A DNA stretch of 64,000 bases from contig NC_092674.1 in assembly GCF_964355755.1 (NCBI RefSeq), positions 7,502,001 to 7,566,000 of the forward strand, given 5' to 3'. Positions within the stretch are counted from its first letter, which is position 1, and the number at the start of each line of letters is the position of its first letter. Shown here in pieces: positions 1-64,000 of the stretch. Below the pieces are notes generated by a model. It was not told the origin of the DNA and made no database searches. It worked only from the letters and a program-made list of their open reading frames with translations. The stretch comes from Antedon mediterranea. Its lineage: Eukaryota; Animalia; Echinodermata. A program made the translations under genes and the position numbers.

Positions 1-74
1 AATGTAAGTTTATTTTGGGTGAAATAATTCTAGCGTTGTAATGAAATATTTGGTATAAAAAAGGAAACACTTAG

Positions 75-835
75 TTGTAGTTTATTAAGTTCTTTATTTG
101 GTAGACCAAACAAAATGGCATTGCAGTAGTCTAACCGTGAACAGAACATCAACAACACAAGCTTCGATAACCGACTTCGCCTCATTAAACTCTGCTGGAT
201 TAAAGCTGATGTACAGTTGTGTATCATCTGCGTACACATGATATTGGACACAATGTCTCTTAATGATATCACTCATGGGCGAGATGTAAACTAAAAACAA
301 TACTGGACCCAGTATTGATCCTTGAGGAACACCGCATTTCAGGTCGATAGGTGGATTTGACATTACCAATCTGGACCTGCTGCTTCCTATAGAAGACAAA
401 TATGACTTGAACCAATTTAGAGCAGATCCACGGATACCAATAGACGAGAGTCTTGCAATAAGAATGGAATAGTCCATGGTATCAGAAGCTGCCGACAGGT
501 CGAGGTACACAGAAAAAAGACAATTACCTTTATCCAGAGCTAAAATAATATCATTATGCACCTTGAGAATGGCTGAATCTGTACTGTGGTGCTGGTTGAA
601 GAGGGTCGAACAGATTATTGTCGTCAAGAAAATGTATGAGATCTAAAGCAACGCATTTCTCAAGGATCAATTAGATAAGAAAGTGACATTAGAAATAGAA
701 TGAAAATTTGCCATGCAAGTATGATCCAGTGAAGGCTTCTTTAAAATAAATGTAACTAGACCCAACTTCAAATCATCAGGAAAGGTCGTACCAGTTGATA
801 AAGATAAATTAATAATAATTCTAAATACTGAAGTC
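75..835 (-). mobile_element. Degenerate L2-clade non-LTR retrotransposon ORF2 (RT) fragment with internal deletion
   Basis: ORF 94..627(-) has the RT motifs HSTDSAILKV, LDLSAA, GVPQGSILGP and YADDTQLY. ORF 30..272(-) carries SRLDYCNAILFGLP, typical of L2 ORF2. The two parts are abnormally close, implying a deletion. Confidence 0.85.
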
Positions 836-1009
836 AATTATGCACATTTTCCATAAAGTTATATTCCTAATTAAAAATTTTCAATACAAGTTGGGTAGCA
901 ATGGGTAGCATATTGTATATGCTTCCATTTTATACCATACAGTGTGTCCATTGACATTTTAAAGAATAATTTAACCCGAAAATGTGTTTTTTTGTGTCAT
1001 TTTTTCGAT

Positions 1010-2398
1010 CAACCAGCATCGGCCAATAGCTTAAGATCTGCATGGCAACTTGTCAAACAACTCTCAGGGAAGAGATCTCAAAGTTCATGCATCATGGGAG
1101 AGGATCGTCTTCTAGCATGGAAAACTCACTTCCACAAACTACTATCGGTGAAGACTTCAGTGGTAGATGACATGGATATCTGCAAAATCTTCAACTTCAA
1201 CCACCAGATAAGCTCCGAGAAGTTCTCCGAGGCTGAGGTGTCAATTGCCTGCAAACAGATGAAATTTGGCAAAGCACCTGGTCTTGACGGTCTTCCCATC
1301 GAAATATGGAAATTACCTGGCACCCAGAAAGCTCTCACTTCTTTCTGCAATCAAACTCTTGACGGAAACAGGCCATCAGAATGGGGAATTTCTGGGATCG
1401 TTCCTATTCCGAAAAAAATGTGATCTTTCAAAACCAGATAACTACAGGGGTATTTCATTATCACAATTGGCTGCAAAGATCTACAATCGTCTGATTTTAA
1501 ATAGGATACGTCCTGTGATTAATGAAGATCTACTCCCCAACCAGAATGGCTTTCGTCAGGCACGATCAACAACTTCGCACATTCTTGCACTGAGGAGAAT
1601 TGTTGAAGAGGTAAGAACCATCACAAGGAGGCAGTCATTATCTTTATTGACTTTCGCAAAGCCTTTGATTCCATCAATCGCAACATCATGATGAAGATCC
1701 TCTTAGCATACGGCATCCCTCATAAAATTGTAGAAGCCATCAGAGTAATGTATATCAATACATCAGCAGTTGTCCTGACTCCAGATGGTGAGACTGATTG
1801 CTTCAACATCGACTCTGGCGTACTTCAAGGAGACCCTCTTGCTCCATTCTTGTTTATTGTCTGCCTTGACTACGCAATGCGATCAGCAACTACATCATCA
1901 GACGGTCTCAACCTCCACCGTAGGCGTAGTAGAAGACATCCAGCTGAAGTACTACCAGACCTGGACTTTGCCGATGACATCGCCATTCTTGAAGATTCCA
2001 TACATGCTGCCGAAAATCTACTGCACAGAATTCAACAAGCCACACAAGGTATAGGTTTATACTTAAACATCAAGAAGACCCAATTCATACATTTAAACCC
2101 CTCATCACCTTCTATAACTCTCGCACTGGATGGATCAGCAATAGAACATCATTCAAAGACGTCGCATGGGCCTGGCCGGTCATGTTATGAGAAGCTCTGA
2201 GCCTGCCTCAAGAGTTCTCCTTTGGGAACCAGAAGAGAAAAGGAAAGTGGGAAGACCTCAACTGACTTGGCTTGACATTCTGTTGAAAGATACCAAACTA
2301 GACCTGAGTGAACTGAGAAAGAGCATGCTTGATAGAGATGTGTGGAGACAAATTATTATGGCACCCACTTAATAGTGGGATGACATTAAGTAAGTAAG
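1010..2398 (+). mobile_element. 5'-truncated, frameshifted RTE-clade LINE (RT and C-terminus) with (TAAG)n tail
   Basis: ORFs 944-2372 together give KAPGLDG, NYRGISL, QNGFR, GVLQGDPLAPFLF, LDFADDIA and LAGHVMR...LLWEP...GRP. The tail taagtaagtaag is at 2387-2398. Confidence 0.9.
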
Positions 2399-2399
2399 T

Positions 2400-3053
2400 T
2401 TGGTCAAAGGTCAGTAAAAGCATTTCCGGTCATTTTTTGGGGTTAAAAGTTGTGTTAGACTGAATATAAATATGTATATTCTGAGCAATTTGACACCAAA
2501 AGCAAATCTGTATGACAAGTGGTTGTCGAGATATAAGAACCACACATTTTTAACCTTTGACCCGATTTTGGGCATGTTCGCCCCAGATAGCGAATTTGGC
2601 ACATATCCCATGTTGTTCCTTGGGGTCTAATTATCCTATAACAGTTGAGATATTCTCTCCTAAATTGAATGCATACAAATCTTACCCAGGTCCTAGACTA
2701 GCAGTAGTTATTAATGAATAAAGGTCAATGACCTTTGACCCGACTATCTGACCAATGGCACAAGTAACCCGAAATTTGCAAAAACTTTATTTTCTTGTTT
2801 GACCACTAAAACATAGATCTAGACACCACATTTGTCTTTTTAAACCCAGGAGTTGAGGAGTTATGAGCCATCAAATGCCACAAAAAGGTCACTGACCTTT
2901 GACCCTCAATATCTCACTAACGCAGCAACTAGAAGGCTGCAAAAATTTTTTGGTATTTATTCACACCTAAAGCTACAAGAAAATACCAAAAGACCTTTTA
3001 TTAGAATTTTTTCAAGGTTACATAGGATAAATGTCACATATAGCCTGTACTAG
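2400..3053. mobile_element. End of a non-autonomous DNA transposon with TGACCTTTGACC subterminal motifs (possibly Academ-like)
   Basis: Repeated tgacctttgacc/ggtcaaaggtca motifs at ~2402, 2552, 2729 and 2895; ends in ...tatagcctgtactag. The superfamily is a guess from the TAG terminus. Confidence 0.45.
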
Positions 3054-3489
3054 TAGTAATGTGACTTAATTACGTTTTTAATCATTATCTGCATCCATAG
3101 AGATATTATAACTGAAAATCAATTTTAATATTGAGTGAGCTTTTTAGTAAAACATTTTTATAAATGGTATGAGCTTAACGATCTGTGACATTTGTGTAAA
3201 TTCGCTAATGCTCATTGAAATGAATAAACAAACAAATGCATACGTACATACATACTGTATACAATGTTATTTTTAGTATAGTAAAGTACAGTAATGATAG
3301 TTTTACATATTTTATCATATTTTCATTGTAAATTTTTTTTTGGTCTGATCTAAATATTTACAATAAAAAATCACAATTTTCTCACGCTTTATACTTATAA
3401 ATGTAGGCTATTGTTTTTTTTATTTAAAATAAACCTATCATCATGGTATAGAATAGTGTACGTGTATTTAATGCGAATCTTTGTAGAAA

Positions 3490-4220
3490 AACAATTCCAT
3501 AAGTAAGAAACTACCATGTGTGTTACTGTTCGTGAGCCGCACCAATCGTTAGAAAAACAAATCCGAGCGAGCCGAACGATTGTTGTAGAAATTCCATTTG
3601 ATGTACACGCACTCATATGGTAAGAAATTACCACGTGTATATTCATCATGCGAGTTTGTTGCCCGAACGCCGAACGACTGTTGTGAAATTCCATTTGATG
3701 TACATGTACCCCTCTGTTAAGAATTTACCACATGTATATTCATCATGCAAGTAACAAGTTTGTTATCCGAACGCCAAACGACTTGTGAAATTCCATTTGA
3801 TGTAAACGTACCCCTCTGGTATAGGTTGGTTCCCACTGGCGAAGCAATGTAACGCAATTTGCGCAACGTAAGCAAATGCCCTTCTAATAATTGTGTTTGC
3901 CCCGTCTGCATGAAATCAAACCTGCGATGTTTCCAGCACTGTTGTATTTTGTTCCCACTTGTGATTACGCAAATACGTCGCTGCGTTGCGTTCCAGTGGG
4001 AACCACGCTTAAGAAATTACCACGTGTGTTCACCATGCGAGTTTGTTGCCCGAACCAACGAGTGCTGTGAAAATTCCACTTGATGTACACGCGCCCCTCT
4101 GGTAAGAAATTACCACGTGTGTTCATCATGCGAGTTTCGCCGCCGAACGAACGATTATTGTGGACATTCCATTTGACGTACACACACGCACCCTAAAAAA
4201 TTAACATGTGTGTTCATGCC
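3490..4220 (+). repeat. Tandem repeat of ~90-bp unit (taagaaattaccacgtgt...aattccatttgatgtacac), interrupted by a MITE
   Basis: Unit starts are visible near 3503, 3621, 3718, 4010, 4103 and 4195. Confidence 0.85.
3822..4010. mobile_element. MITE family B (TIR ~aagc(g/t)tggttcccact; PIF/Harbinger-like) inserted in the tandem repeat
   Basis: Termini ggttcccactgg...ccagtgggaacc. The neighbouring repeat unit shows the empty site ctctggtaagaaattacc. Confidence 0.75.
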
Positions 4221-4481
4221 TGTATAGTACCTGTCCGTTTCTGCTGACAAAATTGGCAAAACATTAACATTTTTTCATCAACAGTGTCAGCAGTAGGCTA
4301 TAGTTTCGCGCTAGCTCAGCGGCGATCACATGTGTTTTGCGCTCTAGTCGAATTCTCTGGATAGAAGAAATATACTTAATTAATAAATGTTTAATTACCA
4401 AAATGTATTTAAAATTAGTTTCATAATCATACATAGGCCTACGTTACTGTTTGTTGTTAACAATAAAAATATTGTCTTATT

Positions 4482-4898
4482 TTACAACTCCCTGGTCTGA
4501 GTGAGATTGAGCCAAACGAACTCAAAATATAAAAAAAACACAGAAATTTAGTGACGAAGTATGACGTTGCAGTAGTGGATAGGCTATTTCCTGGAATGCC
4601 AAAAATGTCTTTAACACGCCGCCGCTAAAAAGGGAGAAGTCTATGCGTTGCTGTTAAACCATGTGCTGCGCTAGGAACATGTTAGGTCTATAAAATGGAC
4701 TATACTATTTTACGAAACTATAAAGAGGATGGGTTGTTATGATAATGATATGGGGCGTGTTTATGAATACATTTTCAAAAGAACCGTAAGACTATGTATA
4801 CGTTATCGGGTATATATATTTTTTCACAATACTGTAATTGCCGGTGGTTAAGTTGAAAATCGAGGAAACATGCAAATAGACAGGCCAGGGAGTTGTAA
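4482..4898. mobile_element. MITE with TIR tacaactccctgg / ccaggggagttgta
   Basis: Inverted termini at ~4483 and ~4885-4897. Confidence 0.6.
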
Positions 4899-6222
4899 CT
4901 CCCTGGACAGGCTAATGCAAACGTGGCATGCCCTTGCTAATAAAACGTGTTGGGTTGGGAGTTATACAGAACGTAATGGAATTCTGTACCGTGTCCTGTG
5001 ATGTACAGTATTTGATATATTTTTTTATATTTTTTATTAATATACATTATATAAATATATTATTAATACTAGTGTAGGCTAGGTACTCGGCAAGCTAGGC
5101 CTATACGTGTATTGTATATATACAAAAAAGACGTCAGCTCTGTACAGGCTCGTCGAACGGTCCAAGTTTTATTTTCTCGCACAAAGATTGTAATTGTAAA
5201 CATCGGACGCTAACAGTCGGTCAACATGCGGCACATGGTGTGGGCGGATCATCTTATCAGGCGGGTAAGGGAAGTCACCGATGTGACGGCGTATTGTCAT
5301 TCTTCAAAGAAAACACTGCTTTTGAATAAACCGCCTTAATTAGGATAGCGCGTGCCAACTGTTTATTTATAGTAAATCCAATTAGTTTTTGCTTCCTTCT
5401 ATTGTTTAAAGATCCTTAAAATACTGTCGATTTAGTATCGACGCATTGTCTAAATACTATCGAATTACTGTCGGTAACTAACTGCAAGTTCGACGTCGAA
5501 CTTTTTTTCAGCGGGTATGTCTTTATTAATATATGTAACAACAAATGTGGTTTATGACATTATACGCAGAGGGATCTTTGATCGGATTGTGATACCGGCT
5601 ATTGTATTCGCGTTAGCAAGGTCCTATCATATATTATAAATAATTAAAGATTCTGAGAAAAACAATCAATCAATATATCTTTAAAAAATCAATTATCTTT
5701 ATTTAAATCAATGCATATAACCTATAATTCGTCATAGTGACGAATTAAATCTAGTTATTGTTATTACAATTATTACAACAGTATTTCAAATGTCAGATTC
5801 ACTGGTGTTGTCTTGTGGTGGTAGAGGTAGACCTTGAAAACCATTTTGAACAATCAAAACACAAATGAAATCACAATTTTTAATTGATCAACATTTTATA
5901 AACTACCATTTAGTCATTATAATATGGCATAGATATACTTGGCATCCTGAAAAATGTAAAGCTATTATATAAATAATAAATTATGTCGCTATCAAATGTG
6001 TATAGGCTTACAGTAATTAACATGGTATAGGCCTCTAATTATACTGTTGCTATCAAATATTATGTAATCCATGATTTCCAGGATCAGGTGAAAACCCTCG
6101 CGTACATACATTACAAACAATCGTTAATGTTACGTGCAAGTTTGTTATTACTGCCGCAAGAGTAAATACTAATATTGCACCCTTTATTGCTTTTAAGGTT
6201 ATTTAAGAGGTGTTTGTTCGTC

Positions 6223-7449
6223 ATGGCATCTAAAGAAGTGATTAAAGGAATTGAAGCTGCAGCACTAGAGTGTTCTTTATGTTTGCATCGCTTCACAAAA
6301 CCAAAGACACTCACGTGTGTCCATTCGTTCTGTCTTGAGTGTCTTGAAAAATGGGTTAAAGAAAGAAATGGAGTACTCAGCTGTCCAATATGTCGTGAAG
6401 TCTGCCTGATTCCAGAAGGAGGGCTTGAAAACCTGAAGAATAATATATTTACCAGAATCAAAAATGAAGATGTCACAACATCATCGAATCATTACAATGA
6501 GAGAATACGCAACCATTGATCCTTTGGAACGCTTGGCTTCTAAACCTGTGTTATGCTCTGAACATGAAATGCCATTTCATTTCTACTGCGACTCGTGTAA
6601 GATTCCAGTATGCGTTGGATGTACACAAATTAAACATTCTAAATCTGATTGTCATAACATAGTCGAAATTAAAACTGCGTTTGAATCATTCTCAACACGT
6701 TCAGAAAGCTTAATTAAAACAGCAGATGAAAGATTAGGAAGCCTTCAATCAATTGCTAATGAACTGAAAAAGAAAGAGGCATTAGAAATGTCTACTTACA
6801 AGAAACTCCAAGCGACAATTACAGAAGAAGCAGATAAAGCGCACCAATTGATTGATCAGTATAAAACGGAACAGTTACAAGATCTCGAATCAAAATTACC
6901 AACGCAATCTTAAGTTACTTAATGCCCATGTAAGTGATGTTGAATTAGCTATTGCTAAATTCTCCAGTATGCAGGGAATTGCACGTACCTTAATACATAG
7001 CCCAAACCATGCTATGGCACTAAGGTCCAGTTCTAATGTTTCCAAACGATTTACTGATGATATGCAGAAACCGAATGTTTCAAAGTACAATAACACCAGG
7101 TTAGAAGTATTAGTGAAAGCTGCAGATATTTCAAAATCAACATTTGGAAAATTTTTGCTTTTATGTAAGTTTATAACAAGGGATTCCAAAGGAGCAGCTG
7201 TCTATATGAAAGATGTAAAAGTGAAATGCTTCAAAATAAACCCAAGTAATTCAAATAATATATCCAACTGCGTGTCATCATGTATCACTGATGAACACAA
7301 TGGATATTACAACATTGATAATAGTTTTTTTGTGTTCAAATTGTACTTTAATCTGTCTAATTATTAATGGATCTGATGTATTATTCAAAACTGTTAAGTT
7401 TGATTCAGATGGCTTGATTGTAGAACAATCAGAATTCACACTTCTTTAA
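6223..7449 (+). pseudogene. TRIM-family E3 ligase (RING, B-box2, coiled coil, filamin-like; TRIM45/56-like), frameshifted, B-box1 deleted
   Basis: ATG at 6223. C3HC4 RING CSLC...CVHSFCLEC...CPIC; B-box2 CSEH...YCDSC...CVGC...H...H; coiled coil; a filamin-like TRDSKG...DEHNGYY segment. The reading frame is split over at least three ORFs. Confidence 0.85.
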
Positions 7450-8657
7450 ATAAGAAATATTTGTTTATTAAAAAACCTGTTTCTAAAATGATAGCATGGT
7501 ATACGGAAAAAATAACTCAAATTATTTTGTATTTATTTTGACCGTATTAAATACAAATTACTGTCGCACAACGAACCTAGTTATTAAAACAATTTAAATA
7601 ATGTTAATAGATGATAGGCAATATGTTTGTAAATAGACGAGTCAACAGAAAATAATGTTAAAAAGGAGAGAGAGGAAAGAAACACAAATGTTTATGGGTA
7701 GAAAATTGTTAAAAAATAAAGTTAGGATGTAGACAACAAAATATTAATCGTGGTTATATGTTCGTAATGATGATAAAATATGTTAATTAGAAAACTTGTA
7801 TACAGACATTAAAAACAACTTTTCATCCTTACGATATAAAAATATGCAAGTTTACAGATGTAAAATATTAATTTAATAAAGGTGGCGTAATCTACGAAGG
7901 ACAATCACTGTGACAACGCATTTACCACGAAATACACAAACATTCATTTTTGAATGGCGAAATATATACGGTACATATATATTTCAGATCTTTAATTGAA
8001 TATTTCAGTATATTTCAGTCACTTTATTTCATAGTAGGAATTATTTCCGTCGAAATTGATATTTCGTTCATTATGATAGTAGAAGTTCAAGTAAAACTAT
8101 GTACACAATAAGCATAACTATTCAGGCCAATAATAAATTTTAGCAAAATTGAATTTGTAAAAACAAGAGGAAAATACATTCATATGAAATAAAATGTTAC
8201 ACTGTTGTTTTTGTATGAATTCAGAGCATTTTAATATTTCATTTAATAGCCATCATTATTAATATGCCAGTGTATACGACATAATGATCACCAACAGATC
8301 GGTGTTAAAATAAATATGAAATTTAGGCACAAAAATGGATCATTATTATATGTACGGTTATTATTTTATAGCAAAGTTTTTGCTTATTTATGAACACAAG
8401 AAAGTGGTTTGATGCTTGTTGCAACAGGCGGAGGAAAATAAATTTGGTACTTGCTGGACGTCTATTACAAATTGGGCGTGGCATTTCTCAATTAAAAAAA
8501 CAACATGTTCTCATAATACTGTAGTCCATATGCCCTTAAAAATATTTAATATAGTAACAATGTGTAGATTGATATGGTACGGTAAGGTATGATGGAAAGC
8601 AACACATATTTCAATTAAAATCGACTTGTTCTGTATACTTTTCAGAATAAGACTACC

Positions 8658-9895
8658 ATGGCATCTAAAGACCTTATTGAAGGAATTGAAGGCGCAGCAC
8701 TTGAGTGTCCTTTATGTATGCATCGTTTAGACTATGTTACAACATTGGAACAGAACACCGCTCTATCTTGTAGTCTTTGTAGTACAGCAGCATGTTTCTT
8801 CTGTCAGGACTGCGATGAGTTATATTGCACACCGTGCAAAACTACTCATGCAAAAATGAAGATATTAAAAAATCATTGTATTATCAAAATGAAAGAATAT
8901 GCAGCGATTACACCTGTTGAACGCTTTGCCTCTAAACCAGTGTTATGTTCTGAACATAATATGCCGTTTCATTTCTACTGTGACCCCTGTGAGATTCCAG
9001 TATGCGTTGGATGTACACTCATTGAACATCCTAAATCTTATGATCATAACATCATCAAAATATAAACTGCGTTTGAATCATTCTCAGCACTTTCGAAAAT
9101 CTTTATCGAAGAAGCAGATCAAAAATTAATGAGTTTTTGTGAATTTACCAATCAACTGAAAAAGAAAAAGGCATTGGAGATATCTACATACAAGAAGTGG
9201 AAAGTGACAGTTATAGACGAAGCCAACAAAGCACAGCAATTGATCGGTATAAAAAAGAACAACTACAAGACCTCGAATCAACTCACCAACACAACCTGAA
9301 GTTACTTAACGCCCACGAAAGTGATGCTGAATTAGCTATTGCTAAATTCTCCAGTACGCGGGAAACTACAAATAGCTTACTGATTAGTCCAAACCATGTT
9401 ATGGCACTAATGTCAAGTTCTGCTGTTTCCAAACGAACGAATGGATGACCTTTCAAAACATATTGACATTACTAGTGACTTAAAAAATACAAGAGAACAC
9501 AATTATAATTTAAGGTTTAAAGTAGCATTGAAAGCTGGTATTGATATTTCAAAATCAAGATTAATAATTATATACAAACACCCTCCTTCAATGAGAGTGC
9601 TTCTTCAGTATACAAATGTACTCCCGAAAATATTGATAAAAACACGGAATGAAGTCGGAGAGGATGTGTACATAAAAGATTTGAATATGATATGCCGTAG
9701 AACAAATGAAACTAAAGATAGTAAAGACGATAAAACTTGGATGTTATTAGCGATATCAAAATTCCCTTGAAAAGTTGTACTTTGACGTGTGAAATAATTA
9801 ATGAACCTGATAAATATATCAAAACCATGACGTTTGATTCTTCTGGAAATTACTCTTTTCCGCAGTTAGAATCAGACTTTGAGTGTATAAAATGA
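8658..9895 (+). pseudogene. TRIM-family paralog (B-box1, B-box2, coiled coil), RING mostly deleted, premature stop and frameshifts
   Basis: Acceptor ttttcag at ~8645, then MASKDLIEGIEGAALECPLC (only the first RING CxxC remains). B-box1 CSLC...CQDC...CTPC...H and B-box2 follow. Stop at 9063-9065 with later frameshifts. Colinear with the 6223 copy. Confidence 0.85.
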
Positions 9896-10122
9896 ATATT
9901 GATAATATGCCTACACGCATGCAGCAGAATTTAAAGAGCAACAATGTCGTTGCTTGTAAATTAAAGACGATAAAGTTACATATTATTGATTTTTAAATTA
10001 TGTTCAGAAGATAAGATATATTTTCTTCACCAATATTACACATGATGACTATTCACACGTGTCTTTCAATATGTTTATTTTTACCCTTTTTCTATAAATT
10101 ATAATGCAGACGGTTACGTATA

Positions 10123-10285
10123 AAGATCTGTCCACACTGTGAAACTAGTTTGATAACAACAATTGTGACGTGGCCAAATATGGTATTGATATGCTGAAAT
10201 ATGGTAGTGATATGACATCATAATGTCTATATATGGGCACATCACATTTTTGTCACATAAAGTTTGATAGTGTAGACAGGACTTA
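10123..10285. mobile_element. MITE family A (TIR aagctctgtctacactatcaaac; PIF/Harbinger-like)
   Basis: Palindromic ~160-bp element with internal atatggtagtgat repeats. Other copies at ~32565, 37143, 41913, 44792 and 56516. Confidence 0.75.
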
Positions 10286-10599
10286 AGTTTATCTAATAAT
10301 GAATGTATGAGTTTTAATATGGTAGAACTTCTAGTCTATCTAATGTATTTTCAGAACTTCACTTTTTAAGTTAGTAACGGTAATTAGCCATATTCCCATT
10401 ACTGTGTTTTGAGATACATAGGCCTACCCATGATAAATAACAGATACATTTTATTTTACGAATTTTAAAAATAATAATATAAATAAAAGTAAAAAATGTG
10501 AGTAGAATAGTAATGCTTTGTAAAGAGGCGTAACATTTGTTAAAGGTAAAATAAAATTAAAATAAATACAAACAGGTTACGTGATGATTTTTTTTACTG

Positions 10600-10975
10600 T
10601 TTATCTTAAAGATTAAAGGCCTAATTGTATTTTCCCCCCAAAAAACATGGAAAATGAAGATTATTTAAATCAGACTTTGAATAGGTTATTTTGTAGTTTT
10701 AATAAAGTTAATCACTTCCGTAAAAAAAACCCCAAAAATAATGTTTTCACTTATAAAATGACAAAATAAATGTTTAAATTCAACCAAAAATCCATTGGCT
10801 GGCACTGGCACCCAACAATTTACTATTTTTTGCTTTAAATCAGTTTTATCAAGTAAATACAATTTTTTTCCAACACATATTTGGTAAAAGTGGATAACTA
10901 TTATGTGACATTAAAATGGCATATTCAACAGACAACATTTTAATAATTTAAATTTAATTAATTTTTTCAGGGGTA
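10600..10975. repeat. Dispersed AT-rich repeat (related copies ~35620-35760, ~50740-50985, ~54690-54721 plus 55825-56000)
   Basis: Shared blocks atgtgacattaaaatggcat, ttttcacttataaaatgacaaaat and aaaatccattggctggca, in both orientations. Confidence 0.65.
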
Positions 10976-11023
10976 CAATTATTGTATTATATTATTATTA
11001 ACTATTATAGTTAATTATTTCAA

Positions 11024-12299
11024 CTAGATGGCATGCTCGCTTCGCTCGCGTACCATCTAGGTCGTGCCCACAGATGGTTCTCGAATACACAGTATTTCCA
11101 GCGAGAAAAAAATGGAGATTTCAAATGTACGTACTGCAGGACTATAATACATTGTCGTTTACAGAAACGAATAAATATACACAATGATTTATGTAGTCAA
11201 CCAAAATTAGCACCCTGGGAATTACTTCCGATAGAGAAACAAAATGAGTCAAATTTTTTTATTTGGACTCATTTAAACAAACCCAATTTGTGTTTTGTAT
11301 GTAACATTAGGCCTAAGGGTTGAGGGATGGGGGAAGAAGATAGGTACAAAGAGGAAACATTTTAAAATATATTCTTATCCACTCAGTAACGAAATATTGT
11401 TTTTAATGTTTTATAGGCCTATAAATAATATACCACTAAATACAGTAAAACATTTACGATTTAATACTTTGTTAAAACTCTCACTGTTATAGTCGATTGA
11501 AATAGTAAACGACGTTTATATATTTTTAAATTATTAATTAATACAAACGTTGAGAAGCAACTGTCAGTAATAGCGTTTATTTATTTGTATATTATATGTT
11601 TATAATCTAACAGTAGGGCCTACCCACACTCACAGTAATAAAGTTTATTTGTATATTTGTTTATATTATATCTAACAGTACCAACACTCACACAGTAAGA
11701 AATTTGCGATTCAAATTGCGATCAAAAGTGGTTAATACCTTAACAGTATTGTACAGCATTGCAATACCATTTATGTTTATTCTCCAAGGGGGCCCATAAA
11801 TCTAAATCTATACCTGTATGGTTAAACCAAATAATTTGGAATGTTCCATTCATCACAAATCAATACATTTGTAAAAACGTATATTACATGTATCAAAATA
11901 GCATTTTTTAAAGAAAATCGGCCTGTCTTCAACATTATGATGCTGTACTCGAACTGTTCAACCGGTTTTCAGCTATTAAAAACAATTATCGTAGGAGGAG
12001 ATAGGAAAATGCGAAGTGTCCTCGTATTATTGTGTGCGGGTATTTTTTCAAATTGACATCCATTAGACAGTGTATACCACGATCGGAAAACACCCCTATT
12101 TGGGGAAAATCGTTGAACCTAAATTCGTTTTAATCGTCAATAACTAATTATCGAACTCAATTTAATTAGTAAACAGGGTTACATCAGGTCGTTAAAATCA
12201 GTACCGAAGTACGAACCAACTTTATATACCATCGAGTAAACATTCTAGAAGTAACGCGCGATTTACCGAATTTTGCCCTTACGTAAATTAATATATAGA
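11024..12299 (-). mobile_element. Non-autonomous Helitron
   Basis: On the - strand it starts A|TCTATATATT and ends ...gcgagcgaagcgagcatgccatCTAG|T. These are the canonical 5'-TC and 3'-CTAG ends, with a GC-rich subterminal segment, an A-T target and no TSD. Confidence 0.75.
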
Positions 12300-12305
12300 T
12301 ATTAA

Positions 12306-15300
12306 GAGCCATTGTCTGTAAAAATCAAAGATTTGGTGGCAGATGTAAAAAAATGGATTTCTCTCAAATTTTTACCATGAATAGACATTTCAATAAAAAG
12401 CATATCTACAACATTCATTTCAATTTTTAGCCTCCGTTGCCATGACAACGGTCAATTATCCACATTTTGATGTTTTTGCCATTTTTCACAGATTTTCTAT
12501 AGTGAAAAAGTACAAACTTGTATACTTATTTTAACCAAAAATACTTACAGTATACAGTTTTTGTTTATAGCAGTGTAAACAACATGTATTGAGTTCCATT
12601 TAATGTAGAAAAAAAAAAAATTACAAAATGGAGTTTGGTTGATACCATTATTTTAAAAAGGGGTGTTTTTAAAAAATATTTTTTTTATAAAAGTATACCT
12701 CATAAACGTACCTATAACTTCCAAAGTGGTGTTTTTAAATCAATGAGGTTTTTTAATTTGATAGTCAATAGGTTTGTCAACAATAATCACGAAAAAAACA
12801 CTGGGGTAAATTTCGTACATAGGTTTTGTGTTGCCAGGAAAATACGAAAAATACAAAAAATATAACAATGATATCAACAAACAAAACACATGAAACACAA
12901 TTTAAATATGGCTAATCCAATAATAAAATGTATATGTGGCTTCTCTTAATGCTACTAGAGTCATACAAATATTTTAGATTAAATAGGAGAATGTGTAGCC
13001 AGGTTTATTTCAATTAATTGCCAGAAAAACAGTATTTTGCATTGAAATATGTAATTGATGGAAAATAATGTTAAACTTGGAAATAATTGCGTCAATGGTT
13101 TTTATAAATTTTTAAATCTATTTTGTGTAAAGAGATACAGAAAGACCTCCCAAAAAATCTGACCTTGTAAATAGGTCATTTGAGGTCAAAAGGGGTCAGA
13201 ATGCAAAACAGGACAGGTCCCCACTTTACTACAACTATTAATGTTTGATCAAAATTTACAAGATAGTTCATAACAATTCTCAACAATTTTCTTATTTTAC
13301 CTATAGTGTTACCTTAGCAACCATTTCTATGTGTAACTAAGGAAAGTAATTTTTTTTTTAACGTAAAAAATGGCGTTTTTATAAATACAAAGAATTATTG
13401 ATTGCATTTGTAATTTTTCTCAATTTTACTTCTACTGCATTCCATTAATGACAAACTTGACCTTGTAAATTCATTCATTTTGAGGTCAACATTTTACCCT
13501 AGTAACTGTTTCTATGCGAAAATTTCAAAAAAAATAAGGGGTTTTTCATAAATACAAAACATTTTTTCTACATAGTTTTACAAATTACATTTCTACTTTT
13601 TGCCAAATTAACTTTAAATACTGAATCCTAATAATCTCATTAAGAAAGTCTTGACGAATCTGAATAAAGGTAAAAAAAATGACCTTTAGTGTTATCTTAA
13701 ACCTGTTTACGTAACAAATGATATTTAAAAAAAAAATTAAATATGGATTTTCATGAAAAAAAAAATTGTTTACATATTGAGGTCAAATGACATCAACATT
13801 TTACCTATAGTGTATTGTAGCAACTGTTTCTATACGTAACTAATACAATATTTTTAATATGGGGTTTCATGACTACAAACAATTGATTATACATAGCTTT
13901 ACTACCTTTTCCCAAATTTACTTATCTACTGAATCCCAGAAAATGTCTGACCTTGTGAAAGGGTCATTTGTTGGGTCAAGTTATGTCAAAATGTATTATT
14001 TATGTTATCTTAGAACCTGTTTCTATGCATAACTAAGGATAATTGTTTTTTTAAATACAGTTGAACCACCCGTAAGTGGCCACCCTCGGAACCTGGAAAA
14101 GTGGCCGCTTACGGGCGGTGACCCCTTACGGGAGGTTCTGCCGATAAAGGGCCAAAATCACTTATTATGGCTATATACGATATTCTTAACGAAACGAGCC
14201 TCTCAATTTTCCAGCTAATTGTAGGCCTATTATTATTTATAATCAGGTGGTTTAGTATTTTTTAGCATTTTCAGACAAATTTTAAAAACTTTTATCATAT
14301 GAAAAATGGTCGGTCAAAATCTGTGTAGTTTTCTCATCTCTTCACAGTAATGTTTTTAAAACCTCTTCAAAATAAAGCTAATATATAAAGAAATACAATA
14401 TACATGCACCTCTAATTCATAGGTCCATGCAATAAGTATCGCATTTTTCGATTGGCCGCTTACAAAAAATCTCATTTTTAGTATAAAAAGGTGCCCGCAG
14501 CTGCTTACGGTAATCACCAAATGCACTAATTAGATAGGAAGAACAAACAGGCTTTTCAAAGTACGTCCGTTAAGGGAGGTGGCCGCTGTAAATAAAATAT
14601 GGGGTTTTCATGAATAAAAATAATCACAGAAGAAAGTGCTTACGAATATGACCTTGTGAAACGGTAATTTGAAAATGCAAATAAGGCATGCCTGCTAATA
14701 ATCTACAAATTTAAATTTGTATGAGATAAATATGCAAAATCTAAAGAATATCTCATTTTTAGTTACCATAGTAACTGTTGCTATGCATAACTAAGGGAAA
14801 TTAAATAATTATCAGATAATTATTAATTTATAATTAATACTGAATCCAACCATCACAGTAAAAAAAATATAGAATTTAAAACCAATATTTAATAATAAAG
14901 TGTGATATTTTACATGCTGACCTTAAATGAAATGAAATTTCAAATCAGGGCTTCAATATTTGTTATGTAGCATTAACATACCTGAGTATATCATTGACTT
15001 TTGATTGGTTCTATTTTGGGGAGGGGAAAGTGGTGGATCCAGGACTTTTAAATAGTTAGGGGGTTGAAGGCGAGGGTCTAAAAACTTGCAGTTTATCTTA
15101 TAGTTGGTCGGGGTGGGGGGGGGGGGGGGGTGGTAGTCGAAAGTGGTGGTGGATGGGCATGTGGGATCTGCTTAGGTTAGCAAATAAAAGAAGTAAACAA
15201 ATGAAAGAGGAGCTTCAAAATAAGAGAGGAGTAATCTGTTGCAAAGATTAAAATTCACAACGATCTGATAATTTATTCAAATTTCCCGAGGATATAACCT

Positions 15301-16030
15301 ATAAAATGACATTAAAACTGGGAATTACAGAATCTATAATTAAAAATATTTTTTTTTCTCACAACACAACTAGAACTATATAAATCATTAAGAATTTTTC
15401 TGACCAATGAGTTTCAAATCAAATAATCAAAGAAAATAAAATGTTTTTACTAATATACCATGTTTTTTTTTTATAAAAATGCCTATGTTTCTCGCAACAC
15501 TGCTTGTAGATTTTAAATTTACCCCAGTATTTTATTTTAGAAATCAATTATTAAACATTAGAACTACCTATTTGTAATAAATCAGCTAAAAAAATACACC
15601 ACTTTGGGCGTTATGGTGAAGTAAAGTTTAGTTGCATTGAACAATTTAAAAAAAGTGAAAAATACCCCTTTTTAAATAAATGGTATCTCCCAAGGTATGA
15701 AATAAAAAAAAATAAAAAAAATTGAAACAGGTACACAATGCATTTTTATTATGCATACACTAATTATTTTGTATAATTAAATGAACAACACAAAAATATC
15801 GTTCATCAAAGTAGTACCAATATCCATTTTAAAAAACCTTAAAAAAGGACAAAATTTGTCAAAAACACAAATTTGGCCGTTGCCATGGAAATATACGTGT
15901 GAAATAAAAAATACTTCATATCTGATTTCTCTCAACACATATATAGCCATGTGCAAAATTTGAAAGAAATCCATTTTTTTGAGTCTGCCACTCTTTTTGA
16001 TATTTCTTTGATTCTTACAGACAATGGCTC
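12306..16030. mobile_element. 3.7-kb non-autonomous TIR transposon with TTAA target duplication (Kolobok-like)
   Basis: TTAA|gagccattgtctgtaaaaatcaaaga ... tctttgattcttacagacaatggctc|TTAA. Purine-purine termini fit Kolobok rather than piggyBac. No transposase ORF is present. Confidence 0.8.
14058..14588. mobile_element. Tc1/mariner-pogo-type MITE nested in the TTAA element
   Basis: TA|cagttgaaccacccgtaagtggccacc ... gggaggtggccgctg|TA, with repeated gtggccgcttacggg subterminal motifs. Confidence 0.65.
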
Positions 16031-16193
16031 TTAATATGTTAATTTGCTTTCTATAGAGGGCGGCCGTGTGTTATTGATATTCTTTGAGCCAATTTAGTCA
16101 TTTAGTATTAGTATACCAGTATACCACCGATACAACAACTGAGTAAGAAGGAAATAACAAGTAACGCTAAAACAACATTAGAATTTTAAGAAA

Positions 16194-19100
16194 ATGAAGT
16201 TTGTTTTATTATCAGCATTATGTTTTACTAAATTACAGTTAATGTATGCTGCACTTGAACCAGGCGTGTTCAAGTATACTGTTTACGTAAGCTTGAAATT
16301 GACATGTTTATATAGATAATAAGGCCTAAAAAATAAAAGAAGAGTTATAATACAGATAGATGGCTCTGGCAATTGAGCGCGGCTAATTCGTAGGCGTCCT
16401 CACAGATAGGCCAAAAACACGAGGGTGGGAACCAGCAGATTAGGATTGGTTTGGGAGGGGGCGGGTGGGGAAGGAAAGTGGTATAGGAAGGGAAGTGGTG
16501 TTGTAGGTTGGGATCAGGTGCCGTTTTCGGCCACCTCGACTTATATGGACTATACCATTATTATGATAGGGGTGTGGTGTATTATGTTTTATGAAGAGAA
16601 GGGTGTCTATTAATGGGAAGATCGACAATACAATTGTTCTGTTATGTAACCTACAGTACAAACTACAAGGAACAATACAGAACATCAACAACTAGCATGT
16701 TAAAAAGGCATGTTATTATTAGGTAGGCCTACTGTGTTAGGGAATGCCAAGATTTTGTAACAATATTACTATATTAACTAAAGATATTTTATATAAAACA
16801 AATTTTATAGACAAATTTAATGAAGAACCATCTACTAACTGGATAAAGCCATTTAGGAAAATTAGTAAACAAGTTGATCATAACGAGTGGTTTTCAAAGG
16901 CCCAAAGCAAAACGAAATTCCATGCAAAACAACGTTAACGGAATATACTATGTATAAAGGAACCAAACCTTGAACAATATTTGTTAGATAAAACTAATTT
17001 TAAGAGTATCAATTTAATTTAAAGCAAGATCAAACTCTCTAGATCGTGAGGGTCGTAGAAAATCCTGGTCAAATCATAACACAGGATTATGTAAGATGTG
17101 TAGTACAAACGAAAAAGAAACAGTAAACCATTTTTTAAAGCCATTTAGGAAAAATAATAAACAAGTTGATCATAACGAGTGGTTTTCAAAGGCCCAAAGC
17201 AAAACGAAATTCCATGCAAAACAACGTTAACGGAATATACTATGTATAAAGGAACCAAACCTTGAACAATATTTGTTAGATAAAACTAATTTTAAGAGTA
17301 TCAATTTAATTTAAAGCAAGATCAAACTCTCTAGATCTTGAGGGTCGTAGAAAATCCTGGTCAAATCATAACACAGGATTATGTAAGATGTGTAGTACAA
17401 ACGAAAAAGAAACAGTAAACCATTTTTTATTTAAATGTCCTTCGTTAAACTCTGTTAGACAATAATTAAGTATGTACCGGGATAATTTTAATTGTGGACC
17501 TCAGTTAAAACACCACTTTATGCTAGACAATTTATTCACTGAAAATGAAACATTAGGAAAAATCTTTGTCTTTTATTGTAAAACATATTTAATGAAAGCA
17601 TGGGTTACTAGATCTACAATGTTATCCGCATTATACCTCTCTCAACTAATTGATTAATATAGTAAACAAGCTACAGACATCTCTATGAGGATGTATCTGT
17701 AAGTTTTATTTATTAGGCCTATCCTGTATTTTTGTTGTTCTGTTTTTATTTTTTTAGTTATATATATTGTACAATTTACGTATTTTGTATTTTCATACAG
17801 ATCTAATTAATTACTTTACATTTTGTTTTGATGTTATGTATTAGTATTTAGAACTTTGTGGCTTATGTTATTTGTAATTTTGTCTTAAATTGGATGCACC
17901 ATTAACTGATAAATGTGTGACACCGATATAAAGGTGATTCCTATGAATAAATACATAAATAAAAACTATATAAGTAGGTATACTTACTTATTATATATAA
18001 AAACTAAACTAAACACTACAGTATAATCAAAATTAAAGCATATTAAATACTAGGCCTATGTTATTCCTATCTAGATTTAAACACTTTAAATTTCAGTACA
18101 ATCGGATTCGAAATTAGACAATCTTAAATACTACAATACAATCGGAATTAAAATATCCTAAATACTACACTACATTACAATCGGTTAAATTACCTAAACT
18201 CTATAATGTTGTGAAATATGTAAAAGAATGTTGGCAAATGCATTCTAATCGGCCCAATCCTATCGGTAGATAAATCATATTTTTTATTTTCTTGAACTAA
18301 ACATAAATAAAACGAAAGAAATAAGGATAGATTTTCGAAAACATAATTGGTCTGACAGTATACATTAATTAAAGTAAAGGAAGTAGAGATTGTTAACAAT
18401 TATTGATAAGTATCTGGCAGTAGTGTTTGACTAAAGCTAAATGGGTGGACATGTTGATCGTAGTTAAGAAGTTAAATACAAGGCTGTACTGCTTGAGGAA
18501 ACGGTTCTTTGGGGTAAAGCAGAATATTTGTACTATAGAATGTTTATGTTTTACTAATCAGTGATGTTCTATTTGGGCATATTGTATATTGGGCTAGGAA
18601 TATCAGTAAGGGAATGTAAGGGGGATAAAGACCGAATTGAGATGGTGCTGGGTAGAGCGTGGAAAGTAATTGGTTTGAGTATGCAAATGCTTGACTCGTT
18701 CTACATGCAGCGAACAGCTTGCCGATGTATTCCATGCTATATTGGAAGACACCAATCATCCTCTTCATGGCGACATTATCAGCTCCGTTTTGCATTCGCT
18801 ATTATAACGTTTTGATGCAAACGTTGTTCAATTAGAACATGTATTTCTACACAGAAACGTTTAAAAACGTGTTTAAACATTTTAGAAAGACCAAACCTAA
18901 AAACATGCAATGCCTAACGCTGTGTTTTCTGGGAACAAAATGGTACAGATTCATTAACAAAATTATAATGTTTATTTGTTTTACTGATTACCTAATAATC
19001 AGTATGTGATAAATGTACTACTGTCATCCTTATTAAATGTACTACTGTGTTATCGTTAGGTAAATTATATTTTTTATTTGTAATTGGAATAAAAACTTTC

Positions 19101-22100
19101 TTTATATACTTTCTGTATCTATAAATCTGTAAAAATTATATAGAAATAAAGAGTCATAATATACTGCATTAACTTGAAAACTGAAATTAATTCTACAGCA
19201 TGCAGGGCGTAGTTGTTTTCCCTTTGTTGCTGAAACAACAAGAAAAACAAAAGAACAAAAGGAGCAGTATTTTAACACATTAACACACTCAATTAATAAA
19301 TGGGACACCCCTATTTTCCCATCTTTTTATAATGGTATAGTCCATACAAGTCGAGGTGGCCGAAAACGGCACCTGATCTGGGGTATCTCCCCATAGTGTG
19401 GGGAGTAGTGTAGGTTTTCAGCGGGTATTTTTCCATAAAATAAAAAATAATAAATAAAATAGGCTGGGAAAAAGCACCGCTTGTTTTTTTGAATTTTAAA
19501 ATAATAATAATATCTTGACACATTTTGATTTTGTTTATTTTAGGGTAACGAGGTAGTTGCTATTTCGAAGAGTATGTATAACAACACCAAGGTGATAGTG
19601 ACAAGTATGTTATCTGCTTTAATTTTTCAACATTTTAAAATTATTATTTTTTTTCAAATATCTAGATTATTGTATAGGCCTACCTATGTCCTATGTGGTT
19701 AATGTTGGAGTTAATAGAACTTTTAAACTTTTAATTATTTATAATAATAATTAACATAAATATCAAAGCACCATTGGTGGTCTGCAAAAAGTCAGAAAAC
19801 TACATGTTTTTAATTTCAGCCAATTGCCAGCAAGATGATTGCAAAATCAACCTAAAGTGGGTTCTCCGTTTCTCTGATTGTGATAATGCATTTGTAGATA
19901 ATGTGAGTAATTCTCAAAGAAATTAAAATTTTAATTGAACATTTCTTTTTATTGTAAATGATTAACTTTCAATCAGTAAATAAATGTTTCATTTTCGACA
20001 ACAAAAGTAACATTGACTATTCATTATTTTAACTATTATTTATACAACACGCTATTCACGCATATTCAACACGCCTACGAGAAGTGTGTTGTATACATCG
20101 AAGAGATTCCGTGTAATGAGATTTTAATTGCAAAAAAGGCTACTTGGCTGTATCCTAAAATTTTGTTGATTCCCGGTGCTGTTGGTGTGTTGGTGTATTG
20201 TCCTCAGGGTATTGTTTTGACCGCTCGTTAAATATAAGCATGTGCTGTGAAAATGTTGACCAAATCTAGTAGATAATTGTGCTTTTTTTTGCATATTTTA
20301 ACTGATTTAGCACTTAACATTAACGCTAATCAAAGGTTGGCATAATTTGGCAAAATGTAGCATAGTTTTATCCTAATTCTAAAACATTTTTTTTCTAATT
20401 TCAAAAGCAGATTTAAAAAATCAATAACTGAATAAACTAAATTTTAAACGAAATCATCCATTTTATTAAAATCCTTAATAAACTAATATTAATTCATAAT
20501 GCATGCGAGTATAATACAACTTAGGATTATGAACTATGGTATAACACGGTATTACGATTTAATGTATAACTGCAAGGTTTTTGTGGGGTTGACCTCGGCC
20601 CGTGCAACACGCTAAAAATTAAAGACATGTTCAAATTTAGGGTGTTGTAGTGTATAAACACAGCCATAGATAAATTTCCAGTCATACCCTGATGAGGAGA
20701 GCCTCACTCAGGTGTAATAAGTTATAACAGCTCAGAGCCATGTCTGTAAAAATCAAAGATTTGGTGGCAGATGTAAAAAAATGGATTTCTCTCAAATTTT
20801 TACCATGAATAGACATTTCAATAAAAAGCAAATCTACATCATTCATTTTAATTTTTAGCCTCCGTTGCCATGACAACGGTCAATTATCCAAATTTTGATG
20901 TTTTTGCCATTTTTCACAGATTTTCTAATTAAATGAACAAAACAAAAATATCGTTCATCAAATTAGTACCAATATCCATTTTAAAAAACCTTAAAAAACA
21001 AAATTTGTCAAAAACACAAATTTGGCCGTTGCCATGGAAATATATATAATAATAATAAATAAATAAAAAACACATAATTATACAGGATTAGATACCTCAT
21101 TACAATTTTGACATGTTAAATTACCTTGGTTCAAAATCAAATGTATAGGTCATGTGTTTAAATCTTGTAATATTTGATATAAATGATTTAAGTTTTTTTT
21201 CTCAATATCCAGAGATTAAAGTGTGAATATAATATGATTTTGTTTTAAAATTATATTTATTTATAAACTGTTAGAAAACTTTCTTTTTTTAGATAAATAC
21301 TTCACTCTTGTTGAGCAGCCCTGAATCATCAATGCTACAATTTGAAGAAATAATCAGATTTCAACAATCTATTGTGGGCAATGAGACAGAAACTTGTGAC
21401 CATAAAACTATGTTTCAGGTAACAAATGTCTTTAGCTATTGAAGAATACAAACAGGTAATACAATGCTTCCTCCTTAGGAAGGAATGAGGGAATACCCAG
21501 ATCTGGCCTGCCCACCTGCAACCCCCCCACCCCCCACCGTTCAGGTTACAAGCCCCGAAAATAGCACACTTTGGTTAAGAAGGCAAATTCAATGCTTATT
21601 ATAACCAGGGGAGGACCCAGGGGTGTTTCCCTAGTGGCCCCGGCAGCACCCTTTAATTTAGTACTAGAGGTTGTTTCTGCCATTAAATTAAAATTTAGTT
21701 CCATTTCATCGTATACAATATCCATCCGGACCTGGAACTTGATAGGCTTAGTAGTTACAGAGTTGCAGGGCATTTTATCATTGTTGAATGTTTTGATGTT
21801 AGCTTATAATTGTTAAAATTTGTAAAAGAAGTAATATAATGCTGGCGCCAACAAATTTAACGACCTTCACAACCAAAATATTTCTTTGTAACAAAATTTA
21901 TTTTAAATGGAATGCTACGAAAATAATCCTCTGCTTCATCAGTGCATGAGTACCTAATAACCAGACAAGGACGTATCTTTGTTACGTTTTACTATCAATC
22001 CATTTTCATTTCACGCAATCCATTTTTCAACAATATAATAGTATAATAATAACATTTTGATTGAATCGTGAGGGATTAGTTATAGTGTTCGACTTTGAAT

Positions 22101-25100
22101 ATTAACCATTGGTAATTTACCGAAAATCCAAAATGAACTTGTGTTATAAAATACAAACAAAATTATTCAATTAAAGAAATGCTCTACTACACATGAGAAA
22201 TAGGCTGTGTTTATACAACACGCTTCTTATTTACACGCATGTTCGTAGGATGCGTGTTATCACAGATCAAGGTCAATCCCCTAATCTGCATCGTTCATAC
22301 ATAAAAAATGAACTACCGTGTTGAACGTTCGTGTGTGCTTTGTGAACAGGAAGTTTCGTCAGATACAATAGTATTAGGCCAAAAAAAATTAAAGAAATTT
22401 GTTGGCCACGCCCGACCGACCCTAAAGTGACGAAAATGAAGGTCGGCTTTTTTTTTGTGAGCCAAACGGCAATCGTGAAACCAAATAGTGAAAACATATT
22501 GTCTTATTCGCCAAATTGGTGAATATATTTCACCTCTGCCAGACGTGTAAAAAAGAAGTGTGCAACCAACCGTGACTCAATCATGCGATAACCGGAATAC
22601 GCGATTATTAATTTTGGGGGGATCAAAGTTTTAACTAAATAAACGCTTTGATTACATAGTGGTTGAGACAGGTTTTTAATAGTTATCACATTTTTAAACA
22701 CCCTCATAATTAATGGACTCTACCAATGTTGATCTGCAAAGATCGTACATCGCACGAGGTTGTTAAGGCGGTGTTTTTTGGTTTTACCAAAGAGTATATT
22801 CGGTTTTACTGTACAGAGTACTACGATCCGATTACGAACTTGTTAAACGAGTCGCCAAGCAAATAGGCCTATACATTTAATAAAAATTTACCTAAGATAA
22901 GATTGTCGTAAGCTCTTATGTTCAAACTTGTTATTTATATAGCGATATAATCCACCCGTTCCGGCATGCATGTTAGGCCTCTCTAGCCTAGGCTTACTCC
23001 TCGCGATCGATCGATGTCTCTCCTGGTGGGGAATTACTTTAAAAACGATAAGCGGCATCTTTTGAATACTTATTTTGGTATCAGTCCTTCCTGAATACTG
23101 TAGGCATAGGCAAGGCTGTTGATTATTACCATGGAGATGACATAATATCCGACGAAAGCTGGTTAGTAATAATTTATTACATTGGAGAGGTCAACTTGTC
23201 CCCTGGACTTCCCCCTCCTCTCGCAATGAACGGCAGTACAGATCTTCCCTATCTAGGCTCTATATTCATTCCTTTTAAATCTTAGGCATATTGCCAAGGC
23301 TAATAATCGATTTGTCCATAATTATTTTTATTTTTCCATAATCTAAGTCCAATTTTTAGGCCAAATCATAATTGTGCGTATAGTTTTGTATTTCCGTTGC
23401 GTGTAGTAGCCTATTTATCTTCATTTCCGTACGTCCATAAATATTAGGCCGAATTTCCGTCGTAATTTATGGACATTTCAAAATTTGAACTGTCGTGTTA
23501 AACCGGTAGCAGAGCAAAGTTTGCTTCTTTTTGCAAATGTCCTATTATTATTTTCTTTGATTTATTTGGGAGTGTGGTTTAAAACAACATTTTTGTAAAG
23601 TTTATAGTGAATAAATAAAAATGAATTTTTGGAAATTGTGGTTTTAACATCTGACTTTATTTAGCATTTTTAAAGGAATTAAAATTCAAAATAATACAAT
23701 TTAACGTTTGCTCAATATATTTATATAGCAACAGCTTCATATTTTTTGTATAACTTTAACAAATTATTAGTTGATAATTAATTTACATTAATTGAGCACA
23801 GTTATTAGAATGTATTACCGTACCAAAAGTACTGTACCTTCATCGGGAACTTCCATGTGACATTCACATGAATTTTACGTCCGATCAGCAACAAAATTAT
23901 TAATTGATAATTCAAAAATTAAAAAAAAAATTCCAAAAATCTTTTATTGTCCAATTGCATACAAAATACATACATGCCATTGGAAATGTGTCGTTTGATA
24001 CACTACATACATAACAATTAAAATTATATAGAGTTATACTGTACATCATTCACAATACTTGTTACAAGAAAAGAAATAAAAAATTTAAATATAGAAAAGC
24101 ACACGTAACTAAAACTAAATGCATTGTGTTGAGGAAAGACTAGGCGTATTGCAGATTATTGTAAATTATTGAAGTATTGTATGTACTATATTAAAATATC
24201 ATAAAAAAATACTCTATTTAAAAATGTAAAATATCGCAAAATCAGTCCATTCATAATTGTATATTTATCTATTGCACTGCTTTAAATTAAAAGTTTTAAT
24301 TGAACTTGGTACAAACGATTTACTATATCTCGTAGTTCGTGAGAGAATACTCCGTAAACGGCACCCTGACCTTAAAAAGTTATACTCGGCATATAATGGA
24401 TGGTTTGTATTTGTCATTATTCGTTTTACAAGTGATAACACTGATTCATCAAATCTTATATTAAGATCTGTTTCAGGGATATTTAGCATTTTACTAGCTC
24501 TTCGTACGATTCTATATAGTTTTCCCTTATCTTTTACATTGAGACTATTTCCCAACACAGCATAACAGAAAGATATCACGCTAAGTACCATCAATTTGTA
24601 AAACATGGTTAGAATTTTGTTATCTACTTTAAATTTCTTAAGTTGATGCATTAGGTGCAGTCGTTGCTGACCCTTTTTATATAGCATGTTTGTATTTTTG
24701 CTCCATTTTAATTTATCATTTATGATTGTTCCTAAGTACTTGTATTCTTTGACAACTTTTATACATTCACCATCAATTACTACATCATCATGATTACTTT
24801 GTTTCTTTCTAAAATCGATAATCATTTCTTTGGTTTTCTTAGAATTTAAAATAAGATAGTTTTCTTTACACCACTCTGTAAACAACTTTATTTCGGTAAA
24901 ATACTTCGAAAGCGATTCAGCATCTTTAATGTTACCAGCTATGCAAGTGTCATCGGCATATTTTATCAAACGGCAGGAGTCGGTGGCATTTCTACAGTCG
25001 TTTGTATACAGAATGTATAACAAGGGAGACAGAACGCAGCCTTGTGGTGAGCCTGTATTGGTAAATGTGGTTGTTGATGTACAGGTAGCATTTCCGAATT

Positions 25101-28100
25101 TAACTTGTTGTGATCTGTTTGTTAAAAAGTCTTTTATCCAGAGAATGATAGAAGAGTTTATATTCATGTTAATAAGCTTGGACAGGAGAATGTGAGGTTG
25201 TATTGTGTTGAAGGCGGAACTGAAGTCAATGAAAAGAAGGCGTGTGCATGTGTTGTTCTTGTCGAGATGTTGTTGAGTGTTGTGGATGAGAGTGGCTGTG
25301 GCATTGTCTGTCCCTCTGTGTGCTCTATATGCGAATTTGCATTGGATCTAACAGGTGGTCACTTTGATCTTTAACACGCTTACTAATTATTCTTTCCATG
25401 CATTTCATAACCAGGGACGTTAGGGCAATTGGTCTATAATCATTAAGCGTTTTAACATTATTTAATTTGGGAATAGGTACAATCAAAGAGTGCTTCCAAA
25501 TTGCTGGGATAGTGGTTGTACGGAGAGAACATTCAAAAAGTTTCTGAAAGACATGTCCTATCTGAGCAGCGCACTCTTTCAAAAGTTTTCCACATAACTT
25601 GTCTGGGCCACCAGCTTTGTTTGCATTTGTTTTTTTCAGAAGGTTGACAACATCATTCTCTGTGAAGTAATCTGCATCATCAGTTTATACGTCAATATTC
25701 TTGCAGGTATCCGCTAACTGCGACTTAAAGTCATGAGCATCAAACCTACTGTAAAATAAGTTGAGTTCTTCAGCTAGTTGCAGATCATTGTATCCTGATA
25801 AAAGTTTGGGAGGACATGTTTTGTTTGATCCTCCAATTATATATTTTATGTCTTTCCATGCTTTCTTCGTCTGCCTATTATTTATATTCCTTTCTAATCT
25901 GTTTCTGAACTTTTCTTTGCCTCTTTTTACAGCCATATCAAGCCTTTTCTGTGCTTCTTTTAACTTAATTTTGTTTTTACTTGCAAAAGCTAGCTTCTTT
26001 TCTACGATTTATGTTTTTACCTCCTTGGTCAGCCAGGCTTTATTATTTGGATACTGCTTTACTTTCTTGGTTGGTATAGTGATATCTTGGCAGAAGTTTA
26101 AATATGATGTTACTGATTCCGTCATTTCATCAATACCTACAGAAGAGTCAGTAAAAATATCCCAATCTGTCGCTTCCAGGCATCCGCGCAACTTTTCGAT
26201 ATTGTCTGTAGACCATTGTCTAACATACTTTATTTGAATCTTTTCAGTTTTTAATCGTTGTCTGTATAAAGGTAAGAGATGTACGACATTGTGATCTGAT
26301 GACCCGATGCTTGGCTTTACCATAGATTTGTAGGCGTCTTTGATGTTTCCATAGCAGAGATCTATAATATTGTCACCTCGGGTTAGACACGTGACATACT
26401 GCTGAAAATTTGGAAGGATATCATCGAGTCTGCACTTGTTGAAATCTCCTAAGACAAAAATTGGACACTCTGGTGACTTTCTTTGCGCGATGTGGATTTG
26501 CTCAGCGATTTTTCCTCGGCTGCTGTTGATGCATTTCCGTCTGGTGGTACATATACGATTGCTACCTTAACAGAGCCAAATTCCCGTGGGAGGTAGAATG
26601 GTCTCATTGACAAGAAGAGGATTTCAAAATCGGGGGTACATTGACGGTTGATTATATTAACATTTGTGCACCACGAGTTATAAATGTAGGCACAGACTCC
26701 ACCTCCTTTGGATTTGCCTGAGTCATCGGTCCTGTCTGCTCGCACAACAGAGAAACCATCCAGGTTTATAACAGAGTCAGTAATATTTTCCGTCAACCAA
26801 CTCTGCCGCTGGAGGAAAATATCTATCGTGTTTAATATTTTTTAAAGTGGGCGCCGAACGTGAGCAGATAGCTCACTAAAAAATTCCATTGCGCATGACA
26901 TGATTTATTATAGTATGTTAGCACGTGCCGTATACCTGTAGCATAGTAAAGTAATAAAATCGCGTTTAGTGTGCGTCCGATAGAACGCGTTCAAAGTTTG
27001 CGGCAAATTTTGTTGTGAGCCAAGTGTTACTCGTGCCAGTTGGCTCAGCCGAAAGCTTGTGCGCCAGGCTTTAGAGGAAAAGAAACTTGTTGTATGTGTC
27101 ATTATGATTCACACCGGTGCGCAATTCAGCCCAGTAGGCTGCGAGTCACAAGTTATTCCCCTCCATTTACATTTAAAAAAAAAATGTTTATTTGCCTCTA
27201 TATTTTCCAGTGTCTTTCTGTTTTACAAACCATTATTGCATTAACGTAATTGAAGTTGACCTTCATTCAGTATCTCATTACAATCTTATGTATACTGCAG
27301 TATATAATTTTAATTGCAGTTTGCAGTACGTGACATAACAATTAATTATGTGCTATAATTTTATTTTGAATTTCGTAGGATCAATCAAATCTTGCAGAAA
27401 TATACTGTTTGAAAAATCATGAAGGTGAGCTTGAGCTTTGCGAGGGCATAAAAGGAGGCAACAAAGAAAAAGGAACAAACTTTAAAACAGAAGTGAGTGA
27501 ATTCTGAATTTAAAACTGGTCAAAAATATTATTATTAAGGTAGTTAATTATTATTAATGATAATCTTTGTTTAATAATTAGTCATTTGAATAATAGTAAT
27601 TAAAAATTTATTCCCCAAAACATCATAAATAATGCTACATATAAAGCTGCATACTGTATTAAAAAGACCAGCTGTCTGTCGGCTATAATTCGTGACGTAG
27701 CAAATAGTCTTTATTATAGAGACCATTGCTATACCGTGGTCTAACCTTTAAGCGGTTTTAAAAAATAAAGGAGTCTTAAAACAGTCTTAAACCTCTCCTG
27801 TTGCTTGTACGTATTATTAGGGACTTTACGAAACACGACGGAAAGCCATAGGACGGTTCTCATGAATAATTTATGCATGAGCTTTTACAATGTGGGCAGA
27901 GCTTAGCGTGAAAGTCTGTTACTTAATTTTACATTTAAACGATAAAGTTGCCATTTTCCCGTTTATGGAGAACGACTATAAATAATGTAGGCCTTATATA
28001 ACCTTAAATATACAGTTCAAATTACACTTAAAAACATGGAATTTTCAAAACTCTAAATAATATTTGAACTTCTAATTTAATTGTTCAATGAAATAACATT

Positions 28101-31100
28101 TTTATTGGATTAAAATGTTAAAAGTGGCGTTTGAATGCGAGGCCCAAGCTATGAAGGCTAGGCCTATGTTGTATCACCAGAGCCAAGCGACTCAGAAGGG
28201 TCCTGCGATACGAGACAGGGGAGGAAGGGATACTGCCGGTTGACGTCTTCGCGAAAAGGTGCGTAACTAATAAAACGGCTATTTTGACTGTATATGATTT
28301 TACACTCTAGCGAACACAGGATATTCGTCGTCCTCCCCTAACCGACATATTTCGTAAAGGCCCTATTGATCGTGAAAGACAACCAATTTAACAAGTTTTA
28401 AGTGAAAATCAAATGATAAGTGTGGTGTGGACTGTTATTATTGATATGATGATTGATGAGGTGGCTTTATAGAAATCTGCCCCAGATTAAAGTTTGCCAG
28501 TATAGACCAGAAATGATGACAAGTGAAAAGAAAAATCCAAAGGCAAATTACTGAAAAAATGACAATGCTGTGGGTATTAATTAGTTTTATTAGTTACGCA
28601 CCTTTTCGCGAAGACGTCGACCGGCAGTATCCCTTCCTCCCCTGTCTCGTATCGCAGGGTCCTTCTGAATCACTTGGCTCTGGTGGTACAACATAGGCCT
28701 AGGCCTGGGTGTCACGAAACCTAAGACCACGAAAGCTAAGACCCCCTAAGACCTAAGATCACGAAAGCTAAGACCCAAGACCTAAGATTACAAATTCTAA
28801 GATATACTACAGCTTAAAAACAATACTTGTTTATCCATACATAATTTTAAACATAGTAGGTTTCATTTATTACCATAAATATAATTAAATACTACCGCAA
28901 AACATAGATAAACTCACGTTATTTTCGCCCGTTGAGTAAATGTATATTTTTTCTTTACAACAAACAAACTTGACGGATTGTTTGTTGGTATATATTTACT
29001 CCAATTGTGTTGGTTCAGAGGATTTTTTTCTTTCGCACCTGCCTTTCTTGTATTTTGACTCCAAATTTGTTAACTGACTTTATCCTGAATACCACACTTT
29101 AAAATTAGGACTTATAAACTTTCAGAAGGAGAAACACATAAAAACAAATAAATAAATCCTTTAAATTGATGATTTTACAGACGTGTTTCTTTGTATACTG
29201 TAACTCCTCCCATGCTCAATGTTTTTGTTTCTATGGAGCGCCAAAAGAGCAACAATAATAGAACAAGTATAAAAACAGAAAGAAAACGAAAAAAAAAAAC
29301 AAAAAAAACTTATTATCATGATTTTTAAATTAAAATTTATTTGCGAGTATTTATTTCTTCGTACTAGCATGATTATACTATTATCATTACAATTTTAATT
29401 TTACATTGTTCCATCCACACTGTAGATGGACTCCACAGAGTTTTCAGCCCTCAATATAATTTTTGCTCTTTTGACGTTCCATAGAAACAAAAACATTGAA
29501 CATTGGGTAGGCCTACAGTCAAAAAAAAAAAAGCGAAAAGCTAAATCAAAATGTAAAACAGCCAGAAAAGTTAGCAGAGCTTTTTGGGCAACACTAGCCC
29601 TTCATCAGTGCAAGTGCAAGTTAAAAGAAAAATATATATAAGTTGAATTTACCACTAGTTAAATTAATAACATTTACATATTATCATTTTATATCACACT
29701 AGTCTTATTAGTAGGATTAGGATTCTGCAGATGATCAAATCTTCCTTCTTTTTAGCCTCCAAATAAAGTGACCAAAACATGGCAGGATGGCCGATATATT
29801 TTTGTGTTTTCCATTGAGACCGATTGTATCAATAAAGTTGACAGTAAGTTGTCTGCATTTACAGTCAACTCTCCCAATACCGGACACCTTTGGGCTGGCC
29901 AAATATGTCTGGTTTTTCAGAAAGTCTGGTATTCGGATTGTGTTTTTAATGGTAAAAATGAATTGGGGACTGTTTAGACTTCAAGAAAAGTCTGGTATTA
30001 GTAGAGTTTCCGGTTTTCAGAGATTGACTGGGGAGAGTTGACTGTATACTCATGTACCGTATACTGTATTTTTTTTTTAAAAGTTAATTCTGGCTTGTGT
30101 AACGTCTGCTTGAGGGGGAGAAGGGTAATCTGTTGAAATGAGGATGGTCATCTAGCAAAGTTCACATTATACTGTGCTGTATTTTATAAACGCAATACAT
30201 TTATTATGTTTTTTTTTCAGTTAATATTGAATTTCAAAATGAGCATGGATACCTATCAGCAACGCAAAGACCCCTGCTTACTGTAGGTTAAATTGTTTTA
30301 CATTTTTACCACATTGTTACAACAGCCAAACCCTGACACTCCAAAATTTGGTGTCGCCATGAATAAACCAAATTTTACTCATGTTCATAAATTTTACTCA
30401 TGTTCATAAATTTTACTCATTTTCATAAATTTTACTCATTTTCATAAATTTTACTCATGTTCATAAATTTTACTCATGCTCATAAATTTTACTCATGTTC
30501 ATAAATTTTACTCATACATTTTACTCATGTTCATAAATTTTACTCATGCTCAAAAATTGTACTCATGTTCATAAATTTTACCCATGTTCATACATTTTAC
30601 TGATGCTAAAAAAATTTTACTCATGCTCATAAATTTTACTCATGCTCATATATTTTACTGAGGTTCATAATTTTACTCATGACTCATAAATTTTACTCAT
30701 GCTCATAAATTTGACTCGTGTTCATAAATTTTACTTATGCTCATAAATCAAATACTCATACTCGTAAATTTTACTCATGCTCATAAATCTTAATCATACT
30801 TATAAATCTTAGTAGTCATGTACATTTTATGGCATTAAAATCATATTTTCTACCAGTCTTTAGTAATTTCATCACATTTCATTTCCTTTCAATTTCTTAT
30901 GCATCCTTTCCTATGCACACAGCTACAGATATTACATTAAATGTGCCAATTGCTTTTCTGTTAAATTTAAATACAATTCAGGAAATTTCATATCAACCAC
31001 CATCAATCATCACCGCATATAAATCATATAAATTAATTCTAGTTATTTCAAATTTATGCTCTTCATATTTTACAGAGTAAATAACAAATTAAATAATATG

Positions 31101-34100
31101 TTGAATATATATTTTGGATTGACCTTAATTGTAAAATTTACAGAATTGTGTTGTCCTTGCCAGTGTGTTAAATAATAAAAAAAACTGTTTTTATCCATAG
31201 TTTTATGCAGTGATGTGTGCTGCATATGCTATATTAGCAGTGCTCTACCTTGTCATGATGGTTTATCGATGGAGAGATATGCTTAGAGTTCAGTATTGTA
31301 TCTGTGGAGTTATTATATTAGGTAAAATCATTGTTGTCTTCTTTTTTATTTACTTCTCACTAAGATGTACATACATTAATAAAGGTGGTAAACACCTCTA
31401 AAACGGTCCAGTCCCAATTACACAGTGGTAGTACACTGAGGTAACCCCGTACTTGTCTCGAAAAATATACTAGGTTCTTCAAAGTGTACATGAGCTAGAT
31501 GTGTACACTGGACCTACGGTTTATAGTTCTAATCCAAGAAGACTCGTTCTACCACCAGAACCATGGAGTGAATGAGCCTCAAACCTTTGCCGATGTTATG
31601 GCTATGTAGTTACGGTTCCACTGTCTTAACCGCTCGGCCTCTTATCCACTCAAATACTTAATTGACAACATGCCTACAGTACTGTATGACATGGTTGGCT
31701 GAACTAAGGATGGCATACACAAGTATCTAAGGTGCACAGATTTTGTTTAATACACATCTTTTTTGAACCATCATTTCTTTAAAACGGCTTTTAATGAAAC
31801 TCTCAATGAGCATCTATGACCTTTGCTTACACGTAGTTCATATATATTCCTTTTTTCCATGGGGATATAATATGGTTACCTACTTGTGTGTAGAAAAATG
31901 ATTAAATCCATATTGCATTTGGAAATTCATTTAATTTTTTTTATTTCAAGATATAGCACTATAGACTAAGCACTGTGGCCGCTAAAGAAATATGTGAGAA
32001 CTAAAACACTGAAAGTTTTTTAGATTCAACAGCTTCATAGGCTAGTGTTGTGAAAAAAAGAACCTATTAACTGTCCCTATTTACATATTGCCATGAGGAG
32101 AATTCCCTCTTTTTACGAGCATGTAGGCAAGTGCATCTATGGTTTTAGAATAAGAGTTTTGAATAGTGAAAATGATCTTGTTAGGTGTACTATGAACCAT
32201 CTGTTACGATCTTCAAATCTCTTCACTAAATGGGAGAAAATCCTATTTTAGTGTGATTTTCCATTTTGTATTTGTTGTATACAGTATATGGAATATTCTG
32301 AAATAAAGTGATCAATCAATATTTTTCAATTATACTTTAGGCCTCCTTGAGAAAGTAGTGTTCTACTCCGAGTACCAGCACATGAACGTGACTGGTTTCT
32401 CCTCTCCAGGTGCTTTGATCTTTGCTGAATGGGTCTCCTGTCTGAAGAGGACAGTCGCAAGAATGCTTGTTATTATTATTAGCATGGGATACGGAATTAC
32501 AAAGTAAGTTATTACTTTTTGTTAACCTCTGTAATAAATAAACCACTTTTGAGGTTATAGTGTAAAGCTTTGTCTACACTATCAAAATAGTTTGACAAAA
32601 AAAAGTTTGATGTTCCCAAGTATGGTAGTGATGTGACATCATCATGTCCATATATGGTGACATAACATTTTTTTGTCATATAAAGTTTGAGCTTTAGATG
32701 ACTGTACAGTACTTCAGAGGACAAAAATATAATTGCTGCATTACAGTGTAAACGGTTAATGTGAGTGGTCTTTATATTCTTTGGAGCGGAAAGGCAGTAG
32801 TGCCATAAAATGTAGCAATACAATTGGCACAGGTTCAAGGCTCTTCATGACAATATTTCTTTGACAAAGACTTAAAACTGGAAGTCAAGTGTACAGTAAA
32901 CTCTATGAGAGCCCGGAAGAATAGGAGATTACCCTGGTGCACTGGTCCGTCTCAGCTTCTGTTGTTCGTGGTTGTGTCTGCAGTGGGTCTTTCCCCAATT
33001 GAGGATGAATATTAATACAAAATACATAAATGTGGTACAGTAATTATAAATAAACAAACAAAAACAAACAGAAAGCTGTCTATGTTAATGTATACAATTC
33101 ATAGAAAATGGTGTGAATGCAACTCATGCATTTTGTTGCTATTTTTTTTTATTGATTAAACTTATCCGTGAGACAATTAAGATTTGTTTTTACTTTTGTA
33201 TATAGTTTAGATTTCTTTTAGTTTTTTTTTTCTCTCATTATGTTTTCCTTTTTTTGTTTCTTTTTCAAATTGTTATGTTTTGTTTTTGGACCGCTGCACC
33301 GCATGTTGTGAGTGCCACCGATCCAAAGGTGAATGAGTCAACAAATAAATAAATAAATAAAGTATGTACTGTACTGTACCAAGTGCAGATCCAGAGGGAT
33401 AGCTAAAAATTATGAAGTACTGTACTATTTTTTGTTTGAAACAATTCTGGATCTGCACCTGTGTCCGTCCAATTAATTAAACTTAGTTCATTTACAAAAT
33501 CTGTCAACCTTTCATTTTTCTGTTTATTCAGACCACACCTAGGACCTCAGTTGTATCGTGTGATTGGAGTTGGATTTTTATTCTTTGTGCTAAGCTTAAT
33601 TGAAGCTTGTTTGCGTGTACAAGGCGTAAGTTAATTCGTTTTAGAATCTTTATTTAAGTTGTTAGTATAATTATGTGTTTTTTAAAAAAACTTTGATTGT
33701 GATTTATTATTCGAACTGGTCACTTGTCAATTGTTAAATGGTTTGCATTGCATCTACGTCCTTGCGTTGCATCCTAGTGGGAACCAATCTTTATACTAGT
33801 TTATTGTTAATTGTTATGGTCTAACCCATATGTTAGTCCCATATGAATAGTCCCGGGCCGAATCGTCTGTGGCCGAATCGTGTTGGGGGGCCAAATCGTG
33901 TTGGGACCTTATCATCCCACTACTGTTTTGTTTGTCGTGGTCAAGGATAAGCCTGGTATTCTAAATAATAGAGAGATTCAAACAATTCAATACAAACAAG
34001 TATTGCACCCTTTTAAATAACTTGTTGTTTTATTATGTTTCTAGAGTTTACAGCAAGACCTTGTGGCAATTATACCTCCTGCTTTTCTTGATTCATTTAC

Positions 34101-37100
34101 TTTTAGTTGGATATCCTTTTGACAATTTTACTAATATATACAAATAATGAACGTTTATATTCATGGAATGGTACAAATAATGGCATGAGGTGAATAACGA
34201 AAGGATATATTTCAATGAGGAGAAGCAGAGTTGAAATGTAATCTTTTGTCATTCACTGAATGACTCTTTTTACCATCCCACGAATGTAAACATTCATTTT
34301 TTACTCGGGGTACCCGAGTCTAGGACTTACTCATTTTCTCCTCTTCTTCCTCCATCTGGACACTATTAAGTAAAAAGTGCGATTTTTAAAGTACTACTCC
34401 TCCCTTATTCGTTGTAATATTGAGCTGGGATTTGGCATGAATATACTACAGGGACATGTCCTCAAAGCTATAGAGCCATATTTTTAAATTTCAAACCGGA
34501 TGCAGCCATATCACGTCTCAAAGATGGTACCGTATAGCCGTATTTGGTAGAGGTTATTGATGTGTATGTGGCGTCATATCCCGTCATATGACATAATTAC
34601 AGCTTCTTTTGCTGCACCCCGAGTATCGCACATTCGTGCTTTTTTGTTAATTAATTTGTTTAATTAAGAAGCCACAATGTGTGACACACACCACAGCGTT
34701 ATGTAGTTATATGCGGCTTCTTGGCGTAGTGGTTATCACGTCTGTTTAACACGCAGAAGGTCCCCGGTTCGAGCCCTGGCGAAACCTTTTTTTTTTTAAA
34801 CTTTATGGTGAAAAGTACTGTATACGCAATATGATATACAGTATATCTTATTTTTATTATTTTAAAAAATATTTATTTTGTGTAATCGGTAATTATCACT
34901 TTTACACATGTTTATCTTGCTTTGTGCTTATTACCATAATAAGTTATTTGTAATTTAAATGGATTAAAAAACTTTGTGTACTCCACATTTTTGGTGTAAG
35001 TGGTTTCGTAGTGTAGTGATTATCAAGTCTTCTTAACACGCAGAAGGTCCCCGGTTCGAGCCCTGGCGAGACTATTTTGCTTAAACTTTATGGTGAAATA
35101 TACTATATACGTAATATGATATAGAGTATATATCTCGTTTTATTACTCGGTGTACCTGAGTCTAGGACTCTAATCTTTTCCTCTTCTTCTTCCATCCAGA
35201 CACTATTGAGCAAAAAGTGCGATTTAAAAAGTACTACTCCTCCCTTATTCGTTGTAGTATTGAGCTGGGAATTTGGCATGAATATACTACAGGGACATGT
35301 CCTCAAAGCTACAGAGCCGGATTTTTAAATTTCAAACCGGATGCAGCCATATCACGTCTCGAAGATGGTACCGTATAGCCGTATTTGATGTGTATGTGAC
35401 GTTACATCCGGTCTTATGACGTCATTACAGCTTCTTTTGCTGTACCCCGAGTATCGCACATTCGTGCTTGTTGTTTGTTGTGTTTTGTTTTGATCGTCCA
35501 ATCAAATGACAGGAATTTATTTAGGTGTTATATAATACTATTATTTTATTTACTAATTTACTAGTACTAAAATTTTACTATTTAAGATTACTATTAAATC
35601 CTATTGACCATTTTGCTTTAAATTACAGTTTTTTCAGGTAAATAATTTGTTTTTTGGATCCAATTTTAGGTCAAACTAATATGTGACATTAAGATGGCAT
35701 TTTCAGCAAAAACATTTATAAAAATGTTTTTTTTAGTGGACAATACATCTTTAACCCTTTGCATAAACATAAGACAATTTCTTTTGTTTATGTAGGAAAA
35801 ATACATATTTATCGTCAATCATTTTCGTCCTAGTATAAATCAGTTATGTTTGAATTACTAAAAAATTTTTGAGATTCCAGTTTCTGTATGTTTTGGTCAA
35901 GAAAAATTCTAGTAAATTACTTGATCCGAATTTTATTTTATAAAATAAATTTGTATTTTCTACTGTAGACTGTACATCAAGACCTTGTGGCAAGTGTTCC
36001 TCTTGCTTTTCTTGATTTATTTATCTTTTGCTGGATATCCTTTTGACAATTTTACTATTTTTATGAACTATCGTTCCCAGACACAGACATCTCCATATGG
36101 TGAACTGGGACAAAAGTGTAGGCAAACGGCAAAGGTTTTTCAGTTTTAAATGAATGTTGTATACGTTTCTTTATAACGTACAACATATTAACCATCTGCA
36201 TACACCGCCTTCATAATCAAATGAGTATTAATATGCAAATTAGCTATAAAACCCCATATTTTCACAATATCTCCAAAACTAATATTCCATTCATTACCAC
36301 TTTTGTGGCAAACCATTTATTAAAGTAAAATGCTAAGCATTTTCATTGACCAATTATCATGCATGTGTAAAAGGTGAATAGGCAATTTTAGTCATGCTTA
36401 AATGATTTTTGTCAATTTTTACCATTTAGTTAACTACAGCATAGTAGAATAAAGTATGTTAATTATATGACTCGGATTACTGTCCTTACATATATATTCA
36501 CATTGTTAAAAACATGAGGAACACAAGAAAAATATTGCTACGCCGTAACCTTGCCAAGTTCTCATTGTACCGCCATTTCACCAACTGTTTTGTTTTCAAC
36601 ATCGTTGCATCCATTGTTTTCCTTGTTTGGTCTTTAAAGGAGCATAAAGCATCTGTTTGTGTCACTGTAAGTGTTTATATTTGACATTTCACTAGCATTA
36701 TTAGGTTAAGAGAAGTAATAATATTTTGAGTGAGGGGCTGAGCAGCTAAATAAGACAGTGGAACCATAATTACATAGCCATAACATCCGCATGTGTTTGC
36801 GGCTCAATTGCTCCATGGTTCTGGTGGTAGAACATATTAAGGCAGAAAAAGACTTGGAGCACGGGTAACTGCTAGTACTATTTAATAATGTAACAGTTGT
36901 TCTTATTATTGTTTGTTCTGCTTATTACATTTTTTTTGTGGTAATTTTAGAAATGGAAAACCCTTTGGTTAGATGATGCATTCTGGCATATTCTATTTTA
37001 CATCATGTTGGCCATTATCATTATTTTGTCCAGCAACCAACATTATGCTTACTCACCACTTACTGATGACCTTGATGGCGATGATGAGAAAAAAGATACT

Positions 37101-38045
37101 ATGATCCCAGACTCATTTCGTATGTTTAAAATCCTTTGTCTAAAGCTTTGTCTGCAATATTAAACTTGTTCAACAAAACAGTGTGATGTGCCCAAATATG
37201 GTAGTGATATGGCAAAATATGGTAGTGTTATGACATCATCATGTCCATATACGGGCACATTTGATAGTGTAGACAGAGCTTTATACATTGGTAAAACCAA
37301 TATATGTATCGAATTGGAAGAAATTCATAGCATTTTTTTTACGCCTAAATGTTTGCTTTCTCCACATTTACATTATTAATTAATTTGTTTTTTTCAGAGG
37401 GCATGAAGATGCGTAATGTAAAATACACAGATTCTGCAACAACTGAAGTCGAAGAAAATGTGTAAGTATAAAGCAATGAGATAGTTGTAACTATACCACT
37501 GGCAACTGGTTTTTAAAAAACTTGAGGCAGATCCAGGTTGTTTGGAAATAGGGAAGTGACCAAAAAAAAAAATTACTTTTTATTGATTGATTGTATGCAA
37601 CTCAACTTCCTATCCACCTGGTTTAAACACAGCAACTACTCTTATACCCTTTTCACATCTGCATAGTATTGTTTGTGATCTCCTGATTTATTACATTACC
37701 CTGAGAAGTCTTGGAAGGAAAGCATAGTTGCACGCTATTTGATTACTATGATTGGTCAGTTTAATACCAGGGCTATACATGTGTGCGCAAAGAACTCAGG
37801 AACATCTCGGAAAAATCTGGGGCCTCTCATCAGTGTGTTTTTCTCCTGAGATTTCACAGGGGATCTCTGTTTTTTCCACAAAACTGTACTCACAAACCTG
37901 GTTACAACTTGTTAAATTTTGTGAAAAGGGTATAAATCAAATTTATATGGTATACATTTATACACATCATAGTATTTATTTCTTTTCTAGGACTGTTCCA
38001 CCTGCATATTATGATATTGATGAAAAGACACTTACAAATATGTAA
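16194..38045 (+). CDS. TMEM87: Transmembrane protein 87 (TMEM87A/B-like; GOLD domain + 7TM, GOST family), 15 exons, ~507 aa
   Basis: Phase-consistent exons: 16194-16286, 19544-19604, 19820-19902, 21293-21418, 27379-27492, 29756-29843, 30221-30282, 31201-31321, 32341-32503, 33532-33625, [34045-34110 or 35969-36034], 36502-36666, 36951-37119, 37398-37461, 37991-38045 (1524 nt). There is a signal peptide plus the motifs [81 protein letters not shown] and GMKMR, which match recalled TMEM87A sequence. Confidence 0.93.
16700..17650 (+). mobile_element. Degenerate LINE ORF2 3' end (zinc-knuckle-like [10 protein letters not shown]) with an internal 292-bp tandem duplication
   Basis: gaaacagtaaaccattttttatttaaatgtcct translates to [11 protein letters not shown]. 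16845-17136 is repeated at 17137-17428. Confidence 0.6.
20734..21042 (+). mobile_element. Internally deleted derivative of the 12306-16030 TTAA element
   Basis: Near-identical to 12305-12497 fused directly to 15775-15895. Confidence 0.85.
23935..26800 (-). mobile_element. Rex1/Babar-clade LINE (APE endonuclease + RT), frameshifted, antisense in TMEM87 intron 4
   Basis: ORFs give [64 protein letters not shown] and [19 protein letters not shown] is characteristic of Rex1/Babar. AATAAA lies near 23943-23948 on the - strand. Confidence 0.9.
27819..28364. mobile_element. Harbinger-like MITE (TIR agggactttacgaaa, 3-bp TSD ATT) nested in a dispersed repeat
   Basis: att|agggactttacgaaa...tttcgtaaaggccct|att. 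The empty site cgtattattgatcgtgaaagac is present in the sister repeat at ~38408-38430. Confidence 0.85.
28707..29516 (+). mobile_element. Truncated copy of foldback MITE (gggtgtcacgaaacctaagacc...)
   Basis: Highly similar to 54722-55512; lacks the right arm. Confidence 0.85.
29862..30044. mobile_element. Tc1/mariner-pogo-type MITE, TA TSD
   Basis: TA|cagtcaactctccc ... gggagagttgactg|TA, a perfect 14-bp TIR. Confidence 0.85.
30369..30810 (+). repeat. Minisatellite, 20-bp unit aaattttactcatgttcata
   Basis: About 20 tandem copies are directly visible. Confidence 0.95.
31380..31652 (-). mobile_element. SINE with Deu/Nin-like central domain
   Basis: The - strand reads tcttcttggattagaactataaaccgtaggtcc...gaagaacc...ttcgagacaagtacggggttac, resembling the Deu-domain consensus as recalled. 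A partial + strand copy lies at ~36727-36870. Confidence 0.6.
32565..32695. mobile_element. MITE family A copy
   Basis: aagctttgtctacactatcaaaa...gtcatataaagtttga. Confidence 0.75.
34045..34110 (+). CDS. TMEM87: TMEM87 alternative exon 11a ([22 protein letters not shown])
   Basis: Acceptor tttctag, 66 nt, phase 0/0, followed by the U12 donor ATATCCTTTT. Confidence 0.75.
34298..34641 (+). mobile_element. Helentron-associated/HINE(DINE-1)-like element, copy 1
   Basis: T-run target, subterminal IR actcggggt...accccgagt and 3' stem-loop gcacattcgtgc. Confidence 0.65.
34715..34787 (+). tRNA. tRNA-Val(AAC)-like gene, probably pseudogene, copy 1
   Basis: A box tggcgtagtgg, anticodon arm tctgt-ttAACac-gcaga, B box ggttcgagccc, oligo-T terminator. 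Two acceptor-stem mismatches and one T-stem mismatch. Confidence 0.75.
35002..35074 (+). tRNA. tRNA-Val(AAC)-like gene, probably pseudogene, copy 2
   Basis: ggtttcgtagtgtagtgattatcaagtcttcttAACacgcagaaggtccccggttcgagccctggcgagacta followed by TTTT. Mismatches in the D arm, anticodon stem and T stem. Confidence 0.75.
35140..35470 (+). mobile_element. Helentron-associated/HINE-like element, copy 2
   Basis: Direct repeat of 34298-34641 with the same terminal structure. Confidence 0.65.
35969..36034 (+). CDS. TMEM87: TMEM87 alternative exon 11b ([22 protein letters not shown])
   Basis: Acceptor ctgtag, 66 nt, phase 0/0, followed by the U12 donor ATATCCTTTT. Retains the conserved PLAFLD. Confidence 0.88.
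36035..36501 (+). other. U12-type (minor spliceosome) AT-AC intron
   Basis: 5' ATATCCTTTT, branch-like TCCTTAC at 36483-36489, ends ...ttcAC. Splicing here joins W|[16 protein letters not shown] in frame. Confidence 0.9.
37143..37283. mobile_element. MITE family A copy
   Basis: aagctttgtctgcaatatt...gatagtgtagacagagctt. Confidence 0.75.
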
Positions 38046-38249
38046 CACAGTCCGATGAAGATATAGTAACGATTATTAATGTATAGTTCAAATCAAATCA
38101 AATCATAGAGATTATGCACGTTTGTATCTTAGTAACATTTAAAAAATTTGCAATTAAGGTATTTTAGAAATGTTGACACATCTGCACCTGATCAAGCTAC
38201 CTGTTATTTTTACTTGCCAATATTATGAAATAGTGCCTGGTGTCTTTGA

Positions 38250-38460
38250 AGTAAACGGTCTTATCGCTTAGCTGGTTATAATTCGTGACATAGCCAATAC
38301 TCTTTATTATGACCATTGCTATACCACGGTTTAACCTGTAAGCGGTCTTTAACATTAAAGCCCACTCGAAGGAGTCTTACTGTAAACCTTTCTTTTTGTT
38401 GCTTATACGTATTATTGATCGTGAAAGACAACCAATTGAATGAGTTTTAAGTGTTAACGG
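38250..38460 (+). repeat. Dispersed repeat (uninterrupted sister of 27660-27818 plus 28365-28410)
   Basis: Shared tataattcgtgac...gaccattgctatacc...gatcgtgaaagacaaccaatt. Confidence 0.75.
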
Positions 38461-39363
38461 TGGTCTTTCTTATTTAGGCCTAGAATAGATTTTCTCCCGT
38501 AGAAATGTATGTACTGTTGTGATTGTAAATTGAGCAAGCGTGACGAACATTACCATATTTGGTATTTTTACGCGTAAAGTATGCCCTTTAATTTGTTAAG
38601 GTACACGGTCTTAAGACTGTTTTATAGCAATGGTCTAACAGGGGTGACTTTAGTAAGACCGTCTATCTGATAAAGCTGGCTTTAATCAGGGAGTTAAGAC
38701 CATCAGTTGAGACTGTTTTATAGCAATCCGCCCCAGGATTGCCTGACAGGGGGAATGCAAGCCGGGAGACATTACAGTATAAGCAAAAAAAAACACATTA
38801 TATGCTGCTCTGATAATAAGCCAACAGTACAGTGTCTGTGCAATAACTGTACATATAAATAATGTAATACTACTCAAATGCAATTACTTATACAGTATAG
38901 TATGTCCAAAAGGTTAACCGTGTCGGAACTGTGATATTTAGCTCACTTGTAATTGTATTCCATCTAATTTAGAATTACAATAAAATGTATTCCAGTAATT
39001 TACTTAATACAAGTCTGAGGGTTACAGATTGTACTTAGTTATAGTTAAGTCAACACATCACAATTCTTAAAACTTGCCACGCCTCCTCCACATCCACTAC
39101 AGTATTTTACAATCTTGGACTTTTACATATGTAATATTATTTTAAAATATATTTTTACAACTTTATGTCTTGATGGACTGGAGACATAGAGTAAATATGT
39201 TTATATATTGCTATCGTTTTTGTAAATTTTATTTATTTTATTGCACTGTAAATAATTGTTTTTATTAGATATATGGAAATACAATGTTTTTCTAGTAGTG
39301 AATTATAATTACTGACATGCAATTATGGTCACTAAATTAAAAAGCTTTTTGTTCGTCTTGTCA

Positions 39364-39625
39364 GTGAGGGCAGGTGGCGCAGTGTGTTAGACGTTCGACT
39401 ACTGATTGTGAGATCGAGGTTCGAATCCAACTCTCGTTGCATTGCTTGTATCCTTAGGCAAGATATTTTACTTAGGTTGCCTCTCTCCACCTAGGTGTAT
39501 AAATGGGAACCCGGTTAGATCAAGACACAACCTTGCATTAATTACTCTGCATTATGGGAGTATGTTTCCATACGTGTTTTATCAAAATAAAATGACTGGG
39601 ATAATTTTCAGCGCTTAGAGGTTTC
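39364..39625 (+). mobile_element. tRNA-derived SINE
   Basis: A box ggtggcgcagtg, B box ggttcgaatcc, CORE-like tgtatccttaggcaagat, and ccacctaggtgtataaatggg. A second copy is at 54350-54655(-). Confidence 0.8.
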
Positions 39626-40383
39626 ACAACATAAATCCAGATACATTATTATTATTCTATTTATTGGGATTGCAATATTTAGATTAACAAATAATTCATG
39701 AAAAACATATGTAATACAGAATGTGGTAAAGGTATGGAGAAATAGGTTATTTCTCAATGGTAAAGGTATATTATCCTCACGCTTAACTATAATTAATATA
39801 TTATTAGACATAGTTAAAGACATCTTTTTTTAATAAAATATAGCTGAGTTGTATTTTTCTCTGTACTTATTTTATGTTTATAAAAGTGGAATTATTTTAC
39901 ATTATGGTTTGTTGAAATGGCCATTGAAAGAAACATGCAAATATTGAAGAATGTATATGACTTTATTATGACTGAAAGCCTAGCATAAAAGTCCATCTTT
40001 ATTTATGTGTAACTGCACGACAGTTGACATATCCACAGAGAGAGGTATTTAAAACAAAATATCAGAAAACTAGGGTTGTGTTCTCACATGGAGGTATAAA
40101 AAAGATACCTCCATGGTTGGACAAAAGTTTATGCTCATATTACGTCATCTGTAAAACGTGCGTAGAAGAATTTTTGTTGCCATTTAGAGATGTTGGTGAT
40201 ACAGACGGTTTCTCTCGTGGATGATTTACACGTCCTATTTTCCACAAGCACACACGCTCACAGAGCGACTGGAGCACAGAGTCTAGTCGAGAGAGCTGTG
40301 CTGCTGAATCCAGAGGGCCGGGAGAGAAGACAACAACGAAAAAGAGGAAATTTTTGTTTTAAAAAAGTGTTGTAATTATCAAC

Positions 40384-43300
40384 ATGAACAGCGAATCTTT
40401 AGTTAAACCATGTAGTTATGATCCGTCTTTCAAAGGTAAATAAATTAGTTTCTATCTTGTTAAAGTTTTTGTATATAGGCTAGGCCTATATAACTTAAAT
40501 TATCAATAATAGTAGGCCTACTAGGCCAGAGTAGCTAACCCTGGCCTAACCTAGCTAGGCCCGAGGAGGCCTAAGCCTAGCTAGCCTAGTAGGCCTAGCC
40601 TATTCAGCAGCCCTAGCCTAATAGCCTAGGAGTATTATTGGAGCCTAGGCTAGGCCTATAATAGAATACTTGTCAGACCTAGCCTATCCTCTAGGAACCT
40701 AGTCATGCTAGCAAACACAATTTCCGTTTTTCAATTTCTGCTTGCTGATATTGTAATTAATGTTAGGTTAGGGTTAGGCCTCCTCTAGGTAGACTAGGCC
40801 ATACACTAACATTTTCTTTTGCCATCTGATTCCAAAACAAAAAAATATTGTACTTTAATTTAGAGTTTAAAATACTCCAGTAACAATGAATAAAAGTACT
40901 GTAATTTCTTTCTTGCTTTAGTTGACATACGTTCTCATGAACCTTTGTGGTGCTGTGCAATGACCTCATCTGATGTTCTTGTAGAGATGTCTGCCCTTTT
41001 ATCACAGCTAGAGTCAATTTGTAGGAAAGAAAACGAACCCTCTTCACAGGTACAGTACTTCTCATTTTAAATTTGCAATTGATTAAGGCATTTTTACTTT
41101 ATCAGATACGTTGAGAACCTTTGGTGGAAAAGTTTGCGCATACAAGTTATTTTTAGTTTAGTTTAGTTATAATGGGAAAGTTTAGGCGAATGCCTTTTTA
41201 ACCCCATATCAACTACATTGTGTCGATGCGATTCTTGAAGGTGTTAGTGGTCTCAGAATTAACAACGTCAGCTGGTAAACTGTTCCAATGGTTTATTACT
41301 CGTTGCGAGAAGGTATGTCTTCTACAGTTCAATCCTTTATGGAAAATAGGCTTGAAAAATCTCAGGTGATGTCCTCGAGTAATTCGGCTAATGTTACTTC
41401 TCATTTGGAAAAAGTCATCCTTGGCTACACCCTCGAAATCTTTAACAATTTTATATGCTTCAATCAGGTCACCTCGAATTCTTCTGTCGTACAAGGTTGT
41501 TAGGCCAAGAAGCTTTAGTCGATCTTCATATGAATATGAACGGATACATGGAACTAATTTAGTCGCACGACGTTGTACTCTTTCAATTACATTTATGTCC
41601 TTTTGAAGATACGGATTCCATACTTGAACACAAAATTCGAGATGTGGGCGTACATAATGCTTGTAGATGACGTTAAAACAATCCTTATCCATATATACGA
41701 AAGTCCTTCTGATGCTTCTTAAACAGTTCATGGCCCGTTAAATTGTTAAATTGATTATTTTTAGTATTACATTCCCATAAAGTACACCGATTGTTAAATT
41801 AGAGTATTGAAAAGGTACAAATTATAAAACTACTAATTTAATAACTATTTTGATTTTTCAACAACAATGCTCAATCAATTGTACCATAATGGGCAGCCTT
41901 CTTTAGTATTTTAAGCTATGTCTACACTAATCAAACTTTATGTGACAAACAAAATGTGATGTGCTCATATATGAACATGATGACATCATATCACTACCAT
42001 ATTTGGGTATATCACTACTATATTTGATAGTGTAGACAGAGCTTTATACATGTTGAGGTACATGTATTTCACATTGTACAATGTAATCCTTTTTAATAAT
42101 AAATGATATCTGATTGTAGGTAAGCCAACAAACCGGAGGAAAAAGAAAACGGCATTACAGCAATACATTCCAAAATCATGGTGAGTGCATTCAATCCAAC
42201 TGAACAACCGGGAGCTTTTGATTTGCGACAAAATATGACTATAAATTAATACATGACATCATTTTGTTATGACATCATTTGTTGTCCAATCCTGTTTGAA
42301 AATACAAGTTTACAAGCTCAAGTGGTATACGTATGAAATGCCATAATGCCAAAATATTTATCTTTATACTAATATTATGTCTAAACTCCGTCTAGAACCC
42401 AGACTACCCAAAAAGGTTAAATTGCGCATATCTGTAATAATAAATCTGGGTATAGAACATGACTACAATTTACAAACCAAACTCTACATGCGAATTAGTA
42501 TCTCTAGAGACTAGAGAAAATGACAATTGAGGATTAGTTTTAAAGTGCTTTATTGAAAATTGAAATATTATGATTGTTATACTTTGAAGGTATGGTGCTC
42601 ATTGAAAGAATGACCAACTTATTACAGAAGACTATGTCACCAGTTCCAACATTATTAGTAAGTTTTACAGTAGATATTTAATTATACAGAAGTTGAAAGT
42701 GAAAAAGGAACCCACTGACTGAAGTTTAACTGGACTGAGTTGGTCCACTAAGACTGAGTTAATCCGCACTGATAACTGAGTTGATCCACCTTGACTAAAT
42801 TGATCCACCAGGTGGCTGAGTAGATCCACCATGTAGCCAAGTTGGTCCACCCTGTGTTTATCTCAACTGAGTTTAATCTACCCTAACTGAGATGATCCAC
42901 CCTGATGACGGAGGTAATCTACCCTGACACAGTTGATCCACCCTAACAGAGTTGATCCACCCTCACTGAGTTAATCTACCCTGACTGAGTTAATCTACCC
43001 TGACTGATTTAATCTACCCTAACTGAGTTAATCTAACCTGACAGAGTTAATCTAACCTGACTGAGTTAATCTACCCTGACTGAGTTAATCTACCCTGACT
43101 GAGTTAATCTACCCTGACTGAGTTATTCTACCCTGACTGACTTAATCTACCCTGACTGACTTAATCTACCCTGACTGACTTAATCTACCCTGACTGACTT
43201 AATCTACCCTGACAGAGTTAATCTACCCTGACAGAGTTAATCTACCCTGACTGAGTAAATCTACCCTGACTGAGTTAATCTACCCTGACTGAGTTAATCT

Positions 43301-45914
43301 ACCCTGACTGAGTTAATCTGCCCTGAGAAAGTTAATCTGCCTTGAGAAAGTTAATCTGCCCTGAGAAAGTTAATCTTCCCTGACTGAGTTGTTGTCAAAA
43401 GTCTTCTTTTTTCATTTCAGGAATACCTTGAAAGTAACAGTTGTGCAATTCTATTCCCGAGGGCAGTGTTATACGTCAAGAATCCAACTGCTAAGCATAC
43501 TCCCATTAAAAGGACGCCTATGGATGGTTAGTATTACTTGTAGTAGTATTTTAGCTGGGTAGTTGAATTTATTTCTAAGATTGTGAGTTTAAATTTCTAA
43601 AACATTTTTTTTTCATTGGAAAGAAAGATGAAACACTCCAAACACTTAATTGGAGTCATAGTTTTCTAGACTTGCAACAATAAATTACTGCAGTAATTCC
43701 CAAAAGACTTTACTTTATTTAGAGCATATTGTGTATATGTTTGTCTGTGAACATGATTGTCACTTTTAGGGATAGTGAATTAATTTACTTATGGTTATTC
43801 TTGGCAATTCAAGAAAAGTTATTGGTCCACTTAAACTGGAAATTCATTTTGTTTTTTCATAATTCAATATAAATCAATACAACTACAAAGAAATATACAT
43901 CAAATTGCACAATTTCTAAACATAGAAAAAAGCTTTTCAGTGTTTTATTTTAATAATAGAAAATAATATTGTAGCCTACGTATTGATATTACGGTAATAA
44001 TTTTAGTGTATTATACATGACTCACAAACTCTGAAATACCGAGATGGATGAAATTTAGTTATTCCCAAATGGTTTGTGTTGCAGGTTATTTTAGCCAAGC
44101 TACAGCATTGAACCAACTGATATCATTATGTCACCAACTGCAGCATGATGTTACAACAATGACCAACCACAAGTACATAGCGCATCAAATTGCTCTGCTA
44201 TATGTAAGTAATCCTCATCAAACAGTCATTGACACGTATGATAAAACAGTACTCACTTGTGAAATGGATTTTGTGTTTTCACAAAGTAACACTAATGTTT
44301 AGCTTTAATATTAATTAAATTGATAACAATATTACAATTAACTGACATTTTTTAATAGCTAAATTTTCTAGATTTAAAGGAGTGAAATAAAATATCAAAT
44401 GGCATTTTTTAAAGCTAAAATTATTTGTTTTTTATTTGACTTCAATCATGGTTGGTTTTGGTTAGTGTCACTTACACTAATGCTGTCACTAACGATATGT
44501 TTACAAACTTATTTTATTTTGAATTAAATTTAAAATACCTTTTTCATTGTAATTTTTTTGACTGATTTTATATTGAAAATATCATTTAAGATTTCTTTCA
44601 TTTTGTCTTCTTCAGCAATCTATCAATCAGCTTGGCAACCCAAAGGTGCTTTTGGATCACAGAACAAGCATTGAAACAACATTTAAGAAAATTAAAGCTG
44701 AACTGGAAAAAGAAGACGAAAAGCCACCTTGTCTCAACTCAGAGTTGATCTTCTGGTGAATAAACCTTATTTATTGTCACTCGATCGTCTTAAGATCTGT
44801 CTACACTATTTTTATTTTTTTTAAATTAATTTTCAATCTTTCGACAATCAGAAACAAAAAAGTTGAACTATCAAACTTTATGTGACAAAAAAATGGGATG
44901 CTCCTATAAATGGACACGATGATTTCATATTACTAGCATATTTGGGCATATCACTACCAATGGTAGTGATATGCCCAAATATGGTAGTAATATGATGTGT
45001 CCATTTATAGGCACATCACACTTTTTTTTTGTCAAACTAGTTTGATAGTGTAGACAGAGCTTTATGTGATGTTAGCAGTTAAATCTTGTGCAGTAGTTCA
45101 CTTGACTTGTGAGTTTAAATCTCCCACTGTAGTTCATTTGGCCTGTTTTACTTACTTGAGAATTTTTTTTTCCATGAGTTTAAATCTTGCATTGTGGTCC
45201 ACTTGCCTTGTGAGTTTAAATCTGCCATTGTGGTCCACTTATCTTGTGAGTTTAAATCTCGCATTGTGGTCCACTTATCTTGTGAGTTTAAATCTTGCAT
45301 TGGTGTCCACTTCCCTTGGTGAGTTTAAATCTCGCATTGGTCTCCACTTGCCTTGTGATTTTAAATCTCGCATTGGTTTCCACTGGCCTTATGAGTTTCA
45401 ATCACACTGTAATCAAACTGCCTTCAAGTGAGTTTAAATCTTGCATTGTGGTCCACTTGCCTTGTGAGTTTAAATCTCCCATTGTGGTCCACTTATCTTG
45501 TGAGTTTAAATCTCCCATTGTGGTCCACTAATCTTGTAAGTTTAAACCTCGCTTTGGTGTCCACTTTCCTTGTGAGTTTAAATCTCGCATTGATTTCCAC
45601 TTGCCTTGTGAGTTTAAATCTTGCATTGTGGTCCACTTATCTTGTGAGTTTAAATCTCGCATTCGTGTCCACTTGCCTTATGAGTTTAAATCTCTTTGCT
45701 GTCTTAATAGTGCGTTGCTGATCTGTTGCAGTATGCAAATGAATAAAGATACTTCTTTTACATGAACCACAAACAGTATCTATAATAGTTCTTATTCTCT
45801 TTCAGGCTGCAGAACTTAACTTCATCACTGGTTCAGTCTGTTAAAATGTTATCAGCTGAACTCACAAGCCAAATGCGACCAGCCATGAAGTATATCTTAC
45901 AATCAACAACCTGA
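40384..45914 (+). CDS. Uncharacterised protein, spliced (6-exon model, ~217 aa)
   Basis: Phase-consistent GT-AG exons 40384-40435, 40922-41049, 43421-43526, 44085-44203, 44616-44755 and 45806-45914 give an open frame containing CAILFP, LNQLISLCHQL and NHKYIAHQIALLYQSINQLG. The 3' four exons are well supported; the middle of the model is uncertain. Confidence 0.7.
41152..41737 (-). mobile_element. CR1-clade LINE 3' fragment
   Basis: ORF 41213..41731(-) gives YVRPHLEFCVQVWNP, ERVQRRATK, RRIRGDLI, TRGH and FSQRVINHWNSLP. A (CTAAA)n-like tail lies at ~41152-41168. Confidence 0.9.
41913..42044. mobile_element. MITE family A copy
   Basis: aagctatgtctacacta...tagtgtagacagagctt. Confidence 0.75.
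42715..43392 (+). repeat. Minisatellite, 19-bp unit ctgactgagttaatctacc
   Basis: Tandem copies, degenerate at the 5' end and homogeneous from ~42965. Confidence 0.95.
44792..45062. mobile_element. MITE family A copy, rearranged
   Basis: Left TIR at 44792, then a ~60-bp interruption, an internal palindromic junction and the right TIR gatagtgtagacagagctt. Confidence 0.7.
45075..45695 (+). repeat. Minisatellite, ~38-bp unit gtgagtttaaatctcgcattgtggtccacttgcctt
   Basis: Tandem copies; these explain the repetitive ORFs at 45066-45721. Confidence 0.95.
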
Positions 45915-47809
45915 ACTTCCAATTCATTGACCAACAATGCAATGAAATTTTTTTCCACGGTAAGATTGAACAAATTCATCTTTTAAAGATTTCAGTATGC
46001 AGAATGTGTTTAATAAAAATGAGATCGAATTTCTTTTTTATGAAAACGTCTATTGCTGGGATTTGAAAGCAGTACTTTATTGGTGTATTTAACTCTTCTT
46101 GGAAAATATTGCACACCACGTCACATTTTTACTGGGAGCAAAGTGAAAATAAGATTGAATTTACATTTTATGAAAACATCTATTGCTCAGATTTGGAAGC
46201 AGTACTTTTTTTAGTGTCGGTGTATTCAAATTTACTCGGAATACATCCTCCAGTACAATTGCAGACATGTTGTCAGAGTTTACCCTGAGCCAAAGGAAAA
46301 TGACATTGAATTTCCATTTTTTTAAAACGTCTATTGCCGGGATATGGAAGCAGTACTTTTTTAATTGTCGGTGTATTTACGCTCTCTGTTAATATGTTGC
46401 TAGAGGTCGCCTGGAACCAGAGTGCTTACTGCCCTCAGTTTTGGCTAAAAATATGTTCATTCTATTCAATGATAGTGTGACTGCTGGTGTATGGTGTATG
46501 ACTAAAGACAATAACTTTTGAGTACATTTTTTTCAATGGATTGAATTCACTGGCTTGAGAAATATTTTCATTATATTCTATGGTAACACTACTCCCACTA
46601 GGTCATGTATTATGACGTAGGTGGCATGACTAAAAACACTAACTTCTAATACATTTTTCTCAATGGATTGGATTCGCAAGCTTACATGTTTGGCCACAGC
46701 CAGTACCATATTGCATGTTGTCTCTGTTGTCATATCTCTTGACAGTCATTGGATGGATGGTTTAAGTGTTTTTCAATTCAGAAATATATTTATTTCTCAA
46801 ATGCGATGTACCAATAATAACTTATATTTGTATCCTGTACTGTAAGCATAGCTTTAATTGTTGGATGCAGCTACTGGAAGAAGAGCTATACATTTAGGTG
46901 TAATTAATCTTAAATAATGTTAATGGGTACTATGTCAATCTTATCAACTGACATGGTACATACTGTACCACTTGAAGTGTGTCACAGTAACTCTAAATGT
47001 CAGTCTGTTATAAATTGAAGCAGTGTAGGTCGTTGCTTTAATGAGTACATGATTATTGATGATTATTATTGCATTAGGTCAAGATACTCGCCAAGCAGAA
47101 TGTATACTGCCTGTATCATAAGCAAAGTTTGTAATACAGTGTGACATAATGTATCACACATGTGATTCCTGTATCATAGGCCTGAAGCTTAACCTTTCCA
47201 CCCTGAACAACATTTCAATATGGTACTCTTCTGGATTAAGAATTATTACAGAATTTGACAAGTAATTATGTTCTCTGTCCTACCATATTAGCTTTAGCCT
47301 TTTACGATGTGTTATATTTTTTTACAGTTTGCAAATTTAAACGGTACTTCAAATTATGCCCTGCTCAATCAATGAGGTTGCTAGAACAGATGAATCTTGA
47401 TAAATGATTATAATTATGATTTAATTAGTATGAGATTGTAAATATTGTTTAATTGATCCTTATTAAATACAGATAAAAAAGAAAAGAATTTACACACCCT
47501 GATGTTACAAATTGTGTTCATTATAAACCATGAGAAGTTTTCTAAATAATCTTCCTCTATGATAAAACAAAATATTTACATGAATGAGATAGTAATATAA
47601 TACAGATAACCTCTTAACCATTATTCACAATGCATATTTTCATTTGAACACACTGTACTAATTAAAAGAAAATTACCGAAATGATGTAGTAACCACGGGC
47701 GAATGAAACGTATAACATCAGTTTGTAATTGTGTCATATTAAGATTTTTGTCTATTATTCCGGCAGCGCCCTCTATAATCGATTATTTCGATAAACTTTT
47801 TATAGACTA

Positions 47810-47940
47810 AAGCTTGGTTTCCATTAGAACGCAACGCAAGCACAACGCTAGTAATTGACCAATCATGGCACGATGGAAAATGTGAACAATCGCATGTGAT
47901 TGGTCAATTCATTTGTGTTGCGCTTACGTCCTTGCTTTAA
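47810..47940. mobile_element. MITE family B copy
   Basis: aagcttggtttccattagaacgcaacgcaag...ttgcgcttacgtccttgc. Confidence 0.7.
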
Positions 47941-49570
47941 GGCGGCAAACCGTTGTTTGTAGGATGTAAATTATGTGCCATGGATTTGACTTGTGGTTAA
48001 CATGGCCTATGATTATTCAAAGAAAGTTCTGAGTGGCAAACATTATCGGTCGAATACGGGAATGTATGGTTAGTCTGCGGACCCTGCCCTGGTCGGATAA
48101 TATACAGTATACAAACAAGCAAAGTTGCCGACGGTTTAAATTCTAAGAAACCGGCTCAATACTGCATGCTGCGGTGCAATGTTTAAATTCAAATTTATGA
48201 CAAATCCTGCTCAAGTGTAAACCTGTCTTCCATTATCATCATGCGAATTCGTACAAATATAAGTGGATGTTTCGACTAGAAATGAAGATGTAGATGAATG
48301 AAGAAATTATATACCAAACACTTTCGTTGCGTCCTTATTGTATAATAGATTTTTATTTATTAATTTAAATATGTAAAAAATTGTAATAGTGTCTTGGGTC
48401 ATAGACCTATGTGTGGAAAACACTTAAAAGAAGTTTAGAATAAAACCGGACGGAAATGATACATACAGTATCTAAAAATATGAATGTCGTACGTGCCAGT
48501 TCAAACCATCATGTGGTTTGAAAGCCTTTAGTGCAGAAAGCGTAAAAACTGCGCAGTAGTATGATAACAACCAGTATGTACGTATGTAGCGAAGCTTTTA
48601 TGCAATCAGTGCATATGGTTATTAATACATACAAGCGGTTGGTCGAAAGACAGCTTTAATATTAACCTATCCAGCCGTGTAAACTGAAGGCATTTCGTTA
48701 TTTTGCTTGTCTGTTGTGTACGCTAGACTACAGGAAATTGAGCAGATGCTAGCTTGAATTCTAACCAGAATCATGTCGGTAAAACGAAGACCAGCTTTTA
48801 ACTCTTCTCAGTTAATTGAATTTCATACTATGTTTAGACAGCTTAAAGATAGAACTTGGATCGTATTGTAAACGAGGACAGCGGAGGAAATGGATAGATA
48901 AAGACTCAAACGAATTTGAATTTATTTCAGTGAAATACAACAAATTGGCTATCAAATATCATTTTAACTATTGACTTTAATGTTATGATCATATGAATAG
49001 TAAACAAGCAATTAATATCAACAGCTGCCGCTGTTTTCTATCATCTTTATTCCATGATTGTTTTTTAAATGTTTCTAATAAGGGGTTATTATTTATCAAG
49101 TACACGTTGGTTTAACCAGGCCACAGTTGAAACACTGACTACTTGGCTTTATTTGATCACAGTGCACAAATTGTTGACACATTTCATTATGATATTGAAT
49201 CACAAACGCGCACTTGCGTTAAGTTTCGTATGTCCTACCTTTGGGCAATACTGATTATTATTCACTGTTTGCTAGTTATTATACATTACATATGAACTTA
49301 ACATACTTTCCGACATTGTAATTAACATGAATTTGTCTTGGGAAAACCAATAAATCCGAATATATTGTGGTATGGATAAATCAGCTTTGATGATCATCCG
49401 GTGATACGACGTGGTGCATCCTCCGGACGCCACCCCATCTTTTATTCTAGATTTATTATAAAGAAATAAATGGGAATGCGCATAACACAATGATAAATCG
49501 AAAAAAATGTTTATTATGTTCTAATAAAAAACAAAACTAGTTACATGCATTGGAAGTACATCAGACATTT

Positions 49571-50010
49571 ATTAATCACGCATAACAAAGAGTAACTAGC
49601 GCCATCGCAGAGCATAAGTCGTTAAAAAATACATTATTTATCATTAAGGGGAAAATATTCCCATCCTAAAATAAAACTTAATTAATCTTTATGATACGCA
49701 GTACCATCAATGGGTATTAGGGTTGCTACGTATTTATACCGTTATGCATGACGTCATTCTATAAATTAATCACGCATAACAAAGAGTAACTAGCGCCATC
49801 GCAGAGCATAAGTCGTTAAAAAATACATTATTTAGCATAAAGGGGAACACATTCCCATCCTAAAATAAAGCGTAATTGATCTGTATGATACGCAGTACCG
49901 GTAAACCAAGCTTGCTACGTATTTATACTGTTATGCATGACGTCATTCTATAAATTAATCATGCATAACGAAGAGTAACTAGCGCCATCGCAGAGCTTAA
50001 GTCGTTAAAA
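49571..50010 (+). repeat. Tandem repeat, ~190-bp unit x ~2.3
   Basis: attaatcacgcataacaaagagtaactagcgccatcgcagagc starts at 49571, 49765 and 49954. Confidence 0.9.
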
Positions 50011-51813
50011 ACTTTATTTACAAGATACAAGATACAAGAAAACTTTATTCATCCCAACTTGGGAAATTGTGTTGCTGTCTAATAACAATGCCGTATTTAA
50101 AAGAGAGAGAGATTTATCACATTTATAACATATTTGCATCCTAAAATAAAATATTTATTATTTGCCTTTATAGAAACATTACGATGTGCACAGTGAGAAG
50201 CGCTCAGTTATTTCAATGTCATCGACACTAGTATTACATTCTATAGAATTACGTTCGTCTCTAAGCGTTTGTTCCAACAAGGTCTTTTAAACAAATTAAC
50301 TATTGAGATTCCACTTTAAAAAAAATGTCATTTCAAGTGGTAATTTATCTACAAATACAGAGATTTCTTCCATTTGCGCGACAGCTGCGCGACAATCGCA
50401 AGGCTTCAACTTGATATTATTTATCGGTAAAGGATGAATGCACGGGAAATACTATTCGATTGGAATATAAATAACAACCAATTTGTATCCCGAACCGTTT
50501 ATTTTAATTGAACAGATCGGCACGTACGTCGTCTTGCTAAGTAATAGAAATAGCGTAATACTTTAAAATCTCGTGTGAAAAAAAAAAGAAGAAAAATTGA
50601 TTCCTTTCGCTATAATCAAAGTAGTACGGTTATCGTATATTAAAACGTATTTTCAACGTATAACTTATTTTATTGTATTGTGTATTTAACGTACAAAATA
50701 CAGCATATTTAACACCGTTACATAATGTATAATAAATAATTGTTTAAATTTGTTTTTGTATATGCCATATTAATGTCACATAATAGTTTTCCACTTCGAA
50801 CCAAAATTGAATCGAAAAAAATTGTATTTATATGAAAAAATGTAATTTAGGCCTAAAATTTGATTTTGTCATTTTATATGAGAAAACATTATTTGTTTTC
50901 GTTTTTTTTACCAAATGGGTTAGTTTTTATTAAAACTTAAAATTACAAAATAACCTATTTAAAGTATGATTTAATTAATCTTAAGACTAGGTGCGAGCAA
51001 AACAATTCTATTGATCATACATTCCAATAATTATCAATCTATAGTTTCCCCTATGTTTTATAAATTTTTGGAATTTTATTTGTGTTGCACCAGCTTGTTG
51101 AAAATAAGCGCTTTTTTTATCAGTGGATGTATAGTTCAAATTACACAGTAAAATCTCTATTCCTTTGTACACAAAGTCGTAAATAGAGAGGCATTTTTTA
51201 AAAAACTGTGAAAAATAAACGGTGTTGTAAATAATGTTATCAGATTACTAAATATAGGTAATATAACTTGAAGTTTTGCTATTATTTTTTAAGAGTTTTA
51301 TTTTCATGCTATAGCAAAAATTACCGTATCCACCGTATATCCACTATCTTTTTCACCTTCTAGGGAGTCACCAGACATGTAATTTTAACATTAGGGTAAA
51401 CTACCTTACTACTGAAAAAAAGTCTTCCTTGTTTTTATAGCAGAATTTTGCCAAACTTTGTATTTTAACATTTTAAGGGAAATTCATTTTTCTTCGTCTT
51501 GATATCTATTACACGTACAAATATTTGATTTATGTACAACCATTATATTCAAAATTCATTCTTGTACCTGAGCTTTATTAAAGAATGTCCAATGTCCTAG
51601 CTTTTATTAACCAAAGTAATTCACATTTGCCAATTATTCAATGCATAAAGATGATATAAATAAATATCGAAAGCATTGACACTTCAATGGTTATCACGTG
51701 ACCCTTTGATCAAATTACAATATTTTCAATACAGTATTAGCTTTTAATCGGAAGAAGGTTGAGTATATTAATATAAAGTGTCAGAATATCACCTTTAACG
51801 TGTAAATTAATAG

Positions 51814-53099
51814 CCTGCCGATGATAGTCAGCTGGTTGGGCTGTCCAACACTTTGTTAATTGGCCAGCTTATTAACAACGATACCAATGACCGTCCCAAT
51901 GACAGATTTGACCTTCTATATTTATATCGAAGACTTGTAAGCAAATGATAATTCGGCGTACCGTGCAGCTATAATTAAAACTGACTGTGGTCAACCGGTA
52001 TCACCTATTAGTATTATTTGTGTTTGCGAGATCATTTTTAGATGACAATGCCAAACACTATAAGTGAGTATAAAGAGGGCCTCCAACATTGTGGAACAAG
52101 TGAATTCGAAAACATACCCATGAATTCCGAACATAAAAAATACGAATTCAAAACATATTAAAAATGATTAAGAACCGTCATGTATAAATGAGAAATTGGG
52201 TATGCATGTTACCACCGGTAAAGCTTGGTTCCCACTAGGACGCAACGCAAGGACGTAGACGCAACGCAAGCGTGTTGACCAATGACAAGCGACAGTTGGA
52301 ATAATCCATCGATTTTGATTGGTCAATTCACTTACGTTGCGTTAAACGTCCTTTTGTTGCGTTTCTAGTTGGAACCAAGCTTTAGTTATAACATCAAGGC
52401 CTACGTCCAATGAAAACTGACTGAAATCTTTGACCAAGATATAAATAAATTGGACTGGTAGTAAATAGAGCATATTTAATATACCAGACTAAACTAATAA
52501 CACACAATTATAATGATTTATAGAAACCGCCTGTACTTTAATTTTAGTCGTGGGCTGACAAGCGATGATACTATCTGCTAACAAGTTTGTCATCTGTCAA
52601 ATTTCAACCCAACATGACGTATAGATCAGGCATTCGGTCCAACGTCAGGCCTCTGTTCTTCGTATCAATTGGTCTACTCATTTGCTATATATAAATATTG
52701 TTAAATTATATATATAGGCTGTTGTAAATCACACGTAGAAGGCAGGATAAATTGTTTTTGCAGGCAGTCCCCCCAACAAGATACCTAGCGTTGCTGAAAT
52801 AAAATAATTACGATAAGCGTGCGAAGCTCGTGCCGGCCACACATTCAGTTTTCTTTGCGGCCGGAATTGAAGAGAAATTATCTTTGACAAGAGAAATTAG
52901 TGATGAATTACCTGGACCACGTGAATTAATTCAGAAATATGTGTAAATGTTTTTAGTCAAATTAAGTCAAAATTTCATTCGCTTTTCAGGTATTACTTCA
53001 TCAAATTTATCAGGGATTGTTGATAACACCGTTGGTGGTTTCGAAGGAGTTGAAAATGAGTTGCAATTACAACGGAGCATTATCAGTAATGAGTCCGAT
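51814..53099 (+). pseudogene. Candidate exon chain of an unidentified gene with one in-frame stop
   Basis: Exon-like segments 51814-51936 (phase 0/0), 52764-52920 (0/1, TAA at 52800) and 52990-53099 (1/0) have AG/GT borders and matching phases. Confidence 0.4.
52222..52383. mobile_element. MITE family B, full-length copy
   Basis: aagcttggttcccactag...ctagttggaaccaagctt, flanked by TAA/TTA. Confidence 0.85.
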
Positions 53100-54349
53100 G
53101 TAGGTGCGTTGTTGATAGCCTGATTGCTTGCTTATTTCATTGGCTACAATTTACGAGACACAAAGTAGACGCGCGCGTGTAAAAGCCGCCCGATTTCATC
53201 ATGATAATCGCGCGTTTCAGTCAGGTAACAACTACCCGTATGTCGTTAATCATTTCGATCCGTTATATTCAATGTCTCACCACCCGTGATGATATACTTT
53301 ATGTATATTAAGAGCCACAGCATGCTATGAGTAGGCCAGACACTAAAGCCGAGTACAAGTATTTCTCCTTGATGACATTTTAAAGGTATTTTACTGAATC
53401 GTTAAAACAAAAAACAATTATAAATATTATGTGAAACAAACCCATTTCAATTATTGTAAATTATAATATTCGTTTAATAGATATTTCGAGTTAAAACCCT
53501 TGCAGCTGTCATAAACTCGGCTAATTATAATAGGCCTAACAATCACATCAAGCCATTTTGATCCAGTACATCAAGTATTAATCAGAGTATGTTTCAGAAA
53601 TGGGATACAGTGGGCGACTAAACGAGTCAAACGATTATTGATATTAGCGACATTGATTATGTATGGTTATTCATTAAGTACATTATTATGTTACTAGCCT
53701 ATGACATGCGTATGGAGAGAAAAGGGCGTGTGCTCGGAACGCATGGACTCTTGCACACTGAACTGACGCGTCAAACGTCAAATCGAAGCGAGACGCGTCA
53801 AATCGAAGCGAGACGCGTCAGTGTGCACTGTTTTTTTGGCCCCTGGTTTGGATACAAGGGGAGGAAAAGGTGTGTGCTGCTCGGGTTGCATGTTTCTCCG
53901 GCACCCTGACAATTCGACAAGGCTAGGCCTATATCCTAGTAAAAGTATATACGTTTACTTGTTCTTAAACATAATTATATAAACATAGGCCTATATAAAA
54001 TAAAAAATAAATACTTGCACCAAAGAACCAGCACTAAAATGTATAGTTACTACGGTATTTAGGCCTATACATTTTTAAATAGACCAATTTAACTGTGTTT
54101 TTCTACTTTTAATGAAGTTTTATATATGACATTTTACATTGTAATCTTGTTATTTTACTTTATATAATATTTATATAATATAATTTAATAACATGACGTC
54201 AACAATAATAAAAATGAACGAAACACCAGAGAAAATAAATATAATATAAAGATATAAATAAGCTGTGATTAATTACCGAAATCTATCATTTTAGTATTTA
54301 TTTAGACTTGTATTATGTAGATTATAACCACTTAGGCCTAAATATAATA

Positions 54350-54655
54350 ATAATAATAGTTCATTCTTATAGCGCTCTACAAGCAAGCTTCTCTAATATA
54401 AGCGCTGAACATTATTACCCCAGTTATTTTTTGTGTGGATCAAACACGTATGGAAACATACTCCCATAATGCATAATCAGCGCAAAGTTGTGTCTTGATC
54501 TAACTGGGTACCCATTTATACACCTGGGTGGAGAGAGGCAAACGTAAGTAAAGTATCTTGCCTAAGGATACAAGCAATGCGGCGAGAGTTGGATTCGAAC
54601 CTCGGTCTCACGATCAGTAGTCCAACGTCCAACACCCTGCGCAAAACGCCCTCAC
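54350..54655 (-). mobile_element. tRNA-derived SINE (same family as 39364-39625)
   Basis: Reverse complement of the 39364 copy, with an agcgctataag...(tta)n tail. Confidence 0.8.
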
Positions 54656-54721
54656 GTATTGTCCCTTGAAAAAATAATTAAAAAAAATGTTTGTGTTGAA
54701 CACTGCCATTTTAATGTCACA

Positions 54722-55824
54722 TGTCACGAAACCTAAGACCACGAAAGCTAAGACCCCCTAAGACCTAAGATCACGAAAGCTAAGACCCAAGACCTAAGAT
54801 TACAAATTCTAAGATATACTACAGCTTAAAAACAATACTTGTTTATCCATACATAATTTTAAACACAGTAGGTTTCATTTATTACCATAAATATAATTAA
54901 ATACTACCGCAAAACATAAACTCACATTATTTTCGCCCGTTGAGTAAATGTATATTTTTTTCTTTACAACAAACAAACTTGACGGGTTGTTTGTTGGTAT
55001 ATATTTACTCCATTGTGTTGGTTCAGAGGATGTTTTTCTTACGCACCTGCCTTTCTTGTATTTTGACTCCAAATTTGTTGACTAACTTTATCCTGAATAC
55101 CACACTTTAAAATTAGGATTTATAAGTACTTTCAGACGGAGAAACACATAAAAACAAACAAATAAATCCTTTAAATTGATGATTTTACAGACATGTTTCT
55201 TTGTATACTGTAACTCCTCGAGCTCCCCCATGCTCAATGTTTTTGTTTCTACGGAGCGCCAAAAGAGCAACAATAATAGTACAAGTATAAAAACAGAAAG
55301 AAAACGAAACAAATCATGATTTTTAAATTAAAATTTATTTGCCAGTATTTATTTCTTCGTACTTGCATGATTATACTATTATCATTACAATTTTAATTTT
55401 ACATTGTTCCATCCACACTGTAGATGGACTCCACAGAGTTTTCAGCCCTCTATATAATTTTTGCTCTTTGACGTTCCATAGAAACAAAAACATTGAACAT
55501 GGTAGGCCTACAACTGCTACTGTACTGTAGGCTAGTCATGCGAAATTCGCAAACAGTTTGTGTGCGAGAAAAACGTCTGTAAAATCATCAATTTAAAAAT
55601 GTATTTGTTACTTTTTATGTGATTCTTTTTCATAAAAGTGCCAATTCTAAGGTGTGGTATTCAGAATAAATGTTGGGAGTTAAAATACAAGGCAGGTGCG
55701 AAAGATAAATATTTGTAATCTTTGGTCTTGGGTCTTAGCTTTCGTGATCTTAGGTCTTAGGGGGTCTTAGCTTTCGTGGTCTTAGGTGGTCTTAGCTTTC
55801 GTGGTCTTAGGTTTCGTGACACCC
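54722..55824. mobile_element. Foldback MITE with long imperfect inverted arms and ctaagacc/acgaaagctaag subterminal repeats
   Basis: tgtcacgaaacctaagaccacgaaagctaagacc ... ggtcttagctttcgtggtcttaggtttcgtgacaccc; internal arms are also inverted. Confidence 0.88.
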
Positions 55825-56515
55825 TCAAATTGGTTGCCAGCCAATGGATTTTTGATTAAAGTTAACAATTTATTTTGTCATTTTATAAGTGAAAATATTA
55901 TTTTTTTCATTTTTTTTTTCTATGGAAGTGATTAACTTAATTAAAATTACAAAATAGCCTATTCAAAGTCTGATTTAATATATGTTCATGTTTTTTGGGG
56001 GACAACACATCAAAAGTAACTTTTAAATCGAATTCTAGATACACCGCGTTGACTAATATGCCCAAGTATTTTGACCATTCAAAAACAATGTTTATAGATC
56101 AACCCAATTATTGTGAAAACAGTCGTGAACATAAAAATCAATATTAAAACAGGTGAACGGAGGTAATAAAATTGTTATTGAATATAATAGTTAAATTGAT
56201 ATTTTTATTTGTCATTTTCATCTCGACGATCACTAGTTACTTACGAATACGTAAAGCTCTGTCAACAATGACAATGACAATGATTCTTTATTTCTTTATC
56301 GACCCTTTTTCAGGGTATGAAAGAACATTCTTTCAATCTTATACAGAAACAAACTAAACACTTCCAGACATAAATATTTGGTCTTATACATAATTGATAT
56401 ATCGAAAAGCAACATCTAACTTAAAAATACAAAATTGTACGAATAACTTTAGCTAAGTTTGATTTTTTGGATCTGGTATTAAGTAATTGGTGCATTTTGG
56501 TGTTATTTGGGCGGG

Positions 56516-56677
56516 TCTATCAAACTATCAAACTTTATGTGACAAAATGATGTGATGTGCCCATATATGGACATGATGATGTCATATCACTACCATATTT
56601 GGGCATATCTTTACCATATTTGGGTATATCACTCTTTTTTTTTTGTCAAACAAGGTTGATAGTGTAGACATAGCTTT
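56516..56677. mobile_element. MITE family A copy
   Basis: ctatcaaactttatgtgac...gatagtgtagacatagctt. Confidence 0.75.
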
Positions 56678-56942
56678 AAACACTTCGGTCAGAAATAACC
56701 GAGTATATCAACATATGTGCTAACATACAGTACTTTGATTAAGCGGCATGCTAACTATATATCATGGGTGCCCCTCTTTTATGCTCTTTGGAGTAAATGA
56801 TAACGTAAATACATGTAATGAAAAATAAAAGTTTAGGTTTATTGATGATATTGATATTGCACTACCAGATTTGCTGTGCATCTTCATAAATACGACAAAA
56901 TTGCCCATGAGAGTATCATGGGAAAATCGGTAATCGTACACC

Positions 56943-57492
56943 ATCACATCTCGCTGTATCATGTAAAGTTAGGCAAAGGGTTAGGTTATAGGCGATATAT
57001 GAAACATATGATAATGTATTAGCGAATTGTCCTGTTACTTCGAAATTCGTATGTGGATTTACAGTACTGAGCATCGGGTGGCATTACACTGTATATAAAT
57101 GTGATGCTTTACTCTTCACATGTTGCCTGTATCATGTAAAGTTAGGCAAAAGGTTAGGTGATGGTCTAGGCGATATACATGTGAGAAACATGTGATACCT
57201 GTATAGCGAATTGTTCTATGTTACTTGGAAATTCGGATGTGGATTTACAGTACTGAGACTCGGGTGGCATTACACTGTATATAAATGTGATGCTTTACCT
57301 ATCACATGTTGCCTGTATCATGTAAAGTTAGGCAAAAGGTTAGGTTATGGTCTAGGCGATATACATGTGAGAAACATGTGATACGGTATTAGAAAATTGT
57401 CTTATATTACTTGGAAATGTGGAGATACAGTACTGTGAATCGGGTGGCATTACACTGTTTATAAATGTGATGCTCTACCTATCACATGTGAT
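56943..57492 (+). repeat. Tandem repeat, ~175-185-bp unit x3
   Basis: ctgtatcatgtaaagttaggcaaa starts at 56954, 57127 and 57313. Confidence 0.9.
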
Positions 57493-59070
57493 GCGTTACC
57501 TAGGCTTTATCTATTATCGACCGTGTGTCATAGACATGATACATGTCTACATGCTAGTAACGAGTCATAAATTAGATAACATTACAAGTGTATGTAGTAA
57601 GTGGATAAAATACCTACAATTATCACGTTTGTATCGTTTTATGAAAATATGTTATCTACGTCGCCATCCCAATTAAGTGCTTTTTTAGCCTACGTTGATA
57701 TTTATGACGTTCTGAAATATAGTTCTAAAAATATGTTTACTTAAGTGCTTTTAATATAAATTTGGATAGAAAGATTAAAAAAAATATATTTTTAGATAAT
57801 TGAATTTAAATAGAAACAATTTGAAATAGTATAATAGACGTATCATGCGGTATACATTGGTTCCCGCAATGCAAAGAGGTGTACGTGCATGAAAACATGT
57901 AATTTGACTGACGTCCTTGTGCTTGTTCTACTGTGGGTGTAAAAATCGGTTACCCCTTGCATTGAGTTGACCAATCACAAGCGACAGTTTGAATGATTCA
58001 TCGTGTCATGGTTGGCCAATGCGGTTACGTCCTTGCGTTGCGTCCAAGTGGGACGACATATACTGTGGTGGAGAATCGGTTGAAATATATTCGTATAACG
58101 AGTGAATGACATTTTATTTCTTTGCCTTTGTAGGCATTTTTTGTAGGTCTAACCACAAAAGTTGAATGGATATAGGCCTAACAAATAAATCTATTAAGCT
58201 GCAAATCTTGTTTTTCTACAAGCCCCTACACTCATTTAAAAAATAAAATCCACTTTGAGGACGTTGATCTTGTGGTGAAATGATGTCATGCCATTTTGTT
58301 TATAATGATAACTGGCATTTTTTTTGTATTTTGTTGGTTATTGGAAACTAAACCATTGAACTATTACATCATCGAGAGTGCAATTTCTCTATTTTCGAGT
58401 GCAATTTCGTTATATCATAGAGAAATAAGTTATTAAAGTGAGTAACGTAACGCGCGACACGTGACCATAAGTTGTTGAATGATCGCTTTTAGTCCACCAA
58501 TCGGCGTTTTGATTTTTGCCTAGAATCTAAATTATTATAGTATTATGAAACGCCATAAGCAAAAATATTTATCTTTTTCTAGAACCTAGCGCCCTCTATA
58601 ATGTCCAATTTTACGTCATATTAATGCTAATGAATAATTCATGATTTTGCCGTAACCTCATAGGAAAAAAATGATGCGACCCGGGTTGCTTTGTGTTTAC
58701 TGTTACCCCACGGTTGGCATTGTGTTTCACATTTTCACGACGCTTATCCGATCATTTTTGATAGGCCTAAATCCGCCTTTTCGATATACTACCTCAAATA
58801 CAGACAGACGTATAGGCCTATATTTAACAACACATGAGTTCCGGGATACAATCTTAACAACAATAAATTCGTTGTTCCACACGAATTTTACTGTTTTTTC
58901 TATTAACCATGACGAACTTTCAGTTAATTTAAATCTTTTAATGTAATTTTAATGATAGTACACGCACACAAACAAAACCACATCCTTCCCTATAACATAA
59001 GTACTTGTTGTATATGAACTTTTACGTTGTTAACTATGTATGACCATACAGGATATAAGTATGCACTCTT

Positions 59071-59452
59071 AAGGAAAATTTACACAGAAAAAAGGGCGGT
59101 AACGGTAATACAAATATAGAATTTACGTTATTCCTTATTATACCATTTACACACGTCACAACGCGGAGCTGACGGGCCGTTTCCGCTCAGGATATACGAA
59201 TTCTACGTGTGACATGCTACGCGGTTTTTTTTTTGCTTACCGTTTGTCTGTGTAAATTGGCCTTGATCGGTAATAACCGTAAGCGGTATATAAAAAAACT
59301 AAAGTATAGCATCTATGTTAATTATTTTTTCCATTTACACAAACGTGGACGGGCGGGTAAACGGAAATCCGCTAAAGATAGATACAGATTCTACGTGGGA
59401 TAAGCTACGCGGTTTCCGCTTACTATTACCGCTTGTCTGTGTAATTGGCCTT
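59071..59452. mobile_element. MITE-like element with duplicated right end
   Basis: Left aagg..aatttacacaga...gcggtaa is inverted relative to ttaccgcttgtctgtgtaattggcctt, which occurs at ~59237-59264 and ~59426-59452. Confidence 0.55.
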
Positions 59453-60756
59453 TGAGGAAAAACCTGCAGAGACCAAGCATAACATTTTTAGTTTTCAATC
59501 GGGTTTTAAGTGACCATCTGTAATAAATGAAATGAATATAGTTTATGCAATTATTTATATATGTTTATTTATTTCATTACTATACAACAGTGAACACCAA
59601 TCATAGGATAACATATAAAATATACAGAGCATCATAAACACATAGTGATTATTGTTTGATTATTAGTTGTTCAATCTCGACCAGTCTAATAAGCTAACCA
59701 AATTGATTATTGACATAATCCCATGTAATATCACATATTGACGTTTTATAAACTACATGGACCTTGAAGTTAAGGGTGATGCAATTTACCTTTAAAATTC
59801 GTCTGATCATTAAATAAAAATTATTATTCAAGGGGCCTGTGAGGATTTAATTATTGACGTTGGAATTAATATCAAGGTATCACAGGGTATTAATTTAAAT
59901 AAGATTTTCACGGCCTAATATATTAGGCCTTCAGTTAGGTAGAATTAGATTTCGGTGTCATTCTTCTTTATGCTATACCGTAGTGTTGTCAATAGTTCAA
60001 TTACCATCTGTATAGTGAGTGTGAGTTAGGCCTGTGTAGTTTTATCGAGGTCAAACGGTCAAAAGTGGTATTTCTGTTAATTTTTGGATGAAACTTGATT
60101 AAGATAAATATAAATATGTATATTATGGACAATTTGAGACCATAATTGAGTTTCTAGAGTAAGCGGTTGTCAAGATATATGATATAGGCGGCCATTTTAA
60201 AAGAGCGCCTCCATTCGGTAAAAACAGATCTACAAGTTGGACACCAAGTTGAAATTTGTTTCTTATGATGTCATTGACCACATGAAAGTTAAAAATCAAG
60301 CATGGCAAATTGCATTAAGTAAAATACAAATGCTGCCTGACTAATCATGACATAATTATGACGTTGTTTTATACAGGGTTTTTTTCTGTTAAGAAAATAA
60401 ACGATACAGAGTAAACACAGCCTCATCTTGCGTATTGTTTTGTTGCATGAGATACATGGCTTCACAAACCAACCTTAATGTAAGCTAGCAAATCAATATT
60501 GAGGATTCCCGAACCACGACAGTAGACCCTTGATAAACCATACACAAACAAATACAGACTTTTTTCTCTTCTTTCCCTTTTCATGGAATTTATTCAATCA
60601 AGTACAGACATACAAACTATATGAGTTGGAATACAAATGTAAAAGCCTTACAATCTGAATTGTAAATCTAAAAGTATACCTGTATAGGCTTACATAACAA
60701 TTAAACTTAACAATAAACTTATCTAATTTACGCGTAGGCACTTAAACTTGGTTTTT

Positions 60757-61075
60757 AAGCGTGGTTCCCACTAGCGACGCAACACAAGGACGTAACGCAA
60801 CGCAAGTGAATTGACCAATCACAAGCGATGGCTTATTCGCTTGTGATTGCTAACTGTCTATAACTTCGCTTGTCATTGGTTAAAACGCTTGCGTTGCGTT
60901 TACGTCCTTGCGTTACGTTCTAGTGGGAACCAGCTTTACTAGCGAGGACGTTACGCAACGTAAGTGATTCGACCAATCACAAGCGATGGATTATTCGAAC
61001 AGTGGTTTGTCATTGGTCAAGTCGCTTGCGTTGCGCGTACGTCCTTGCGTTGTGTATCTAGTGGAAACCACGCTT
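60757..61075. mobile_element. Two adjacent MITE family B copies
   Basis: aagcgtggttcccactag...ctagtgggaaccagctt followed immediately by a second unit ending ctagtggaaaccacgctt. Confidence 0.8.
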
Positions 61076-61254
61076 CACTTGAAAAGGTAGCCGATACACG
61101 TTTATGTATGATGCATTAACATTATATATGCATATATTAAAATATACAAAATTGAGCATTTTATCTAGTGATGATAACGGTACAACGGGGTTTTTTACAT
61201 CACGCACGTGTACAATATGCCTCATTTAGGTAATCCGGCATTTTGTTTTTAAAT

Positions 61255-61460
61255 TGTAATGTAATGATCGATTTATAAAGCGCTTTACAAAATCAAAAGA
61301 TTGTTCCACAGCGCTGGAAATTGGAAATATATGATGGGGATTTGTCGTGAAGAGATTTATATGAAATTAACATTAGTTTAAACATAATTCTTTGTTTAAT
61401 TGGAAGCCAGTGAAGTTTATATAATATTGGTGTAATATGAGCAAATTTTGAAGTGCCGGA
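61255..61460 (-). mobile_element. Old L2 LINE 3' fragment
   Basis: The - strand translates to KFAHITPILYKLHWLPIKQRIMFK (classic L2 ORF2 C-terminus), followed by the aagcgct 3' motif. Confidence 0.75.
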
Positions 61461-62039
61461 TAAATATTGTCAATGTGATTTTATTGATGTAGCTTTTCAG
61501 TTAAAACATTCTGTATATACTGTACTTTAATGTGTTTTTGTGTGATGTGTTTATTTCGAAGACTAATTCCTGTTTTTTTGTTAAATCACGTAGATGCCTG
61601 TCTATCCAATTAGAACAGTCTATCTCTGTTCACACTGTACCTAATTCCCAATTTATGCTTTGTAATATCATTTTGTATTTGTCTTGTCTCTTTTAAATCA
61701 TATCTGTATGGTACGATTTAAGAACTTAAGCAATTTATGAACTCCGATTCCTATTTGTCTTCTTAGTTGGTTATAGAGGTTTAGAAGAATTATTTCAGAT
61801 ATTGTAATCAGCCATATTTGTAATAACTGTCGGGATAGATTCACCGACGTATCATTGTAATGTCATAGTTAATATCGAGCGTGCTTACGCGGCATTGTCT
61901 TACGAATTGAACATTTCATGTAATTATGGCTATATATACCTCAGAGGAAAAATTGCAAAATTGGATGGAGCAATTGACTCAAATTCGTAGTTTTTATAAT
62001 ATATATGCGGAGGTTAATTAAGGTTAATTATGACAGAAT

Positions 62040-62242
62040 GTCCACCCGACTCTGCAGCAGCCATTAGGCAGTTCATAACTTACTGTTGACAGTCATCTGT
62101 GTGCATGGTAAGTACTTTTGATACATGCTATCCACATACGAAACGTATTAAATGTATTTTTAAAATACACATAGACTCGTATCTAGATGACTGTCAATAG
62201 TCCGTTAGGATCTACCTAATGACATCTGCAGAATCGGGTGGA
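62040..62242. repeat. Imperfect hairpin/MITE-like inverted repeat (~60-bp arms)
   Basis: tccacccgactctgcag...ttgacagtcatct pairs with agatgactgtcaa...ctgcagaatcgggtgga. Confidence 0.8.
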
Positions 62243-63235
62243 TCGATAGGACAATGACAAAAATGTACGTTCATTATTAATCGTCACAAAATAGTAAGTC
62301 TTGTCGTTCAATCATTTGTGATTATGAAGTTAGACACACATTAGTTTGTCCTTGCATTTAGTTGGTTCGTATCATGTGCCGTTTAGTATAATAGTTATAT
62401 TGCACTTAAATGCGATGTTTATGGTTATTGCACGTTGAGATTGTTAGGTGTTTTTTTAGGAATTTTGTGCCACACGAAAACCAAATGTATTGTGCGCCGT
62501 CTATTATTCTTTTAATTCGCGGAAAAAGTCCGACTGCTTCATTTGAATGGCCTTATTTCCTATTTATGCCCGTTTATGCATTACGTCATTCATTAGTTAC
62601 TTATGCATAACGGAGTGTAACTAGCGCCATCGTATCAGTATTTCTAAAACTACATTACATAAAGTAACTTTACCATCTAATCTACTTAAATACATATTTG
62701 AAAGATGGATTTAAGATCTTACTAAACTCACGGATTCATCCCACACGTTCTTAAGCTACGTGATTTAGTAACAGCGCGTTATTTTTAAATTATCTTCGTA
62801 TTCATAGCATGTACATAGATTCAAAACTTGATACATTTCTTATTCTGATTTCAATATTTTAATGATTTCATCATTTAATTGTCATTTTACACGTGTCGTG
62901 TAGACCAGCCCTAGTTTCGCGTTCGAAATTTTTTTATTAACGTTCATTTATTTAGATGTGCATAAATTATTAAAACACTCCATTTTTTAATGATCTCTTA
63001 GAATTGATACAAATGGGATTATATGAAAAAAAAACATAATTATATATACATAAAGACAAGAAACAATAACATCAATTTCGGTTGCAAAGAACGTTTATTT
63101 TAAATTACAACTGTGTATATAGCAACATAATGTACTAAAATGAAAATAATGGGGAAATAATTTCACAAATTTCGTTTAGATTTTGAAAATAATATGCATG
63201 ACCAGATATTAATCTCTGATATAATTACAGTATTG

Positions 63236-63367
63236 TTGAATTGACCAATCACAAGCGATGGCTTATTCGCTTGTGATTGCTAACTGTCTATAACTTCGCT
63301 TGCCATTGGTTAAAAGGCTTGCGTTGCGTTTACGTCCTTGCGTTACGTTCTAGTGGGAACCAAGCTT
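63236..63367. mobile_element. MITE family B partial copy
   Basis: Nearly identical to ~60806-60936. Confidence 0.8.
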
Positions 63368-64000
63368 TAGGCTTCCTAATAATATACCGGCGGAAGAGTG
63401 TGAAAGTTTAAGCAGTTAGTTGTGTTATAATAATTTATTATGAAACTGAAAAACTCTTCTTTAACAAGGAGTGTTTAAAACTTCTGGGTTTTTCTCTTCC
63501 TTTCATTGACGCCTGGCTGGATTGACTACGGAAGTCGCATGGTTAATGGGTCTTTCACACCTGCTCCGGTCCGGCTCCGGCAAATAGAACGTCAATGTTT
63601 CGTTTTCACGATCGACGATCCATACGTACTTGGTCGCTAAACATGTTTGCCTTCCTATTCCAAGGTACCATACCATATATACAAGATAAAACGAAATCAT
63701 AATAGATCAGTTCCACCTGTAACTCGTATCAGAGTAATTCCTTTTCTGAATCGGAAATTATATTAGCATAATAGTATTTCTTAAAGCTACCCATTTTTCT
63801 ATACTTTGTTTTTTATTGTATATGTTTCACATTCAATGTTATATAGCATATTGATTTTAAATGAATTCCATAAAGATTTACCCACTGGCTTATTTAATGC
63901 TGATAACATTAATAGGCCTATATATTTTAATATGATAAATTTTCAAAAATAACTTTATAAATATTGTTTAACAGGTTAGGAAGGCGAAAGTCACTCACAC

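Follow-up and report, generated by a model that had tools for sequence, protein, structure and literature searches.

A duplicated TM5 exon ahead of a minor intron in a feather-star TMEM87 gene, probably young and separate in origin from the vertebrate pair

A gene of the feather star Antedon mediterranea carries two copies of its eleventh coding exon in front of a single U12-type (minor) intron, raising the questions of whether only one copy can enter each message, where the pair came from and which copy is used. The window that we analysed is a 64-kb stretch of contig NC_092674.1. The gene lies on its forward strand at 16194–38045 and has 15 coding exons plus the extra copy of exon 11; when the exons are joined with the downstream copy (11b), the translation is letter for letter that of the A. 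mediterranea protein XP_071950418.1 (P0002). This protein has the Pfam domains TMEM87A-B_GOLD and GOST_TM (E = 6e-11 for PF21901 and 5e-61 for PF06814) and matches the human TMEM87A chain 8hsi_A (E = 8e-88). By homology to TMEM87A and by its GOLD and GOST seven-TM domains, the gene is a TMEM87 gene of the GOST family, as the first-pass annotation had proposed. A role as a Golgi cation channel has been reported for TMEM87A (PMC11239671). An AT-AC reading of intron 8 was rejected: a U12 donor is absent there, and a GT-AG reading (31322/32341) fits.

Exon 10 (33532–33625) is followed at 33626 by the U2 donor GTAAGT. The two copies of exon 11, 11a (34045–34110) and 11b (35969–36034, the copy in the public protein model), are each 66 nt long, in phase 0-0 and preceded by an AG acceptor, and the frame of 11a is open. 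They are identical at 54 of 66 bases (82%), differing at 12 bases and at 9 of the 22 residues. By self-BLAST, 34042–34133 pairs with 35966–36057 at 87% (E = 2.6e-26), demonstrating that the likeness is not due to chance. It reaches 3 bases upstream of the exon and 23 bases downstream, the same 23 bases, beginning ATATCCTTT, following both 11a (34111–34133) and 11b (36035–36057). The first nine form an AT-type U12 donor that occurs on the forward strand of the 64 kb at these two sites only; the identity of the 14 bases beyond it is marginally unusual (P about 0.06). Behind 11b the donor begins a 467-nt AT-AC intron, and its branch point and acceptor (36483–36501) are common to both copies, with TCCTTAC at 36483–36489 and AC at 36500, directly 5' of exon 12. 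Exon 12 (36502–36666) is in turn followed by a U2 donor, GTAAGT. The pyrimidine fraction before the AG is 0.76 for 11a and 0.71 for 11b, compared to 0.59–0.82 at the other AG acceptors of the gene. Among 15 acceptors scored by simple match counts against the U12 branch consensus, only that of exon 12 has a 7/8 match at least 9 bases from the exon; the best matches are 6/9 before 11a and 5/9 before 11b. The coordinates, the U2 donor, the two 66-nt exons, the identical U12 donors and the AC acceptor all agree base for base with the first-pass annotation.

Tandem exons of equal length and phase, an upstream U2 donor, U2-type acceptors, two U12 donors and one downstream U12 acceptor together form, as far as the DNA can be read, the U2/U12-incompatible mutually exclusive layout of the JNK and TMEM87 type, and the splice-site scores agree with the interlocked JNK-type arrangement noted earlier. 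The U2 donor of exon 10 would pick the acceptor of either 11a or 11b, and the U12 donor of the chosen copy would then join the AC of exon 12. Exon 11a should not easily be joined to 11b, since its donor is of the U12 type and a U12 branch point is absent at 11b; likewise, exon 10 should not easily be joined to exon 12, since a U2 donor would meet an AC acceptor. We infer that the AT-AC intron behind the copies admits one copy per message. The copies are each a multiple of 3 and lie 1858 nt apart, so the choice could not be enforced by frameshift decay or steric clash; doubling or loss of TM5, most of which exon 11 encodes (the variable exon had been correctly placed there), would stay in frame. 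The duplication would have brought the lock with it at no cost, since each copy had a U2-type acceptor and a U12-type donor. The earlier claim that exactly one copy must be included is too absolute: cryptic U2 sites are possible leak routes, although those checked meet stop codons.

The middle of the intron between the copies (34297–35472, forward strand) is rich in repeats, with a 350-nt segment present twice, flanking two low-scoring tRNA-Val(AAC)-like copies (34715–34787 and 35001–35075). It has very high depth in DNA runs, and one more branch-like 8-mer lies at 35030, within a tRNA-like repeat. Such an intron, together with the fact that none of the listed pieces (32 of about 132,000) spans both exon-11 copies, could point to an assembly artefact in which a single exon was written twice or two loci were fused. 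This is hardly credible, however, given the 12 base differences between the copies, their unlike flanks and the 2 residues at which 11a differs from the corresponding exon of a sister gene. Moreover, a short-read DNA contig over 33758–34183, which includes 11a, has 0 other letters (record 19 of run X3, possibly the same sample as the assembly itself), showing that 11a is real sequence, and DNA contigs at 35625–35944 and 36145–36446 have 0 other letters as well.

The mechanism is known, as is its occurrence in TMEM87, so the locus does not represent a new system. The first-pass annotation had stated that no such switch was described for TMEM87; this is incorrect, as an exon 11/11a switch has been published for mouse Tmem87a/b (PMC6717393, PMC8329584). 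In mouse Tmem87b, mutually exclusive 72-nt exons 11 and 11a were found by RNA-seq and RT-PCR (Olthof 2019, PMC6717393), and TMEM87a/b is listed beside MAPK8/9 (Akinyi and Frilander 2021, PMC8329584). Hatje 2017 (PMC5740500) gives human TMEM87 exons 11/11a as cluster 1748 and counts only five U2/U12-incompatible clusters (0.79%) among human mutually exclusive exons. Human TMEM87B peptides in the table of that paper continue into 'ISF', which is the reading of the window's donor, suggesting that the donor likely lies at the same codon. Mouse and human TMEM87A/B and the crinoid gene belong to one gene family and have the same exon number in duplicate; in each, a U2 intron lies upstream, two U12 donors are served by a single minor acceptor, and the copies are of equal length and encode TM5. 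The vertebrate copies, however, are ancient, have diverged strongly (9/18 in pike-perch), are 72 nt long in mouse and have shown tissue-specific use, whereas the crinoid copies are 66 nt long with 82% DNA identity, use of both is hypothetical, and the model of a later gene duplicate has the other type. In the vertebrate JNK genes MAPK8/9, exons 6a/6b (7a/7b) have interlocked U2 acceptors and U12 donors that enforce the use of one of two exons, the layout also seen in the crinoid; these genes are unrelated to TMEM87 and Nova-regulated in neurons (PMC8329584). The known U2/U12-incompatible cases are old. Ion-transport genes show convergent tandem exon duplications, with one family gaining an alternative exon in separate lineages (Martinez-Gomez 2022, PMC9741552); TMEM87, U12 and minor introns are absent from the main text of that paper, and TMEM87 from one supplement. 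In contrast to the cases described there, recurrence in TMEM87 is tied to a minor intron.

Comparison of the exons suggests that the crinoid pair likely arose independently of the vertebrate pair. The two copies are separated by a dS of about 0.25 and a dN of 0.20, and both carry Phe at positions 18 and 20 in place of the Val/Ile/Leu and Cys of the other echinoderms. In the best tree, 11a, 11b and the sister exon are nested within the Anneissia rows (support 89/90, 22 columns), and neither crinoid copy resembles the divergent fish exon type. The crinoid copies therefore appear to be each other's close relatives and not one-to-one orthologues of the vertebrate copies. Two exon types occur in 5/5 fish isoform sets but, as isoforms of one gene, in 0/14 other invertebrate sets, a tally of proteins rather than genomes that included 10 from Lytechinus variegatus and 14 from amphioxus, with the Anneissia isoforms X1 and X2 outside it. 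Littorina P0162 was rejected as a second exon type: its differences run along the whole protein, indicating a separate gene. A literature search, with most subscription papers outside its reach, found no invertebrate TMEM87 exon-11 case, crinoids and other echinoderms included. An ancient deuterostome switch shared with vertebrates, which gene conversion has kept alike in Antedon and which other lineages have lost or lack in their annotation, would fit the shared exon and intron position, and a conversion tract could account for the identity of the 23 flank bases. Placing 11a or 11b with the divergent fish exon is not rejected by AU tests (p = 0.29 and 0.25), although with 22 columns these have no power. 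We nevertheless consider this history very unlikely, given the invertebrate tally, the unlikeness of the divergent fish type to either copy and the dating of the human TMEM87A/B events to a last common ancestor at Vertebrata in Martinez-Gomez 2021 (PMC8373072). The independent origin put forward in the first-pass annotation probably stands as a second origin within TMEM87; it does not add a gene to those known for the mechanism.

The sole protein on record for the locus uses 11b. The model of a sister gene (P0001, XP_071949486.1) is 94% identical and uses an 11a-type exon that matches the 11a peptide at 20 of 22 residues. The 90% protein cluster has two members only, which carry 11b and the a-type exon respectively and bear no isoform label. 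An 11a isoform of the window gene is absent from the protein collection, which does hold both isoforms for fish; perhaps few tissues were sampled. Short or partial proteins over residues 295–420 yielded 13 candidates, none significant, and exon-11 junctions are not among the 15 of 967 joints listed from reads. In run X1, which is RNA by guess only, a contig with sister-gene letters sits exactly on 36502–36666 and runs on both sides, like a spliced message, and 8/8 of its listed residue-changing letters match P0001. Outside exon 11, the window and sister genes differ at 28/458 residues (15/319 in the 5' part and 13/139 in the 3' part), and in the a-type exon at 2/22; set against these, the 9/22 between 11a and 11b gives a Fisher p of 9e-6, in favour of the exon having been doubled before the gene.

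Our preferred reading, to which we give a probability of about 0.55, is a young convergent duplication of exon 11, locked by a minor intron of long standing; the two versions would by now be mostly divided between two copies of the gene. Exon 11 would have been tandemly duplicated recently in the feather-star line, independently of the vertebrate event, with duplication of the whole gene likely following; the window gene now probably produces the 11b form for the most part, using 11a little or not at all, and the sister gene the 11a-type form. It is possible, but clearly less probable, that the window gene itself is a working regulated switch, in which a young independent pair provides two TM5 variants by tissue or stage, like the pair of mouse Tmem87b. 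Frame and acceptor are intact in 11a, and its donor scores 9/9; the exon keeps all 11 core splice letters and the Asp aligning with the lipid-binding D371 of human TMEM87A, is still hydrophobic (mean KD 1.35 against 2.11), and has a peptide type that is present in a public protein model (P0001). A single derived residue change has accrued in it after the gene was duplicated; the chance of so few is 0.34 to <0.01 at an exonic dS of 0.09–0.49, which hints at selection on 11a in the window gene, but, by hand calculation, about 0.9 at a neutral distance of about 2%, as implied by a DNA piece of the sister type that has 8 other letters in 318 bases (X4 record 30), so that the verdict turns on the yardstick. 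A conserved Pro-Leu-Ala has become Pro-Pro-Ala in 11a, and this, like the protein collection and the partial-protein search, speaks against regular use. Alternatively, unequal crossing-over or ectopic conversion could have imported 11a from the sister gene, making it a passenger that was never part of an ancestral switch. Such an import would agree with the likeness of 11a to the sister exon, the abrupt ends of the similarity and the repeats filling the intron. We find it unlikely: exon 11 alone would have to be 41% diverged between genes differing by 6% elsewhere, and the difference to the sister gene is modest in both halves, unlike in a chimera.

As for what might select between the copies, exon 11b (35994–36010) is predicted to pair with exon 12 (36508–36524) via a 9-bp core with a local-fold probability of at least 0.9 that is missing from 11a. 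The pairing was chosen after the fact and gives p values of 0.037, 0.115 and 0.37 against different nulls, and as a selector it is at best a weak candidate. A hairpin that would mask the 11a donor via a 9-base reverse complement at 34200 was not supported: it forms with 110–120 bases after the donor but not with 150–300, and 75% of 300 shuffles shield the donor equally at +150, with a fold z-score of -0.76.

The TM5 positions that hold lipid in human TMEM87A fall in exon 11, with D371 kept in both copies and W376 replaced by Ser in 11a and Cys in 11b, and the two forms could therefore differ at the TM5-TM6 lipid gap. Beyond the known mechanism, the locus offers a probable second, convergent occurrence at one and the same exon and intron. 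We tentatively propose that the TM5 exon has been doubled twice, in vertebrates and in feather stars, since an exon that is U2-type in front and U12-type behind becomes exclusive once copied; minor introns may then be cradles of alternative exons, and Antedon would show the whole cycle while young, from exon duplication through fast divergence of a lipid-gate helix to gene duplication, with the versions shared out. Such a young pair permits asking if the lock can work before regulators have evolved, and whether the pair resolves into a regulated switch or a split between gene copies.

Re-reading window positions 32800-37400 and extracting the splice sites bore out all exon and splice-site coordinates of the first-pass annotation. 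On the forward strand, exon 10 (33532-33625) is followed by a GTAAGT donor, and two homologous 66-nt exons, 11a (34045-34110) and 11b (35969-36034), each phase 0-0 with a pyrimidine-rich AG acceptor, precede exon 12, which starts at 36502 just after an AC acceptor, with TCCTTAC at 36483. The two copies differ at 12 of their 66 bases, which changes 9 of the 22 encoded residues. Their likeness is far above chance (E 2.6e-26 in a self-comparison of the window) and extends no further than 3 bases on the 5' side of the exon and 23 bases on the 3' side; the 23 bases directly 3' of each, starting ATATCCTTT, are identical. Against the minor-spliceosome (U12) branch consensus, TCCTTAC scores 7/8, the best among 15 acceptors, with 6/9 at 11a and 5/9 at 11b. 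A DNA contig covers 33758-34183, including 11a, with 0 bases differing from the window. Matches to GTATCCTT at 39448 (+) and 54571 (-) turned out to be copies of one dispersed repeat, not TMEM87 splice sites.

Exon 12 matches Pfam GOST_TM and human TMEM87A, and when 15 exons (16194-38045) are joined, with 11b as exon 11 and AT-AC as the boundary behind it, the translation is identical to the protein model XP_071950418.1. By alignment, exon 11 corresponds to human TMEM87A residues ~354-377, most of TM5. In PMC11239671, D371 binds a lipid head group and W376 lines the TM5-TM6 gap; D371 is retained in both copies, and at the W376 position 11a has Ser and 11b has Cys.

In the proposed lock, the major-spliceosome (U2) donor of exon 10 would join the AG of 11a (419 nt) or 11b (2343 nt), and the AT donor of the chosen copy, needing a U12 branch point, would find one before 36502 (2391 nt from 11a, 467 nt from 11b). 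Joining 11a to 11b would require a U12 donor to splice to a U2 acceptor, and skipping both would make GT meet AC; reviews, including PMC8329584, treat the incompatibility of such pairs as established. Since the products of double inclusion and double skipping are both in frame and the copies lie 1858 nt apart, decay and steric clash are unavailable as locks. The claim that exactly one copy must be included fits the U2/U12 mismatch but is too absolute, as leaks are possible via cryptic U2-like sites: splicing from a donor at 34190 (6/9) could lengthen 11a and join it to 11b, and 54-120 bases upstream of exon 12 lie four in-frame AGs as possible acceptors. Along these routes a stop is reached within 8 codons.

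Two ideas on how RNA structure might steer the choice of exon gained no support past one weak lead. Exon 11b (35994-36010), unlike 11a, could base-pair with the start of exon 12 (36508-36524) at 15/17 positions, with a 9-bp core; the pairing would loop out the AT-AC intron and is borderline against nulls. Positions 34200-34208, 89 bases behind the 11a donor, are the exact reverse complement of the U12 donor and sit in an apparent repeat starting where 11a-11b similarity ends; shielding of the 11a donor by them was not robust in folding, and a nearby palindrome is reminiscent of Helentron-type elements. The intron between the copies holds two low-scoring tRNA-Val(AAC)-like copies (34715-34787 and 35001-35075; 33 and 36 bits). 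These have very high copy in DNA runs and are probably pseudogenes or repeats derived from tRNA; one of them contains a branch-like 8-mer, at 35030. Broken LINE-like reverse transcriptase elements lie at 24268-26841 (-), in TMEM87 intron 4, and at 899-2197 (+), and two tandem RING/B-box (TRIM-like) genes, both spread across several frames, lie upstream of TMEM87 (6166-7364 and 8619-9767).

The assertion that no such switch was described for TMEM87 does not hold, as one is already published (PMC6717393, PMC8329584). Mouse Tmem87b carries two 72-bp exons, 11 and the cryptic 11a, with no reads joining them, and 11a use is cortex-biased and RT-PCR-confirmed (Olthof 2019, PMC6717393). Akinyi and Frilander 2021 (PMC8329584) give TMEM87a/b and MAPK8/9 as interlocked U2/U12 cases and MAPK12 and CENATAC as genes where a minor-intron acceptor can be shared by a U2 donor; Hatje 2017 (PMC5740500) counts five human U2/U12-incompatible clusters and tabulates a TMEM87B pair; and Martinez-Gomez 2021 (PMC8373072) places the origin of the TMEM87A and TMEM87B events in Vertebrata. 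Further sources were PMC9741552, PMC6865273, PMC11239671 and PMC6800510. No echinoderm case was found in the literature searched. The Antedon layout is real and well formed; both this kind of arrangement and its occurrence in TMEM87 are known from earlier work.

Whether the crinoid pair is shared with vertebrates was addressed by a protein-level survey of exon 11 (20 clusters among the 120 top-ranking of 651 relatives, segment compared in 19 sets; three fragments of 46-68 residues left out, one 59-residue fragment unmatched). Two strongly different types occur in 5/5 fish sets and a single type in 13/14 invertebrate sets, a tally that does not extend to copies without annotation or to Anneissia isoforms X1 and X2. 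Littorina was rejected as a two-type invertebrate, its second type being a separate gene; this near-identical second TMEM87 gene of Littorina saxatilis has its changes concentrated in the exon-11 segment and TM6-7, an echo of fast TM5 change after duplication. Between 11a and 11b, dS is 0.25 (3 changes) and dN 0.20 (9 changes), and they have Phe residues in common that other echinoderms lack. A tree (22 columns, 24 rows) places 11a, 11b and the sister-gene exon together inside the Anneissia rows (89/90, unstarred). Grouping 11a (p 0.29) or 11b (p 0.25) with the divergent fish type is not rejected by AU tests on 22 columns, so what makes the independent origin first proposed likely is how close the copies are in nucleotide sequence, how the exon types are distributed and how published work dates the vertebrate events, not the tree.

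When longer relatives were sought, a single protein came up, XP_071949486.1 from the crinoid Antedon mediterranea itself, whose cluster has XP_071950418.1 as its one further member. Outside exon 11 the two differ at 28/458 aligned residues; exon 11 of XP_071949486.1 is 11a-like (20/22 identical to 11a, 13/22 to 11b), and neither carries an isoform label. XP_071949486.1 is a second gene model, its scaffold equal in length to that of the window gene, and we take it as a paralogue; it may instead be an uncollapsed allele. Both models are one residue short at the start of exon 12 (36502-36549), where Antedon-Anneissia identity is 27/55, versus 33-40 of ~55 for Anneissia-outgroups, and both lack the WRP motif after TM7 (window ~37020-37040), sites nearly invariant in other animals; no more conventional Antedon copy was found among the best 120 of 651 relatives.

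Of the sequencing runs listed, none is recorded as RNA; X1 is presumed to be RNA. One X1 contig (record 7) sits exactly on 36502-36666 and extends beyond both ends, and X1 letters on exons 9, 12 and 13 match XP_071949486.1 in 8/8 residue-changing codons (among the 40 of 344 rows listed). Because a sister-type piece in DNA run X4 (record 30) instead reads on through both introns, the X1 piece behaves as spliced sister-gene message with the AC acceptor used. The window gene seems to be transcribed too, as X1 record 8 begins exactly at exon 15 with 1 differing base in 610; no exon-11 junction was found among the contig joints listed. A regulated switch using both copies within the window gene is a plausible, though less favoured, reading: 11a has an intact frame and signals and one derived residue since the gene duplication, with a constraint test giving P from <0.01 to ~0.9 depending on the yardstick, but a window-gene 11a isoform is absent from the protein collection, although fish isoforms are present there. 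The most likely reading (probability about 0.55) is a young, convergent second origin of the exon pair, whose two versions would now be largely divided between two gene copies.
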